In this document: positions 1 through 64,000 of the stretch, piece by piece
How positions within the stretch are numbered: the stretch's first letter is position 1
Layout of the letters: the number at the start of each line of letters is the position of its first letter
Origin: Candidatus Omnitrophota bacterium
GTDB lineage: Bacteria; Omnitrophota; Gorgyraeia; Zapsychrales; Zapsychraceae
Length of the DNA: 64,000 bases
NCBI GenBank assembly: GCA_020632515.1
Contig: JACKFK010000008.1
Coordinates: forward strand, 8,171-72,170
Direction of reading: 5' to 3'
The notes under the pieces: model-generated
Seen by the model: the letters and a program-made list of their open reading frames with translations, nothing else
What the model was told of the DNA's origin: nothing
The model's database searches: none
Translations under genes and position numbers: made by a program

Positions 1-1
1 C

Positions 2-292
2 CAAAGACCTAGGCTTTATGTATTTAGAAGCTCAAATAATCTTTATGCTCAAATTGTTGACGATCAAAAAGGCAAGGTTTTATTTGGATTGTCTACTAGA
101 AATAAAGGGATTCTTGGGAAGATTAAAAATGGTGGTAATGTTACTGCCGCAAAGATTCTAGGGGAAGAAATTTCAAATTTAGCTCAGACAAAAGGTGTCA
201 AAGCAATTTGTTTTGACCGTGGAGGATATAAATATCACGGACGTATTAAAGCTTTTGCTGAAGCTGCCAGAGAAGCTGGAATGGAGTTTTAA
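2..292 (+). CDS. rplR: 50S ribosomal protein L18, C-terminal part (5' end outside window)
   Basis: Frame is open to the window edge (QRPRLYVFRSSNNLYAQIVDDQKGKVLF...FDRGGYKYHGRIKAFAEAAREAGMEF), typical L18 motifs; lies directly before S5 as in spc operons. Confidence 0.9.
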   Translation, partial: QRPRLYVFRSSNNLYAQIVDDQKGKVLFGLSTRNKGILGKIKNGGNVTAAKILGEEISNLAQTKGVKAICFDRGGYKYHGRIKAFAEAAREAGMEF

Positions 293-295
293 TCT

Positions 296-901
296 ATGAG
301 TGACAAAGAGAAAAAAGAAGGCCATCCTAAAAAGAGTGACGAGAAGGATCGTGAATTATCGCCAAAAGGTGAAGGTCTGCGAAAAAAAGAAAATTTAAAA
401 AAAGAAAACGTTGAAGAAAATGATGAAGATAATGCTGAGATATTGTCACAGCAGGCTGAAGATGCCACGTTTATTGAAAAAGTGATTTCTATTAATCGTA
501 TTACGAAAGTAACGAAGGGTGGCAAAAAACTATCTTTCAGTGCTCTGGTGGTCGTGGGAGATACCAAAGGTAAAGTCGGATATAGTTTATCTAAGGCCGG
601 AGAAGTTTCCATTGCAATTCGTAAGGCTATGGTTGAAGCGAAACGGAATATGATAGATGTTCCATTAAGAGGAACTACTATCCCACATGAAATTATTGGG
701 ATTTGTGGAGGAGCCAATGTTTTATTAAAACCAGCTTCTGATGGTACGGGAGTAATTGCTTCTGGACCTGTGCGAGCGGTTTGTGATGGCGCGGGTATAC
801 ATAACATTTTAACAAAAGTTCATCGTTCGAATAATCCAATTAATGTGGTGAAAGCTACATTCGACGGATTAAGCCGTTTAAAATCGGCTAATCAAAATTG
901 A
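296..901 (+). CDS. rpsE: 30S ribosomal protein S5 with about 55-aa Lys/Glu-rich N-terminal extension
   Basis: Core [24 protein letters not shown]...[25 protein letters not shown] matches S5; operon position L18-S5-L15. Confidence 0.95.
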
Positions 902-917
902 TTTAGGAAAGTAAAGC

Positions 918-1430
918 ATGCAATTACATCAAATTCCAGCTCCAAAAGGAGCAAAAAAGAAAAAAAGAATCGTCGGTAGAGGGCAGGGATCTGGCCGCGG
1001 TAAAACTGCAGGGCGAGGTGAAAATGGTCAGCGTTCACGTAGTGGACGTTGGGTTGTTGGTGGATCAGAAGGTGGGCAGATGCCGTTAATTCGCCGGCTT
1101 CCTAAGGTTGGTTTTAGAAGCAAAAGGCCGATTTTGAATCAAGTGGTTGATTTAGACGGATTAAATAAATTAGATGCGAATGCAATTGTTAGTCCTGAAC
1201 TTTTAAAAGAAAAAGGACTAATTAGTAGTTTAAATAAACCGGTAAAGATTTTAGGTGATGGAAATATCACTAAACCGTTAGTGATTCAAATTAAGAGTGT
1301 ATCAAATACCGCTAAAGATAAGATTACTAAAGCTGGCGGTAAAGTTGAGGTCTTTGACAAAAAAGTTGTAGTAAGGAATAAGCAAGGAAAAGCAAAACAA
1401 CAAGAACAAAAGAAAGCAAAAGGTAAGTAG
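918..1430 (+). CDS. rplO: 50S ribosomal protein L15 (Lys-rich C-terminal tail)
   Basis: GRGQGSGRGKTAGRGENGQRSRSG glycine/arginine motif of L15; sits between S5 and SecY. Confidence 0.93.
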   Translation: MQLHQIPAPKGAKKKKRIVGRGQGSGRGKTAGRGENGQRSRSGRWVVGGSEGGQMPLIRRLPKVGFRSKRPILNQVVDLDGLNKLDANAIVSPELLKEKGLISSLNKPVKILGDGNITKPLVIQIKSVSNTAKDKITKAGGKVEVFDKKVVVRNKQGKAKQQEQKKAKGK

Positions 1431-1445
1431 CGCTAAATTATTCTT

Positions 1446-2792
1446 ATGATTTCTTCGTTTCTCAATTGTTTTAAAATCCCAGAGTTAAAGAAAAAAATTC
1501 TTTTTACTCTTGCTATTATTGCAGCATATCGTGCAGGTTGTTATATTCCTACGCCCGGAGTTAATGGAGCCATGCTGGCAGAATTTTTTCAAAGAATAAA
1601 TTCTACTGGCCAGGGAAGTATATTCGGAATTATGAATATGTTTTCAGGAGGGGCTTTAGAAAAATTAACAGTTTTTTCTTTAGGGATAATGCCGTATATT
1701 TCAAGTTCAATTATTATGCAGCTGTTAACAGCTGTAATCCCGGCATTAGAGAAGTTAGCCAAAGAAGGACAAACTGGGTATCATAAAATTAATCAATATA
1801 CGCGATATGGAACTTTAGTTTTGGCATTAATTCAGTCTTTTTTTATTGCTCTTTGGCTTGAAAGTCCGCAGGCTTTTCAAGGATTACAGATTGTAAATAA
1901 TCCAGGATGGGGATTTAGAATTATTACAGTGATCACGCTAACGACGGGAACGCTCTTGTTAATGTGGTTGGGAGAACAGATACAGGAAAAGGGTATTGGT
2001 AACGGTATTTCTTTAATTATTACGGCAGGTATTATCTCTGCAGCCCCATCAGCTTTACGTCAATTAATATTGTTAATGTCTCCACAAGCAGGAGGAACAG
2101 CGCAGTTGCAACCGTTAACATTATTAATTATGGTAGCTTTTCTTATTGCCGTGATTATTGCTATTACTTTGGTTACCCAAGCGCAGAGAAAGATTCCTGT
2201 ACAATATGCTCGACGTATAGTTGGGCGTAAAGTATATGGTGGACAGAATACGTATATTCCATTAAAAGTAGATACTTCAGGCGTTATCGCAATTATCTTT
2301 GCTCAATCTATTATTTTGTTTCCGGCAACCTTGGCGAGTTTTATTCCGAATCAAGGTTTTCAGACAATGGCTTCTTTCATGCAGAGAGGTAGCACGCTTT
2401 ATTATATTATTTATGGATTGTTGATTATATTTTTCTGTTATTTTTATACAGCTATCGTTTTTAATCCCGTGGAAGTTGCTGAAAACATGAAAAAGCATGG
2501 TGGATTTATCCCCGGGGTTCGTCCAGGGACTCAGACAGCAGATTATTTAGATTTTGTTATGACTCGTATTACATTAACGGGTGCTATATTTATTTGTATT
2601 ATCGCAGTTATGCCTGATTGGATTATGGCTTCTTTTAAGGTTCCTTATTTAGTGGCTTCGTTTTTCGGGGGTACAGGTGTCCTTATTACCGTCGGGGTAA
2701 TGTTGGATACTATGAAGCAAATTGAATCACATTTAGTGATGCGCCATTACGATGGATTTATGAAATCCGGCCAACTAAAAGGGAGAAGATGA
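1446..2792 (+). CDS. secY: preprotein translocase subunit SecY
   Basis: 448 aa, multi-TM, motifs FSLGIMPYISSSIIMQLL and GISLIITAGI; canonical position after L15. Confidence 0.97.
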   Translation: MISSFLNCFKIPELKKKILFTLAIIAAYRAGCYIPTPGVNGAMLAEFFQRINSTGQGSIFGIMNMFSGGALEKLTVFSLGIMPYISSSIIMQLLTAVIPALEKLAKEGQTGYHKINQYTRYGTLVLALIQSFFIALWLESPQAFQGLQIVNNPGWGFRIITVITLTTGTLLLMWLGEQIQEKGIGNGISLIITAGIISAAPSALRQLILLMSPQAGGTAQLQPLTLLIMVAFLIAVIIAITLVTQAQRKIPVQYARRIVGRKVYGGQNTYIPLKVDTSGVIAIIFAQSIILFPATLASFIPNQGFQTMASFMQRGSTLYYIIYGLLIIFFCYFYTAIVFNPVEVAENMKKHGGFIPGVRPGTQTADYLDFVMTRITLTGAIFICIIAVMPDWIMASFKVPYLVASFFGGTGVLITVGVMLDTMKQIESHLVMRHYDGFMKSGQLKGRR

Positions 2793-3457
2793 AAATAGTT
2801 TTATTGGGGCCTCCTGGTGCCGGAAAAGGAACTTTGGCAGGATTATTAAAGAGTTCTTTAGGTGTTTTTCATGTTTCTACAGGAGATATTCTGCGTGAAG
2901 AGATGAAAGCAGATTCACCATTAGGGCAAGAAACAAAAAACTATGTTGAAAAAGGACAGCTTGTTCCGGATGAATTAGTTACGCGTTTAGTAAAGAATAA
3001 ATTAAGTGATCATCAACTTTTGGATAAAGGATATTTATTAGACGGATTTCCTAGAACAAAAGCACAAGCAGAAGAATTAGATAAGATTTTAGCTGAAATT
3101 AATCAACCCATTGATTTTGCTCTTTATATGGAAGCGACTCTTCCTATGATTCTACGCCGTTTGACAGGCCGACGGGTATGTAAGAATTGTGGAGCAGTTT
3201 TTCATTTAACTAATCGCCCTTCTAAGAAAGAGGGTATTTGTGATGTGTGTAACGGGGCTTTGTATCAGCGTTCGGATGATAACGAAGAAACAATTCGCAA
3301 TCGGATGGATGTTTATTTAAAAAATACAAAGCCGATAGTAGATTATTACGAAACTCAAGGAAAATTAAAAAAAGTAGATGGCGATAAAGAATCTGAAGAG
3401 TTACAAGAATCTTTAATGCAGATATTGGATGAAACAGAGTCGAACAATCACCATTAA
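2789..3457 (+). CDS. adk: adenylate kinase (zinc-lid type)
   Basis: P-loop GPPGAGKGT, LID with CKNCG...CDVCNG four-Cys motif; 4-nt overlap with secY stop. Confidence 0.96.
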   Translation: MKIVLLGPPGAGKGTLAGLLKSSLGVFHVSTGDILREEMKADSPLGQETKNYVEKGQLVPDELVTRLVKNKLSDHQLLDKGYLLDGFPRTKAQAEELDKILAEINQPIDFALYMEATLPMILRRLTGRRVCKNCGAVFHLTNRPSKKEGICDVCNGALYQRSDDNEETIRNRMDVYLKNTKPIVDYYETQGKLKKVDGDKESEELQESLMQILDETESNNHH

Positions 3458-4187
3458 GACCGCCGAAGAATTGGATATCTTGCGAGAAGCAGGAAAGATT
3501 TTATCCAAAATAATAAAAGAAGTACAATGTTCTTTAAAATCGGGAATCTCAACAGAGCAGATTGATCAATTAACGGAAAAGTTGATTAAAGATTATAAAG
3601 TTATACCTGCTTTTAAAGGATATAGAGGGTTTCCTGCGTGCGCATGTATATCGACTAATGAAGAGGTTGTTCATGGAATCCCGGGAAAAAGAATTCTTCG
3701 TGAAGGAGATATTGTCAGTTTAGATGTTGGAATAATTTATAAAAATTATTATTCTGACACGGCTGTTACAGCAGGTATTGGGAATATTTCTTCTGAATTG
3801 GAAAGACTTTTACAAGTCACCAATGATTCTCTATATGAAGGAATTAAGCAGGCTAAAGTAGATAGTAAATTATCGAATATTTCTCATGCTATACAGAAAT
3901 ATGTAGAAGGAAATAATTTTTCGGTAGTTCGGGAATTTGTTGGGCATGGAATTGGAAAGAATTTACATGAAGACCCTGAAATTCCAAATTTTGGACCGCC
4001 TGATACTGGTCCAGTGTTAAAAGAAGGAATGGTTTTAGCGATAGAACCAATGGTTAATATTGGATCTTGGCAAACGAGAATTTTAAGTGATGGCTGGACT
4101 GTTGTGACCGGCGATGGGAAACAATCGGCGCATTTTGAACATTCAGTTGCGATTACTAAAAACGGTCCTGAAATATTAACGGAATAA
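3429..4187 (+). CDS. map: type I methionine aminopeptidase
   Basis: VVHGIPG, DIVSLDVG, GHGIG, metal-ligand pattern of M24A; overlaps adk 3' end by 29 nt. Confidence 0.95.
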   Translation: MKQSRTITIKTAEELDILREAGKILSKIIKEVQCSLKSGISTEQIDQLTEKLIKDYKVIPAFKGYRGFPACACISTNEEVVHGIPGKRILREGDIVSLDVGIIYKNYYSDTAVTAGIGNISSELERLLQVTNDSLYEGIKQAKVDSKLSNISHAIQKYVEGNNFSVVREFVGHGIGKNLHEDPEIPNFGPPDTGPVLKEGMVLAIEPMVNIGSWQTRILSDGWTVVTGDGKQSAHFEHSVAITKNGPEILTE

Positions 4188-4211
4188 ATTAAGAAGTATA
4201 TCAATACAAAT

Positions 4212-4430
4212 ATGGCCAAAGAAGATCTAATTGAAGTTGAAGGTGTGATAAAAGAGGCATTGCCAAATGCTAAATTTAGAATTCAATTAGAAAACGGACA
4301 TATTGTTGAAGCTCATATATCAGGGAAAATTAGGATGAATTTTATTCGCATCTTACCAGGTGATCAGGTTAAGGTCGAATTATCACCTTATGATTTAACA
4401 AAAGGGCGAATAACCTATAGGTGTAAATAA
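4212..4430 (+). CDS. infA: translation initiation factor IF-1
   Basis: 72 aa, [13 protein letters not shown]...[14 protein letters not shown]...[15 protein letters not shown]1-like fold signature. Confidence 0.97.
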
Positions 4431-4443
4431 AAGAGATAAAACT

Positions 4444-4560
4444 ATGAAAGTAAAATCATCAGTTAAAAGAATTTGTGCAAATTGTAAGATTGTTCGACGA
4501 AAAGGTGTCGTGCGGGTGATTTGCACGGCGAACCCAAAACATAAACAACGACAAGGATAA
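4444..4560 (+). CDS. rpmJ: 50S ribosomal protein L36 (below ORF-track size cutoff)
   Basis: Read directly: [38 protein letters not shown], 38 aa, Cys/Cys/Cys pattern and position between infA and rpsM. Confidence 0.95.
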
Positions 4561-4566
4561 TAGATT

Positions 4567-4935
4567 ATGCCAAGAATATTAGGTGTTGATATTCCGAAAG
4601 ATAAAAGAATTGAAGCTTCATTGCCTTACTTATATGGAATCGGTCCATTTCAAGCTCGTAAGATTTTAGTGGAAGCTAATATTGATTTTGACCGTAGGGC
4701 CAAAGATCTTACAGAAGAAGAAATAAATAAAATTACGACTATTATTCAGCATAATTATGTGATTGAAGGTGATCTTCGTCGAGAAGTTGGACAAAATGTG
4801 AAACGATTAATGGATATTGGAGCTTATCGTGGTTTGCGTCATCGGAAAGGACTGCCAGTGCACGGTCAGCGGACAAAAACTAATTCTCGAACACGCAAAG
4901 GGCGTAAGCCTTCTGTTGGTGGGCGAAAAAAATAG
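4567..4935 (+). CDS. rpsM: 30S ribosomal protein S13
   Basis: [26 protein letters not shown]..., [20 protein letters not shown]. Confidence 0.97.
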
Positions 4936-4948
4936 CGAAGGATAATTT

Positions 4949-5356
4949 ATGGCTAAACAGAATAAAGTTGTTAAAAGAAAAGATAAAGCGAAAAAGAAAG
5001 CCTTAAAAGGAATCACTGCGGGGGTTGCGCATATCAAGGCAACATTTAATAACACAATTGTCTCAATTACTGATAAGCAAGGAAATGTTATCGTGTGGTC
5101 TACGCCAGGAGTTGTTGGTTTTAGCGGTTCGAAAAAATCAACACCTTTTGCTGCGCAGATTGCCAGTTCAGATGCTGCTAAAAAAGCAAAAGATTTGGGG
5201 ATTAAAACAGTTGAAGTTTTAGTAAACGGTCCTGGTTCTGGTCGTGAATCAGCGATACGAGCATTGCAAGCTAATGGGTTGGCAGTAACGTCAATTAAAG
5301 ATATTACACCATTGCCTCATAATGGATGCCGACCACGAAAGAAAAGAAGAGTTTAA
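4949..5356 (+). CDS. rpsK: 30S ribosomal protein S11
   Basis: [22 protein letters not shown]...[14 protein letters not shown]...[13 protein letters not shown]. Confidence 0.97.
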
Positions 5357-5421
5357 AAATGTATTCTAGAAAATATAAAGTAAGAAGTCTTAATAAAATA
5401 GGTTGCACCGGAGGAAAGTAA

Positions 5422-6051
5422 ATGGGTAAATATATTGGATCAAGCTGCCGATTATGTCGACGAGAAGGTGAAAAATTATTCTTAAAGGGATCGAGATGTT
5501 CAACGCATCGTTGCGCAGTTGATCGAAGGGCTTATGCGCCTGGCCAGCATGGTAGTTCACAGCGGGTGAAATTGTCCAACTACGGTATTCAGCTTCGAGA
5601 AAAACAAAAAGTTAAACGGATTTATGGATTATACGAAAAGCAATTTAGAAATTATTTTGCTAAGGCGGTTCGACATAAAGGTGTAACAGGTACGATATTG
5701 CTGCAATTTTTGGAACGACGTTTAGATAATGTTATTTTTCAGTTAGGCTTTTGCACATCCAGAAAACAGGCGAGACAGTTAGTAGGACATGGGTATGTAT
5801 ATGTTAATGATCAACGTGTAAATATCCCATCTTTTTTGGTTAAGGAAAATGACGAAATAGTTTTAAAATTTAAGAAAAAGGGCGTAGAGACTATTAAAGA
5901 AAATATTAAAGTAACAAAAGAACGTAATGCCCCGTCATGGATGGAAGTTGACTATGCGCATTTTAAAGGAAAAATTAACAGGCTTCCTCAACGTGAAGAT
6001 ATTAATTTCCCTGTTAACGAACAGTTGATTGTGGAGCTTTATTCAAGATAA
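5422..6051 (+). CDS. rpsD: 30S ribosomal protein S4
   Basis: MGKYIGSSCRLCRREGEKLFLKGSRC zinc-ribbon N-terminus, S4 RNA-binding domain RLDNVIFQLGF...ARQLVGHG. Confidence 0.96.
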   Translation: MGKYIGSSCRLCRREGEKLFLKGSRCSTHRCAVDRRAYAPGQHGSSQRVKLSNYGIQLREKQKVKRIYGLYEKQFRNYFAKAVRHKGVTGTILLQFLERRLDNVIFQLGFCTSRKQARQLVGHGYVYVNDQRVNIPSFLVKENDEIVLKFKKKGVETIKENIKVTKERNAPSWMEVDYAHFKGKINRLPQREDINFPVNEQLIVELYSR

Positions 6052-6158
6052 AAGAATTTCAAACCGACGAAAAACTTAGTCTAATCACATAGTCGTAACG
6101 TATTTTATATTTGGAATAAAAGTTTTTCGTAAACATAGGCTCATTTAAGGAGGAGAAT

Positions 6159-7148
6159 ATGGGAGTTAAATGGCGTGATTTTCAGATGCCAAAGAGGCTA
6201 GATTCTGACGAATCGGTGTATACTGATAAATATGGAAAGTTTATTGCGGAACCATTTGAGCGAGGTTATGGGGTAACGTTAGGAAACTCTTTAAGAAGAA
6301 TATTGTTGTCTTCTATTGAAGGTAGCGCAATTACATCTATCAAAGTTGACGGTGTTAGGCATGAGTTCTCGACGGTTCCAGGTGTTATGGAGTCTGTTGC
6401 GGAAATCATTCTTAATATAAAGAAAGTGGTTTTACGCTCACATTCAAAAGTGCCAAAACCAATTTATATTAAAGCAGATAAAAAAGGTGAAATTAAAGCA
6501 GCCGATATTATTTGCGACGAAACAATCGAGATATTAAATCCCGAGTTGCATATTGCTACGCTTTCCCGTGATACTCATTTTCAAATTGAAATGGAAGTAT
6601 CTAAAGGTCGAGGTTATGTGCCAGCCGAACAAAATAAAAAAGAGGGTATGGTTGATTGTATCGCGATTGATTCAATTTTTACACCTATAGTAAAAGTGAA
6701 TTTTAATGTTGAAAATACTCGGGTCGGACAAAGAACCGACTATGATAAATTAATTTTGGAAATTTGGACAAATGGTGGAATTAGTCCAAAAGAAGCCTTA
6801 CTTTATGGAGCAAATATTCTGCAACGGCATTTAGATGTTTTTGTCAGCTATGGACAATTGCCAGAAGAAGAAGAGGAAGAGGAAGAGGTTTCTGCAGAAG
6901 AACAAGCTTTATATGATAAGCTTCGTCTTCCGATTTCAGAATTAGAATTATCTGTTCGCAGTGCGAATTGTTTGAAAGACGCGAATATAAAAACAATTGC
7001 TGAATTAGTCAAGAAATCTGAATCAGAGCTTTTAACTTTTAGAAATTTTGGGAAAAAGTCTTTGACAGAAATTAATGATTTACTTAAAGTTATGGGAATA
7101 CAGTTAGGAATGAAACTTGATCCTAAGAAATTAAGGAAGCAGGAGTGA
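6159..7148 (+). CDS. rpoA: DNA-directed RNA polymerase subunit alpha
   Basis: FIAEPFERGYGVTLGNSLRRILLSS, poly-Glu linker, C-terminal domain ELSVRSANCLK...FGKKSLTEI. Confidence 0.97.
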   Translation: MGVKWRDFQMPKRLDSDESVYTDKYGKFIAEPFERGYGVTLGNSLRRILLSSIEGSAITSIKVDGVRHEFSTVPGVMESVAEIILNIKKVVLRSHSKVPKPIYIKADKKGEIKAADIICDETIEILNPELHIATLSRDTHFQIEMEVSKGRGYVPAEQNKKEGMVDCIAIDSIFTPIVKVNFNVENTRVGQRTDYDKLILEIWTNGGISPKEALLYGANILQRHLDVFVSYGQLPEEEEEEEEVSAEEQALYDKLRLPISELELSVRSANCLKDANIKTIAELVKKSESELLTFRNFGKKSLTEINDLLKVMGIQLGMKLDPKKLRKQE

Positions 7149-7149
7149 T

Positions 7150-7749
7150 ATGAGACACGGAATCGCAGGAAATCGTCTAAATCGAAAATCTAGTCATCGC
7201 AAAGCAACTATTAGGGATTTAGCTAAAGCGACATTAAAAGCTCAAAGAATTTCTACGACCAAAGCGAAAGCAAAGGAAGCAAGAAAGCTTGTTGATAAAT
7301 TGATAACATTGGGCAAGAAAGGTTCTTTAGCTCATAAACGTCAGGCCTTTTCAATTCTTTGCGATCATCGATTAGTCAGTCGTTTATTTAATAAAACAGC
7401 GCCTCTTTTCAAAAATCGTATTGGTGGATATACACGTATTATTTCATTGGGAAATCGCAGGGGCGATAACGCGCAATTAGTTTTTCTTGAATTAACAGAG
7501 AAAGAAGAAGTAATCATCACTTCAGCAAAAACAACAGCTCAAGGAAAGAAAGAAAAAGCGCACACAGCCTCTAAGACTACGGATGAGGTAACAGAAAAAG
7601 TAAAGACATCTAAGAAAGATAAGTCTTCGGCAGTCCAGGCTGAAGTTAAACCTACAGAGATTAAACCGGAAAAAGGCAAGGGTGGAAAAAATATTGTAGG
7701 TGGAATAAAGAAGATCTTCAATCGTAAAGCGCCTCCTGGTAGTAAATAA
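7150..7749 (+). CDS. rplQ: 50S ribosomal protein L17 with about 80-aa Lys-rich C-terminal extension
   Basis: MRHGIAGNRLNRKSSHRKA..., GGYTRIISLGNRRGDNAQLVFLEL; tail KKEKAHTASK...KGKGGK is extra. Confidence 0.95.
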   Translation: MRHGIAGNRLNRKSSHRKATIRDLAKATLKAQRISTTKAKAKEARKLVDKLITLGKKGSLAHKRQAFSILCDHRLVSRLFNKTAPLFKNRIGGYTRIISLGNRRGDNAQLVFLELTEKEEVIITSAKTTAQGKKEKAHTASKTTDEVTEKVKTSKKDKSSAVQAEVKPTEIKPEKGKGGKNIVGGIKKIFNRKAPPGSK

Positions 7750-7753
7750 AAGC

Positions 7754-8935
7754 ATGGAAACTATGGCTTTAAAAATTAATAAGCGCATTGAATCTGTGGA
7801 AGGTTCATCCACTTTAGCAATTACAGCAAAAGCTAAAGAATTAAAATCTAAAGGCGCGGATGTTGTTAATTTTGCCGGAGGTGAACCAGACTTTGATACC
7901 CCTCAATCCATTAAAGATGCGGCGATAGCCGCCATCAATGCAGGGCAAACAAAATATACGCCCAGTACTGGGACTGTTGAATTAAAAAAAGCTATTGTTG
8001 AAAAGTTTAAACGCGACAATAATCTTGAATACACTGCAAATCAAATTGCCGTTTCTTGCGGAGCAAAACATTCGATATTCAATATTATACAAGTACTCGC
8101 GGATGAAGGAGATGAAGTTTTAATCCCTGCACCGTATTGGGTTAGTTATCCGGAAATGGTCAAGATCGCCGGTGCTAAATCTAAAATAATTCCTACAAGC
8201 GCTAAAACAAATTTTAAGATTACAGCTGACCAACTTGCGCAAAATATTTCTAATAAATCCAATATTCTTTTTCTTAATAGTCCATCAAATCCTACAGGTA
8301 TGGTTTACTCAAAAGAGGAATTAGAAGCCATAGCGGAAGTTTGTGTTAAGAATAAAATATATGTTATTAGCGATGAGATTTATGAGAAACTTATTTATGA
8401 TTCTATAGAACCGGTTTCAATTGCATCGTTTGGTAAAGATATTTATGATTTGACGATTACAGTTAATGGTGTATCAAAAGCTTATTCAATGACAGGTTGG
8501 AGAATTGGTTATTGCGCAGGGAATGCAGAGATTATTGATTATATTAAAAAGTTTCAAGATCATTCAACGTCTAACCCTACATCAATTAGTCAGGCAGCTG
8601 CATTACAGGCTTTGAATGAACCTGAAGAGCTTGTTATTAAGATGTGTAAGCAGTTTCAAGAGCGAAGAGATTTAATTACTTCCTTGATTGACAGAATTCC
8701 ACAAGTTAGTTATATTAAGCCTCAAGGTGCTTTTTATGTTTTTTGTGATTTTTCAAAGTTAGGTAATTCTTTTGATATTGCAAAAAGAATTATTGAAGAA
8801 GCGAATGTAGCGATTATTCCCGGAGAAGGGTTTGGTGCTCCAGGATTTATGCGGCTGAGTTTTTCTACTTCCAATGAACGGATTGAAGAAGGTGTTAAAC
8901 GTATCGCTGATTGGATTAAGAAGAATTACAAATAG
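7754..8935 (+). CDS. class-I PLP-dependent aminotransferase (aspartate aminotransferase-like)
   Basis: GEPDFDTP, NSPSNPTG, PLP-lysine context VNGVSKAYSMTGWRIGY, 393 aa. Confidence 0.88.
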   Translation: METMALKINKRIESVEGSSTLAITAKAKELKSKGADVVNFAGGEPDFDTPQSIKDAAIAAINAGQTKYTPSTGTVELKKAIVEKFKRDNNLEYTANQIAVSCGAKHSIFNIIQVLADEGDEVLIPAPYWVSYPEMVKIAGAKSKIIPTSAKTNFKITADQLAQNISNKSNILFLNSPSNPTGMVYSKEELEAIAEVCVKNKIYVISDEIYEKLIYDSIEPVSIASFGKDIYDLTITVNGVSKAYSMTGWRIGYCAGNAEIIDYIKKFQDHSTSNPTSISQAAALQALNEPEELVIKMCKQFQERRDLITSLIDRIPQVSYIKPQGAFYVFCDFSKLGNSFDIAKRIIEEANVAIIPGEGFGAPGFMRLSFSTSNERIEEGVKRIADWIKKNYK

Positions 8936-8998
8936 AATTTCTTTCAAAAGTCAAAATTTTCCTCAATAGTTTTATTAGTTTTATCAGGAGAGATAGAG

Positions 8999-10063
8999 TT
9001 GGATCTTAAAGAATTACTTAAGTTGACAATTCAAGAGAAAGCTTCTGACCTGCATCTTACAGAGAATAGCCCGCCTATTCTTCGTATCGACGGTCGTTTG
9101 AATTTAATAGATCATGCATCATTAAATCGTGATGAACTTAAGAAATCCATTTATGGCATTCTAGCAGATCATCAAAAAGAAAAATTTGAAAAAGATTTAG
9201 AATTAGATTTTTCTCTACAGCTTGATGATTCGGAACGTTTTCGTGTCAATGTTCACTTGCAACGAGGATCTGTTGAGGCCGCTTTTCGAAGAATTCCCAT
9301 TCACATACCAGATCTCGAGCAGTTAGGTTTGCCAAAGGCGGTCATTGATTTTTCTCGTAGACCCAGCGGGTTAGTTTTGATTACCGGGCCAACAGGTTCT
9401 GGAAAAACAACAACATTGGCATCGATGATTAATCTGATTAATAATGAACGTGCTTGTATGATCATGCTGGTCGAAGATCCGATTGAATATGTGCATAAGA
9501 ATAAGAAATCAGTAATAAAGCAGCGAGAGATTTATAGTGATACTCGTTCTTTTTCTGAAGCACTGAAACGCTGTCTACGTCAAGATCCCGATGTTATTGT
9601 TGTTGGAGAAATGAGAGATTTAGAAACAATTTCAACAGCTTTAACAGCGGCCGAAACAGGGCATTTGGTTTTGGCAACATTGCATACTCCAGATGCGCCG
9701 CAGACCATTGAACGTATTATTGATGTATTTCCAGCGCATCAGCAGCAGCAAGTGCGTTTGCAGTTGTCAGCAAGTATCCAAGGCATTGTTTCTCAAACGT
9801 TATTGCCGCGGGCTGAAGGGGAAGGTCGGGTTTTGGCTTCCGAAGTGTTAGTTGCGACCCCTGCAATTCGCAATTTGATTCGGGAACAAGCCATTGAACA
9901 GATTCCTACTTCCATTCAAACTGGCTTACAATATGGAATGCATACAATGGACATGTCTTTAAAGAAGCTTTATCAAGAAGGCGTTATCACTTACGAAGAT
10001 GCCTTTGCTCAAGTACGAAATGCTGAAGAGTTTCAGCAGTTATTAAATAATTCGGATTATTAA
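8999..10063 (+). CDS. pilT: type IV pilus retraction ATPase PilT
   Basis: TTG start 8 nt after AGGAG; ASDLHL, Walker A GPTGSGKTTT, Walker B VIVVGEMRD, His box ATLHT, AIRNLIRE motif of PilT. Confidence 0.9.
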   Translation: MDLKELLKLTIQEKASDLHLTENSPPILRIDGRLNLIDHASLNRDELKKSIYGILADHQKEKFEKDLELDFSLQLDDSERFRVNVHLQRGSVEAAFRRIPIHIPDLEQLGLPKAVIDFSRRPSGLVLITGPTGSGKTTTLASMINLINNERACMIMLVEDPIEYVHKNKKSVIKQREIYSDTRSFSEALKRCLRQDPDVIVVGEMRDLETISTALTAAETGHLVLATLHTPDAPQTIERIIDVFPAHQQQQVRLQLSASIQGIVSQTLLPRAEGEGRVLASEVLVATPAIRNLIREQAIEQIPTSIQTGLQYGMHTMDMSLKKLYQEGVITYEDAFAQVRNAEEFQQLLNNSDY

Positions 10064-10107
10064 TTTAGTCTCAATTTGACGAGACGTTTTAGAAATGGAG
10101 TTAATTC

Positions 10108-11190
10108 ATGGCGTATAATATCACGTTATTACCTGGAGATGGAATCGGCCCCGAAGTAACTGGCGCAATGCGTAAATGTGTTGATGCTTTGGGATTAGAT
10201 ATAAAATGGGATGTTCAAGAAGTAGGCGAATATGCGATTAAGAAATATGGAACGCCAATGCCAGACCATGTTTTTGAATCGATTAAGAAAAATAAAGTAG
10301 CAATTAAAGGTCCAATTGTTACTCCTATTGGAACGGGTTTCCGATCAGTTAATGTTCTTTTAAGACAAGAACTGGATTTGTTTGCTTGTATCCGGCCATC
10401 CAAATGTTATGCAGGAACAAAATGTAAGGCGGATAATGTTGATATTGTTTTATTTCGTGAGAATACTGAAGATTTATACGCAGGGATTGAATTTGAAAAA
10501 CAAAGTCGGGAGTGTTTGAAGTTGTTGGAGCTTTTAAATGAACTTCAACCGAAGAAAATTTCTAAAGATTCTGGAATTTCTATTAAACCTATTTCGGTTA
10601 AAGGAACAAAACGTATTGTGCGCGCTGCGTGTGAATATGCGATTAAAAATAATCGTGAAAAGGTTACAATCGTTCATAAAGCTAATATTATGAAATATAC
10701 AGATGGATTATTTCTAAATGAAGGGTTAGAAGTTGCGAAAGAATATGAAGATAAATTGATTGTACGGGATGTTATCGTCGATAATTTATGTATGCAATTG
10801 GTTCAGCGGCCGGAACATTTTGATGTGCTTGTTTGTCCAAATTTATATGGTGATATCGTTTCTGATTTGTGCGCTGGATTAGTTGGTGGTTTAGGGATTG
10901 CCCCAGGTGCGAATATAGGTAATGAGATTGCCTTATTTGAGCCGGTTCATGGTTCTGCTCCGAAATATGCAGGGCAAGATAAATGTAATCCAACGGCAAC
11001 TTTACTTTCAGCGGTTTTAATGCTTCGCCACCTTGGTGAGCCAAAGCAAGCTGATCGTCTGGAAAATGCGATTGCCGAAGTCTTAAAAGAAGGCAAGCGG
11101 GTAACATACGACTTAATGCCGGATAGAGATGATCCTAATGCGGCAACAACTACAGAAATGGCGGAAGCAATCTGTCAGAAATTAAAATGA
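10108..11190 (+). CDS. isocitrate/isopropylmalate dehydrogenase family enzyme, most like NAD-type isocitrate dehydrogenase
   Basis: LLPGDGIGPEV, FRENTEDLYAGIE (IDH/HICDH-like rather than IPMDH RELTGGIYFG), NLYGDIVSD. Confidence 0.8.
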   Translation: MAYNITLLPGDGIGPEVTGAMRKCVDALGLDIKWDVQEVGEYAIKKYGTPMPDHVFESIKKNKVAIKGPIVTPIGTGFRSVNVLLRQELDLFACIRPSKCYAGTKCKADNVDIVLFRENTEDLYAGIEFEKQSRECLKLLELLNELQPKKISKDSGISIKPISVKGTKRIVRAACEYAIKNNREKVTIVHKANIMKYTDGLFLNEGLEVAKEYEDKLIVRDVIVDNLCMQLVQRPEHFDVLVCPNLYGDIVSDLCAGLVGGLGIAPGANIGNEIALFEPVHGSAPKYAGQDKCNPTATLLSAVLMLRHLGEPKQADRLENAIAEVLKEGKRVTYDLMPDRDDPNAATTTEMAEAICQKLK

Positions 11191-11216
11191 TTTAAGAATA
11201 TTTGATCATGATTAGA

Positions 11217-11256
11217 GAAACCCCGATTTATGTGAATAGATCGGGGTTTCATTTTT
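11217..11256 (+). terminator. rho-independent terminator after the dehydrogenase gene
   Basis: GAAACCCCGA ... TCGGGGTTTC perfect 10-bp stem followed by ATTTTT. Confidence 0.8.
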
Positions 11257-11274
11257 GAATGTTCAATAAAGATA

Positions 11275-11946
11275 ATGTCACCAATGATGGAAACTCTTCA
11301 AGAAACTATTAATGTTATTGATTTAGGCTACATTGATTATCTTTCTGCCTATAAACTACAGCAAGAAGCTGTTAATCGAGTAATAGAAACAGGTCAGCAA
11401 AGTATTTTTCTATGTGAGCATCCTCCTGTTATTACATTAGGCCGGTTAGCTAAGGAAGAGAATTTTATTATTTCTCGAGAACAAATTAAAGCAGATAATG
11501 TAGAGATTCATTCTATTGATCGAGGTGGGGATATTACATTACATTCCCCAGGCCAATTGGTTGCTTATCCAATTTTAAAATTAACTAATTATGGAAAAGA
11601 TTTGCATTTATATTTAATGAATTTAGAAAAAGTCCTCATTGATTTATTAGCTGAATTTGATATATTGGCTTCTAGATTTCCTGGTCGGACTGGTGTTTGG
11701 TTTTCGGGTAAGAAAATTGCTTCAATTGGTATCGGTGTCAGAAAATGGATATCTTTTCATGGTATTGGATTAAATGTTTCAACTGACTTGAATTTGTTTT
11801 CCTATATAAAACCTTGTGGATTAAATGTTCGTATGACATCAATAGCTGATATAAAAAAGATGCAGATTGATATGGGGCAAATTAAAAGTGAATTTTTGCG
11901 AAAATTTACTGATGTTTTTAATGTTAGATTAACAGCAGGAGAATAG
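11275..11946 (+). CDS. lipB: octanoyltransferase LipB
   Basis: EHPPVITLGR, IDRGGDITLHSPGQLVAYPI, KIASIGIGVRKWISFHGIGLNV. Confidence 0.93.
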   Translation: MSPMMETLQETINVIDLGYIDYLSAYKLQQEAVNRVIETGQQSIFLCEHPPVITLGRLAKEENFIISREQIKADNVEIHSIDRGGDITLHSPGQLVAYPILKLTNYGKDLHLYLMNLEKVLIDLLAEFDILASRFPGRTGVWFSGKKIASIGIGVRKWISFHGIGLNVSTDLNLFSYIKPCGLNVRMTSIADIKKMQIDMGQIKSEFLRKFTDVFNVRLTAGE

Positions 11947-11948
11947 TG

Positions 11949-12182
11949 ATGAAACAATTGGTTGTTCCTGAATTGGGAGAAGGCGTCGAAAATGCGGTTG
12001 TGGCCTGTTGGCATTATCAAGTAGGTGATAATATTAAAGAATCAGATGATATTGTTGAATTGGTGACGGACAAAGCATCGTTTAATGTGCCTTCAGATTA
12101 TACTGGTGTATTAAAAGAAATATTAGTGTGTGAAGGGCAAACAGCTAAAATAGGGCAAGCGTTAGCGCTTATTGAAACGTAA
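11949..12182 (+). CDS. stand-alone lipoyl/biotinyl attachment domain protein (77-78 aa)
   Basis: VELVTDKASFNVPSDYTGVLKEILV: the DKA lysine hairpin of lipoyl domains; GTG at 11946 or ATG at 11949, abutting lipB stop. Confidence 0.75.
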   Translation: MKQLVVPELGEGVENAVVACWHYQVGDNIKESDDIVELVTDKASFNVPSDYTGVLKEILVCEGQTAKIGQALALIET

Positions 12183-12183
12183 A

Positions 12184-13386
12184 ATGAACCCCCAAATACC
12201 AACAACAGATAAAGATAAAAAGAGACGCATCCTTTTAATGTACATTACCCGTGTATCCGGACATCGGCAGGCCACGGTGGCTATTCAACAATCATTAAAA
12301 CAGCTGGATCCAACGGTTGAAGCTCCAACAGTAAATGGATTTGGTTATACTTATCCGTTACTGGAAAGAGTTGTAAATAATGCTTATATGAGTGTTATAA
12401 AAACTACACCCGTTGTTTGGGATTATCTTTATGATAACCCTAAGATTGTGAAAAATTCACAAGCGATAAAAAAATTCTTACATAAAACTAGTTATGAGAA
12501 ATTGGATAGACTGTTTAAACGGTATAAACCAGATACTGTTGTGTGTACTCAAGCGTTTCCTTGTGGGATGGTGGCTGATTATAAACGCGTTCGCGGGCTA
12601 GAGATTAAATTGGTTGGCGTTTTAACAGATTTTGCCCCGCATTCATTCTGGATTAATGAGGGCGTAGACTACTACATCGTGCCATCTTTAGAAATAAAAG
12701 AAAGATTTATTAAGAAAGGTCTTCCTGCAGATTCAATTAAGGTTTATGGAATTCCGATGCGAACAAAGTTTTCCGTGCAATTAGACAGGGCTCCAATTGC
12801 GCAGAAATTAGGATTGGATATGAATGTTCCGACGATCTTAATTATGGGTGGTGGCCAGGGCTTGGGGCCGATTAAAAAGATTGTTAAATCTCTAATCAAA
12901 GTGAGGATGAATTTTCAGATTATTGTTTTAACCGGAACTAATAAAAAAGTGCTTAATGAAATTAAAAGGCTTACAACCAAGACTGAAAAAAGAATATTGG
13001 TTTATGAATTCGCAACGAATGTTGATGAACTCATGGAAATTTCTTCCATCATTATTACCAAGCCAGGCGGCATCACTACTTCGGAGTGTTTGGCGAAAGG
13101 GCTGCCGATGTTGATTGTCGATCCCATTCCTGGGCAGGAAATGCGCAATACAGATTTCTTAATTAAAAAAGGAATTGGTATCCGTATTGATGATACAAAT
13201 GATATCGGAGAGGAAGTAGAAATCTTGCTTAAATCACCGGAAAGATTAGCAGCTATGAGTAAATCTGCTTATGAAAATTCCAAACCGCATGCAAATCTTG
13301 ATATTGCGAAATTAATCCTTAATAAATCTGAGGATCAATTTAACGGTCTTGTGCCGCCGCAAGAACAATTAGAAAACTATGTTTAG
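12184..13386 (+). CDS. GT28-family diacylglycerol glycosyltransferase (MGDG synthase/UgtP-like)
   Basis: N-terminal MGDG_synth-like region (GHRQA..., DTVVCTQAFP) plus GT28 C-terminal ITKPGGITTSECLAKGLPML; ATG at 12184 preferred over TTG 12172. Confidence 0.75.
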   Translation: MNPQIPTTDKDKKRRILLMYITRVSGHRQATVAIQQSLKQLDPTVEAPTVNGFGYTYPLLERVVNNAYMSVIKTTPVVWDYLYDNPKIVKNSQAIKKFLHKTSYEKLDRLFKRYKPDTVVCTQAFPCGMVADYKRVRGLEIKLVGVLTDFAPHSFWINEGVDYYIVPSLEIKERFIKKGLPADSIKVYGIPMRTKFSVQLDRAPIAQKLGLDMNVPTILIMGGGQGLGPIKKIVKSLIKVRMNFQIIVLTGTNKKVLNEIKRLTTKTEKRILVYEFATNVDELMEISSIIITKPGGITTSECLAKGLPMLIVDPIPGQEMRNTDFLIKKGIGIRIDDTNDIGEEVEILLKSPERLAAMSKSAYENSKPHANLDIAKLILNKSEDQFNGLVPPQEQLENYV

Positions 13387-14242
13387 ATATTTTTTGTACA
13401 AGGTTGGTCAATTCCTTGTCAATGTCTTACCTCTAAAGCTTGCCTACAGATTCGCGGAATTTATTTCAGATCTTCAATATACATTTTCTTATAAAGATCG
13501 AAATGCTGTAACAAATAATCTAAAGATTATTCTATCTGATCAAACAAAATTGAAATGGTCTACCCGAGAAGTTTTTCGTAACTTTGGACGATATCTGGTT
13601 GATTTCTTTCGGATGAAGTATACGCTTAATCATGAATTTATTAAACATCATGTCAAATTGGTAAATGTTGATAAATTTAAGGAAGTGACTGCTTATGGCA
13701 AGGGAGGGATTGTTTTAACTGCGCATAGTGGAAACTGGGAATTGGGGGCGGCAATTTTAAGTGTTTTAAATCTTCCGTTGATGGCGGTTGCCCTGCCTCA
13801 TAATAATAAATTGGTTAATCAATTATTTAATCAACAGCGGGAAAATCAGGGGATCACGGTTGTTCCTTCCAATATTGCGGTTCGAAAATGCAGTCAATGG
13901 CTGAGGGATAATAAATTTATCGCTTTGGTAGGGGATCGAGATTTTGGCCCTAATGGTGAAAAACTCCCTTTTTTAGGACGGGAAGCCTTTATTCCTAAAG
14001 GCCCTGCTATATTTTCGTTTAAGACCGGCGCGCCAATTATTCCAACGTTTTTAATCCGGGAAAGTGACACAAAATTTATTTTAACAGTAAACGATCCGAT
14101 TTATCCTCCTTCAGCTTTGGAAGCAGGCGATAAGAAAGAAATCTTGGTAAATTATATAAAAAAGTATATAGTTGTAATAGAAGAAATGATTCGAAGGTAT
14201 CCAGAGCAGTGGTTGATGTATAGGGAGTTTGGAGTTAAATGA
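13379..14242 (+). CDS. LpxL/HtrB-family lysophospholipid (lipid A-type) acyltransferase
   Basis: 287 aa, HSGNWELG (HX4E-like acyltransferase motif), ALVGDRDFG, C-terminal YPEQWLM typical of the family; overlaps both neighbours. Confidence 0.75.
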   Translation: MFRYFLYKVGQFLVNVLPLKLAYRFAEFISDLQYTFSYKDRNAVTNNLKIILSDQTKLKWSTREVFRNFGRYLVDFFRMKYTLNHEFIKHHVKLVNVDKFKEVTAYGKGGIVLTAHSGNWELGAAILSVLNLPLMAVALPHNNKLVNQLFNQQRENQGITVVPSNIAVRKCSQWLRDNKFIALVGDRDFGPNGEKLPFLGREAFIPKGPAIFSFKTGAPIIPTFLIRESDTKFILTVNDPIYPPSALEAGDKKEILVNYIKKYIVVIEEMIRRYPEQWLMYREFGVK

Positions 14243-14901
14243 AAATCTGTGTCGTGATTCCAGCCAATAACGAAGCCAAGAAAATTGGTTTTCTTGTCGA
14301 AAAATTAAAAGAAAAATCTTTAGATGTTTTGGTCATTGATGATGGTTCGAACGATAATACAGAAGGCGTTGCGAAAGAGAAAGGGGCCAAAGTTATTCGT
14401 TTTGAACTGAAGCAAGGAAAAGGTCACGCGCTTCGTCGAGGTTTTGAATATGCGTTGAGCAATGGTTATGATGGTATCATCACGATGGATGGTGATGGCC
14501 AGCATTCACCAAAAGATATTGATGGGTTTTTAGAGCTTGCCAAAGAAGATTCTTCAGGAGTGATTTGCGGAAATCGAATGGGAAACGCAAAAGGGATGCC
14601 TTTGCTTCGTTTTATAGTTAACTGGTTGATGTCTGTGCTTATTTCGCTAGCGTGTCGTCAGCGGATACCCGATTCTCAATGCGGTTACCGTTATCTAAGT
14701 CGAAAAACTTTGGAAAGTCTGCCAGTACAAAGTGAACGTTTTGAAATCGAAACGGAAATTCTTATTAAAGCCGCAAAAGCACATATTCCGATTTTATCGG
14801 TCCAGGTTGAGACGATTTATGGTGATGAAGTCAGTAAGATACGGCCGATTAAGGATACGATTCGATTTTTTAAATATTTTTTTTCTGAGATTTTTCGATA
14901 A
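14239..14901 (+). CDS. GT2-family glycosyltransferase (polyprenol-phosphate glycosyltransferase-like)
   Basis: VVIPANNE...VLVIDDGSNDNT...ITMDGDGQH DXD-type GT2 signature, 220 aa. Confidence 0.8.
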   Translation: MKICVVIPANNEAKKIGFLVEKLKEKSLDVLVIDDGSNDNTEGVAKEKGAKVIRFELKQGKGHALRRGFEYALSNGYDGIITMDGDGQHSPKDIDGFLELAKEDSSGVICGNRMGNAKGMPLLRFIVNWLMSVLISLACRQRIPDSQCGYRYLSRKTLESLPVQSERFEIETEILIKAAKAHIPILSVQVETIYGDEVSKIRPIKDTIRFFKYFFSEIFR

Positions 14902-14933
14902 GGTTTTAAAATAATGTGTTACTGAAATAAATT

Positions 14934-15581
14934 ATGCATAGCGATCAATATTATCAAGAGTTAAGAATGAAGATGGTAGCAGAACAGATTGCTGCTCGAG
15001 ATATTGATGATCAAGAAGTAATTAAAGCTATGCAGAAAGTTCCAAGACATAAGTTTGTGCCACTTTCATTGAGTGATCAGGCCTACACGGATCAACCCTT
15101 GTCGATAGGTTCTGGACAAACAATATCTCAACCTTACATGGTAGCACTGATGACACAGGTTTTGCAGTTAACATCAGCGGATAGTGTTTTAGAAATCGGT
15201 ACAGGTTCAGGATATCAAACAGCTGTTCTAGCGCAAATTTGTGCTTATGTCTATACTATTGAGCGTATTGAAACGCTTTCTCTGGCTGCGCAGAAGATTC
15301 TGCAGGAATTAAATTATACTAATGTTGATTTCATGGTTGCCAATGGGGCCCGGGCGTGGAAGGATTTTAAACAACAGGTTGACGCGGTCATTGTCACTGC
15401 GGCTGCAGAAAACGAACCTGTTGAGTTTCTAGAGTGTTTATCCGCTCGTGGAAGGATGGTTGTTCCTGTTGGGCAAGCGGGACATGTTCAAACATTATTT
15501 CTTTATCAGAAAGTTAGAGGACAAGTCTTGAAAAGTGAGGTTTGCCACTGTTCTTTTGTTCCTTTGATCAATGAGTCATGA
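14934..15581 (+). CDS. pcm: protein-L-isoaspartate O-methyltransferase
   Basis: QTISQPYMVALM, SAM motif VLEIGTGSGYQTAVLA. Confidence 0.92.
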   Translation: MHSDQYYQELRMKMVAEQIAARDIDDQEVIKAMQKVPRHKFVPLSLSDQAYTDQPLSIGSGQTISQPYMVALMTQVLQLTSADSVLEIGTGSGYQTAVLAQICAYVYTIERIETLSLAAQKILQELNYTNVDFMVANGARAWKDFKQQVDAVIVTAAAENEPVEFLECLSARGRMVVPVGQAGHVQTLFLYQKVRGQVLKSEVCHCSFVPLINES

Positions 15582-16339
15582 GTATGACGATTCGATTCCC
15601 TCAACCACAGGCTGACAAGGTGATATACTTATTCACCAGTAATAGAATTTTCTATTGCGCTTTGGTCTTGTCTTTTTTTTGTCATCTAGCCTTCATTATT
15701 TATTTTTCTTTAGCAAATATTCCGGATGTTAGAAATTCTATTAAAAGAGTAGAGGTGACGTATACCACGCTTGAGAAAAAGAAAGATAATGAGAATATTG
15801 AATTATTTAAAGATGTAGGTATCTTTGAAGAGAAGCGAGAGAAGAAAGAGAAATCTGTGGAGATTTTAACAAAGCAAGACGATGTTTTTCCAGAAATTGG
15901 ACAAAAGATTCGTGATTTGTCTAAATTATCTGATCGTCTGAGTATGGAAAAATTAGAAATGCCGAAGACTAAATCATTTGATTTAGAAGAAAAAGTTTCA
16001 ATACCTATATTTCAGGCTGAGAAAATTACGAACCCCATGTATATTAGCCATAAACAGAGTATTGGCCAGATTATCAGGCGGCGTGCATTTCAATATGTGG
16101 ATCATCCTGATTTTGCGTCAGGCCATGTCTATTTAACCTTTGTTCTCTCCGCTGATGGAGCCTTGAAAGCGGTTAAGATTATTGAAGATAAAACATCTGC
16201 CAATGAGTATATTCGTAATGTGGCTTTGCGGAGCATTCGGGAAGCTGCCCCATTTCCACCATTTCCTCAAGGATTTGCATTTCCAGAAGTTTCTTTTAGT
16301 TTATTGATAGAGTTTAAAGGTGATTCCGAATTAAAGTAA
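15578..16339 (+). CDS. TonB C-terminal-domain membrane protein
   Basis: N-terminal TM helix, charged linker, C-terminal GHVYLTFVLSADGALKAVKIIE...AAPFPPFP TonB_C-like. Confidence 0.65.
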   Translation: MSMTIRFPQPQADKVIYLFTSNRIFYCALVLSFFCHLAFIIYFSLANIPDVRNSIKRVEVTYTTLEKKKDNENIELFKDVGIFEEKREKKEKSVEILTKQDDVFPEIGQKIRDLSKLSDRLSMEKLEMPKTKSFDLEEKVSIPIFQAEKITNPMYISHKQSIGQIIRRRAFQYVDHPDFASGHVYLTFVLSADGALKAVKIIEDKTSANEYIRNVALRSIREAAPFPPFPQGFAFPEVSFSLLIEFKGDSELK

Positions 16340-16483
16340 ATGTTCTGAGTTTCGCGTGGCGTGGCTGTGATTGACAACTTTTTATTAAGGTGATATTCTA
16401 TACCTTCTTAACAATAAGTATTATATGTAATTATTAGTATTAATTATCTCAATTAATTAATGTATTTAGAAGGAGTTTGGTTT

Positions 16484-16957
16484 ATGGATCGAGATAAGTA
16501 TGTTGATGAATCATGGAAAGAATCGGTGGAGCGGGAGAAGGAAGGGTTGTTAGGTGTTGGTGCTGGACAACAAAAGGATGAACCCAAGATTCATGTCGAA
16601 GGTGGATGGAAGCCAGAAGAAGATGAGGGGCAGAATGATTCCAAGAATCAAATTGAATCTGAACAAAATGCAAATTCGAATACCCCAGATGCAGAACCAA
16701 ATGAGATGGAAATTAATTTTTTAAATTATATATCGAGTTTGGGATATCAGGCTTTAATTTTTTTAGGTGAAATTCCTAACCCAATGACAAACCAGCCTGA
16801 AAAAAATTTACCACAAGCGAAGTTCTTAATTGACACGTTAACAATGTTAAAAGAAAAAACTAAAGGTAATTTAAACCGTCAGGAAGAAACATTATTAAAT
16901 TCAAGTGTTTATGAATTGCAACTGAAATACGTTGAGCATATTAAACAAGATGCATAA
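16484..16957 (+). CDS. DUF1844-like protein
   Basis: FLNYISSLGYQALIFLGEIPNP...AKFLIDTLTMLKEKTKGNL matches my recollection of DUF1844; ATG at 16484 follows AAGGAG, preferred to 16460. Confidence 0.6.
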   Translation: MDRDKYVDESWKESVEREKEGLLGVGAGQQKDEPKIHVEGGWKPEEDEGQNDSKNQIESEQNANSNTPDAEPNEMEINFLNYISSLGYQALIFLGEIPNPMTNQPEKNLPQAKFLIDTLTMLKEKTKGNLNRQEETLLNSSVYELQLKYVEHIKQDA

Positions 16958-17008
16958 TATAAATAAACATTACCTGACACCTATCGTCGATTAGCGGAGT
17001 TCATAATT

Positions 17009-17452
17009 ATGAAAAAAATATTAGTGATTCATGGTCCTAATCTGCATTTGCTCGGTACAAGAGAACAACAGGTCTACGGTTCAACAACGCTGGATGAAAT
17101 TAATGGAATGTTAAAGAAATTTGCCGACCAAGAAAAAGTTGAATTGATTTGCTTTCAATCGAACCATGAAGGAGAAATTGTTGATTTAATCGGAAAATCT
17201 AAAAAGGATAATATAGCGGCCATTGTTATTAATCCTGCTGCTTATACGCATACGAGTGTCGCGATTCGTGATGCTATCGCTGCCGTTGCTGTTCCAACAA
17301 TCGAAATACATCTTTCAAATATTTATGCCAGAGAAGAGTTTCGTCAGCATTCGTTAATTTCTCCAGTATGTTATGGACAGATCAGCGGATTTGGTCCAGA
17401 AAGTTATGTGTTAGGCCTGAAGGCGGCCATTAATATCATCAAATCAATCTAA
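17009..17452 (+). CDS. aroQ: type II 3-dehydroquinate dehydratase
   Basis: [16 protein letters not shown]...[10 protein letters not shown]...[16 protein letters not shown]. Confidence 0.95.
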
Positions 17453-17464
17453 TTTGCTTGATGT

Positions 17465-18520
17465 ATGTATCCGCGAATCCAAAAACTTCGTAAATTATTT
17501 TCAAAGAACAATATTGATGCTTTTTTAGTCACGAAAGATGTCAATATTCGTTATCTTACCAATTTCTCTGCCAGTGAATCATGGCTGTTAATCACCCCTA
17601 GAAAGATTTTTTACATTACGGATTTTCGTTATATTCTTGAACTTGAAAAAGGGTTGAAAAAAGGCATCGAAATTATTCAATATCAAACCTCTTTTTATCA
17701 CAAACTAACCGATCTTTTGAATAAGGAGAAAGTGAAGCGGTTGGGGATTGATGAACGCCATTTTACTCACGCGCAATATAAAGCAATGGTCAAGATTTTA
17801 CCAAAAACAACACGTTTAGTTGAGGCAAATGAATTAGTTGAACAGTTGAGGGTCATTAAAGAAAAGTATGAAATTTTACAGATCAAGAAAGCTCTAGAAA
17901 TACATGATTTAGCATTAAAGTTTTTAAAAAGAATTGTCAAGCCTGGGAAAACCGAAAATGAGGTTTTTCGTAAATTAGAAAACTTTATCAAAGAGCATAA
18001 TGTCGGGTTTTCTTTTGCGCCGATTATTGCTTCTGGAGTAAATGCTTGTTTTCCACATGCTCATGTTACACAAAGAGTTATTAAAAATAATGAACCTGTT
18101 TTAATTGATATGGGAATCGACTTTAATGGGTATAAGTCCGACTTGACACGTATGTTCTTTTTGGGTAAAATAGCGCCACATATTCGGGATGCGGCAGAGG
18201 CTGTTCGGGAGGCACAACAACGAGCAATTAAAGTCATTAGAGCAGGGATATCAGCCGCTGAAGTTGATGCTCAAGCACGAAAATATTTAGAAGAAAAGGG
18301 TTTAGCTCAGTATTTCGGGCATGCCTTGGGACACGGTGTTGGACTTGAAATTCATGAAGACCCACGTTTATCTCAAAAAAATTCCTCCATCCTAAAAGAA
18401 GGCATGGTTATTACTGTTGAACCAGCCGTTTATATTCCACACAAATTTGGCATTAGAATAGAAGACATGGTATTAGTAACCAAGAAAGGGTGTAAGATTT
18501 TAAGTGACTATATCGATTAA
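17465..18520 (+). CDS. M24B Xaa-Pro aminopeptidase/dipeptidase
   Basis: Creatinase-like N-domain plus HGVGLEIHE, VITVEPAVY, IRIEDMV metal-ligand motifs. Confidence 0.88.
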   Translation: MYPRIQKLRKLFSKNNIDAFLVTKDVNIRYLTNFSASESWLLITPRKIFYITDFRYILELEKGLKKGIEIIQYQTSFYHKLTDLLNKEKVKRLGIDERHFTHAQYKAMVKILPKTTRLVEANELVEQLRVIKEKYEILQIKKALEIHDLALKFLKRIVKPGKTENEVFRKLENFIKEHNVGFSFAPIIASGVNACFPHAHVTQRVIKNNEPVLIDMGIDFNGYKSDLTRMFFLGKIAPHIRDAAEAVREAQQRAIKVIRAGISAAEVDAQARKYLEEKGLAQYFGHALGHGVGLEIHEDPRLSQKNSSILKEGMVITVEPAVYIPHKFGIRIEDMVLVTKKGCKILSDYID

Positions 18521-19085
18521 TCAAATTGCAAATGGGATTGGTTTACAGATCAATAATGACATTTTTATCGTGACAGATTACAGTCATGTCAAACCAGGTA
18601 AAGGAAGTGCGTTTGTGCGAGTTAAGTTGAAAAATGTCAAAACTAATCAAGTTATTGAAAGAACTTTTAAGACCGCAGATAAGCTTGAAGACGCAGCCCT
18701 TGAGGAGCGTCGGATGCAGAATTTGTATAATGCAGGTGAGTCCACGCATTTTATGGATTTAACGACATTTGAAGAGGTTGTTGTGGATAATGCATTGTTA
18801 GGAGATTCTATTCGGTTTTTGCAGGATCATCTTGAAGTAACCGGACTTTTTTTTAATAATAAGGTTTTAAAGATTATATTGCCTAACTTCATTATTGCAG
18901 AGGTTACATATACTGAACCCGGATTAAAGGGGGATTCAATCAGTGGGGGAACAAAACCCGCGACGATTGATTCAGGAGCGAATGTTCAGGTGCCTTTATT
19001 CATTAATATCGGGGATCGACTTAAGATTGATACAAGAACTGGGGAATATGTCGAAAGGGTAAAAAATGAATCTAAAAGAGATTAA
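18504..19085 (+). CDS. efp: elongation factor P
   Basis: HVKPGKGSAFVRVKLKN (modified-lysine loop), three-domain length 193 aa. Confidence 0.93.
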   Translation: MTISINQIANGIGLQINNDIFIVTDYSHVKPGKGSAFVRVKLKNVKTNQVIERTFKTADKLEDAALEERRMQNLYNAGESTHFMDLTTFEEVVVDNALLGDSIRFLQDHLEVTGLFFNNKVLKIILPNFIIAEVTYTEPGLKGDSISGGTKPATIDSGANVQVPLFINIGDRLKIDTRTGEYVERVKNESKRD

Positions 19086-19527
19086 AGAATTAATCAATCT
19101 CATGAATGATAATGAATTGTCAGAAATTGAGATTGAAAGAGAAGGAACCAAGATTAAGATTAAAAAATCTTCAAGTGGTTTTCCAGAAATTGTGCATCGT
19201 TCTGTTCCAAATTTTCGTTCTGAAACACAAATCGCTGCTGAACCAACGCCGACGGCATCATCTGTTCCAGCGGCTAATCCTAATGTTAAAGAAATTAAGT
19301 CTCCGATGGTGGGCACTTTTTATCGCGCCCCATCTCCAGAATCACCGTCTTTTATTGAAGCTGGACAGATGGTAGAAGTTGGGCAGGTTGTATGTATTGT
19401 TGAAGCCATGAAATTAATGAATGAGATTAAGTCAGAAGTGAAGGGGAAGGTTGTGGAAGTTATGGTGGATAACGCCCAGCCGGTAGAGTTTGGACAGGTT
19501 TTATTTACTGTTGAGCCAGTTAAATAA
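19066..19527 (+). CDS. accB: acetyl-CoA carboxylase biotin carboxyl carrier protein
   Basis: SPMVGTFY...CIVEAMKLMNEI biotinyl-lysine motif (EAMKLMN). Confidence 0.95.
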   Translation: MNLKEIKELINLMNDNELSEIEIEREGTKIKIKKSSSGFPEIVHRSVPNFRSETQIAAEPTPTASSVPAANPNVKEIKSPMVGTFYRAPSPESPSFIEAGQMVEVGQVVCIVEAMKLMNEIKSEVKGKVVEVMVDNAQPVEFGQVLFTVEPVK

Positions 19528-19574
19528 ATTTCATTCATTTTAAATTTGTATAAAGGATTGATTAGGTAGATATT

Positions 19575-20921
19575 ATGTTTTCTAAGATTTTGATTGCCAA
19601 CCGAGGAGAAATCGCTTTACGGATTATTCGCGCTTGTCGTGAAATGAACATTCAGACCGTGGCGGTTTTTTCTGAAGCTGATCGAGATTCTTTGCACGTG
19701 AGGTTTGCGGATGAAGCTGTTTGCGTCGGACCGGCAGCTGGTTTAGATAGTTATTTAAATATTCCCGCGATTATATCAGCAGCAGAAATAACAGATGTTG
19801 AAGCTATTCATCCTGGATATGGTTTCTTAGCGGAAAACGCGCATTTCGCGGAAATTTGTGAGTCTTGTAATATTGTGTTTATTGGCCCGAGTCCACAAAC
19901 AATTCGTAAAATGGGCGATAAGATTGAAGCCAAGAATGCGATGCGCAAGTCGGGAGTGCCTCTTACTCCGGGAGGAAAAGGTGTTGTAAAAACTAAAGAA
20001 GAGGCCATGGAAGTTGCAAAGAAAATTAAATATCCGGTAATCATTAAAGCTTGTGCTGGCGGCGGCGGTAAGGGAATGAGGATTTGCCATAATGATATCA
20101 CGTTAGTTAGTTCTTTCACAGTGGCCCAGAATGAAGCTGAATCTAATTTTGGAAATCCGAATGTTTATATTGAGAAATATATTGAAGATCCCCGGCATAT
20201 CGAAATACAAATTGTTGCGGATCAGTTTGGGAATTGTATTCATTTAGGTGAACGCGATTGTAGTATTCAACGACGGCATCAGAAGTTGTTAGAAGAAGCG
20301 CCATCGCCATCGCTAAGTGAGAAACTACGTAAAAAAATGGGAGAAGCATCTGTCAAAGCAGCAAAGGCTGTTAACTATAAAAGTGTAGGAACTATTGAGT
20401 TTTTGGTTGATAATAAAGATAATTTTTATTTCATGGAAATGAACACTAGAATTCAAGTTGAGCATCCAGTGACGGAAATGATTACCGGAGTAGATTTAAT
20501 TAAAGAGCAGATAAAGATTGCCGCGGGTGAGCGCTTAAGGATTAAACAAGAGTCGGTCAGATTTAGCGGTGCCGCTATTGAATGTCGGATTAATGCGGAA
20601 GATCCAGCAAATAATTTTATTCCTTCACCAGGTAAGATTGAAGAATTGAATTTGCCAGGAGGGCCGGGTGTGCGCTTAGATACGCATATCTATCCTGGAT
20701 ATGTTATTAGTCCGTATTATGATTCTATGGTGGCGAAATTAATTACTTATGGTAAGAATCGAAAAGATGCGATTGCTAAGATGCGCCGAGCGTTAGATGA
20801 ATTTTATATTGCCCCTATAAAAACGACGATAGAATTGCATCGACGTATTTTACAAGACCCTCGTTTTGTTGAAGGTAAGATTTCAACTCATTTTTTGGAA
20901 AAATATTCTAAAAAAGAGTAA
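19575..20921 (+). CDS. accC: acetyl-CoA carboxylase biotin carboxylase
   Basis: [40 protein letters not shown]. Confidence 0.97.
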
Positions 20922-20932
20922 GAGGAGTAATT

Positions 20933-21289
20933 ATGAGTGAGATATCAAACTCTGAAGTTGGAAGTGTCCATATTCATAAAAAAGTTATTGCGGAGGTGAT
21001 TCATAAAGCGGTTGATGAAACTCGTGGGGTTACGCTCGCACCTAAAACCGTTTCTCAGAGAATAGGTGATCTTTTTGGACAAGAAAGTTTTCCTGGTATC
21101 ATTATTAAGACGGAAGCTTCGGGGGAGATTAGTTTAGAAATCAGAATTCTTGTTAGATTTGGGTTGCATATTCCAGATATTGCCCATGAATTGCAGGAGA
21201 AAATAAAATCTGTCATTAACAAAACAGTGGATGTTAATATTAAGAATATTGATATTAACGTTCAAGGTTTGGAGAGGGGGCAGAAATGA
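20933..21289 (+). CDS. Asp23/Gls24-family alkaline shock protein
   Basis: 118 aa, VIAEVIHKAV...GVT...VNIKNIDINVQGL pattern typical of Asp23. Confidence 0.75.
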   Translation: MSEISNSEVGSVHIHKKVIAEVIHKAVDETRGVTLAPKTVSQRIGDLFGQESFPGIIIKTEASGEISLEIRILVRFGLHIPDIAHELQEKIKSVINKTVDVNIKNIDINVQGLERGQK

Positions 21290-21909
21290 ATTTTATAAAA
21301 AGACTTGCCACATTAGTTTATGTTACATCGGGAATGTTTTTAGGAACTTTTATAATCCTTTATGCTACAAATCGGCTGGATTATTTAAGTGTAACCCGTT
21401 TTTTCCATTTTATTTATTTTGATGATAATTTGCAGATAGTTTTTATGCTGTTGGGTATCATTGTTTTGCTTCAGAATTATATGATTTATAAATATTATTC
21501 AGTTAATGTTCATAGAGATAAAATTATCGCGTTTGATAATCCTTCCGGCCGCGTCACTGTATCGCTGTTTGCCATGGAAGATTTGGTTAAACGGGTAATT
21601 TATCAATTGCCGGAGATTAAAGATGCTAAAGCCACAATTATGGCAACTAAAAAAGGATTACGCATCAAGACAAGATTAAGTTTACGTTCTGAAGTTAATA
21701 TTCCTGAAATTACATCGAAAGTACAAGGTATTGTTAAGAAGAAAATTCAGGATATTATTGGGTTGGATGAACCGATTAATATTGCGATTTTTATTGGTAA
21801 GATTGTGTTGGAAAAATCTAAAGAAAAGAGTAAAGAAAAGAAAAAAGATGTAATCCTGGATGATGATTCTTCTGAACCAACCGTACCTTTTCATGGGTAT
21901 AGAGCTTAA
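21286..21909 (+). CDS. membrane protein, AmaP-like Asp23 anchor (tentative)
   Basis: Two N-terminal TM helices, overlaps Asp23 gene stop by 4 nt, the arrangement known for amaP-asp23 loci. Confidence 0.5.
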   Translation: MNFIKRLATLVYVTSGMFLGTFIILYATNRLDYLSVTRFFHFIYFDDNLQIVFMLLGIIVLLQNYMIYKYYSVNVHRDKIIAFDNPSGRVTVSLFAMEDLVKRVIYQLPEIKDAKATIMATKKGLRIKTRLSLRSEVNIPEITSKVQGIVKKKIQDIIGLDEPINIAIFIGKIVLEKSKEKSKEKKKDVILDDDSSEPTVPFHGYRA

Positions 21910-21928
21910 AACAAGATTGGAATAATTT

Positions 21929-22951
21929 ATGAAAAAGATTGGCATACTTACAGGCGGGGCTGATTGTCCAGGGCTTAACTCGGTAATACGAGCAGTGGTG
22001 CGCAAAGCTATGCAGGAAGGTTATGTCGTAACAGGTATTAAGAATGGTTGGGCTGGGCTTATTGAAAATGATATGAGGATTTTGGATTTAAGATTGACAT
22101 CGGGGATATTGGATCGAGGAGGGACAATTTTAGGGACCAGTCGATTTCGTCCGCCGCTTAGTCCGGAGCATTTGCGAACGATCACGGAGAATTTTAAACG
22201 CAGCGGGATTGATGCGTTAATTGCTGTTGGCGGCGAAGATACTTTAAAAATTGCGTTAGAATTAATTAATTACAGCTCGTTGCCGATTATAGGAGTTCCT
22301 AAGTCGATTGATAATGCGTTGTCAGGGACAGATTATGCATTTGGATTTGATACCGCGGTTAATATTGCCGCCGAATGTATTGACAGGTTACATACTACTG
22401 CGGAAAGTCATCATCGGATTATTGTAATTGAAGTTATGGGAAAATATACCGGTTGGATCGCTCTTGAGGCTGGCATTGCTGGGGGAGCTGATATTATTTT
22501 GGTGCCGGAATATCCTATCAATATGGATGAGGTTTGTAATGCGCTGACGATCCGTCATAAGCGTGGACGGTCGTTTAGTATATTAGTTGTGTCAGAGGGT
22601 GCAAAAATTCAAGGGCTGCCTGAAACATCTTTTGAAGAAGGGCAGCGGCTGCATCGTGTTAGCAATATCGGGGAAACTTTAGCAAATATTATCGAAGAAC
22701 GCACCGGTTATGAAACGCGGGTTAGTGTTTTAGGGCATATTCAGCGGGGAGGAACTCCGACAGCATTTGATCGGATTATCAGTACGCGTTTTGGTATTAA
22801 AGCTGTTGAATTAGTTAAAGAGGGTAAATTTGGAAAAATGGTGAGTCTTCAAGAGAATAAAATGCATTATGTTGACATTAAAGTAGCGGTTAAAAAAAGA
22901 AAAACGGTAAGTGATGAATTTTTCCAAATTGCTAAAGTTTTTATGGATTAA
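21929..22951 (+). CDS. pfk: 6-phosphofructokinase, residues suggest PPi-dependent type
   Basis: GILTGGADCPGLN, GGEDT (Asp at the Gly104 position) and PKSIDN (Lys at the Gly124 position), HIQRGG. Confidence 0.85.
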   Translation: MKKIGILTGGADCPGLNSVIRAVVRKAMQEGYVVTGIKNGWAGLIENDMRILDLRLTSGILDRGGTILGTSRFRPPLSPEHLRTITENFKRSGIDALIAVGGEDTLKIALELINYSSLPIIGVPKSIDNALSGTDYAFGFDTAVNIAAECIDRLHTTAESHHRIIVIEVMGKYTGWIALEAGIAGGADIILVPEYPINMDEVCNALTIRHKRGRSFSILVVSEGAKIQGLPETSFEEGQRLHRVSNIGETLANIIEERTGYETRVSVLGHIQRGGTPTAFDRIISTRFGIKAVELVKEGKFGKMVSLQENKMHYVDIKVAVKKRKTVSDEFFQIAKVFMD

Positions 22952-22954
22952 AGA

Positions 22955-23518
22955 ATGAAAATACAAATTCAAAAAATTTTTAAAGAGTCTATTAATGTGA
23001 AAGAACAAGCTTTGGAAAAAAATCTTTCACAAATGGAGGCTGTTATCAATGTTGTTATTTCAGCCTTTAAACAAAATGGAAAAATCTTATTTTTTGGTAA
23101 TGGAGGGTCAGCTGCTGACAGTCAACATATTGCGGCTGAGTTTATTGGTCGATTTAAAAAAGAAAGAGTTTCCCTGCCGGCGATTGCGTTGACAACTGAC
23201 ACCTCAATTTTAACGGCACTAGGAAATGATTACGGGTATGATGTTGTTTTTTCCCGGCAGATTGAAGGATTGGGGCAAAAAGGGGATGTCGCCTTTGGAA
23301 TATCTACCAGTGGAAATTCTAAAAATGTTATTGCTGGAATTAATAAAGCGAAAGAAAAAGGGTTAGTTACTGTTTCAATGACTGGTGGCGATGGCGGGGC
23401 GCTGGCCAAATTAACAGATTACGCGTTAATTGTTCCCTCAAGTGATACAGCGCGGATTCAAGAATCGCATATTTGTATGGCGCATACAATTTGCGAATTA
23501 GTAGAAAACAATTTATAA
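22955..23518 (+). CDS. gmhA: phosphoheptose isomerase (SIS domain)
   Basis: FFGNGGSAADSQHIAAEF, STSGNS, 187 aa. Confidence 0.88.
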   Translation: MKIQIQKIFKESINVKEQALEKNLSQMEAVINVVISAFKQNGKILFFGNGGSAADSQHIAAEFIGRFKKERVSLPAIALTTDTSILTALGNDYGYDVVFSRQIEGLGQKGDVAFGISTSGNSKNVIAGINKAKEKGLVTVSMTGGDGGALAKLTDYALIVPSSDTARIQESHICMAHTICELVENNL

Positions 23519-23549
23519 CACATTTTTTATTTCTTTTGGTGTTGGAAGT

Positions 23550-24041
23550 ATGAATACTCGAACTAAAATTGTCACATTGACGACACTAAAAAGAAAACTT
23601 ACCCAACTACGTAAGGAAGGGGAGAAAATAGCCTTTACCAATGGCTGTTTTGATATCCTTCATTATGGTCACGTCAGTTATCTTGAAGCGGCTAAAAAGA
23701 AATCTCGTATTTTAATTGTAGGACTTAACAGTGATTCCTCTATTAGACGGATTAAGGGGGCGGATCGGCCAATTCTTCCTCAAGTTCAACGGGCAGTGGT
23801 TTTGGCTGCATTAGCTTGTATAGATTTTGTTATTATCTTTAATGAAGACACGCCTCTAAAATTAATTAAAGCTCTTAAACCGGATGTTTTGATAAAAGGC
23901 GCTGATTGGAAAAATAAGGGTATTGTCGGGGAGGATGTTGTTTTAGATAATGGGGGTAAGATCGAATATATTAAATATATCCCGAACGCATCCACGACTA
24001 ATGTGATTGAAAGAATTCAGAAAAAATGCAGGAAAATGTAG
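23550..24041 (+). CDS. D-glycero-beta-D-manno-heptose 1-phosphate adenylyltransferase (RfaE/HldE domain II only)
   Basis: FTNGCFDILHYGHVSYL cytidylyltransferase HxGH motif, VGLNSDSSIRRIKG; no kinase domain attached. Confidence 0.85.
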   Translation: MNTRTKIVTLTTLKRKLTQLRKEGEKIAFTNGCFDILHYGHVSYLEAAKKKSRILIVGLNSDSSIRRIKGADRPILPQVQRAVVLAALACIDFVIIFNEDTPLKLIKALKPDVLIKGADWKNKGIVGEDVVLDNGGKIEYIKYIPNASTTNVIERIQKKCRKM

Positions 24042-24442
24042 ATCAAAATTTGCTGAGGATTATTGACGCAAATTTAAATAGAGTGAGAGAAGGGTTGAGG
24101 GTTTGTGAGGATGTGTGTCGGTTTATCTTAAATAAAGAAGATGAAACAGCTCGATTTAAAAATATTCGGCATCATTTAAGTAAAATATGTTTAATGGTCG
24201 ACTTTAAAGAAATTTTGAAAGCGCGAAATATTGAAGCTGATGTTGGTGTACATTCGACTGTTTCAGAATTAACGAGAGAAAACGTGACCGATATTTTCCT
24301 GGCTAACGCACAACGTGTGAAAGAATCAATAAGAGTGCTTGAAGAATTTTATAAATTGATTGATAAGAATGTCGCCCAGGAAATTAAATCCACACGATAT
24401 CAGTTTTATGCGCTTGAAAAAAGAATTGCTCAAGAGTTCTAG
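24026..24442 (+). CDS. ThiE-associated N-terminal domain encoded as a separate ORF
   Basis: LLRIIDANLNRVREGLRVCEDVCRFIL resembles the N-terminal extension I recall fused to ThiE in many anaerobes; here it ends at a TAG in a different frame from thiE. Confidence 0.55.
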   Translation: MQENVDQNLLRIIDANLNRVREGLRVCEDVCRFILNKEDETARFKNIRHHLSKICLMVDFKEILKARNIEADVGVHSTVSELTRENVTDIFLANAQRVKESIRVLEEFYKLIDKNVAQEIKSTRYQFYALEKRIAQEF

Positions 24443-25064
24443 GATCTATCTAATCTTAGATACGCAGGTTAAAAGTTACGATCAGCTTTTTGAAATAGTA
24501 AAGAAAGCTTTTCAATCGGGTATAAGAATCTTTCAGCTGCGAGACAAGTGCGGATCCGCTCGCGATATATTGCGATTTTGTGATAAAATGTGTTCTTTGA
24601 TTAATGACGAAGCGATTTTTATTATCAATGATCGAATTGATTTAGCCTTAATAGGCAGGGCTGATGGTGTTCATTTGGGGCAAGATGATATTCCTCTTTC
24701 TTCAGCGAGGGGAATGGTAGGTTTTGAACCGATTATTGGTGTTTCATGTCAAAATTTAGAACATGCCCGAGAGGCGCAAGCGCAAGGGGCTGATTATATC
24801 GGATTTGGTTCTGTATTTAAGACGCTAACAAAACCTGATCGTTTGCCTATGGATTTAGATTTACTGCAAAAGGTTGCGCGTGAGATTACAATTCCTGTTT
24901 TTGCTATAGGAGGAATTAATAAGCAGAATATAAAAATTGTTTTAGAACAAGGTATTAAGTATGTCGCGGTATGCCGATCATTATTAGACGCGGATAATTT
25001 CGCTAAAGACGCGGCAGAATTACAATATTTAATAAAAGCGAAGGAAGACGGTCTGCGAGAGTAG
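24408..25064 (+). CDS. thiE: thiamine-phosphate synthase
   Basis: RIYLILDT, FQLRDK, INDRIDLAL, ADGVHLGQDD, IGVSC, ADYIGFGSVF, FAIGGI; start ambiguous (ATGs at 24360, 24369, 24408). Confidence 0.88.
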   Translation: MRLKKELLKSSRIYLILDTQVKSYDQLFEIVKKAFQSGIRIFQLRDKCGSARDILRFCDKMCSLINDEAIFIINDRIDLALIGRADGVHLGQDDIPLSSARGMVGFEPIIGVSCQNLEHAREAQAQGADYIGFGSVFKTLTKPDRLPMDLDLLQKVAREITIPVFAIGGINKQNIKIVLEQGIKYVAVCRSLLDADNFAKDAAELQYLIKAKEDGLRE

Positions 25065-25128
25065 TTCAGTGGCAGAACCCCAGCTTCCCAAGCTGGTGAC
25101 GAGGGTTCGATTCCCTTCTCTCGCTCCA
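25055..25128 (+). tRNA. tRNA-Gly (anticodon CCC), CCA encoded
   Basis: Folded by hand: acceptor GCGAGAG/CTCTCGC, D stem GTTC/GAAC, anticodon stem CCAGC/GCTGG with loop TTCCCAA, T arm GAGGG-TTCGATT-CCCTT, discriminator T, CCA. Confidence 0.9.
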
Positions 25129-25152
25129 TAGCTTTTAAAATTATGCAGGAAT

Positions 25153-25833
25153 ATGATTTTCTTGAATAACCATTTTAAATTTTTATTTTTTAGTTTACTT
25201 ATATTTATATCAGGGTGTACGGCTACAACGGAATATGATTATGGGTATGTGCCGTCTCAAGATAAAACTGAATCAGTCCAAGATGGAATTTATCACAAGG
25301 TAAAACCAGGTGATAGTATATGGAGAATAGCAGAGACATATAATGTTTCGGTTGATGAAGTAGTTGAATCGAATAAAATCCCTGATGTAGCTAAGATTGA
25401 AACAAATCAATTGGTCTTTATCCCAGGGGCAGTCATTGAAAAAGAATTTATTTTATCTACTCCTCAGGATGAAGAGTTTTATTGGCCGGTAACTGGGCGG
25501 GTTATAAAGTATTTTAATGTTCAGCAGGGGCGAGAAATTAATCAAGGGATTGATATTAAAGCAAAGGCAGGGGAATTTGTTAAAGCTTCACGTTCTGGCA
25601 CTGTTGTTTTTGCGGATTATTTAACGGGTTATGGTAATACGCTAATATTAGATCATCAGGATGATTTTTACACGGTGTACTCAAAAAATTCTAAGCTTTT
25701 AGTCCGGTTAGGTGATGTTGTTAAACGCAACGATCCTATTTCAGAAGTCGATAAAAATGAAAACTTAGCTTTCTTGCATTTTCAAATCAGAAAAAATGCA
25801 AAGGAAGAAAATCCTTTATTTTATTTGCCATGA
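25153..25833 (+). CDS. LysM + degenerate LytM (M23) lipoprotein, NlpD-like
   Basis: Lipobox FISGC; LysM YHKVKPGDSIWRIAETYNVSV; M23 fold, but NQGIDI replaces HxGxD and FLHFQIR replaces HLHFE (metal ligands missing). Confidence 0.82.
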   Translation: MIFLNNHFKFLFFSLLIFISGCTATTEYDYGYVPSQDKTESVQDGIYHKVKPGDSIWRIAETYNVSVDEVVESNKIPDVAKIETNQLVFIPGAVIEKEFILSTPQDEEFYWPVTGRVIKYFNVQQGREINQGIDIKAKAGEFVKASRSGTVVFADYLTGYGNTLILDHQDDFYTVYSKNSKLLVRLGDVVKRNDPISEVDKNENLAFLHFQIRKNAKEENPLFYLP

Positions 25834-27467
25834 ATTATATCGATGAAGAACAAAACTTTTATGGCCGTCGCGATATTTTAGATGTTTTTAAACGACGGGT
25901 TAAAGATTTAAAAGAAGGGTATCGTCAGAATGTGGCTTTATTAGGGTGTAAACATGTCGGAAAGAGTGCTGTTTTACGTAACTTTGTTTCTAATTTAGAT
26001 GATGATGATATTACGTCAGTGTATTTGGATTTAGAAAATAAGGATTTCCATTATTTTATTCATATGTTTATTGGCGGTTTATTATATAGCTATTCAAAAT
26101 CTAAGAATTTGCAGACATATGATGAGATTAAATTATTGTTAGAAAATACCAAGAAATATATTCCTCACACCATTCAAGTGATCCAGAAAATATTTTCCGA
26201 TTATCATGCTAAGAAAACCACCGAAGCTTTTTTGGGGGTGTTGGCCTTGCCGGAAATCTACGCAAACGAAACTGGGAAGTTTTGTGTGTTAATTCTAGAT
26301 GAGTTTCAGAATTTAGATAATTTTTTAATCCCCAATTGTTTTCAGGATTTGGGGAAGAAGATTATGACACAAAAAAGATGCTATTACATTGTTTCCAGTT
26401 CTTATAGCGATGTTGCCTATAAGATACTCTCTGAGAAACTTTCGCTATTATTTGGAAATTTTGAGATTATTAATATAAATCCTTTTGACTTTCGGGATAG
26501 TTCGCAGTTTATCGTGCATAATCTCAGAAATTGCAAAATTGGTATTCAGTTACGTAATTTTTTGGCTGACTTTGCGGGAGGGCATCCTTTATATATTCAC
26601 TTAATTTGTCGAGAATTAATGAATTTAAGTGCTATACATCATCAAAATGAAATTTATATGCCTTTGTTGGTTCAAGCGATTGAAAACACGTTATTTGATC
26701 GATGGGGTGTGATTAGCCGGCATTTTGATTTAGTGATTAATGACCTTTGTTCGGGAAAAGGAAATCAGATTAATTCATTAATTTTGTTATCCTTTGCTAA
26801 TGGGAAATTCAAGACGGATGAAATTATTGAGGATATAGGTGTGAAAAAGCATCAGCTGCAACAAAAGATTAATCGTTTAATTGCTCAGGAGATTATTGTC
26901 CGTAATGGAAGTTTCTTTTATTTTCAGGACAAATTATTTCGATATTGGTTAAAATACGTTTATCAAAAACGCATTAAAGGTGTTGAATTTTCCCCTGATA
27001 AACAACGCCGACAATTTAAAGAAGAGATTAATAAGAGTGTTGAAGAATTCAAAATGAATACTCGTAAAGATTTTCCATCTCGGATTATGGAATTGCTTCA
27101 TTGTTTCGAAAACGAACAGATACATTTGAATGGGCGAAAATATCGGGTCCCGAACTTTTTGGAAATGGAAATTATTAAATGGCAGAATGAAAGCGGATGC
27201 GGTTTTGACGCTATTCGTGCAGCGACCGTTGATAATGTGTGGTATATCGTGATGAAGAAGGATAATTTCTGTGAGAATGATGTTAATGTTGTTTTAGGAG
27301 AATTAAAGAAGAATGGAAAAAGGTCTGAGCGTTGTGTTATTGTGTCTTTATCGGATTTAGATGAGAATGCGCGCATCAGAGCTTTGCAAGAACGGTTTTG
27401 GATTTGGACAGAACATGAATTAAATACATTATTAACTCTTTCTAATAAACCTTATATTACTCGATGA
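25830..27467 (+). CDS. AAA+/STAND-like ATPase of the Arch_ATPase + DUF234 type
   Basis: FYGRRDIL..., Walker A GCKHVGKS, Walker B VLILDEFQNL, winged-helix-like middle, C-terminal GFDAIRAA...WYIVMKK...VIVSLS nuclease-fold-like block. Confidence 0.7.
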   Translation: MNYIDEEQNFYGRRDILDVFKRRVKDLKEGYRQNVALLGCKHVGKSAVLRNFVSNLDDDDITSVYLDLENKDFHYFIHMFIGGLLYSYSKSKNLQTYDEIKLLLENTKKYIPHTIQVIQKIFSDYHAKKTTEAFLGVLALPEIYANETGKFCVLILDEFQNLDNFLIPNCFQDLGKKIMTQKRCYYIVSSSYSDVAYKILSEKLSLLFGNFEIININPFDFRDSSQFIVHNLRNCKIGIQLRNFLADFAGGHPLYIHLICRELMNLSAIHHQNEIYMPLLVQAIENTLFDRWGVISRHFDLVINDLCSGKGNQINSLILLSFANGKFKTDEIIEDIGVKKHQLQQKINRLIAQEIIVRNGSFFYFQDKLFRYWLKYVYQKRIKGVEFSPDKQRRQFKEEINKSVEEFKMNTRKDFPSRIMELLHCFENEQIHLNGRKYRVPNFLEMEIIKWQNESGCGFDAIRAATVDNVWYIVMKKDNFCENDVNVVLGELKKNGKRSERCVIVSLSDLDENARIRALQERFWIWTEHELNTLLTLSNKPYITR

Positions 27468-27940
27468 AAATAGGTGTTATTGCTGATACCCATTCAAAAT
27501 TAATTCCAAAGAAAATTTTGGATGAGTTTAAGAAAGTGGATTTTATCGTTCATGCTGGAGATTTTTGTACGGTCGAGGATTATCGGCTTTTGTCTAGTTT
27601 TAATAAAATTATTGCTGTTTACGGAAACATGGATGAACCCGCGTTAGTGAAGAAGCTGCCTGAGAAAACGGTTTTTAGTTTTGGAAAATTTTTAATAGGA
27701 TTAACTCATGGACACGGCCCTTCCAAGAAGGTTTTAACATTTGTGCAAGAGAGTTTTTGCAAAGACAAAGTTGACGCTGTAATCTTCGGGCATTCTCATG
27801 ACCCCATAAATCAGGTTATAAATGGTGTTTTGTATTTCAATCCAGGAAGTCCGAATGATGATATTGTGGCTCCATATAATTCGTATGGAATTATAGAAAT
27901 AAAAGACAATCAATTAGTCGGACATATTATCAAAGTCTAA
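27464..27940 (+). CDS. YfcE/MJ0936-family metallophosphoesterase
   Basis: IGVIADTH, HAGDF, GNMD, LTHGH, GHSH motifs of calcineurin-like phosphoesterases, 158 aa. Confidence 0.85.
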   Translation: MKIGVIADTHSKLIPKKILDEFKKVDFIVHAGDFCTVEDYRLLSSFNKIIAVYGNMDEPALVKKLPEKTVFSFGKFLIGLTHGHGPSKKVLTFVQESFCKDKVDAVIFGHSHDPINQVINGVLYFNPGSPNDDIVAPYNSYGIIEIKDNQLVGHIIKV

Positions 27941-27964
27941 TTTTTAAGAAATAAGGATACTGTT

Positions 27965-28450
27965 ATGGATAAAATATGGGCCCCATGGCGCTCAACATAT
28001 GTTACTCGAATATTAAAGAAGCAAAAAGGATGTGTGTTTTGTCGTATGATTAAGGAAAAAAAAGATGTGACAAATTATATCCTTAAACGTAATGAATATT
28101 GTTTTGCTGTTTTAAACTTATATCCGTACAACAATGGGCACATTCTTATTGTTACTAACAGGCATGTTGATGATATTAGTAAATTAAAGAAAACAGAACG
28201 TGACGATATGATGGATTTGTTAGATGAAATGAAAAAAAAAGTAAAAAAAGTTTTAAAACCGCATGGGTTTAATATTGGTATTAATCTTGGTCGTGTGGCT
28301 GGGGCAGGTTTTCCAGGGCATCTGCATATTCATATTGTTCCTCGATGGAAAGGGGATGTTAATTTTATGCCAGTCACGGCAGATGCTAGAGTTATTTCAC
28401 AGTCATTAAAATTTTTGCACAAAAAAATAACAGATTTGGATTTGAATTGA
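27965..28450 (+). CDS. HIT-family nucleotide hydrolase/transferase
   Basis: WAPWR N-terminus, CVFC, histidine triad HLHIHIVPR. Confidence 0.85.
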   Translation: MDKIWAPWRSTYVTRILKKQKGCVFCRMIKEKKDVTNYILKRNEYCFAVLNLYPYNNGHILIVTNRHVDDISKLKKTERDDMMDLLDEMKKKVKKVLKPHGFNIGINLGRVAGAGFPGHLHIHIVPRWKGDVNFMPVTADARVISQSLKFLHKKITDLDLN

Positions 28451-28470
28451 GTATAGAAAAGTAGGATATA

Positions 28471-29658
28471 TTGAAGATGCGTTCAAGATTGGATTATGAA
28501 GAATTAGAAGAGAAAATTCTCGCCCCATACGCGATGAAAAGTAAAGAATCTTCAGGGCGTGTTTATAATGAACCGCAACACGAAGTGCGTACGTGTTACC
28601 AACGGGATCGTGATCGTATTGTTCATGCAGAGGCTTTTCGAAAACTCGAATACAAGACGCAGGTTTTTGTCATTTTTGAAGGTGATTATTATCGCACTAG
28701 ATTAACGCATACAATCGAGGTTGCGCAAATTGCCAGAACCATAGGCAGGTCTTTACGTCTTAATGAAGATTTGATTGAAGCTATTGCGCTTGCTCATGAT
28801 CTGGGACATCCGCCATTTGGTCATGCAGGGGAATACGCTCTTGACGAATTAATGAAAAAATATAATGCAGATACTGGGTTTAATCACAATTTAAGAAGTT
28901 TTGAAATTGTCACGCAGGAGAAAAGATATCCTGATTTTGATGGATTAAATCTGAGTGAAGAGGTTTTATTGGGAATTTTAAAGCATCGAACTCAGTATGA
29001 TGAAGCCTCGGAAATTGCGCAATATAAAAATAAAGGAACAACGTTAGAAGCCCAAGTTGTTGATATTGCCGATTCTTTAGCGTATCTCTCGCATGATATT
29101 GATGATGGGATTACATCGGGCTGTTTGACAAAAGAAGATCTTATGGAAAGTGTGTTGTGGCAAAAAGTGTACGCAAGGGTGCAGGACGAAAAAATTATTA
29201 GTGATCCTAATATGTTGAAATATCAGATTGTCAAAGCTATTATTGATTTTCAAATTAAAGATTTGTTAAAATTCTCCATCGATAAAATTAAAAATCTTAA
29301 TTTTCGATCTTCTCGCGAAGTTTTGGAGTATACGAATCAAAATCCTGATAAAAGTATTATTCGTTTTAGTGAATCCATGTTTCAAGAAAGAACGGCTTTG
29401 CAGAAATTGCTTGAGATAAAATTATATCATCATTATCGTGTCGTAAGGATGACGGATAAAGCTAGGCGTATTATCAGTGATTTGTTTGAAGTCTATAAGA
29501 CTACACCAAATCAATTACCGTATCACATTTATCGACGTAATATGAATCAAGATGATAAAGAAGTTAACCGTATTATTTGCAATTATATTGCATCAATGAC
29601 AGACAGGTTTGCATTAGATGAGCACAAAAAACTCTTCGACCCCTATCAAAAAGTATAG
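28471..29658 (+). CDS. dgt: dGTP triphosphohydrolase-like HD-domain protein
   Basis: YQRDRDRIVH, FRKLEYKTQVF, RLTHTIEVAQI, AHDLGHPPFGH, DIADSLAYLSHDIDD. Confidence 0.88.
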   Translation: MKMRSRLDYEELEEKILAPYAMKSKESSGRVYNEPQHEVRTCYQRDRDRIVHAEAFRKLEYKTQVFVIFEGDYYRTRLTHTIEVAQIARTIGRSLRLNEDLIEAIALAHDLGHPPFGHAGEYALDELMKKYNADTGFNHNLRSFEIVTQEKRYPDFDGLNLSEEVLLGILKHRTQYDEASEIAQYKNKGTTLEAQVVDIADSLAYLSHDIDDGITSGCLTKEDLMESVLWQKVYARVQDEKIISDPNMLKYQIVKAIIDFQIKDLLKFSIDKIKNLNFRSSREVLEYTNQNPDKSIIRFSESMFQERTALQKLLEIKLYHHYRVVRMTDKARRIISDLFEVYKTTPNQLPYHIYRRNMNQDDKEVNRIICNYIASMTDRFALDEHKKLFDPYQKV

Positions 29659-30688
29659 ATTAATTTTATCAGCCGTGCATATGGTTTATAGGTTGATTAA
29701 TTCGACGTATAACGTGCAAGAACTGATTCTTCGATTGACGAGGTTGTTGTGTCAGTTTATTAAAGCTGATTCGTCGGTAGTTTACTTATTGGATCCCGCG
29801 AAACAAAAAGTTTTTCTTAAAGCAAGTTTCGATAACAAAATCAATATTCTAATAAAAAAGAAAAAGGAACTTTCGAAAGTGACTCCTGAAATTGATCGGG
29901 CTTTAAAAGGATATACAGTTTTCCAGAATGATATTATTGGGATCCCGTTAGTAGCGGATGAAATTGTGGGAGCTATTTTTGTAATGCGTAAAGAGGCAGA
30001 TCCATTTACAGAATTTGATAAAGAGATTCTTTCTGTTGTGGCGGAACAGTCGGTGACAGCGATTAAAAATTTACAACTATATGAGGAACAGCAAAAAGTA
30101 ATTTTAGGAAGTATCGAATTTATTGGAAAATTATTGGAGCAGCATGGGCACGCCTCGGCGATTAAACATACACCGGTCTATTTTAAGATTGTTAAGTCTT
30201 TAGCTGAAAAATTAAATATGGTGCAAGATGAAATCGATTCTTTATTTTATGCCAGTATCCTTAGAGATGCGGGAGCTATTGACGTGCCTTATAATATTCT
30301 TGCGAAAACGAGTCATCTTACCCCTGAGGAATTTAAAGTTATACGTCAACAACCGACGAGGAGTGCAGAATTAATTCGGCCGGTAGAATTCTTGAAACCT
30401 GTTTTGCCGATTATTTTATATCATCATGAAAATTATGATGGAACTGGGTACCCGTCGGGTCTTAAGAAAGAACAAATTCCTCTCGGCGCTAGAATTATGT
30501 CAGTTGTTAATGCTTTTGAAGCTATGACAAGGGAACGGCCTTATAAAAATCGTTTGTCTGTCACGGATGCTATTTTAGAATTGAAGAAAAATAGTGGAAC
30601 ACAGTTTGATCCAAAAGTTGTACATGCTTTTGTGGAGTTATCGAAACTAAAAAACTTTAGAAAATGCTTGAGTTCACCTGACGAATAA
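29618..30688 (+). CDS. GAF + HD-GYP domain protein (putative cyclic-di-GMP phosphodiesterase)
   Basis: N-terminal GAF-like region; HHENYDGTGYP signature; start may be the internal ATG at 29681. Confidence 0.82.
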   Translation: MSTKNSSTPIKKYRLILSAVHMVYRLINSTYNVQELILRLTRLLCQFIKADSSVVYLLDPAKQKVFLKASFDNKINILIKKKKELSKVTPEIDRALKGYTVFQNDIIGIPLVADEIVGAIFVMRKEADPFTEFDKEILSVVAEQSVTAIKNLQLYEEQQKVILGSIEFIGKLLEQHGHASAIKHTPVYFKIVKSLAEKLNMVQDEIDSLFYASILRDAGAIDVPYNILAKTSHLTPEEFKVIRQQPTRSAELIRPVEFLKPVLPIILYHHENYDGTGYPSGLKKEQIPLGARIMSVVNAFEAMTRERPYKNRLSVTDAILELKKNSGTQFDPKVVHAFVELSKLKNFRKCLSSPDE

Positions 30689-30704
30689 TTTTATAATACG
30701 TTTT

Positions 30705-31319
30705 ATGAATCCAGACTATCATTCCCATGCCCAATTTGAACTCTTTCCAGCGGAAGAGGATCAGCAACAACCCCGTTCTTCAAAAGTTATTTTTCGCGAA
30801 TGGCGTTTTAACTTAGAGAACCTTATTGTCATAAATATTTTAGTAGTCATTCTTCTTATAGTAACTTTCTCATTTGGTGTCAAAAGGGGAAAAAAGCTGG
30901 TTTTGCTCGATATTCCGCAAGGACAAAAAAAATCTTTGAAAATTGAAGAAAGTGCTATAATAGAACCCATTGTGCAGCCTGAAATTGCGGCTGAGACAGT
31001 TGCGGGGCAGGGTGATAGTACGACTGTTGTTTTGAGTATGGAAGCTCCTGTTGAAAAGGCGATAACAATTCCTTTAGAAAAGTTATTATCGCAGTCAATT
31101 GAAAATAGTTTCACAATTCAAGTTGCGTCATTTCAAGCAAAGGAAAGCGCCCAAAAAGAAGCAACCCGCTTAAAACAAAAAGGTTACGAAACTTTTATAA
31201 TGTCAAAGGGCAAGCATTCTATTGTTTGTGTTGGGAAATTTGCTCAGAAGGAAGAAGCTAAGGCTTTTATGCCGAAATTAAAAACTCGCTATAGCGATTG
31301 TTTAGTAAGGAGATTATAA
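30705..31319 (+). CDS. SPOR-domain membrane protein
   Basis: One TM helix, C-terminal FTIQVASFQAKESAQKEATRLKQKGYETFIM...GKFAQKEEAKAF SPOR repeat. Confidence 0.8.
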   Translation: MNPDYHSHAQFELFPAEEDQQQPRSSKVIFREWRFNLENLIVINILVVILLIVTFSFGVKRGKKLVLLDIPQGQKKSLKIEESAIIEPIVQPEIAAETVAGQGDSTTVVLSMEAPVEKAITIPLEKLLSQSIENSFTIQVASFQAKESAQKEATRLKQKGYETFIMSKGKHSIVCVGKFAQKEEAKAFMPKLKTRYSDCLVRRL

Positions 31320-31531
31320 TGTCGATTCATCCATCATTGAAAATTGATACGGCTGGAATTCAACAACGAACAGTTTTAACTAGGATTGAACGGATCAAAG
31401 ACCTTATGCGTAAAGGGGATTGGTCTGAAGGGCAGAATGTTACAGGATTGCCTAAAACAAAGATCGTGAAGGTTAAAGCTCGCAGAAAAACAAAAGAAGA
31501 AAAAGAAGAAGAAAAATCTGCAAAGAAATAA
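31319..31531 (+). CDS. small lysine-rich basic protein (resembles the small basic protein family of PVC-group bacteria, from memory)
   Basis: ATG at 31319 follows AAGGAG and overlaps the SPOR stop by 1 nt (TAATG); MSIHPSLKIDTAG...VLTRIERIKDLMRKGDW...GLPKTKIV then K/E-rich tail. Confidence 0.6.
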   Translation: MSIHPSLKIDTAGIQQRTVLTRIERIKDLMRKGDWSEGQNVTGLPKTKIVKVKARRKTKEEKEEEKSAKK

Positions 31532-31545
31532 ACGTCTACTGTTTG

Positions 31546-31583
31546 AATCCGTCTGCGTTGAAAAATTCAGACGGATTTTTATT
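31546..31583 (+). terminator. rho-independent terminator
   Basis: AATCCGTCTG ... CAGACGGATT perfect 10-bp stem then TTTATT. Confidence 0.8.
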
Positions 31584-31674
31584 CCTACATAATGTGTGAC
31601 GATATTATTTTGTTAGTGAAGATTTTTCCAAAAGAATTTATTAATTCCATTCTTAAATCAATTTCTGAGAATCT

Positions 31675-32604
31675 ATGAGACTTTTCTTAATTGCCTTATC
31701 TTTTATTATTTTCTTTAATTCCAATCTGCAAGCTCAAGAAGATTTATTCCCCTTTGTTGGTCAAATTTCCTCGAATAGTGTCAATATTCGCGCTGGATTA
31801 AATAAGAATTTTGAACAGCTTTGCCAGCTCAGTCAAGGTGAGGAAGTTTTGGTTGTGGAAAAAAGTTACGGCTGGTATAAAATTAAACTTCCTTTAGTAG
31901 CGAAAAGTTATATCAGTAACGAATTTGTTTTAACAAATAATAATATTGATGGAGAGGTTGTTTCTGAGCGGGTTAATGTTAGAGCTGGACCAGGAATTAA
32001 TCATACCGTGTTAGGGCAAATCAATAGTGGATATCGGATTCAAATTCTTGAGGTTATTGGTGATTGGTATAGAATTAAACCTATAGACGAGTCTTTTGGA
32101 TGGGTATCTGAAGAATTAGTAAGTTTTAAATCTAGGGATATTGAAAGTTTTCAATGGAAACATCTTGTTCAAGATGTGCCGCCGAGGCCTGTTCAGATTG
32201 ATGAAGTTGCTGTTAAGGCAGCAAAATCAACCCTTGAAGATAAAATAAAAGAGCCTTTGGTTGAAGAAACGAAAACTGAAGATCATGTTGATCAAGTTAG
32301 GAAAAAATCAGAAGAAGTAAAAAAATCCGAGGCTGTCGCCGTGGTTGAGTCTATAGTCGTCGAAGCGCAAAAGGATGTTATTTTAGAAGGGAAATTAATC
32401 CAATCTACGGAAAAAGGTTTGCCGGATGTGGCATTTATTTTAATTCTAGATGATCAAAGTATGTATTTTGTGAAAGGTTTAAAACGTCTTCTTCATAACT
32501 ATCTTGGATACAAAATCAGGGTAAAAGGTGATGTCAGCCCTGAAACTATTAGTTCCTTCAATAATCCTCTTATTGATATTCAAGAGTTTCAATTAATGTT
32601 ATAA
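31675..32604 (+). CDS. secreted protein with two bacterial SH3 domains
   Basis: Signal peptide MRLFLIALSFIIFFNSNLQA; two copies of VNIRAG...GWYKIK / VNVRAGPG...DWYRIK SH3b pattern. Confidence 0.75.
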   Translation: MRLFLIALSFIIFFNSNLQAQEDLFPFVGQISSNSVNIRAGLNKNFEQLCQLSQGEEVLVVEKSYGWYKIKLPLVAKSYISNEFVLTNNNIDGEVVSERVNVRAGPGINHTVLGQINSGYRIQILEVIGDWYRIKPIDESFGWVSEELVSFKSRDIESFQWKHLVQDVPPRPVQIDEVAVKAAKSTLEDKIKEPLVEETKTEDHVDQVRKKSEEVKKSEAVAVVESIVVEAQKDVILEGKLIQSTEKGLPDVAFILILDDQSMYFVKGLKRLLHNYLGYKIRVKGDVSPETISSFNNPLIDIQEFQLML

Positions 32605-32668
32605 TGGCTTCTGTTTTTAACTCACAGATATTCTCACATAAACCGTATCACTATTTTTTGAGGAAATT

Positions 32669-33295
32669 ATGAATATAATTTCTATATTAATTATCGCTGT
32701 TATTGTAATGAGCGCGATTATTTTTCATGAAGTCGCGCATGGCTGGGTAGCAAATCAGTGTGGAGATCCAACGGCGAAAGAGCAGGGGCGGTTATCATTG
32801 AATCCGCTAAAACATATTGATCCTATAGGAACTGTGTTGATCCCAGGGGTTTTAATTTATTTGCGTTTTATTGGCGTGCAGACGTTTGTGTTTGGCTGGG
32901 CAAAACCAGTGCCGGTTAATTTTTTACGATTACGTCGTCCAAAAACAGACATGATATGGGTCGGTATGGCGGGGCCGTTTGTTAATGTTGTTATGGCGAT
33001 TAGTTTTAGTTTATTGATTCATATTCCTATGTTTGAGAAATATGGAGATGTGACTGCGCTGGCGGTTTTTGTAAACCTTCTTTTAGCCGTATTTAATATG
33101 ATTCCAATTCCGCCTTTAGACGGATCTCGTTTGGTAATGGGGTTATTGCCGGCAGCATTAGGCCGTATTTATGGTCAATTGGAACGTTATGGTATTTTAA
33201 TTGTTGTTGTTTTGTTGTATCTTGGAGTATTTGAATGGGCTGTTTTTCCCGTCGTTCAGTTTTTAGGTGGGTTATTAGGAGTTAATTTTGTATGA
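32669..33295 (+). CDS. M50-family site-2 protease-like membrane metalloprotease
   Basis: HEVAHG (HExxH) in TM1, NLLLAVFNMIPIPPLDG second motif, 208 aa polytopic. Confidence 0.85.
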   Translation: MNIISILIIAVIVMSAIIFHEVAHGWVANQCGDPTAKEQGRLSLNPLKHIDPIGTVLIPGVLIYLRFIGVQTFVFGWAKPVPVNFLRLRRPKTDMIWVGMAGPFVNVVMAISFSLLIHIPMFEKYGDVTALAVFVNLLLAVFNMIPIPPLDGSRLVMGLLPAALGRIYGQLERYGILIVVVLLYLGVFEWAVFPVVQFLGGLLGVNFV

Positions 33296-34380
33296 AAATC
33301 GTGAATGTGGCATTAAATAGTTCTCCATATAAGATTATTATAGGGGAGAATACATTTAAAGAAATTAGCGGACAGCTTAAACGATTATCGTTAAGTCCAA
33401 ATGCAATTATCATAACAAATCCTATCGTTGGGAAGTTATATCAACGGACACTGGTTTCAGCGTTAAATAAAAATAACATTACAGCTAAAGTGATCCAGGT
33501 TCCTGACGGAGAGAAGAGCAAATCATTAAAATATGTGCAGATTCTTTTAGAAACGATTGCTGAATATGATCAATTAAAGAATGTGTTTATTATTGCCCTC
33601 GGGGGCGGTGTCATTGGTGATTTGGCCGGATTTGTAGCGGCAATATATAAAAGGGGTGTTGATTTTGTGCAGGTTCCGACTACACTCCTAGCGCAGATTG
33701 ATTCGGCAATTGGCGGTAAAGTAGGGGTAGACTTAAATATTGGAAAGAATTTAGTGGGGGCTTTTTATCAGCCAAAGATTGTTTATTCGGATGTTGCATT
33801 ATTATCGTCATTAAATATCCGGCAGATTCGTAATGGCTTGGCTGAGGCGATTAAGTACGGGATTATCTATGATTCAAAATTTTTTAAGTTTATTGAACAA
33901 AATTATTCTTTGTTGCTCAAAAAAGATTTAGGAACGTTATTGAAGGTTGTGCATCGGTGCTCGCAGATCAAGGCTGAAGTAGTATTAGCTGATGAGAAGG
34001 AAACAAAAAGCATAAGAACCATTTTGAATTTTGGGCATACATTGGGTCATGCCATTGAAGCCGCCGGGAAATATAAACTTTATCATCATGGCGAGGCGAT
34101 TGCTTTGGGGATGCGAATGGCAGCGGATTTGTCTTTGAAGAAAAAGCTGATTAACAGCAGTCAAGTGCAACAGATCAACAGTTTAATTAGTAATGTTGGT
34201 CTTCCGGAGAAAGTCAAAAATATCAAAGTGCCACAAATATTAAAAATTATGCAGTATGATAAAAAGTTTATTTCCGGCAAGAATCGTTTCGTGTTGGCTG
34301 AGAAGATTGGTAAGGTTAGGGTTGTAGAAGCGTTGCCAATTAAGATGATTGAGGCGTCAATCCGGAAGTTTATGGTGTAG
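33292..34380 (+). CDS. aroB: 3-dehydroquinate synthase
   Basis: GGGVIGDLAGFVAA, VQVPTTLLAQIDSAIGGK, NFGHTLGHAIE. Confidence 0.95.
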   Translation: MKIVNVALNSSPYKIIIGENTFKEISGQLKRLSLSPNAIIITNPIVGKLYQRTLVSALNKNNITAKVIQVPDGEKSKSLKYVQILLETIAEYDQLKNVFIIALGGGVIGDLAGFVAAIYKRGVDFVQVPTTLLAQIDSAIGGKVGVDLNIGKNLVGAFYQPKIVYSDVALLSSLNIRQIRNGLAEAIKYGIIYDSKFFKFIEQNYSLLLKKDLGTLLKVVHRCSQIKAEVVLADEKETKSIRTILNFGHTLGHAIEAAGKYKLYHHGEAIALGMRMAADLSLKKKLINSSQVQQINSLISNVGLPEKVKNIKVPQILKIMQYDKKFISGKNRFVLAEKIGKVRVVEALPIKMIEASIRKFMV

Positions 34381-34405
34381 TTTGCGAGAAATTGATAAGT
34401 AAGGA

Positions 34406-34930
34406 TTAAGGAGCCGCGTACTGACGGACATGTAAGGTAATAATATCATCTTTGTTGAGTAAATCGACCTTCTTTAAGTTTATATTAATAATTTTCATTC
34501 CATTAATATACTCACCTAATTCATAAATCTCATTATTAATGAGAGCTACACGTTTGCTATCCATCATCATAGTTCCACTGAGAATAAGGTTGGTTTCGGT
34601 GGGCTTTTTTATTTCTGGGAGGCTGATTGACTGGAGTATTTTTGTTGGTGAAATATTATCAATTGCTGTGGGAATAGTTTTGGTTGGAAATTTAACTGTT
34701 TTCCACAAAGGTAAAGAAACAACAATTAATAAAAAGAAAATAAGACTTAAAAAGAAATATTTTTTACCTTTTGATTTAGAGGGAAGAGGGGGAGGTTTTT
34801 GTTCTGAAGAGATATCTAATGGTTTTATGATTTTTTTATTCGGATCTTCCTTTTTGGGACTAGGTTGCGGTTGATCTGTTTTTGCAAGGTTTGATTGGGT
34901 TTTTTTTAATGCATCGTGAATAATGCTCAT
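34406..34930 (-). CDS. GspB/ExeB-like membrane protein (partner of ExeA)
   Basis: N-terminal MSIIHDALKK, one TM helix, C-terminal LILSGTMMMDSKRVALINNEIYELGEYINGMKIININ; overlaps the exeA-like stop by 4 nt. Confidence 0.6.
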   Translation of the reverse strand: MSIIHDALKKTQSNLAKTDQPQPSPKKEDPNKKIIKPLDISSEQKPPPLPSKSKGKKYFFLSLIFFLLIVVSLPLWKTVKFPTKTIPTAIDNISPTKILQSISLPEIKKPTETNLILSGTMMMDSKRVALINNEIYELGEYINGMKIININLKKVDLLNKDDIITLHVRQYAAP

Positions 34931-35745
34931 TTGCAGCCCACCTCTTTTACTGATTCATAAACAATGTTTTCATCAATGGTATAAGTTCCTATAGCGAAAC
35001 CAGCAAGCAATGCCCGGTCGCAAATAATATTGATCATGCGCGGAGTTCCTTTTGAAAGTCTGTAAATGGCGTTAATCGCTTCATTAGAAAAGGTTACTTT
35101 GGGTGTTAAGTTTATTGGAGAATTGGCTATATTTAACCGGTGCACAATATACTCATGTAATTCGTCTTTAGATAAGGGAAGGATATGGTAGCGCACGGAA
35201 ACGCGTTGATTAAGTTGACGGAGATTGGGTAGTTTAAGCAGATCGTGTAGTTCTGGTTGTCCGATTAATACAATCTGCAAAAGTTTTTCTTTCTCTGTTT
35301 CTAGATTGGAAAGAAGACGGATTTGTTCAAGCTGTTTTACACCTAAATTTTGCGCTTCATCAACAATGATAACAACATTGTTGCCTAAACTGCTTTCATT
35401 CAGAAGAAATTCATTAAGGGCGTTGACTAAATCAAACTTATTTCGGAGTCGGCCTTGAATGCCTAAATCTTTTACAATCAATTGAAGTAACTGTAACGCT
35501 GAGAAATTTGGATTTAGGATTAAAGCGGTTTTGGTATTATCATCCAAGCGATTTAAGAAGGTCCGGCATAAAGTAGTTTTTCCTGTGCCGATTTCTCCGG
35601 TAATAACAATAATTCCTTTGCGTTGTGATATTCCATATTGAAGGTGTGAATAAGCCTCCCGATGATGAAGACTTGAAAAAAAGAAGTCAGGATCTGAGGT
35701 GATATTAAATGGATTCTCGGTCAACTGATAATATTCTTTATACAT
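34927..35745 (-). CDS. ExeA/GspA/MshM-type AAA ATPase
   Basis: PFNITSDPDFFF, Walker A GEIGTGKTT, Walker B VIIVDEAQNL, LVLIGQPEL. Confidence 0.82.
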   Translation of the reverse strand: MYKEYYQLTENPFNITSDPDFFFSSLHHREAYSHLQYGISQRKGIIVITGEIGTGKTTLCRTFLNRLDDNTKTALILNPNFSALQLLQLIVKDLGIQGRLRNKFDLVNALNEFLLNESSLGNNVVIIVDEAQNLGVKQLEQIRLLSNLETEKEKLLQIVLIGQPELHDLLKLPNLRQLNQRVSVRYHILPLSKDELHEYIVHRLNIANSPINLTPKVTFSNEAINAIYRLSKGTPRMINIICDRALLAGFAIGTYTIDENIVYESVKEVGCK

Positions 35746-35886
35746 AAGTGCAGCTATTATAACATGTGATTTCTTTTTGGTAAATCAGCTTCAGAAAAAA
35801 GATTATTAATTTAAATAAGCGTAAATAGGAATAAATGTGTATAGGGTTTAAAGTAAAATTGTAAAGGGGTATAGGTTAAAAAATGA

Positions 35887-35914
35887 TTGTCTTGAAGAAT
35901 TATTATGTTATAAT
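35887..35914 (+). promoter_or_regulatory. sigma70-type promoter for the PilZ cluster
   Basis: TTGTCT-N16-TATAAT with extended -10 TGT (TGTTATAAT at 35906-35914), 39 nt before the ATG. Confidence 0.5.
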
Positions 35915-35952
35915 GCACCATTATTAATATTTATATAGATAATTGAAATTTA

Positions 35953-36306
35953 ATGGTTATTCAAGACTCCCAGGAAAAACGATTCTTTAATCGCATTCGA
36001 TTTACAGAGCCGGTTCAATTTCAACTTAAAGATCCGCATAAGTTTGGCGGATGTTTAGCTTGTGATATTAGTGAAGGTGGCGTTAAGATTAATTTGAATG
36101 AATTTCTTCCTTTAGGGACAGAAGTTAATTTGAATATCCATCTCGATGTGGAAAAAAATATTGAATGTTATGCCCAAGTTGTTTGGACAAAACAACTTCC
36201 ATATTCTGAGCGGTATCAGATTGGGTTGAAATTTACTCGTCCGCAAAGTTTATTGGAAGCTAGAAACGATATTAGGAAATTTTATAGTAATTCTAAACAT
36301 AATTGA
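35953..36306 (+). CDS. PilZ-domain protein
   Basis: RFFNR (RxxxR) and DISEGG (D/NxSxxG) c-di-GMP binding motifs. Confidence 0.85.
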   Translation: MVIQDSQEKRFFNRIRFTEPVQFQLKDPHKFGGCLACDISEGGVKINLNEFLPLGTEVNLNIHLDVEKNIECYAQVVWTKQLPYSERYQIGLKFTRPQSLLEARNDIRKFYSNSKHN

Positions 36307-36336
36307 TTCGGATTTTTGAAAGGAGTTGGTGAAATT

Positions 36337-36495
36337 ATGGCAGGTAATGATGAAGATATTTCAAAAAAATGCGCTCAAACTGGAACAACATTAAAGAGAG
36401 TTAAACGATATTTCCGAAATGGCAAATATTATATAAATAAAGCCGCATTTAGAGCCCACCAGAAAAAACTACAAGAAGGCACCGAAGAAAAATAG
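36337..36495 (+). CDS. hypothetical 52-aa basic protein (below ORF-track cutoff)
   Basis: GAAAGGAG 7 nt upstream of the ATG; MAGNDEDISKKCAQTGTTLKRVKRYFRNGKYYINKAAFRAHQKKLQEGTEEK; fills the gap between two PilZ genes. Confidence 0.5.
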   Translation: MAGNDEDISKKCAQTGTTLKRVKRYFRNGKYYINKAAFRAHQKKLQEGTEEK

Positions 36496-36550
36496 GCGTT
36501 AATTATTTTCTGCCGCCTAAAAAGCTTCAACTATTTCTTAAGGAGGGTAT

Positions 36551-36928
36551 GTGATCTTAAAACGAAGCAGTCAGGAACGAAGACAAAATCCTCGGATTGA
36601 AAACAATGTTCCGCTTAAGATTTGCTGCGATAATGGAGATTTTGTCACTGAAACTGGCAATATTAGTCGATCCGGCGCTTATTGCAAAGTAAATCGGTAT
36701 ATCGAACCGATGACGAAGTTGAAGATTCAATTACTTATCCCTTTAAAATCCGGTAATAAAATTACAACCAAAAAAATTTCCTGCCAAGGCGTTATTGTTC
36801 GGATCGAATCCGCAGATAAAGAACAAGAATATAATATTGCTATTTTCTTTAATGATATTTCTCAACGCGATGCGGAAAATATTGCTGACTATGTGAGCAC
36901 ATATCTTGAACAGGAACAGGAATCTTAA
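36551..36928 (+). CDS. PilZ-domain protein
   Basis: GTG start after AAGGAGG; RRQNPR (RxxxR) and NISRSG (NxSxxG). Confidence 0.85.
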   Translation: MILKRSSQERRQNPRIENNVPLKICCDNGDFVTETGNISRSGAYCKVNRYIEPMTKLKIQLLIPLKSGNKITTKKISCQGVIVRIESADKEQEYNIAIFFNDISQRDAENIADYVSTYLEQEQES

Positions 36929-36944
36929 TTAGTTTGTTTAAATC

Positions 36945-37631
36945 ATGAATCATGAAGCTGGCTTTTTAAGACGTCCTATTGAAATTTTATATGAAGATCA
37001 GCAATTTATTGTTTTTAATAAACCAGCAGGTTTATTGATCATTCCAACGCCTAAGAAAGAAAAGAATACGCTAACCAATATTGTTAATCATCAATATGCT
37101 CGTCAAGATCAACATTATAAATTGCATCCGTGCCATCGACTTGATCGGGAAACATCAGGAGTTATTGTCTATGCCAAGGGGAAGCAAAATCAGAAGTGGA
37201 TGATGGATGAATTTAAGAAAAAGGGTGTTACGAAAAATTATATTGCGTTAGTTTATGGTCAAGTTAAAAAAGGCAAAGGGGAACTAAAAAGTTACATTAA
37301 TGATTTGGACCATCGTAAATATCAAGGAAATACAAAGGCGCGGTTTTCAATTACGCAATATAAAGTTATTGAACAAAAAGCACAATATAGTATATTAGAT
37401 ATTAATCTTATAACTGGACGAACAAATCAGATTCGAATACAATTCAGTTCTATTGGTCATCCATTAGTCGGTGAACGTAAGTACGCGTTGGCGCGAGATT
37501 ATCAATTGAAATTTAAACGTGTCGCGTTGCACGCAAAACTTTTATCATGGGAAGATCCTCGTAGTAAAAAAAGAATTACTGTGAAAGCGCCTTTGCCAGA
37601 GGATATCAAAAAATTTATTCAGGAAAATTAA
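36945..37631 (+). CDS. RluA-family pseudouridine synthase
   Basis: HRLDRETSGVIVYAK catalytic Asp motif, GRTNQIRIQF. Confidence 0.9.
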   Translation: MNHEAGFLRRPIEILYEDQQFIVFNKPAGLLIIPTPKKEKNTLTNIVNHQYARQDQHYKLHPCHRLDRETSGVIVYAKGKQNQKWMMDEFKKKGVTKNYIALVYGQVKKGKGELKSYINDLDHRKYQGNTKARFSITQYKVIEQKAQYSILDINLITGRTNQIRIQFSSIGHPLVGERKYALARDYQLKFKRVALHAKLLSWEDPRSKKRITVKAPLPEDIKKFIQEN

Positions 37632-37661
37632 TATCAATAGATTGAAACAAGGGAGGGTGTT

Positions 37662-37973
37662 TTGGAAACAATGGTTAAAGGAAAGACATTAAATGAACTA
37701 TCTGCGTTATGCCATGGTATTGCGGTTGAAAAAGGGTTTTGGGAAACGGAACGCAATATCGGCGAAGCATTGATGTTGATTGTCACGGAATTAGCGGAAG
37801 CCATGGAAGCTCATCGTAAACAGGATGATGCCAATTTTAAAGAAGAGTTGGCCGATAGTTTTATCCGTTTATTAGATTTATGTGGAGGGTTAAAGATCGA
37901 TATCGAAGATGAGATTCATAAAAAATCATTAGTTAACAAAAAACGTCCATATAAGCACGGAAAGATTTGTTAA
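37662..37973 (+). CDS. MazG-like nucleoside triphosphate pyrophosphohydrolase
   Basis: 103 aa, LIVTELAEAMEA...EELADSFIRLLDL (EExxE/D helices). Confidence 0.7.
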   Translation: METMVKGKTLNELSALCHGIAVEKGFWETERNIGEALMLIVTELAEAMEAHRKQDDANFKEELADSFIRLLDLCGGLKIDIEDEIHKKSLVNKKRPYKHGKIC

Positions 37974-37993
37974 TTTTTACAAATGTCAAGATA

Positions 37994-38479
37994 ATGAAAA
38001 GAACCCCTAGAGCATTGGTGTTTCAGAGTTTCTTTATTTTCATACTTTCTTTTGTTTTTACAGGGTGTGCGACTATAACGGTTCCAAAATATATTAAGGA
38101 TAGCCATCCTTATAAAGAAGTTTTTTATTATAGATTTAATGAGGTTCAAGAAAAAGCGAGAGTAGCTCTCAGTGAGATTGGTTGGTCAATTGAAAGCACT
38201 GCAGATCCCACTGTTTTTGAACGGAATAAATTGTTAAATGAAACTGAGGGAGAGCAGATTCTTATTTTTAGTAAAGTCCGGCAAGGATGGTTTATTTTAG
38301 GGAAAAAATATTCGCGGGTAAATGTTTATCTGAGGGCTGGCAAAAATAATACTGCAGAGGTGGAATTAAGATATATTAGAATGACTTCTGTTCCATTTAA
38401 AATCTTTGAGAAATTCGAGAATGACAGATTTGCGAAAAAGTTATTTTCACTTATCGATAAGAAATTAGCGGCACAATAA
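37994..38479 (+). CDS. hypothetical lipoprotein
   Basis: Signal peptide plus lipobox FVFTGC; ATG at 37994 preferred over the upstream TTG. Confidence 0.65.
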   Translation: MKRTPRALVFQSFFIFILSFVFTGCATITVPKYIKDSHPYKEVFYYRFNEVQEKARVALSEIGWSIESTADPTVFERNKLLNETEGEQILIFSKVRQGWFILGKKYSRVNVYLRAGKNNTAEVELRYIRMTSVPFKIFEKFENDRFAKKLFSLIDKKLAAQ

Positions 38480-38560
38480 AATAATATACTACTCACCCCG
38501 CATCACTAAGAAATTCCTTCATAGCGTATTCAAATGAGTTTAATATAGTAATGTCAATAT

Positions 38561-40567
38561 ATGAATAAATTTATTCTAAAAAGCAAGTTTAAACCTGTAA
38601 CCGAACAGCTTGATGCTGTTGATAAATTAGTAAAAGGTATTAAGAGTGGCAGAGAATCTCAGGTTTTGTTGGGGGTTACTGGCAGTGGTAAAACTTTTAC
38701 TTTGGCAAATGTTATTCAAGCCATAAACCGTCCTACTTTAGTCATCTCACATAATAAAACCTTAGCGGCGCAGTTATACGGTGAATTTAAGGAGTTTTTT
38801 CCGCATAACGCGGTTGAATACTTTGTCAGCTATTATGATTACTATCAGCCGGAAGCGTATATCCCGCAAACAGACATTTATATCGAGAAAGATGCTTCTA
38901 TTAATGATCGATTGGATCGGTTAAGGTTATCTTCTACTACTTCATTGATGTCGCGAAGAGATGTGATTATTGTGGCCAGTGTTTCTTGTATATATAATCT
39001 TGGATCCCCGGATGATTATCAGGATTTTTTAATTTATTTAGAAAAGGGGCAAATTATTGATCGTGATCAAGTATTGATGAAGCTGATTAGTATTCAGTAT
39101 GAACGTAATGACTATGAATTTTCTAGAGGTAAAATTCGAGTTCGCGGCGATACCTTGGAGGTTTATCCTGCATATCGACAAGATGCAATACGGATACAGT
39201 TTTTCGGGGATGAAATTGAACGTATCGCGCAAATTAATCCGGTTTCAGGTGATGAAATGCAGGAAATGGATAAGGTGGCTGTATATCCGGCTAAACATTT
39301 TCTAGTGTCGCAGCCTCGACTGGAAGAAGCATTGGTTGATATCGAGAATGAATTAAAAATCAGACTGAAAGTATTAAATGAACAAGGGAAACTGGCGGAA
39401 GCGCAACGATTAAATTCTCGAACACGTTATGATATGGAAATGTTGAAAGAGATGGGATATTGTAATGGAATTGAAAATTATTCGCGCGCGTTATCAGGTC
39501 GCCCGTCGGGGAGTCGGCCTTTTTGTTTGATGGATTATTTTTCTGAAGATTTTATTACCCTTATCGATGAGTCGCATGTAACAGTTCCGCAAGTGCGGGG
39601 AATGTATGAAGGTGATAAGTCGCGGAAAGAAACTTTGGTTGAATATGGTTTTCGCTTGCCGTCTTGTCTGGATAATCGGCCGTTGCAATTTCATGAATTT
39701 ATGAAATGCGTTAAACAACGCGTTTATGTTTCTGCTACGCCTGGCCCGTTTGAGAAAACAGATTCTGGAAACCGGTTGATTGAGCAAATTATCCGTCCGA
39801 CAGGGATTGTTGATCCTCCGATTGAAATTCGTCCAACAAAAGGGCAAGTAGATGATCTGGTTAATGAAGTGAAGGTGCGGGCTAAGAAAAATGAGCGAGT
39901 ATTGGTAACTACTTTAACTAAACGCATGTCGGAAGATTTAACAGAATATTTACAGCAAAAGAAATTAAAAGTAAAATATCTTCATTCAGATATTGATACT
40001 ATCGATCGAACCAAGATCCTTAAAGAATTGCGGATTAAGAAATTTGATTGCTTGGTGGGGGTGAATCTTTTACGGGAGGGGCTCGATTTACCAGAAGTTT
40101 CTTTGGTAGCGATTTTTGATGCGGATAAGGAAGGTTTTTTACGTTCGCAGACTTCGTTGATTCAGGTCGCTGGCCGCGCTGCGCGTAACGTTAACGGTCA
40201 GGTTATCATGTATGCGGATTCTATAAGTAAGGCGATGAAAGCCACGATGGATGAATGTGATCGCCGACGGAAAATTCAAATCGCCTTCAATGAAGAACAT
40301 AATATTACCCCGCAAACAATTATTAAAGCTATTACAGATGGGATTGAGGAATATGCCACTGAAGAGGCTCAGGAAATTGTATTAGATGTTGTTGGGCAGA
40401 ACGAACAAGAATACACCTTAACCAATTATATTTCAGGTCTTGAGGGTGAAATGGAAACAGCTGCGCGTAATTTGCAATTTGAAAAAGCAGCTTTGATAAG
40501 AGATAAGATTAAAGAAATACGTGAAGGACAAAGACCGCCTTCGGAAAAATCCAGAAAAAAGGCATGA
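38561..40567 (+). CDS. uvrB: excinuclease ABC subunit B
   Basis: GVTGSGKTFT, YYDYYQPEAY, beta-hairpin region, LREGLDLPEVSLV, C-terminal UVR domain FEKAALIRDKI. Confidence 0.98.
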   Translation: MNKFILKSKFKPVTEQLDAVDKLVKGIKSGRESQVLLGVTGSGKTFTLANVIQAINRPTLVISHNKTLAAQLYGEFKEFFPHNAVEYFVSYYDYYQPEAYIPQTDIYIEKDASINDRLDRLRLSSTTSLMSRRDVIIVASVSCIYNLGSPDDYQDFLIYLEKGQIIDRDQVLMKLISIQYERNDYEFSRGKIRVRGDTLEVYPAYRQDAIRIQFFGDEIERIAQINPVSGDEMQEMDKVAVYPAKHFLVSQPRLEEALVDIENELKIRLKVLNEQGKLAEAQRLNSRTRYDMEMLKEMGYCNGIENYSRALSGRPSGSRPFCLMDYFSEDFITLIDESHVTVPQVRGMYEGDKSRKETLVEYGFRLPSCLDNRPLQFHEFMKCVKQRVYVSATPGPFEKTDSGNRLIEQIIRPTGIVDPPIEIRPTKGQVDDLVNEVKVRAKKNERVLVTTLTKRMSEDLTEYLQQKKLKVKYLHSDIDTIDRTKILKELRIKKFDCLVGVNLLREGLDLPEVSLVAIFDADKEGFLRSQTSLIQVAGRAARNVNGQVIMYADSISKAMKATMDECDRRRKIQIAFNEEHNITPQTIIKAITDGIEEYATEEAQEIVLDVVGQNEQEYTLTNYISGLEGEMETAARNLQFEKAALIRDKIKEIREGQRPPSEKSRKKA

Positions 40568-41349
40568 CGAAGATGGATGCGACAATCCTTTCAATTGATG
40601 TAGGTAATACCAGCGTGGCTTTTGGTGTCATTAGGGGGCAGCGGGTGCAAGCGGTTCAAATGGTGTTGACCACTTTGAAATCAGAAATATTTTCTCAACA
40701 AACCGACCGAATGATTAAGAAGGTTTTTAAAAAGTATCCAAAAATTGAAGCTGTTGTTATCTGCAGTGTTGTTCCTCAAGTATTAAAAAGGGTATTACGG
40801 ACCTTAAAACGAAATAGCCAGCGTCCAGTTTATGTTCTGGGAAAAGATTTAATTGTTCCTATTCAAAATAATTATAAGGTCCCGGCTCAAGTTGGGCAGG
40901 ATCGATTAGTCTGTGCGTACGCTGTTAAGATGCTTTATGGTTATCCAGCCGTTGTGATTGATTTTGGAACTGCAATTACATTTGATTTTATTTCCGCCCG
41001 TGGTTTTTATGAGGGGGGAATAATTGTGCCAGGGATTCAAATGTCGACGGAATCATTGTTTAAGAAGACAGCTTTATTGCCTAATATCGAATCTTTTCAC
41101 GGCCCTGCTTCTTTGATAGGGAAAACGACTGAGGATAGTATTTTAAGCGGTATTTTTCATGGGTATGGTGCTATGAGTGATGAAGTGATAAGGCGTATTT
41201 CTAAGCAAACCAATCAAAAGACAAAAGTGATTTTGACTGGAGGGTATACAAAATTAATTCGAAAATTTATTTACACTAAGAATGTTATTATTGAGAAGGA
41301 TCTTGTCTTTAAAGGTATTGCAGCTGTTTATGCTACTTTAAAAATATAG
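40564..41349 (+). CDS. coaX: type III pantothenate kinase
   Basis: LSIDVGNTS, VIDFGTAITFD, ILTGGY; 261 aa. Confidence 0.9.
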   Translation: MTKMDATILSIDVGNTSVAFGVIRGQRVQAVQMVLTTLKSEIFSQQTDRMIKKVFKKYPKIEAVVICSVVPQVLKRVLRTLKRNSQRPVYVLGKDLIVPIQNNYKVPAQVGQDRLVCAYAVKMLYGYPAVVIDFGTAITFDFISARGFYEGGIIVPGIQMSTESLFKKTALLPNIESFHGPASLIGKTTEDSILSGIFHGYGAMSDEVIRRISKQTNQKTKVILTGGYTKLIRKFIYTKNVIIEKDLVFKGIAAVYATLKI

Positions 41350-41372
41350 CACTTGCTTTTTATGAGTGCTAA
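41346..41372 (+). promoter_or_regulatory. CIRCE-like inverted repeat (upstream copy)
   Basis: ATAGCACTT-N9-GAGTGCTAA versus consensus TTAGCACTC-N9-GAGTGCTAA; overlaps the coaX stop codon. Confidence 0.6.
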
Positions 41373-41447
41373 TATTCAGATTGTTCATTCGGTAATAAAT
41401 CCATAAACGTCTGATAATAATTAAGTTATGAGCATTTAAAAAAATGC

Positions 41448-41475
41448 TTGACAAAATATTTTTTTTTGCTAAATT
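41448..41475 (+). promoter_or_regulatory. sigma70-type groESL promoter
   Basis: TTGACA-N16-TAAATT, the -10 running into the CIRCE operator. Confidence 0.6.
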
Positions 41476-41500
41476 AGCACTCTACAGAATTAAGTGCTAA
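41474..41500 (+). promoter_or_regulatory. CIRCE operator (HrcA binding site)
   Basis: TTAGCACTC-TACAGAATT-AAGTGCTAA, one mismatch to consensus, 54 nt before the groES start. Confidence 0.88.
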
Positions 41501-41553
41501 CAAAGAAATTATTGTAATTTTAAATTTATTAACCAATTCAAGGAGGTGTCAAA

Positions 41554-41844
41554 GTGGAGATTCAACCATTAGCAGATCGTATTATTGTAAAGCCTTTAGA
41601 AGCTGAAGAAAAATCAAAGGGAGGAATTGTTATTCCAGACACGGCCAAAGAAAAACCACAAGAAGGAAAAGTTGTGGCTGTAGGAAAAGGGAAAGTCTCT
41701 GAAAATGGACAACTTCAACCTCTAGAAGTTAAAGTAGGTAATCGTGTTCTGTATGGAAAATATAGTGGAACTGAGATTACATCAAAAGAAGGTGAAGAGC
41801 TTTTAATTATGCGAGAAGATGACGTTTTCGCGATTGTGAAGTAA
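41554..41844 (+). CDS. groES: co-chaperonin GroES
   Basis: GTG start after AAGGAGG; [12 protein letters not shown]...[22 protein letters not shown]. Confidence 0.97.
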
Positions 41845-41868
41845 GATTATTAGGAATTAATTGATTAA

Positions 41869-43539
<1,671 letters not shown>

Positions 43540-43560
43540 TTGATCATTCTCATAAAATTA

Positions 43561-43597
43561 AAAAAGGCAAGGAGTTAGCTCCTTGCCTTTTTTTATT
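43561..43597 (+). terminator. rho-independent terminator after groEL
   Basis: AAAAAGGCAAGGAG-TTAG-CTCCTTGCCTTTTT then T-run. Confidence 0.9.
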
Positions 43598-43599
43598 TA

Positions 43600-43628
43600 T
43601 TGACATTTTTGAAGAAAATCACTATATT
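43600..43628 (+). promoter_or_regulatory. sigma70-type promoter
   Basis: TTGACA-N17-TATATT, but about 185 nt upstream of the next start codon, so the assignment to that gene is tentative. Confidence 0.4.
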
Positions 43629-43812
43629 ATATGTTTAATAAAAGTATTTCTTTCCTAATTTTATTACCTTTATATTTTATTTTAATATTGTTTGATTATA
43701 AGAAGACTCGATAGATATTATATAACATTCACGAATATAATGAGTTACAATAAAATAACTTCTGAAAAATATACCAAATTGGTAAAACTTTGTAATATTT
43801 AAGGAGAAATAG

Positions 43813-44973
43813 ATGGCAGAATGGATTGGTATTGGACGGCGTGCAAGACGCTGTTATGGTTTTGATGAAGTGGCCTTAGTGCCGGGATCATTAACTGTTA
43901 ATCCAAATGAAGTTGATACAAGTTGGGTTATTGGTAAATATACATTTAAAGTTCCTATTTTGGCCGCGGCAATGGATGGGGTAGTTGATGTTGAATTTGC
44001 GGTTGCCATGGGAAAATTAGGTGGAATTGCCGTTTTAAATCTAGATGGGATCCAAACCCGATATGAAAAACCTTCCGAAGTATTAGATCAAATAGCCAAC
44101 GCGACCCCTGAAGAAGCCACAAAACTTGTTCAAAGTGTATATTTAAAAACTGTTAAAGAGAAGTTAATCGCCCAGCGGATTAAAGAAATTAAAGAGCATA
44201 AAGTGCCGGCGGTGGTAAGTTGTATTCCGCAAAACGCGCAAAAATACGCGGCGATTGCCCAAAGAGCAGGATGCGATATTTTTGTTGTTCAATCAACAGT
44301 AGCAACCGTTAAACATGTGGCTAGCGAATATAAAGTTTTAAATCTAGAGAAATTTTGTAAGAATTCTAAAATTCCTATCATTGTGGGGAATTGTGTCACC
44401 TATGAAATTGCAACTGAATTAATGGAGATTGGCGCTTCAGGATTATTAGTGGGGGTTGGCCCAGGCGCAGCATGTACAACGCGGGGTGTTTTAGGAATTG
44501 GAGTTCCTCAAATTACATCGACAGTGGATGCTTCGGCTGCACGTGATCATTTTTATAAACGACGAGGAAAATACGTATCGATAATTACCGATGGTGGAAT
44601 GCGTATTGGTGGAGAAATTTGTAAAGCTTTTGCAGCGGGGGCAGACGCAGTTATGGTTGGATCTGCTTTTGCAAAAGCCAATGAAGCGCCAGGACGCGGA
44701 TATCATTGGGGAATGGCGACGTCGCATGCAAATCTGCCGCGAGGAACGCGTATTCAGGTTCAAACAACAGGAAGTCTTAAAGATATTCTTTTTGGACCGG
44801 CTAAGGTTGATGATGGATCCCAGAATTTAGTTGGGGCGTTAAAGACATCAATGGGTTCTTTGGGAGCTTCCAATGTTAAAGAGATGCATGATGTGGAGAT
44901 AATTATTGCCCCTTCAATTCAAACTGAAGGAAAAGTTTTTCAAGTTGGACAACGGGTGGGGATGGGTAAATAG
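43813..44973 (+). CDS. IMP dehydrogenase-related protein without CBS pair (GuaB3-like family), catalytic Cys retained
   Basis: 386 aa, IGRRARRCYGFDEVALVPG N-terminus, GVGPGAACTTR catalytic-loop Cys, TDGGMRIGGEICKAFAAGADAVMVGS. Confidence 0.8.
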   Translation: MAEWIGIGRRARRCYGFDEVALVPGSLTVNPNEVDTSWVIGKYTFKVPILAAAMDGVVDVEFAVAMGKLGGIAVLNLDGIQTRYEKPSEVLDQIANATPEEATKLVQSVYLKTVKEKLIAQRIKEIKEHKVPAVVSCIPQNAQKYAAIAQRAGCDIFVVQSTVATVKHVASEYKVLNLEKFCKNSKIPIIVGNCVTYEIATELMEIGASGLLVGVGPGAACTTRGVLGIGVPQITSTVDASAARDHFYKRRGKYVSIITDGGMRIGGEICKAFAAGADAVMVGSAFAKANEAPGRGYHWGMATSHANLPRGTRIQVQTTGSLKDILFGPAKVDDGSQNLVGALKTSMGSLGASNVKEMHDVEIIIAPSIQTEGKVFQVGQRVGMGK

Positions 44974-45023
44974 ATTGAAGTCTTGATATATTATTTATAA
45001 ACGATATTAAATTAGGATGAATC

Positions 45024-46793
45024 ATGTCGCGAAAAACTAAAGAACAAACTCAGAGTAAATCAAAGGTTAAAGCAAAAACGACTGTTAAAAAAGTAGCTGA
45101 AAAGAAAAGTAAAGTTACTAAGAAAGTAGCTTCAGGATTATATAGAAATTTTGCTTCAAAAAGAGCCAAAAAGAAACGAATGGGTGCTGTATTACCGAAA
45201 TTACGAAAAGTTCAAGGGCATGTTGCCGCATCCGTAAAAATTCGCAAGATTCGTAATAAAGATATCATTCTTGTTTTAGATTTTGGTTCACAGTATACAC
45301 AGCTTATAGCCCGGAGAATCAGAGAAGCGAAAGTTTTTAGTAAAATTGTTCCTTATAATATTTCAGTTGAGGAAATTCAAGAAATCAAACCGAAGGGAAT
45401 TGTTTTATCTGGAGGTCCTCTAAGTGTTTATGATAAAAACGCACCAACACTTAATAAAGAAATTTTAAAATTAGATATCCCAATCTTAGGGGTTTGTTAT
45501 GGGATGCAGTTATTAACTCAATTATTTGATGGCAAAGTCAAGCCAAGTACTGAGCGAGAATTTGGCAGGGCTGAATTATTCATTGATAATAATAAAGATT
45601 TATTTTTTAATTTACCAACCAATATCACCTGTTGGATGAGCCATAGTGATGAAATTAAAACTCTTCCTAAAGGGTTTGTGTCATTAGCACATACGCTGAA
45701 TGCCTCTGTGGCGGCATTTGCCAATCGTTCTAAGAAAATTTTTGGTGTGCAGTTTCATCCGGAGGTTGTTCATACGCAAAGAGGAAGTCAGATTTTAACA
45801 AATTTCTTATTTACTATTTGTGGTTGTTTACCGCGATGGACTATGGATCGATTCATCGATAACACTATTAAACAAATTAAAGAAAAAGTGGGAAGCAAAA
45901 AAGTAATTCTCGGATTAAGCGGCGGAGTTGATTCATCAGTTGTGGCTATGTTATTACATAAAGCAATTGGGAATAAACTCCATTGTCTTTTTGTTGATAA
46001 TGGGATGCTGCGTAAAAATGAGGTTAATGATGTCCAAAGGACTTTTAAAAATCATTTCAGGATGAATCTTACCTGCCTTGATGCAGAAAAAAGTTTTCTC
46101 GTCCGTTTGAAAAATATTGTTGATCCAGAAGAAAAGCGCATGATTATCGGCGACGAGTTTGTTAAAGTCTTCACGGATAAAGCCAAAAAGATTAAGAATG
46201 TCAGCTTCTTAGCCCAGGGAACACTATATCCAGATGTAATAGAATCGATTTCTCCTACTGGCGGTCCATCAGTAAAAATTAAAAGTCATCATAATGTCGG
46301 CGGGTTGCCTAAGAATTTAAAATTTGAATTAATTGAACCATTCCGTGAACTTTTTAAAGATGAAGTTCGTGTTATCGGCAAACATTTAGGTCTTCCTGAG
46401 AACATTTTAAAACGTCAGCCATTTCCAGGGCCAGGTCTTGCGGTTAGGATATTGGGCGACGTTACAAAAGAACGATTAGAAATCCTACGTGAAGCGGATG
46501 AGCGGGTGATGGAAGAAATTAAACGTGCGGGTCTATATAATGAAATATGGCAATCATTTGCAGTGTTGTTGCCGGTTAAGACTGTTGGTGTCATGGGCGA
46601 TCAGCGGACATATGAAAATGTGATTGCAGTTCGATGCGTCAGCAGTACTGATGGGATGACAGCTGATTGGGTTCCTTTACCGCCGGAAGTATTAGGGAAG
46701 ATTTCAAATCGTATAATTAATGAAGTTCACGGCGTTAATCGTGTTGTCTACGATGTTAGTTCCAAGCCTCCTGCAACAATTGAGTGGGAGTAA
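45024..46793 (+). CDS. guaA: GMP synthase (glutamine-hydrolysing) with about 75-aa Lys-rich N-terminal extension
   Basis: [37 protein letters not shown]-terminal PPATIEWE; the extension precedes the GATase domain. Confidence 0.93.
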
Positions 46794-46889
46794 AATATAT
46801 TTCCCTTGCGTTTATACCTCTTAAGAGATCAGAATTTTAAGTCTTTCATTTATTAATAATGTCACACAATTTTCTATTTAGTGACTGAT

Positions 46890-49800
46890 ATGAATAGTTC
46901 CGATTACATTCACCTGCATGTTCACACCGATTACAGTCTTTTAGATGGTGCCTGCCGAATAAAGAATTTAATCCAAAAAGCTGTGGAATATAATATGCCG
47001 GCGATCGGTATGACCGATCATGGCAATATTTTTGGGGCTGTTGATTTTTATCAAGCAGCGACAAAACAAGGGGTCAAGCCGATCATCGGCTGCGAAACCT
47101 ATGTGACCACAATTGGCGATCGTTTTGATAAAACGCCTCGACAAAGAGGAACCGTGTCGCATTTATGTCTTTATGCTAAGGATAATGATGGCTATAAGAA
47201 CTTAGTTAAATTGGTTTCTGCTGGGTACTTAGAAGGTTTTTATTATCATCCTCGAATTGATAGAGATTTATTGGCGCAGCACTCTAAGGGGTTGTTGTGT
47301 ACGTCGGCGTGTTTAAAAGGAGAGATTTCTCAATATTTAATGCAGGACAATTATAACGAGGCTTTAAAAACAGCCGATGATTTTGTTCATATATTTGGTA
47401 AAGATAATTATTATCTGGAGTTGATGGATCATGGTATTCAATTACAAAAGAAAGTCAATCCTTCCATTGTAAAGATTGCAAAAGAATTAAATATTCCGCT
47501 TGTAGCGACCAATGATGTTCATTATTTGGAAGGAAATCAGTCTCACGCGCATGATACATTGCTTTGCATCCAGACTCAGACAACGTTGAATGATCCGAAA
47601 AGGATGCGGTTGGAAACGGATCAATTTTATTTTAAAGATCCGTTGGCCATGCGTAAGACTTTCGACTGGGTGCCGCAAGCGTTGAGTAATACGCTGGAAA
47701 TCGCCGATAAATGTAATGTGGTTATGGATTTTGACAAGATTCACTTACCGAATTTTAATCCCCCCAACGGTAAATCTAAAAATGAATATTTACGAAGCTT
47801 ATGTCAGGAAGGGTTAAGGAAGAGGTATAACACGGTTACTAAAGATTTAAACGATCGTCTCGAACATGAATTGAAGGTGATCGAAAATATGGGATTTGTC
47901 AGTTATTTTCTTATTGTATGGGATTTTATTCATTATGCCAAAAAAGTTGGCATACCTGTAGGGCCGGGACGAGGATCAGCCGCTGGAAGTTTGGTTAGTT
48001 ATTTATTGGGCATCACAGATTTAGATCCGATTAAATACGGTTTGCTGTTTGAGCGTTTTTTAAACCCTGATCGCGCGGGAATGCCTGATATTGATATCGA
48101 TTTTTGTTATGAACGACGAGGTGAAGTCATTGATTACGTAACAAGAAAATACGGAATAAGTAACGTGGCGCAAATTATTACTTTTGGAACTATGCAGGCC
48201 CGGGCGGCGATTCGTGATGTGGGTCGGGCTATTGGAGTCGCGTATGCGGATGTTGATCGTATTGCCAAATTGATTCCTAATGAATTAGGCATTACGCTTG
48301 ATGAGGCCTTAAATAAAGAACCACAGTTGCGTGAGTTGATTCAGCAAGACCATACCGCGAAAGAAGTTATGGAAACTGCGGGAATTCTTGAGGGGCTGAC
48401 GCGTCACGCTTCAACGCATGCTGCGGGAGTTGTTATCTCTGATAAGCCGCTCAATGAATATGTTCCATTATTTAAGACAAGTGATGGGCAGATCACAACA
48501 GGGTTCACGATGAATGCCATTGCAAAGATTGGTTTATTGAAAATGGACTTTCTCGGGTTAAGAACTTTAACTGTTATTAGTGAGGCGATCAAGATTATTA
48601 AGCGTACGCATGGCATTGATTTAGAAATCAGTAAAATACCGTTGGATGATCCTAAGACGTATCGGTTATTAAGTGAAGCTAACAGTTTTGGCGTGTTCCA
48701 GTTGGAAAGCGCGGGGATGCGGGAGCTTTTAAAGAAAACGCGGCCTTCGGAATTTGAAGATATTATTTCTGTTTTGGCGTTGTATCGTCCAGGTCCGATG
48801 GGTAGCGGGATGTTGGATGACTTTATTAAACGTAAACGGGGCGAGGTAGATATTGTTTATGATCATCCAAAGTTGGAGCCGATTCTTAAAGAAACGTACG
48901 GTATTATTGTTTATCAAGAACAAGTTATGAAGATTCCGGTAGCCTTAGCCGGATTTTCGTTGGTGCAGGCGGATCATTTACGGCGGGCTATGAGTAAAAA
49001 AATCGCTGCGGTTATGGAACAAACACGTAAGGATTTTGTCGAGGGATGTCAAAAACATAGCCAGATTGATCAGGTTAAGGCGAATAAGCTTTTTGATTTG
49101 ATTGATTATTTTTCCGGATATGGATTTAATCGAAGTCATTCCGCGGCCTACGCGTTAATCTCATACCAGACGGCGTATCTGAAAGCCAATTATCCGGTTG
49201 AATTTATGTGTGCTTTGCTGACGAGTGAAAAAGATAATACGGATAAGATTGTGGAGTATGTTAAAGAAGCTGAACATATGGGTGTTGAAATATTACCTCC
49301 AGATATCAATGAAAGTCTTAAAGAGTTTAGTGTTATTGATAAGAAAACGATCCGTTTTGGATTATTAGCTGTTAAGAATGTTGGGGGAACCGCTATTGAA
49401 TCAATCGTGGAGAAGCGTAAAGATGGTTTATATAAATCGATCTTTGATTTGTGTGAGCGGGTTGATTTACGCTTGGTAAATCGAAAAGTTGTGGAAAGTT
49501 TGATCAAATGTGGGGCTTTAGATTGTTTAAATGCTGCGCGGTCACAATTGATGGCTGTTTTGGAAATGGCTTTGGAGATCGGGGCTAAAACACAGAAAGA
49601 AAAAGCATCAGGGCAGTTTTCCTTTTTTGATATGGGAGGACAGGAGGTTGGATTTAACAAAGAACATGAAAAGCTTCCTTTAATTAAAGAATGGCCGCAA
49701 ACACAAATTTTAGCATTTGAGAAAGAATCTTTAGGGTATTATGTCAGCGGGCATCCTTTGGCTCATTATCATACTGAAATTAAGGAGTTTACAGATATTA

Positions 49801-50327
49801 CGACAGTAAAACTCAAAGATTGTATGGAAGGAGAGGATATTCGTCTGGTCGGGTTAATTCAAAGCGTTAAATTAACGAATACTCGAAAAACAAATGAACG
49901 TATGGCGATTATCAAGGTTGAGGATACTGAAGGTGAAGTGGAAGTTGTTATATTTCCATCGTCTTACGGCAATCTGGCTAAATATTTGAATGAAGGGGAT
50001 GTTATCTTTATTAAGGGGAAGGTAAATTTTCGAGATGGAGAGCCAAAATTGATTGCGAATGATATGAAGCATATTCAAGATGTTTATGGCTCGATAAAAA
50101 CCATAAATGTTGATTTATCAAGGTTTGGGAAAGAAAAGTTAAATGATTTAAAGGAGAGATTATCTCATTTTCCTGGTCGGATTCCTGTTTATCTTAAGCT
50201 GGATACGAAATCTAACAAAAGTGTTCAGATTCTCGTGGGAGAAGATCTATTTGTGGCCCCTAATGAAAATTTGATGAATGAAATTAAAGATTTAGTCGGT
50301 AAAGAGCGCTTTTCGTTTACTCTTTAA
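46890..50327 (+). CDS. dnaE: DNA polymerase III alpha subunit
   Basis: PHP domain HLHVHTDYSLLDG, GPGRGSAAGS, PDIDIDF, FNRSHSAAYA, OB fold; the GTG at 46881 is also possible. Confidence 0.97.
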   Translation: MNSSDYIHLHVHTDYSLLDGACRIKNLIQKAVEYNMPAIGMTDHGNIFGAVDFYQAATKQGVKPIIGCETYVTTIGDRFDKTPRQRGTVSHLCLYAKDNDGYKNLVKLVSAGYLEGFYYHPRIDRDLLAQHSKGLLCTSACLKGEISQYLMQDNYNEALKTADDFVHIFGKDNYYLELMDHGIQLQKKVNPSIVKIAKELNIPLVATNDVHYLEGNQSHAHDTLLCIQTQTTLNDPKRMRLETDQFYFKDPLAMRKTFDWVPQALSNTLEIADKCNVVMDFDKIHLPNFNPPNGKSKNEYLRSLCQEGLRKRYNTVTKDLNDRLEHELKVIENMGFVSYFLIVWDFIHYAKKVGIPVGPGRGSAAGSLVSYLLGITDLDPIKYGLLFERFLNPDRAGMPDIDIDFCYERRGEVIDYVTRKYGISNVAQIITFGTMQARAAIRDVGRAIGVAYADVDRIAKLIPNELGITLDEALNKEPQLRELIQQDHTAKEVMETAGILEGLTRHASTHAAGVVISDKPLNEYVPLFKTSDGQITTGFTMNAIAKIGLLKMDFLGLRTLTVISEAIKIIKRTHGIDLEISKIPLDDPKTYRLLSEANSFGVFQLESAGMRELLKKTRPSEFEDIISVLALYRPGPMGSGMLDDFIKRKRGEVDIVYDHPKLEPILKETYGIIVYQEQVMKIPVALAGFSLVQADHLRRAMSKKIAAVMEQTRKDFVEGCQKHSQIDQVKANKLFDLIDYFSGYGFNRSHSAAYALISYQTAYLKANYPVEFMCALLTSEKDNTDKIVEYVKEAEHMGVEILPPDINESLKEFSVIDKKTIRFGLLAVKNVGGTAIESIVEKRKDGLYKSIFDLCERVDLRLVNRKVVESLIKCGALDCLNAARSQLMAVLEMALEIGAKTQKEKASGQFSFFDMGGQEVGFNKEHEKLPLIKEWPQTQILAFEKESLGYYVSGHPLAHYHTEIKEFTDITTVKLKDCMEGEDIRLVGLIQSVKLTNTRKTNERMAIIKVEDTEGEVEVVIFPSSYGNLAKYLNEGDVIFIKGKVNFRDGEPKLIANDMKHIQDVYGSIKTINVDLSRFGKEKLNDLKERLSHFPGRIPVYLKLDTKSNKSVQILVGEDLFVAPNENLMNEIKDLVGKERFSFTL

Positions 50328-50415
50328 GGGTTATGAAAAAATATTACGAAATTAAGGCTAAATTTTACAGTTTTTATATTCAAAAATATTGTTATTTTTC
50401 GCTACAAATAAAAGC

Positions 50416-50444
50416 TTGACACTGTAACGTCTTGTTGCTACGAT
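50416..50444 (+). promoter_or_regulatory. sigma70-type promoter for the HU gene
   Basis: TTGACA-N17-TACGAT, 65 nt before the ATG. Confidence 0.5.
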
Positions 50445-50509
50445 ACTTAGCATTAGATCCGCTAATTAATGCGGAATTGGAAAGAGCAGTCTAATAGGAG
50501 GTGATAACA

Positions 50510-50782
50510 ATGACGAAAAAAGATATTGTTTTAAAGATTACGGATATGACAGGGATAAAACAGGTTGATGTGAAAAAGATTGTACAAAAAACATTTGATG
50601 TAATTGTGGATAGTTTAGTGCATAACGAAAAAGTGGAGCTTCGTAATTTTGGCGTATTTAAAATTAAAGAGCGACGTGCGCGATTTGGCCGTAATCCTCG
50701 TACTGGTGAGAGTGTACCGGTTCCCCCACGTAAAGTTGTTATCTTTAAGCCTGGGTTAGAGATGAAGCATAAAATTAAATAA
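50510..50782 (+). CDS. HU/IHF-family DNA-binding protein
   Basis: ATG at 50510 follows AGGAGG; VELRNFGVFKIKERRARFGRNPRTGESVPVPPRKVVIFKPG beta-arm motif. Confidence 0.92.
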   Translation: MTKKDIVLKITDMTGIKQVDVKKIVQKTFDVIVDSLVHNEKVELRNFGVFKIKERRARFGRNPRTGESVPVPPRKVVIFKPGLEMKHKIK

Positions 50783-50816
50783 TTTTTGTAAATTTAAGAT
50801 TTATTTATAGTTATAG

Positions 50817-50844
50817 AAGGCGGAGAAATCATTTCTCCGCCTTT
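50817..50844 (+). terminator. hairpin after the HU gene (weak T tract)
   Basis: AAGGCGGAGAAA-TCAT-TTCTCCGCCTT; followed by TACGATT rather than a clean T-run. Confidence 0.5.
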
Positions 50845-50868
50845 ACGATTATTACACGACCAATTATC

Positions 50869-52179
50869 ATGCAAAGCAAATTTTCATGTCCTAGAGGAAC
50901 AACTGATATCACTCCTTTTGATATTTCCCGGTGGGATAATATCGAGCGTATATCGAAGCAGATTCTAACCTGTTATAATTACAAAGAGATACGTACACCA
51001 TTGTTTGAAGAGACTGAGTTATTTGCTCGGTCAATGGGACAATCCAGTGATGTTGTCTGCAAGCAAATGTTGAATTTAGCTGCGCAGCAAAAAGATGATC
51101 AAGATGGTGTGACATTAAGCGGCTTATCATTGCGTCCGGAAAATACAGCTTCAGTTGTTCGTTCCTACATTCAGAACGGTTTTGATCGGAAAGAACCTAT
51201 TTCTAAATTATTTTATATTGGTCCGATGTTTCGTGGCGAACGGCCACAAAAAGGACGGTTACGTCAATTTAACCAAATTGGTGTTGAAGTGTTGGGGCCT
51301 AATACCGCACAGCCATATTTAGATGCGGAAATCATTTCTTTGAGTGTTCATTTACTTAAATCTCTGGGGCTCGAAAAGTTTCAGTTGAAGATAAACACAT
51401 TAGGGACTCCGGAAGATAAAGAAAATTTTTCACAAATGCTCCGTCAAGCGCTCAAACCCTATCGAAAAGAATTATCAGAATATTCGCAGCAAAGGTTTGA
51501 ACGTAATGTTTTTCGCGTGTTGGATAGCAAAGATGCGGCAGATCAGGAAATTGTTAAAAAAGTCCATATAGGGTTGTCGTATTTATCCACGGAAAGTCAA
51601 CATTATTACGCTCAAGTTAAAGAAGCATTGATGAATTTGGATGTTGATTTTGTGGAAGACCAGCATTTAGTGCGCGGGTTAGATTATTACACCCATACGG
51701 TATTTGAGATTTGCGGTTCTTCTTTAGGCAGTCAAGACGCGCTTGGTGCCGGCGGACGTTATAATAATTTAGTTCGACAATTAGGCGGCGGCGATATTGA
51801 TGCTATGGGCTTTGCGCTGGGGGTGGAACGAATTTTACTGGCGTTAGGGGATAAAAAAGTGCCGTTATCAAATCCATTGGCGGCGTATATTGTTCCGATG
51901 AGTGAAGAAGCCTTAAATCAGGGATTTGTTTTAATGAACGTTTTACGTCAGGAAAACATTTCCTGTGATTTATCGTATAAATATTCCGCGAAACTAAAGA
52001 ATGTATTAAGCAATGCGAATAAAATGGATGTGCACACAGTGATCCTTTTGGGAGAAGAAGAAATGAAAAAACATTGTGTCACGCTAAAAGATATGCAGCA
52101 AAAGAAAGAAGAGACGATTTCGATTAAAGGAAATGACTTTAGCAAGATTATCAATATTTTAAAAGAAAGGTATAATTAA
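50869..52179 (+). CDS. hisS: histidine--tRNA ligase
   Basis: PRGTTDI, LRPENTASVVR, FRGERPQKGRLRQFNQ, GAGGRYNNL, anticodon-binding C-domain. Confidence 0.96.
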   Translation: MQSKFSCPRGTTDITPFDISRWDNIERISKQILTCYNYKEIRTPLFEETELFARSMGQSSDVVCKQMLNLAAQQKDDQDGVTLSGLSLRPENTASVVRSYIQNGFDRKEPISKLFYIGPMFRGERPQKGRLRQFNQIGVEVLGPNTAQPYLDAEIISLSVHLLKSLGLEKFQLKINTLGTPEDKENFSQMLRQALKPYRKELSEYSQQRFERNVFRVLDSKDAADQEIVKKVHIGLSYLSTESQHYYAQVKEALMNLDVDFVEDQHLVRGLDYYTHTVFEICGSSLGSQDALGAGGRYNNLVRQLGGGDIDAMGFALGVERILLALGDKKVPLSNPLAAYIVPMSEEALNQGFVLMNVLRQENISCDLSYKYSAKLKNVLSNANKMDVHTVILLGEEEMKKHCVTLKDMQQKKEETISIKGNDFSKIINILKERYN

Positions 52180-52182
52180 GCA

Positions 52183-53580
52183 ATGTTACGTTCGCACACC
52201 TGTGGAGATTTAAGAAAAGAACACGGCAATCAAGAAGTTGCTTTGTGCGGTTGGGTTGCGGCCCGCCGGGATCATGGAAAATTAATTTTTATCGATATCC
52301 GCGACCGTTACGGGATTACACAGGTTGTGTTTGTTCCATCGGTTAGCAAAGAGGCTCATCAGACAGCTGAAAAGCTTGGTCCTGAATTTGTAATTCGCGT
52401 TAAAGGGAAAGTTGCGGTACGTCCTCCCAAAATGGTTAATCCTGATGTTCCGACCGGAGAGGTTGAAGTTTGTGCTGAACACCTGGAAATTATTAATGAA
52501 GCGAAAGTTCCTGTTTTTGAGATTGATGACACTGTGGATGTTTCTGAAGAGCATCGTTTGACCTATCGTTATTTAGATATCCGTCGGTCTAAAGTTTTAG
52601 AAGCGTTAAAGACCCGGCATAAAATATGTTCAATCATTCACAAGTATATGAATGAACAGCAGTTTCTTGAGGTAGAGACGCCTGTCCTTACAAAGTCTAC
52701 ACCCGAAGGGGCGCGGGATTTTTTAGTGCCGGCACGATTGAATCCAGGGAAATTTTTTGCTCTGCCGCAGTCGCCGCAATTATTTAAACAGATTTTAATG
52801 GTATCAGGATTAGACCGTTATTATCAAATTGTGAAATGTTTCCGTGATGAAGATTTGCGTTCCGACCGCCAGCCGGAGTTTACGCAGTTGGATATGGAAA
52901 TGTCGTTTGTCAGCGAAGAAGATATTTTTACTATAACCGAGGGTTTGTTTAAAGAAATTTTTAAACAAGTTAAAGGTATTGATATTCCAACGCCGTTTCC
53001 ACGGATGACACATCAGCAGGCCATGGCTGAATATAAAAGTGATAAACCGGATTTGCGTAAGGAAGGTGAAGAATTCGCTTTTACATGGATTATTGATTTT
53101 CCGATGTTTAAATATAACGACGAAGAAAAGCGGTGGGAAAGCGAACACCATCCTTTTACTTCTTTAAAAGAAGAAGATTTAAAGTACATAGATTCAAAAG
53201 AATTTGGTAAAATAAGAGCTCGTTCATATGATTTGGTGCTTAATGGAAGTGAGTTAGGCAGCGGTTCTGTACGTATACATAAAAAGGATATACAAAAACA
53301 AATTTTTGATATAATAGGTTTCGATGAAAAGGAAGCTACGGAGCGTTTTGGATTTTTATTACGCGCGTTTGAATATGGAGCGCCGATTCATGCCGGAGCC
53401 GCTTACGGGGTTGATCGATTGGTTGCGATTCTTTGTGGATTAGATTCCATCCGTGATACAATTGCTTTCCCCAAAACACAAAAAGGGAGTTGTCTATTAA
53501 CAGATGCTCCATCAAGTGTGGATGATAAACAATTACAAGATCTTGGTCTTATGAAATTATCACTTGAGGAAGATCAGTAA
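52183..53580 (+). CDS. aspS: aspartate--tRNA ligase, bacterial type but lacking the GAD insertion domain
   Basis: RSHTCGDLR, FIDIRDRYGITQVV, QSPQLFKQ, FRDEDLRSDRQPEFTQLD, then SDKPDLRKEGEEFAFTWIIDFPMF joins motif-2 side directly to the post-GAD segment; 465 aa. Confidence 0.9.
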   Translation: MLRSHTCGDLRKEHGNQEVALCGWVAARRDHGKLIFIDIRDRYGITQVVFVPSVSKEAHQTAEKLGPEFVIRVKGKVAVRPPKMVNPDVPTGEVEVCAEHLEIINEAKVPVFEIDDTVDVSEEHRLTYRYLDIRRSKVLEALKTRHKICSIIHKYMNEQQFLEVETPVLTKSTPEGARDFLVPARLNPGKFFALPQSPQLFKQILMVSGLDRYYQIVKCFRDEDLRSDRQPEFTQLDMEMSFVSEEDIFTITEGLFKEIFKQVKGIDIPTPFPRMTHQQAMAEYKSDKPDLRKEGEEFAFTWIIDFPMFKYNDEEKRWESEHHPFTSLKEEDLKYIDSKEFGKIRARSYDLVLNGSELGSGSVRIHKKDIQKQIFDIIGFDEKEATERFGFLLRAFEYGAPIHAGAAYGVDRLVAILCGLDSIRDTIAFPKTQKGSCLLTDAPSSVDDKQLQDLGLMKLSLEEDQ

Positions 53581-53593
53581 AAAGGAGTCCATT

Positions 53594-54184
53594 ATGCCAA
53601 AAATTTTTATTAGAAATGTTTTCTTTTTATTGTTGGCAATTATGGTCAGTGGTTGTCAATCAACAAAAGATATTCGATTGCGTGGATATATTCAGGAAAA
53701 AGAACGCGTTGATAGAGAGACGCAGGGGACATTAGGAAATTGGCAAAGTTCTCCCGAAACGACCCCCAGTAATATCAAGGACACGCGGCGGATATATGTG
53801 GTGGAGTTTACCAAAGAACCGCCCCAAATGCCGGATTCGGTTTTTCAAATTGATGAAACCGATTTTAAACCGCAGCCGCGGACAAATGAAGAGCCGCTAC
53901 GACAGTCTAGAAAACAGCCGCCGCCAGCGCCTAAAATTGTTATCCCTAAATTCGAAGATGAACCATTGCCACCGTCGGCTGCTGTTGAAAAAAAAGCGGC
54001 TGTAAAAGCACCGACTTCTTATGTTGAATATGTGGTTCAAAAGAGTGATACGCTGCAGAAAATTGCAAAGAAATATTATAATTCTTACAGTAAATGGACA
54101 AAGATTTATGAAGCTAATAAAGACGTGATTTCAAATCCGGATAAAATTACCCCTGGTATTACGATTAAAATACCGGCGGAATAG
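53594..54184 (+). CDS. LysM-domain lipoprotein
   Basis: ATG after AAGGAG; lipobox MVSGC; Pro-rich linker; C-terminal LysM YVVQKSDTLQKIAKKYY...ITPGITIKIP. Confidence 0.8.
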   Translation: MPKIFIRNVFFLLLAIMVSGCQSTKDIRLRGYIQEKERVDRETQGTLGNWQSSPETTPSNIKDTRRIYVVEFTKEPPQMPDSVFQIDETDFKPQPRTNEEPLRQSRKQPPPAPKIVIPKFEDEPLPPSAAVEKKAAVKAPTSYVEYVVQKSDTLQKIAKKYYNSYSKWTKIYEANKDVISNPDKITPGITIKIPAE

Positions 54185-54195
54185 AAATGGTAAAC

Positions 54196-54251
54196 GGTCA
54201 GCGTTAACATAAAAGTAGTTTTTATTTAAAAAATGTTAGCGCTGACCTTTT
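54196..54251 (+). terminator. long hairpin terminator
   Basis: GGTCAGCGTTAACAT ... ATGTTAGCGCTGACC (15 bp, 1 mismatch) followed by TTTT. Confidence 0.65.
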
Positions 54252-54257
54252 CATATT

Positions 54258-55202
54258 ATGGATCGATCAATTTATTTTAATACTAACGAAGATTTGCAGA
54301 TTATTTTCGGTAAGTTTGACCAAAACATCCGCTTGATAGAGAAAGAGCTTGCTGTTAAGGTTTCTCGTCAGGAAAAAGGTGTTCAGATTTCCGGGCGTCG
54401 TCGGCAGGTTGAAAAAGCGTATGAGTTATTTGAATATCTTAAGAGTATCGCGGAAAGCGGTAATGATATTAAAGAGCGAGATATCCGGTATTCATTAAAA
54501 TTAGTTCAACCGGATGATGGCGGAGATTTTAAGAGAATGGCGAAAGAAAAGATTGAAGTTCCTTTAAAGGGAACATTAATTTCACCGAAGACTAAAGGGC
54601 AAATTGAGTATGTAGAAGCCATTAAAAAGAATGATATTGTTTTTGGGATCGGTCCTGCTGGAACAGGAAAAACTTATTTAGCTATGGCCATGGCCGTCAA
54701 CGCTTTTAAAAAAGGCTTGGTGCGTCGGATTATTCTCACCCGTCCTGCTATCGAAGCAGGCGAGAGTCTGGGCTTTTTGCCGGGTGATATGGTCGAGAAA
54801 GTTTCTCCTTATTTGCGACCGCTTTATGATGCGCTTTACGATATGATGGCGGCCGGCAAAGTGGAAGATTTTACGGATCAAGGAGTCATTGAAGTGGCCC
54901 CGTTGGCGTTTATGCGCGGCCGTACGCTTAATGACGCGTTTGTTATTCTTGATGAAGCGCAGAACTGCACACCGTTTCAAATGAAAATGTTTCTTACGCG
55001 TTTAGGTTTTGATTCCAAGGCTGTCATCACCGGAGATTTAACGCAAAGCGATTTACCAAAAGGAAAAAATAATGGATTGGCGCACGCGGTTAAGATCCTT
55101 GAGAATATTAATGAGATTCAGTTCGTTTACTTGACGGCTGACGATGTGGTCCGTCATGAACTTGTTCAAAGGATAATAGAGGCTTATGAACGTGAAAAAT
55201 AG
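54258..55202 (+). CDS. phoH: PhoH-family ATPase
   Basis: KH-like N-domain, Walker A GPAGTGKTY, ILDEAQN, ITGDLTQSDLP. Confidence 0.93.
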   Translation: MDRSIYFNTNEDLQIIFGKFDQNIRLIEKELAVKVSRQEKGVQISGRRRQVEKAYELFEYLKSIAESGNDIKERDIRYSLKLVQPDDGGDFKRMAKEKIEVPLKGTLISPKTKGQIEYVEAIKKNDIVFGIGPAGTGKTYLAMAMAVNAFKKGLVRRIILTRPAIEAGESLGFLPGDMVEKVSPYLRPLYDALYDMMAAGKVEDFTDQGVIEVAPLAFMRGRTLNDAFVILDEAQNCTPFQMKMFLTRLGFDSKAVITGDLTQSDLPKGKNNGLAHAVKILENINEIQFVYLTADDVVRHELVQRIIEAYEREK

Positions 55203-56709
55203 TCAATTAAGCAATACACAGAAAACTATTCTGAATTTTGGCAGTATTGTTTTGTTTATCATCATAATGACGCTGTTTTGCAAGTCGATGGGCTATTCGC
55301 TGATTATTCCATTATTTATCTTTTTCTTGGGTGTGCATCTGCATTTTCTAGGCAAAAAAACAAAAAACTTTCTTCATATCGGATTGCTATTAGCTATTAT
55401 CATTTTTATCGCGCATATTATTGACCAATACACGACTTTACCCTTAAATTATATCCCGGTTGCCGCGATTTCTATTTTGACGATGCTGTTATTTAATAAT
55501 TTGAATTTAATGTTTCTCGTCGCGTTTTCCAGTAGTGTTTTGGTTAGTCTGGTTTTAGGCGGAACATTTGGAATGATGCTGACGTTTTTCCTAGGAAGTT
55601 TGATTGGGGCCTACGCGGTGCGTGAGGCAAGAACGCGAGGGCAATTGTTCAGCGCTGGGCTTTTTTCCAGTCTGATTCAAGTAACGTGTTTGTTGCTGCT
55701 AAATCCGCAGACCAGTTTAATGATGAGCTGGGATTTTGCCATCAAACAATTGGTGCCTTTAGCTGCTAACGGACTAATTTCCGCGTTGGTGGTCTCGGCG
55801 ACATTAAAACCTTTTGAATCCTTGTTCGGGGTATTAACGAATTACAGTTTGCTGGAGTTATCTGATTTTAATCAACCGCTATTAAAACGGATGATTTTGG
55901 AAGCGCCGGGCACGTATCATCATAGTTTGGTTGTCAGTAATTTATCTGAAGCTGCGGCAGATGCGATTGGCGCCAACGCCTTGTTAACACGGGTCGGGGC
56001 TTATTATCATGATGTCGGTAAAATGGTGAAGCCGGAATATTTTACCGAGAATCAGATGATGGGCGGCAATAAGCATGATAATATTGAACCATCCGTAAGT
56101 CGGTTGGTGATTTTAAATCATGTTAAAGAAGGTGTGGAGATCGCCAAAAAATACAAATTAAATCCTAAAATTATTGAATTTATCCCGCAACATCACGGGA
56201 CGAGTTTAATGTATTATTTTTATCAAAAAGCCTTGGAAGATGCGGAAGATGGTGAAACAGTGAAAGAGGAAGATTTCCGTTATCCCGGTCCAAAACCGCA
56301 AAAAAGGGAAACCGCAATTACATTATTGGCGGATTCAGTGGAAGGCGCTACACGGGCGTTAGATGACCCAAGCCCGAATCGTATTGAAGAAACGGTTAAG
56401 AAGATTATCAATAACAAATTTATCGACGGTCAATTAGATGAGTGTGATTTGACGCTGGCAGACATTGAAAAGATTTCAGCCACGTTTATCCGCATCTTAA
56501 GCGCGATGTATCATAATCGTATCAAGTATCCTGAAAAGAAGAATACGACAACTAAAATCGCGAAGAATCAGAATAGCGCAGACTCGACTAAAGCTAATAA
56601 AGAGAAGGAAATGCCCCGGGATGGAAATCGAAATTCAAAATCAGCAGAAAAAGATAAAGATCAGTCCGCAGAGAATTCTTCGGATAATCAAAAAGATTCT
56701 TCAACATGA
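55186..56709 (+). CDS. membrane HD-domain protein (PgpH/YqfF-like, 7TM-HD)
   Basis: Seven predicted TM helices then GTYHHSLVVSNL...YYHDVGK...PQHHGT HD(IG) motifs; low-complexity tail. Confidence 0.85.
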   Translation: MNVKNSQLSNTQKTILNFGSIVLFIIIMTLFCKSMGYSLIIPLFIFFLGVHLHFLGKKTKNFLHIGLLLAIIIFIAHIIDQYTTLPLNYIPVAAISILTMLLFNNLNLMFLVAFSSSVLVSLVLGGTFGMMLTFFLGSLIGAYAVREARTRGQLFSAGLFSSLIQVTCLLLLNPQTSLMMSWDFAIKQLVPLAANGLISALVVSATLKPFESLFGVLTNYSLLELSDFNQPLLKRMILEAPGTYHHSLVVSNLSEAAADAIGANALLTRVGAYYHDVGKMVKPEYFTENQMMGGNKHDNIEPSVSRLVILNHVKEGVEIAKKYKLNPKIIEFIPQHHGTSLMYYFYQKALEDAEDGETVKEEDFRYPGPKPQKRETAITLLADSVEGATRALDDPSPNRIEETVKKIINNKFIDGQLDECDLTLADIEKISATFIRILSAMYHNRIKYPEKKNTTTKIAKNQNSADSTKANKEKEMPRDGNRNSKSAEKDKDQSAENSSDNQKDSST

Positions 56710-57049
56710 AAAAGTTGCGCAGGCAACTCTTACCATTATTTTTGTCTCTCATCAGAAAATCAGGGCTTTAAATAAAAAATATCTTCATAAAGATTATGCT
56801 ACTGATGTGTTGGCGTTTGATTTACGCGACGACCATAAGAAGCGGCGGACAATCTTAGGTGATATTGCCATCTCTGTGGATGCGGCGGTCAAAAACGCGC
56901 GCGTGTTTCAGTCTACCGTCGATAGAGAGATAGTGTTGTATGTTGTCCATGGTATTTTGCATTTATTGGGTTATGATGATCACAGCCTTGCAGATATAAA
57001 GCGCATGCGACGCAAAGAGCAGGAGTTAATGGAGAAATTCAGAAAATAG
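56621..57049 (+). CDS. ybeY: endoribonuclease YbeY
   Basis: HGILHLLGYDDH zinc motif; N-terminus MEIEIQNQ typical; conserved phoH-pgpH-ybeY order. Confidence 0.93.
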   Translation: MEIEIQNQQKKIKISPQRILRIIKKILQHEKVAQATLTIIFVSHQKIRALNKKYLHKDYATDVLAFDLRDDHKKRRTILGDIAISVDAAVKNARVFQSTVDREIVLYVVHGILHLLGYDDHSLADIKRMRRKEQELMEKFRK

Positions 57050-57129
57050 TGTCTCGTGTCTTGGGGGAGCGTGCCTCATAAGTTGTTTGAGTTACGAGTC
57101 ACAAGTCACGAGCGACGAATACGACACTC
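57050..57129 (+). repeat. intergenic repeat, copy A (fills the whole ybeY-recO spacer)
   Basis: About 70-75% identical by hand alignment to 62816-62893, shared core TTAC(A)GAGTCACAAG..ACGAG...ACACT-ATG. Confidence 0.65.
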
Positions 57130-57891
57130 ATGATCCCTAAAACCGAAGCTATTGTTTTAAAATCGTTTGATTATCGTGAAACCAGCCGGATTGTGACATT
57201 CTTTACCAAAGATTACGGTAAAATTTCCGGAATCTTAAAAGGGATCCGTAAAGATCCGAAGAAATTCGGCAGCAGCGTGGACCGCTTTTCTATTAACGAT
57301 TTAGTTTATTATCATTATCGTAAATCCGATCTGCATTTAGTCAGTCACTGCGATTTAAAGCAGTATTACTTTCCAATCCGTCAGGATTATAAAAAAAATC
57401 TCGCGGCAAATTATGTCTTGGAATTAGTTGATACTATCATGCATCCGGAAGACGTAAACAAAAAAGTGTATCAGCTGATACTGGATTATTTAGATTCTTT
57501 GCAAACCGTGGATGATATTAGCAAACTGGTGCATATGTTTCAGATTAAGATTCTGGTGAATTCCGGATTCCGGCCGCACATTGATACCTGTGTTCTTTGC
57601 CGCAAACGGGTGAAAGGCCGGGTGCGTTTTAGTATGCGTTTAGGTGGGTTGGTGTGTCCGGATTGCCCGACTAGAGAAACGAGTTTTACCGTTATTTCGC
57701 AAGGCACGATTGCTTCCATGATTCATATCGAAGAAAGAGAATGGAATCAGGCGTTGCGTTTGGGTTTAACCACTAATGCGCGCAAGGAACTAAAGTTTAT
57801 CCTCAATAACTTTCTTATTTACCACCTGGAGAAAAAAATTAAAGCCCAACGCTTCATGGATGAATCGGAGATTTATGGGAGTAAGTATTGA
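57130..57891 (+). CDS. recO: DNA repair protein RecO
   Basis: TEAIVLKSFDYRETSRIVTFFTKDYGKI OB-fold N-terminus, zinc motif CVLCRK...CPDC. Confidence 0.92.
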   Translation: MIPKTEAIVLKSFDYRETSRIVTFFTKDYGKISGILKGIRKDPKKFGSSVDRFSINDLVYYHYRKSDLHLVSHCDLKQYYFPIRQDYKKNLAANYVLELVDTIMHPEDVNKKVYQLILDYLDSLQTVDDISKLVHMFQIKILVNSGFRPHIDTCVLCRKRVKGRVRFSMRLGGLVCPDCPTRETSFTVISQGTIASMIHIEEREWNQALRLGLTTNARKELKFILNNFLIYHLEKKIKAQRFMDESEIYGSKY

Positions 57892-57960
57892 GATTTAAGT
57901 TGAGTAAATCTGAGTTTAAGAAGTTAAGGAAAAAATTCTATATTTGTTTTAGAGAAGACA

Positions 57961-58050
57961 GAAGGGGAAAGTCACTATCGGGCGAGGTATTATGATCCTA
58001 TAATTGGCAGATTCCTACAAGAAGATCCTATCCAGTTTTTAGGAGAATGA
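57961..58050 (+). pseudogene. Rhs-family core C-terminal fragment
   Basis: Translates to EGESHYRARYYDPIIGRFLQEDPIQFLGE*, the RYYDPxxGRFxxxDP motif that ends Rhs cores; no start codon, no upstream YD repeats. Confidence 0.75.
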
Positions 58051-58100
58051 ATACAGTTTAGAATGAATAATAACTAGGGACGGACCCTAGTTTCGAATAT

Positions 58101-58129
58101 TTGACAGCAGAAGGCAAGTAATATATATT
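58101..58129 (+). promoter_or_regulatory. sigma70-type promoter inside the element
   Basis: TTGACA-N17-TATATT, 47 nt before the transposase ATG. Confidence 0.5.
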
Positions 58130-58175
58130 ACAAAATATCATCCCCCACAAATTAACAATGGAAGGGGGATTTTTT

Positions 58176-58855
58176 ATGCCTAGAAGAGCGAGGGTCGTAT
58201 TGCCTGGATATTTATATCATGTTACACAACGAGGAAATAATCGACAATATATATTCCAAGATGATAACGATTATATTTTGTATTTGAAAAGGGTCGAAGA
58301 ATATAGGAAAAAATATACAATTGATATTTACGCCTATTGTTTAATGGGAAACCATGTGCATTTTATATTAAAACCTTATACTCAGGATGCAATGGCGAAA
58401 ATGTTTAGAGGTGTTAATATGCGCTATGCGCAGTATTATCAGAAAAAACTTTGGGAAGTGGACATGTATGGCAAGGACGATATTTTTCGTGTTTATTACA
58501 AGGGGAACATATAAAAGAAGCAGTAAAATATGTGGAATTAAATCCTGTTAGGGCCAAAATGGTTAGTAAGGCCTGGCATTACTCATGGTCAAGTGCACGA
58601 GCGCATACTGGAAAGAAATATAACTGGATTACACTGTCCAATATAAATAAAATTTTAACTGTAAGTAATTGGAAACAATTTCTTGAAGAATCTGAAAATA
58701 AAGATTTCTTACAGAAGTTGCGAATGAGAACAAAAAGTAATATGGTTCTAGGGGCAGAGGAGTTTATTTTGAAATTAGAAAGATTGCTAAATCGTAAGAT
58801 TCTACCAAATCCAAATGGAAGGCCTCAAAATAAAAAAAGTAGGGTCCGTCCCTAG
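58176..58855 (+). pseudogene. REP-associated tyrosine transposase (RayT)/IS200-like Y1 transposase, interrupted by a frameshift at an A6 run
   Basis: MPRRARVVLPGYLYHVTQRGNNRQ, HUH motif NHVHFIL in frame 0; GHVWQGRYFS and YVELNPVRA (catalytic Tyr region) in the -1 frame; frames switch at AAAAAA 58443-58448. Confidence 0.8.
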
Positions 58856-58917
58856 TTATTCCTAGTTATTCCTAGTTATTACCTAGTTATTACCTAGTTA
58901 TTACGTCCCTAGTTATT
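58851..58917 (+). repeat. tandem array of the 10/11-nt unit CCTAGTTATT(A)
   Basis: Six copies read directly; the unit is the outer part of the right inverted repeat, and the last copy regains CGTCCCTAGTTATT. Confidence 0.9.
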
Positions 58918-58940
58918 ATATTTAATATTAATATTATTAT

Positions 58941-58978
58941 TAAAAATAAAAAAAATAAAATAAAATAAAATAAAATAA
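58941..58978 (+). repeat. A-rich microsatellite including (TAAAA)4
   Basis: TAAAAATAAAAAAAATAAAATAAAATAAAATAAAATAA read directly. Confidence 0.9.
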
Positions 58979-59009
58979 TCTATAAACATATAAAAGGTAT
59001 AGGTCTCTT

Positions 59010-59390
59010 ATGAAAGATAATACAGCATTCTTAAATATTGATCTTGACTTGGTTTGTTCTGAAAATTTAAATCCATTGCTTTCTGAAATACAAAATAAAA
59101 CTTTTAATCTTTATAATAAAAAACATAATGGAGTATATAAAGTTTCTATAGAGATTAATGAACAACAAAATACTCCTGAAAAAACATTGATAGAATTTTG
59201 TGAAATAATTGAGAAATTAACCCCAAAATCAAAAAAAATATGGAAAAAATGTACAAAAAAATGTTTTAATATTGGATTTGAATCTAAAAATGGTTCTCAT
59301 GAATATTTAACAAAGATTACAACATCAACATTAAAGCGAGTGGTAAGGCTAGAAGCTGATATTGAAATGACAATTTATTCGTTTTCTTAA
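59010..59390 (+). CDS. hypothetical 126-aa protein (orphan; possibly toxin-immunity-type cargo)
   Basis: Open frame in about 22-25% GC DNA, weak RBS, no motif I can name; lies between Rhs fragments. Confidence 0.4.
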   Translation: MKDNTAFLNIDLDLVCSENLNPLLSEIQNKTFNLYNKKHNGVYKVSIEINEQQNTPEKTLIEFCEIIEKLTPKSKKIWKKCTKKCFNIGFESKNGSHEYLTKITTSTLKRVVRLEADIEMTIYSFS

Positions 59391-59396
59391 AAAATT

Positions 59397-59738
59397 GTTG
59401 ATCCAGTCAACCGTACAACACAATTTAGACATGATAGTGCTGGAAATTTAATTGAAATCATCGATCCAGATAATAGTAAACGACAATTTGGTTATGATTC
59501 ACGGCATCGATTAATCAGGCAAACGGATAAAAGAAGTTTTACAACCACGTATGAATATAATTTTGCCGGACGGGTTAAACAATCAAACTTACCTGATGGA
59601 TCTACACGTCAAGTATCTACCATTCAATCGGTTGGTTTATCGGATATAGCCAACGAGAAGGGGACAGGCACCGATAGTGCCTGTCCCCTTATGTTCCCCT
59701 TATGTTCAAATAATTCAAGATTTTATGAAGATCTTTAA
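59397..59738 (+). pseudogene. Rhs/YD-repeat fragment
   Basis: No start codon; VDPVNRTTQFRHDSAGNLIEIIDPDNSKRQFGYDSRHRLIRQTDKRSFTTTYEYNFAGRVKQSNLPDGS shows three YD repeats, then degenerates. Confidence 0.75.
59660..59688. terminator. strong hairpin between the convergent island and the helicase
   Basis: GGGGACAGGCAC-CGATA-GTGCCTGTCCCC, 12-bp perfect stem; followed by the tandem duplication CCCTTATGTT x2; no clean T-run on either strand. Confidence 0.4.
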
Positions 59739-59804
59739 ACTTAATATAAAGTTCTATAGCAAGTCAATAACTGCTTTTTATATAGACTCAAAGGATTCTT
59801 TAAT

Positions 59805-62045
59805 CTAATCCTCCCATCCATCAGGTTCGGAGGATTTTTTGCTGGTTTGAAACTGCGGTTCAGGTTTGGTCAGGGTTTGCTGAATAATGCTTTTGGCCAG
59901 GGTTTTTCCAACGCCTTTGATGTTGCCCAACTCATCCGCGGAAACATAATGAAAGTCGCTCATCTTTTTATAACCTTTTCCAAAAAGAATACGCGCGCGA
60001 ACGCGTCCTACGCCTTTGAGCGAAATGATGTCTAACAATTCTTCCTTAATGCCATAACGCACACGGGTGCGCAGATCACCTAAATGAAAGGTGAGTTTGC
60101 GTTTATGCAAAAGTTCAGCCACGCGGCTGGCAGCGTAGAGCAGCCAGTTGGTCGATTCCACATATCGATAGATATCTCCTGGGCCGATGCCGAATTGATC
60201 ACAGATTTTATCTTCCCGTTCTTCATCAATCCACTGACATAACAGCCAGGTGGTTTTGATCGTGGAGAGATACATGTAATAATCATCCAATTGAGCACAG
60301 TTTTCCGGAGCAAGGATAAAGTCATCATGAAAATGGGAAGCAAAGTGTTCAAGATGTTCTAAATCTTTTTTGCCGGTTTTCATCAGCGGACCATCGGGGG
60401 TGCAGGTGATCATATGGAGAAGGCCAACCGAAGAAATCGGTTGGTTTAAATTAATCAGTTTAATGCCGTCACGCAGAATAATTGAGGTGAGCGGGTCGAT
60501 ATAAAGCCGGCTGGTTAAACTGCCCAAAGGAGTAGTGAAGAAACGAAAACCGCTTTTTTCAATAAATTGTTCGCGGTGAAGAAAATCGAAGATTTCGCTG
60601 ATTAACGATAAAAGATCCATATGCTGTTTTTGGTAATGAAGAAACGTGTGGGCAATAAATTCCAGCATGCCTTTGACATCATAAACATATCCGCCAGCGA
60701 TGGATGCCAGGATGTGGATGCGCAGAGCTGCTTCGTCGCTTAATTTCGAAATGACAGGTTCAGGTTCAGCCAAGATATAACGTTCAAAAAGCGTGTCCAT
60801 CTCGGAATGGGTTTTGGCTATAAGCACGGCTTCGCCGTAATCATCGTATTGCGGACGGCCGGCGCGTCCGGCGCATTGCTTGTATTCCGACGTGGGAATA
60901 AAGGCTGCGCCCAAGCCGACTTCAAATCGTTTGCAGTCACGGATAATTGCTCGTCGGGCTGGAAGGTTGACGCCGGCTGCCAGCGTTGGTGTGCAGCCGA
61001 TTACTTTGATTAGGTTTTTTTTAAAGTTTTCTTCAATAAGTTCGCGCTGCTGCGGTTTTAATCCGGCATGATGAAAGGCTGCGCCGTTTCGCACCACATC
61101 AGCTAATTTCCGGCAAACGTTAGTTTGATCTGCAGAGTTACCTGCCATTTTGGCGGCTAAAAGTTTTAATTGTTCTTTTTCGTCAGGAGATAGAATTTTG
61201 CTGACGCTGGCGGAAACTTGACGGCTGACCGCTTGCGCCGAACGGCGTGAATTAACAAAGATTAATACCTGGCCTTGGCCGCGTAATGTATCAAGTGTTA
61301 ATTTGCTGACATCATCAGGTTCTTCTTCTGTAATTATTTTCTCACCGGAGTCTTCAAATGAAATAGTTTCCTGAAAGTAGACGCCTTCTTTAAGCGGGAT
61401 AGGGCGCCAGGTGCTTTTGACAAGATTCGCATTGAGCCAGCCAGCCATTTCATCAGCGTTTTTAATCGTCGCGCTTAAGCCAAGAAATTGGATTTTGGGA
61501 TTCAGTTGTTTAATGCGGGCTGTTAAAATTTCCATGGTGGGTCCGCGGGAACCGTCGTTGATAAAATGAATTTCATCCAAGACAACAACAGAAAGAGAAT
61601 CAATCAACCATTTTGCTTTGGAGCGGATGAGAGAGTCAACTTTTTCCGCTGTCGCCACCAGAATGTTGTATTTGTTAAGCGAACGGCTGGGGGAATCTAA
61701 ATCACCGATTGCCAACCCCACATTAATATTTAAATCTACGTATTTATTTTTAAAATCGTTGTATTTTTCACTGGCCAGGGCTTTGAGCGGGGCAATGTAT
61801 AAACAGCGTCCGCCATTGTGAACAATTGAGCGCAGCATGCATAGTTCCGCCATTAATGTTTTTCCAGCCGCGGTTGGAACGGACATCAGAATACTGTTTC
61901 CTTTAAGTAATCCTTGATTGATCGCTTCTTGTTGAGGTGGATATAAATTTTCAATGCCGGAGGATTTATAAATCTCGATGATTTTGTCGGAAAAATTGTG
62001 GTCTCGTAAGACTTGGAGGAGATTCATGGTGAATTGTTTTAACAT
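59805..62045 (-). CDS. Hel308/Ski2-like superfamily-2 DNA helicase
   Basis: GIENLYPPQQEAI, PTAAGKT, VVLDEIHF, LSAT, QCAGRAGRPQYD, ratchet/Sec63-like middle region, C-terminal helix-hairpin-helix LKGVGRVRARIL...IKGVGKTLAKSI. Confidence 0.88.
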   Translation of the reverse strand: MLKQFTMNLLQVLRDHNFSDKIIEIYKSSGIENLYPPQQEAINQGLLKGNSILMSVPTAAGKTLMAELCMLRSIVHNGGRCLYIAPLKALASEKYNDFKNKYVDLNINVGLAIGDLDSPSRSLNKYNILVATAEKVDSLIRSKAKWLIDSLSVVVLDEIHFINDGSRGPTMEILTARIKQLNPKIQFLGLSATIKNADEMAGWLNANLVKSTWRPIPLKEGVYFQETISFEDSGEKIITEEEPDDVSKLTLDTLRGQGQVLIFVNSRRSAQAVSRQVSASVSKILSPDEKEQLKLLAAKMAGNSADQTNVCRKLADVVRNGAAFHHAGLKPQQRELIEENFKKNLIKVIGCTPTLAAGVNLPARRAIIRDCKRFEVGLGAAFIPTSEYKQCAGRAGRPQYDDYGEAVLIAKTHSEMDTLFERYILAEPEPVISKLSDEAALRIHILASIAGGYVYDVKGMLEFIAHTFLHYQKQHMDLLSLISEIFDFLHREQFIEKSGFRFFTTPLGSLTSRLYIDPLTSIILRDGIKLINLNQPISSVGLLHMITCTPDGPLMKTGKKDLEHLEHFASHFHDDFILAPENCAQLDDYYMYLSTIKTTWLLCQWIDEEREDKICDQFGIGPGDIYRYVESTNWLLYAASRVAELLHKRKLTFHLGDLRTRVRYGIKEELLDIISLKGVGRVRARILFGKGYKKMSDFHYVSADELGNIKGVGKTLAKSIIQQTLTKPEPQFQTSKKSSEPDGWED

Positions 62046-62212
62046 AATCCAAAAAGCTTGTCAATTGCAGAAGGGCGGATAGGAGACAGGTAAATTAATT
62101 TCGGTAAACTTGTTTGCTTGTCCCCTATATTTTTCAGTCTGCTCCTAAGGAGAGCATAATATACGACCATACCCCGATAAATTACTACGTAATTTACGGG
62201 GTTAATTCGCAT
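62039..62212 (-). CDS. candidate 57-codon upstream ORF coupled to the helicase (uncertain)
   Basis: AAAGGAG 12 nt before the ATG; MRINPVNYVVIYRGMVVYYALLRSRLKNIGDKQTSLPKLIYLSPIRPSAIDKLFGLC; its TAA overlaps the helicase ATG (ATGTTAA). The same DNA also folds into hairpins, so it may be RNA rather than coding. Confidence 0.25.
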   Translation of the reverse strand: MRINPVNYVVIYRGMVVYYALLRSRLKNIGDKQTSLPKLIYLSPIRPSAIDKLFGLC

Positions 62213-62377
62213 TTCTAATTTATGCTCCTTTCAGTCGCATAAATTAAATGCTCATTAATAAATATCTTGTAATTATTCTTAATCAAGGTATTATTTACTA
62301 GAAATAAGAATTAAAATCTAAAACAATCCTCGCATAAACTAGCCTTTAGGCCAGAGGTTTGTGTCGCGGTTAAATTT

Positions 62378-62815
62378 ATGAAACTTATTCTCCAGCGAGT
62401 TAAACACGCACAGGTCGAAGTTCAAGCAAAGATTGTTGGTAAGATTGATCAAGGGCTCTTGGTTTTTCTTGGGGTCGCAGAGGATGATTCCAGTGAAGAT
62501 GTTCGCTATTTGGTTGATAAAATCATTCAGTTGCGGATTTTTGATGACGCTCAAGGAAAAATGAACTTGAGTGTTGTTGATTTAGGGGGGAGTGTTTTGG
62601 TGGTTTCGCAATTTACCCTTTATGGCGACTGCCGCAAAGGCCGACGGCCATCTTTTGATCAAGCTGCGGCGCCAGCCAAAGCCGAACAGTTATATAATGA
62701 GTTTGTCGAACTATTGAGACAGAAAAAGATTGATGTGGCAACGGGTCAGTTTAAAGCCATGATGGATGTCTCGCTCATCAATGATGGACCGGTAACTTTT
62801 ATTTTAGAGTCATAA
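62378..62815 (+). CDS. dtd: D-aminoacyl-tRNA deacylase
   Basis: [32 protein letters not shown]. Confidence 0.95.
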
Positions 62816-62893
62816 GCTATGAGTGGCTCGGGCCTCGTGGCTCAAAATTTGTAAATTACAGAGTCACAAGCAACGAGACATACATATTACACT
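62816..62893 (+). repeat. intergenic repeat, copy B (fills the whole dtd-tatD spacer)
   Basis: See copy A; same orientation, same position flush against the downstream ATG. Confidence 0.65.
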
Positions 62894-63676
62894 ATGCAAA
62901 CATACGACACACACGCCCATTTAGATCATTTGGAAAATTTTGAACAGGCCTTAAACAACGCGCAACAAGCCGGGGTTAAAGGCATTGTTGCGGTAAGTAT
63001 GGATTTGGCTTCTTGTCGAAAGAATTTAGAGATTAAACAGACGACGCCGAATCCGCGGATTTTTTTAGGGATGGGTATGCATCCCAGTGAAGCAAATTTG
63101 GAAGATTTGCCCGCGTGTTTAGATTTAGCTCGAAAGCATCGGCAAGATTTAACTGCGATTGGTGAAATCGGTTTGGATTTTTGGTATAAATGGGTGCGTA
63201 AAGATCAGGAAAAAAAAGATCAACAGCGTCAGGTTTTTAAGGCTTTTCTGGAATTGGCTAAGGAATTAGATTTGCCGGTTGTAATTCATTCTCGCGGAGC
63301 GTGGCGGGAATGTTTTGAAACCACGAAAACTGTCGGGATTAAAAAAGCAAATTTTCATTGGTACAGCGGACCGATCGATGTGTTAAATGATATTATGGGC
63401 GCGGGGTATTTTGTATCAACAACACCAAATCTTGCGTACAGCGAACCTTCACGCGAAGCCATTGCCCAGGCGCGTAATGAACAAATTTTAATTGAAACAG
63501 ATTGTCCGGTATATTTTCGTAACCCATCGACGGAAGAAGGGTTTAAAGCCGAGCCGAAGGATGTGTTTAAAACCCTGCAGGCTTTTTGTGAATTAAAACA
63601 GATGGAAAAAGAAGAAGCGGTTGCGCGTTTAAATCAGAACGCGGAAGAATTTTTTAATATAAAGGAGCCTTCATGA
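62894..63676 (+). CDS. TatD-family metal-dependent hydrolase
   Basis: YDTHAHLD, IGEIGLDF, VVIHSR, FHWYSG, ETDCP. Confidence 0.9.
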   Translation: MQTYDTHAHLDHLENFEQALNNAQQAGVKGIVAVSMDLASCRKNLEIKQTTPNPRIFLGMGMHPSEANLEDLPACLDLARKHRQDLTAIGEIGLDFWYKWVRKDQEKKDQQRQVFKAFLELAKELDLPVVIHSRGAWRECFETTKTVGIKKANFHWYSGPIDVLNDIMGAGYFVSTTPNLAYSEPSREAIAQARNEQILIETDCPVYFRNPSTEEGFKAEPKDVFKTLQAFCELKQMEKEEAVARLNQNAEEFFNIKEPS

Positions 63677-64000
63677 AAAAGATTATCGCGATATTTATTA
63701 TTTTAATTTTACTTGGAGCTGCGGCTTTTTTTGGGTATCAGCATTTGAATAAGGATCAGCTTGCTATTGAGAATGTTTTAGAGCAAGACCCTGTTTTTTA
63801 TTTCAAGTTTTCTGACATTAATAAGAATATCAATGCTTTGGCGCAGTCGCCATTCTGGATGAAAATCGGCGCGATTCAATGGGATTTGGTTTTAGATGAA
63901 ATGAAATTAGCACCGCATGAGCGGGCGATTGTCGAGAAAGTTCAGCAGGAGTTATCCAATGTAACGCAAAATCCTCTTTTTCAGAATTTATTCAGTAAAG
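63672..64000 (+). CDS. hypothetical membrane-anchored protein, 5' part (runs off the window)
   Basis: ATG overlaps the tatD stop (ATGA); MKKIIAIFIILILLGAAAFFGY signal-anchor; frame open to the window end. Confidence 0.6.

Follow-up and report, generated by a model that had tools for sequence, protein, structure and literature searches.

It is probable that hel308, a minus-strand gene of the window (the whole stretch of 64,000 nucleotides analysed here), encodes an orthodox Hel308 helicase and is a core gene of the Omnitrophota, acquired once from a Hadarchaeota-related archaeon by their common ancestor and passed on since by vertical descent. The window is part of an Omnitrophota chromosome; it also carries SecY, RpoA, DnaE, UvrB, GroEL, and RecO, and a 100%-identical partial protein in the database is named as Candidatus Omnitrophica. 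Published papers have stated that Hel308 is absent from bacteria, and bacterial orthologs go unmentioned in a 2026 review of Hel308 and HELQ (PMC13623763). No literature linking Hel308 with the Omnitrophota was found among the papers searched. The gene and the parts of its product are as follows.

59805..62045, minus strand: hel308 CDS, 746 aa, ATG start, five-domain Hel308/Hjm-type SF2 helicase
61452..61940, minus strand: RecA1 motor domain, residues 36-198, with Q38, PTAAGKT, DEIH, and SAT (Pfam DEAD, 3.3e-31)
Residues 34-42: LYPPQQEAI
Residues 57-63: Walker A, PTAAGKT
Residues 157-160: DEIH
Residues 191-193: SAT
60852..61085, minus strand: RecA2 core, residues 321-398 (Pfam Helicase_C, 4e-11)
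Residues 323-329: motif IVa, AFHHAGL, in RecA2
Residues 365-382: three-strand beta element in RecA2, the putative unwinding hairpin (strands E365-368, E372-375, and E379-382 in the AF2 model)
Residues 390-398: motif VI, QCAGRAGRP, in RecA2
Residues 390-401: QCAGRAGRPQYD
60558..60836, minus strand: winged-helix domain 3, residues 404-496 (HTH_61 and full-length structural superposition on Hel308 domain 3)
60051..60425, minus strand: ratchet domain 4, residues 541-665 (Pfam PF21280 Helicase_dom4_arc, 1.4e-33, profile 2-125/125)
Residues 589-606: ratchet helix of domain 4 in the AF2 model, containing the invariant W605
59880..60032, minus strand: helix-hairpin-helix domain 5, residues 672-722 (Pfam HHH_5, 3.3e-7), with GVGRVRARIL and GVGKTLAKSI
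Residues 678-687: GVGRVRARIL
Residues 681-685: RxRAR, within GVGRVRARIL of domain 5
Residues 711-720: GVGKTLAKSI
59808..59870, minus strand: C-terminal tail, residues 726-746, disordered, ending in the acidic-tryptophan sequence DGWED

Most orthologs align from residue 7, an alternative start at 62027, and M7 rather than M1 may be the true start. The initial annotation had described a 746-aa minus-strand ORF with the full Hel308/Ski2 domain order, and this is borne out. Each of the motifs quoted is found exactly once in the translation, and the Pfam matches follow the order DEAD, Helicase_C, HTH_61, PF21280, HHH_5, which is the five-domain architecture, with HTH_61 being weak (9e-4, 20 bits, below the 24.3 cutoff). 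In an alignment of 48 bacterial and archaeal Hel308 sequences, the SF2 motor motifs (Q, Walker A, DExH, SAT, IVa, and VI) are complete and are invariant or at least 90% conserved. The invariant residues are Q38, T58, G61, K62, D157, E158, H160, S191, and A192 in RecA1, H325, Q390, G393, R394, G396, and R397 in RecA2, W605 in the ratchet, and G680, R681, and R685 in domain 5, where R683 and A684 are at least 90% conserved. We take W605 and RxRAR to be the counterparts of the functional residues published from work on A. fulgidus and M. thermautotrophicus and covered by the 2026 review (PMC13623763). The AF2 model of the 746-aa protein has a pLDDT of 90.7 and a pTM of 0.87.

Judged from its sequence and predicted structure, the gene product is a genuine and complete archaeal-type Hel308/Hjm SF2 helicase, as had been proposed. 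The NCBIfam model PRK02362 aligns with it end to end at 828.7 bits, against a cutoff of 887, and the other Hel308-type models also score under their cutoffs (PRK00254 630.5/1216, NF040935 583.2/1200, PRK01172 493.5/891). None of the four equivalog cutoffs, which range from 887 to 1216 bits, is therefore reached, with alignments that are end to end, and these high, separate cutoffs account for the database name being only "DEAD/DEAH box helicase". Solved Hel308/Hjm chains in the PDB match end to end (E 1e-140 to 1e-154; Hjm 2zj2, 4.4e-154). When the AF2 model is superposed on archaeal Hel308 (TM 0.85-0.95), the best nine Foldseek matches are all archaeal Hel308/Hjm, with TM of 0.82-0.86 by query and 0.91-0.95 by target over 684-729 columns (0.85/0.91-0.95 for 2zj8, 2zj5, 2va8, and 2p6r). 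The archaeal proteins of P. furiosus (2zj2/2zj5/2zj8), A. fulgidus (2p6r), and S. solfataricus (2va8) match it in all five domains and in their order, and share all of the SF2 motifs, motif IVa F-HHAGL, the ratchet tryptophan, and RxRAR of domain 5, at 35-38% identity over about 720 aligned positions. The same mechanism, that of a 3'→5' DNA translocase/helicase with annealing activity, is expected from these shared domains and motifs.

Other Ski2-like identities were tried and rejected. For Lhr, PDB chains 5v9x and 7lhl match at about 1e-15 to 1e-16 over the RecA core only, and the NCBIfam models score far below their cutoffs (PRK09751, 40.5 bits against 1496; PRK13767, 71.8 against 849). For ASH-Ski2, the best matches are instead Hel308, no cysteines are clustered in the N-terminus (MLKQFTMNLLQVLRDHNFSDKIIEIYK...), and the core starts at about residue 30. 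In the ASH-Ski2 study the extra N-terminal region is reportedly a cysteine-rich zinc finger. For Hachiman HamB, which has a Ski2-like SF2 core in common with Hel308, chain 8vx9 matches at 1.2e-25 over the RecA core only.

It is very improbable that the gene encodes a Ski2-like helicase of anti-phage or other defence (such as Hachiman HamB, or a Dpd or restriction-linked helicase) that just happens to look like Hel308. The PADLOC HamB models do match at up to 1.8e-51, Hel308-like helicases are found in defence contexts on bacterial plasmids, for example in a Nostoc Dpd cluster and, in Manganitrophus, beside a restriction-modification system, and cargo of toxin-antitoxin and Rhs type lies at the hel308 flanks in several genomes. 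However, the HamB match covers the RecA core only (profile positions 222-420 of 995) and reaches at most 173 bits, compared to 829 for the Hel308 models. The plasmid helicases are only 25-28% identical to the window protein and, at about 1000 aa, have an N-terminal extension that the window protein does not have. Neither HamA nor any other effector is adjacent to hel308 in the window, where the neighbours are recO, dtd, and Rhs/transposase debris, or in its relatives, and the neighbourhood is a conserved housekeeping one with vertical inheritance.

The surroundings of the gene in the window are as follows.

57130..57891, plus strand: recO (Pfam RecO_N, RecO_C), convergent (tail-to-tail) neighbour of hel308
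57892..59804, no strand: strain-specific insertion of 1.9 kb in the recO-hel308 spacer, Rhs and transposase debris
57963-58052: Rhs core tail
58069-58093 and 58836-58860: 25-nt inverted repeats flanking the Y1 transposase
58158-58855: frameshifted Y1/IS200-like transposase (Y1_Tnp, 3e-10)
58851-58919: 10-11-nt tandem repeat, six copies
59010-59390: orf126, AT-rich, GC 0.236
59397-59738: RHS-repeat fragment (RHS_repeat, 7e-14)
59658-59690: perfect 14-bp hairpin
62046..62377, no strand: hel308/dtd divergent spacer, 332 bp, AT-rich
About 62079-62128 and 62172-62201: imperfect hairpins in the hel308/dtd spacer
62378..62815, plus strand: dtd, D-aminoacyl-tRNA deacylase (Pfam Tyr_Deacylase, 1.2e-61), divergent neighbour of hel308
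62894-63676, after dtd: tatD (Pfam TatD_DNase, 8.8e-58)

There are three credible sizeable minus-strand genes in the window (hel308, 34406-34930, and 34927-35745), in agreement with the earlier count, and every other ORF on that strand overlaps a gene of the plus strand, for example groEL or dnaE. The remark that no partner gene is present on either side also holds, in that hel308 has no co-transcribed operon partner. Being tail-to-tail, hel308 and recO are not co-transcribed and, since the whole block is syntenic, their adjacency alone does not prove a functional link.

The initial annotation had also presented hel308 as a lone accessory gene at the edge of a Rhs/transposase island. The debris at 57.9-59.75 kb does indeed adjoin the 3' end of hel308, but the accessory status is contradicted by the conservation of the locus and by a vertical phylogeny. 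In many Omnitrophota assemblies there is a conserved block, phoH-pgpH-ybeY-recO→ ←hel308 dtd→tatD, in which the Hel308 orthologs have 54-70% identity, and a relative with 47% identity retains the recO side. Synteny of the block is seen in loci L001-L017, L021, L028, and L032. In the window, L002, L003, L005-L008, L011-L013, L028, and L032, recO follows downstream of hel308 at a distance of up to about 4 kb, and it is absent from the 3.8-10 kb of downstream flank examined in L001, L009, and L014-L017. dtd-tatD is upstream in the window, L001-L009, L014, L016, L017, and L021, and dtd is absent from the 4.5-10 kb of upstream flank examined in L011, L012, L015, L028, and L032; neither recO nor dtd is within the flanks examined in L015.

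In L005-L008 no more than 10-102 bp separate recO from hel308, and in L002, L003, and L011-L013 the spacer is filled by unrelated cargo. The Rhs/transposase material is a small strain-specific intergenic insertion beside a core gene. Toxin-antitoxin and Rhs cargo gathers at the hel308 flanks in several genomes.

That hel308 is a recently acquired accessory gene, brought with or beside this island, is thus most unlikely. The gene abuts the Rhs fragments and the Y1 transposase pseudogene, is on the minority strand, and exceeds all other measured genes of the window in both GC (0.445) and GC3 (0.45), which would be in keeping with such an origin. On the other hand, the GC3 matches that of recO (0.44) and ybeY (0.43) and is likewise elevated in pgpH, and many divergent Omnitrophota assemblies that lack the island have hel308 at the same place and in the same direction, among them those with the short spacers of L005-L008. 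The orthologs are monophyletic and co-diverge with their housekeeping neighbours, and the nearest archaeal Hel308 is only about 51% identical. No close copies are present on known plasmids or phages, where the best full-length match, on a Methanomethylovorans replicon, is at 38%.

More than 100 protein clusters match the window protein at 61-70% identity, and all of the named ones (about 12) are Omnitrophica or Omnitrophota. Pairwise distances between the Hel308 orthologs follow those between their AspS, PhoH, PgpH, and RecO neighbours (Mantel r 0.97), with 3 of 5000 permutations as high. The same locus in divergent genomes, a single clade with 98-100% bootstrap, and this tracking of distances support hel308 being a vertically inherited core chromosomal gene in the sampled Omnitrophota, under purifying selection.

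An assembly or binning artefact, with an archaeal fragment joined to a bacterial contig, has negligible probability. Metagenome bins do hold such errors, and L022 appears to be one. Labelled Acidiferrales, it is the one non-Omnitrophota "bacterial" match to Hel308; its hel308 is adjacent to cgi121, an archaeal KEOPS gene, and clusters with Methanomicrobia, and the contig is probably misbinned. However, over 15 assemblies, made independently in different studies, have hel308 flanked on the same contig by bacterial recO, ybeY, phoH, and dtd. Its composition matches that of its neighbours, and the orthologs group in a clade of their own, apart from all archaeal sequences.

The trees, which are neighbour-joining on corrected p-distances and not maximum likelihood, place the Omnitrophota Hel308 inside the archaeal Hel308 radiation, nested among archaeal sequences that include 149 other archaeal representatives, with the outgroups elsewhere. 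The Omnitrophota sequences together with P0124 are monophyletic (98-100% bootstrap), the Hadarchaeota form a clade (100%), and the two are sisters (93-96%), while the deeper archaeal branching has 13% bootstrap. The window protein is 46-52% identical to those of the Hadarchaeota, with the nearest archaeal protein at about 51%, and has a mean of 40% identity to those of other archaea. The pattern points to a single, ancient transfer from archaea to bacteria, with vertical descent since then. The closest donor lineage is an archaeon related to the Hadarchaeota. hel308 entered the common ancestor of the sampled Omnitrophota and took up its place between recO and dtd, both of which are on the other strand. 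Afterwards it was inherited vertically under purifying selection, with all of the catalytic and DNA-handling elements remaining intact.

The unrooted topology (Omnitrophota, Hadarchaeota, and the rest), taken alone, would also fit a root on the Omnitrophota stem, in which case Hel308 would be ancestral to both domains, retained vertically in the Omnitrophota since the last universal ancestor and lost from other bacteria. There is very little chance that this is so. Distant bacterial outgroup helicases join the Omnitrophota stem, or the Omnitrophota and Hadarchaeota stem, in 0 of 100 bootstrap replicates under both distance corrections, the three outgroups not clustering together. The Omnitrophota are also nearer to the Hadarchaeota than to other archaea, and loss would be needed in essentially every other bacterial phylum, given that L022 is probably misbinned.

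The Hadarchaeota (Hadesarchaea/MSBL1) Hel308, such as P0122 and P0304-P0422, form the sister clade and are the closest archaeal relatives. Their context is archaeal, with GatD, Elp3, and RuBisCO in L031, some (P0122, P0343, P0373) have an intein in motif VI, which none of the Omnitrophota orthologs has, and their tails are shorter, with a median of 10 residues compared to 20 in the Omnitrophota. In the window protein, residues 729-746 of the tail have a pLDDT below 50. An acidic-tryptophan terminus, W-x(0,1)-[DE](1,2), is present in 25 of 120 Omnitrophota orthologs, 0 of 116 from Hadarchaeota, and 1 of 141 other archaeal representatives. A PIP-like terminus, Qxx[LIMVF]xx[FYW] in the last 14 residues, is found in 44 of the 141 other archaea (31%), and is absent from both the Omnitrophota (0/120) and the Hadarchaeota (0/116). 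A C-terminal PIP box occurs in some Hel308 proteins, PfuHjm among them, but is not a defining trait of the family. In PfuHjm it is required for PCNA binding (PMC2636818), whereas the last 14 residues of the window Hel308 contain no PIP box and the tail ends in DGWED. A donor-type Hel308 that already had no PCNA-binding tail would have eased the move into a bacterium, and it may be, speculatively, that the acidic-tryptophan C-terminus is a new docking motif for a bacterial partner.

The activity of the Omnitrophota Hel308 can be proposed from the biochemistry of the family. It would load on 3' single-stranded DNA at stalled forks or gaps, and the RecA1/RecA2 motor would drive 3'→5' translocation, with the duplex being split over the RecA2 hairpin and the strand threaded past the ratchet helix (W605). 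Domain 5 has been described as a brake and annealing gate (PMC13623763), and a role for motif IVa is described as well (PMC13623763, PMC10484726); the RxRAR of domain 5 and AFHHAGL of motif IVa would throttle the enzyme and switch it to strand annealing. Archaeal hosts differ from the Omnitrophota, where the DnaE replisome and RecO imply that there is no PCNA or RPA. In this host Hel308 would act as a RecQ/RecG-like helicase of fork repair and recombination control, beside SSB and RecFOR-RecA. Archaeal Hjm/Hel308 acted in vivo in E. coli dnaE486 recQ mutant cells and was proposed as the counterpart of RecQ (PMC2636818). RecQ and RecG would be functional analogues, at stalled forks and recombination intermediates, with homology limited to the SF2 core, different accessory domains, and weak similarity in NCBIfam (RecQ family 2e-7, RecG 3e-9). 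A tentative extension, rather unlikely as a whole, is that a Hadarchaeota-like Hel308 without a PIP box became the standing fork and recombination helicase of the phylum, rewired via the acidic-tryptophan motif to SSB, RecO-RecA, or the clamp and possibly replacing RecQ/RecG, with the adjacency of recO reflecting a partnership.

It is improbable that Hel308 acts here mainly on RNA, as other Ski2-like helicases do, with a role in, for instance, the quality control of ribosomes or tRNA. Genes for translation and RNA functions (hisS, aspS, phoH, ybeY, dtd) are plentiful in the conserved neighbourhood, and RNA helicases are numerous in the Ski2-like family (PMC10946056). Against this, the protein is in the Hel308 clade rather than with ASH-Ski2, Brr2, or Mtr4, the structures and sequences that it matches best are those of DNA-bound Hel308/Hjm, and the DNA-handling elements (domain 5 RxRAR and the ratchet tryptophan) are invariant. 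In addition, the immediate tail-to-tail neighbour, recO, is a DNA recombination mediator, and, with the flanking genes encoded on the opposite strand, hel308 is not tied to the RNA genes by an operon.

Metazoan HELQ and DNA polymerase theta have the same Hel308 core fold (PolQ helicase chains, E 5e-55, TM about 0.75), and share with it the translocase and annealase logic that has been described (PMC13623763). The window protein, at 24-26% identity, differs in having neither the N-terminal HELQ extension nor a polymerase fusion, and the host has neither of the eukaryotic partners, RPA and RAD51. The locus shows a bona fide Hel308 to be conserved and vertically inherited in a bacterial lineage, and traceable to one archaeal donor clade. 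It is a natural experiment, as an enzyme that normally works with RPA, PCNA, and RadA/RAD51 must here work with SSB, RecA, RecO, and the DnaE replisome. The Omnitrophota are already suspected of living on or preying on other microbes, including archaea (preprint 10.1101/2023.11.21.568195), and hel308 adds a dated interdomain transfer to a phylum suspected of such a lifestyle. A modest practical outcome is that the annotation Hel308 should replace the generic DEAD/DEAH helicase name for these proteins.

The region upstream of hel308 that had been called unusual is the hel308/dtd spacer. No Rfam family matches it, and promoter-like sites in it are not above those in shuffled sequence. It is long and AT-rich, ranging from 32 to 353 bp in relatives, and it folds well, with an MFE of -86.4 kcal/mol (z -4.54) and 0 of 100 shuffles as stable.

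The 746-aa ORF on the minus strand at 59805-62045, hel308, is real, and each of the motifs quoted for it in the initial annotation is present exactly once in the translation:

Hel308 residues 34-42: LYPPQQEAI
Hel308 residues 57-63: PTAAGKT
Hel308 residues 157-160: DEIH
Hel308 residues 191-193: SAT
Hel308 residues 390-401: QCAGRAGRPQYD
Hel308 residues 678-687: GVGRVRARIL
Hel308 residues 711-720: GVGKTLAKSI

The Pfam domains are in the order DEAD, Helicase_C, winged-helix (weak), PF21280, and HHH_5, with PF21280, archaeal helicase domain 4, matched across the full profile length at 1.4e-33. Four NCBIfam Hel308-type models align end to end with the protein, the best match being PRK02362 (828.7 bits, residues 18-735), but all four scores fall below the curated cutoffs, which is probably why the protein is named only 'DEAD/DEAH box helicase' in the public records. 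Among the sequences of solved structures, the top match is P. furiosus Hjm (4.4e-154), with A. fulgidus Hel308 at 1.7e-143 and S. solfataricus Hel308 at 5.1e-140. In contrast, the matches to HamB (1.2e-25) and Lhr (about 1e-15 to 1e-16) are confined to the RecA core, which upholds the identification of this CDS as a true Hel308, rather than an Lhr or HamB helicase. An exact-sequence lookup found no identical full-length protein in the assembly index; a 525-aa partial protein, 100% identical and encoded on a 1.7-kb contig, is deposited as Candidatus Omnitrophica.

The AlphaFold2 model, made from a 48-sequence alignment, has a mean pLDDT of 90.7 and a pTM of 0.87, with disorder limited to the last 18 residues and two short loops. 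All nine of the top Foldseek matches in the PDB are archaeal Hel308/Hjm (TM 0.82–0.86 query-normalised and 0.91–0.95 target-normalised, over 684–729 columns), while the polymerase-theta helicase domain comes next with a TM of about 0.75. In the 48-sequence alignment, the Q motif, Walker A, DExH, SAT, motif IVa (AFHHAGL), motif VI, W605 of the long ratchet helix, and the domain-5 G-R-x-R-A-R show no or almost no variation among the Omnitrophota and archaeal sequences. Translocation, unwinding, braking, and annealing have been tied to particular parts of Hel308 (PMC13623763, PMC10484726), and the conservation of these motifs indicates that the enzyme is intact in all of the parts so linked. Sequence and model together show that hel308 encodes an intact motor, ratchet domain, and domain-5 brake.

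The window is ordinary bacterial chromosome, with SecY, Map, and RpoA at its beginning and, further on, PilT, AccC, PfkA, dGTPase, AroB, UvrB, CoaX, GroEL, GuaB, GuaA, and the Pol III alpha subunit DnaE. Before hel308 are hisS, aspS, a gene for a LysM protein, phoH, a gene for a pgpH-like HD protein, ybeY, and recO (57130-57891, plus strand), and after it are dtd (62378-62815, plus strand) and tatD. When one genome per species was scanned, 21 Omnitrophota-type loci were found, carrying orthologs at 54–69% identity. Seven of these are labelled 'Planctomycetales' (L006, L008, L009, L010, L019, L021, L028; 61–68% identity), of which L006, L008, L009, L021, and L028 keep at least one of the recO and dtd neighbours; all seven are probably Omnitrophota bins assigned to the wrong taxon. 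In the protein database, more than 100 additional clusters match at 61–70% identity, and all of those with an organism name are Omnitrophica or Omnitrophota. That the gene is flanked by bacterial genes on more than 15 independent contigs excludes the explanation that its presence in a bacterium is an assembly artefact.

When the window proteins were mapped onto these loci, a recurring arrangement was seen: …hisS-aspS-LysM-phoH-pgpH-ybeY-recO→ ←hel308 dtd→tatD→. The recO gene lies tail-to-tail with hel308, at a distance of about 4 kb or less, in the window and in L002, L003, L005-L008, L011-L013, and L028, and dtd-tatD is placed head-to-head upstream of hel308 in the window and in L001-L009, L014, L016, L017, and L021. 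Only L015, among the Omnitrophota-type loci, shows neither recO nor dtd-tatD in the flanks examined. The arrangement phoH-pgpH-ybeY-recO→ ←hel308 is still kept around the deep relative P0124, of which the Hel308 is 47% identical and the RecO 43% identical. Across nine loci, the pairwise distances of Hel308 correlate with those of AspS, PhoH, PgpH, and RecO (0.89), and for the seven loci with all four neighbours the Mantel r against their mean is 0.97, a value reached in 3 of 5000 permutations. The mean distance is 0.52 for Hel308 against 0.57 for RecO and PgpH, the evolutionary rates being about equal. No gene measured in the window has a higher GC3 than hel308 (0.45), but recO (0.44) and ybeY (0.43) are level with it.

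It had been proposed that hel308 is a lone gene at the edge of an accessory island, and Rhs/transposase debris is indeed present next to it, between the stops of recO (57891) and hel308 (59805). The gene is not, however, a lone island-edge gene, since it occupies the same locus across Omnitrophota and its distances track those of its neighbours. Conservation of the gene at this place through the lineage, with vertical descent, had been named beforehand as a result that would refute the proposal, and this is what is observed. A recent acquisition borne by the island is refuted by this synteny and co-divergence, and by the distance of roughly 50% to any archaeal sequence. A role as a defence helicase is unlikely, as the HamB models of PADLOC cover the core only, at 173 bits, there is no adjacent effector gene, and the context is one of housekeeping genes.

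The spacer between recO and hel308 is 10–102 bp in L005-L008, while in L002, L003, and L011-L013 it contains unrelated toxin-antitoxin-like pairs, large secreted proteins, and membrane glycosyltransferase-like proteins. The junction has thus received insertions repeatedly, next to a core gene that stays in place. A large secreted protein of 902–1278 aa recurs beside hel308, on either side, in L009, L011, L012, and L013, and has a conserved N-terminal region ('…LRGLK…DPL.FDF…'). In the window, the spacer contains the following:

57963-58052: C-terminal tail of an Rhs core (29 codons), containing YRARYYDPIIGRFLQEDP
58069-58093 and 58836-58860: 25-nt inverted repeats, each with the palindrome CTAGGGACGGACCCTAG
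58158-58855: Y1/IS200-like transposase bracketed by these repeats, frameshifted (parts 58158-58514 and 58451-58855)
58851-58919: tandem repeat of 10-11 nt, six copies of CCTAGTTATT(A/C)C
59010-59390: orf126, 126 codons, AT-rich (GC 0.236, GC3 0.126)
59397-59738: RHS-repeat fragment (Pfam, 7e-14)
59658-59690: perfect 14-bp hairpin, about 115 nt beyond the hel308 stop

Two orphan Rhs pieces thus flank the transposase and orf126, and a 14-16-nt sequence, AGAAGGGGA.AG.CAC, is present at 57960 and at 59656, one copy at each island edge; the copy at 59656 forms the 14-bp hairpin. There is no family match for orf126 in Pfam or PADLOC, nor any PADLOC match for the C-terminal half of the transposase; it is possibly an orphan immunity gene of an Rhs system, or else another kind of island cargo, that lies in orf126. 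No copies of the palindrome CTAGGGACGGACCCTAG were found in the 64-kb window beyond the two flanking the transposase, so the window gives no evidence for a dispersed REP family, and the hairpin motif GGGGACAGG, with 4 matches where 1.9 are expected, shows no enrichment.

For the origin of the gene, neighbour-joining trees of about 700 aligned columns were made from the best 150 matches among 1.84 billion cluster representatives, together with sequences extracted from the loci. The Omnitrophota Hel308s are monophyletic with 100% bootstrap and are joined by P0124 at 96–100%, and the sister group of these includes P0122 and P0123. P0122 (locus L031, 10001-13579) is encoded among archaeal genes, GatD, Elp3, and RuBisCO, and its relatives at 62–86% identity, sought with an intein-free query, almost all bear the name Hadarchaeales, Hadarchaeum, Hadesarchaea, or MSBL1. 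With two other Hadarchaeota Hel308s (P0343 and P0373) it has a LAGLIDADG intein of roughly 460 aa in motif VI (…EFHQM|C…HN|CGRAGRP), whereas none of the Omnitrophota orthologs carries one. When 32 Hadarchaeota sequences were added, Hadarchaeota was monophyletic (100%) and sister to Omnitrophota (93%), and this sister relationship had 95–96% support using Kimura or gamma distances with distant bacterial plasmid helicases included. The window protein is 46–52% identical to those of Hadarchaeota, against a mean of 40% and a maximum of 46% for 149 other archaeal representatives.

The plasmid helicases used as outgroups failed to group with each other, and the rooting is therefore drawn from the branches that they avoid: in 0 of 100 replicates, with Kimura and gamma distances, were they on the stem of Omnitrophota or of Omnitrophota plus Hadarchaeota. 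This placement, and the number of losses required, disfavour the alternative that the gene was passed down vertically from the universal ancestor. The simplest reading of these distance trees, in which the deeper archaeal order has 13% bootstrap, would be a single transfer from a Hadarchaeota-related archaeon to an ancestor of the sampled Omnitrophota. One preprint (10.1101/2023.11.21.568195) speculates that certain Omnitrophota attach themselves to archaeal cells and break them down, which, if true, would provide a route for such transfers.

The plasmid helicases in Nostoc (L033), Manganitrophus (L034), and Hymenobacter (L035) are 799–1017 aa, with 25–28% identity over about 90% of the Hel308 length, and are in defence-like contexts: a Dpd 7-deazaguanine cluster, a restriction-modification system, and an exonuclease with a PLD-like protein, respectively. 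No close Hel308 relatives were found in the plasmid and phage collections. In the case of L022 (DASPRZ010000038.1, 1-2800), the only other 'bacterial' Hel308 match besides the Omnitrophota-type loci, the MAG is labelled Acidiferrales, an acidobacterial order, and the Hel308 has 42% identity. It was rejected as a second bacterial Hel308 lineage and is probably a misbinned archaeal contig, because the archaeal KEOPS gene cgi121 is directly after it and its Hel308 groups with Methanomicrobia.

Proteins of this kind are well known, and these sequences are already present in databases, where they carry a generic name. Literature searches for Hel308 in bacteria, for Hel308 with Omnitrophota, and for the repair gene content of Omnitrophota gave nothing usable, and a 2026 review describes Hel308 as conserved 'from archaea to humans' (PMC13623763). 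What appears to have gone unremarked is that a phylum of bacteria has a bona fide Hel308 among its conserved core genes, and that the archaeal donor can be traced.

By analogy with the biochemistry of the family, the Omnitrophota enzyme would translocate 3'→5' along single-stranded DNA driven by ATP, unwind lagging strands at stalled forks, and anneal strands under the control of domain 5 and motif IVa; in this host it would cooperate with SSB, RecFOR, and RecA. As a precedent, archaeal Hjm/Hel308 is active in vivo in an E. coli dnaE486 recQ mutant and has been proposed as a RecQ counterpart (PMC2636818). The tail-to-tail linkage to recO is suggestive of a functional tie but is not proof, since the whole block is syntenic and recO and hel308 are not co-transcribed. 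The translation genes in the neighbourhood might instead point to an RNA-directed role, but this is improbable given that the DNA-handling elements are invariant and that the protein is inside the Hel308 clade.

PfuHjm needs a C-terminal PIP box for PCNA binding (PMC2636818). A PIP-like terminus, defined as Qxx[LIMVF]xx[FYW], is present in 44 of 141 other archaeal representatives, but in none of 116 Hadarchaeota and none of the 120 Omnitrophota orthologs (P0002-P0121). An acidic-tryptophan terminus is instead found in 25 of these 120, against 1/141 and 0/116, in forms such as …DGWED (window), …EEWED, and …DSWDE. On a tree made without the tail columns this motif is scattered, with about 10 state changes, which would mean that it is old and often lost, or has been gained repeatedly. 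The tail (residues 726-746, 59808-59870), disordered in the AlphaFold2 model of the window protein, is a candidate for a short motif by which a bacterial partner might dock.

The divergent spacer between hel308 and dtd (62046-62377) is long, at 332 bp compared with 32–353 bp in relatives, and has a fold much more stable than that of shuffled sequences (z -4.5); its hairpins lie at about 62079-62128 and 62172-62201. No Rfam family matches the spacer; at gathering thresholds, the sole Rfam match in the whole window is the tRNA at 25055-25125, with none near hel308. Between 57.8 and 62.9 kb, scans found promoter-like and terminator-like sites to be no more numerous than in shuffles.

The window was also said to contain few sizeable minus-strand genes, and besides hel308 the credible ones are indeed only at 34406-35745. 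Here an AAA_22-type ATPase (272 aa, Pfam 6e-29) has a 4-bp overlap with a 174-aa ORF that has no match in Pfam or NCBIfam, the pair being surrounded by plus-strand housekeeping genes.
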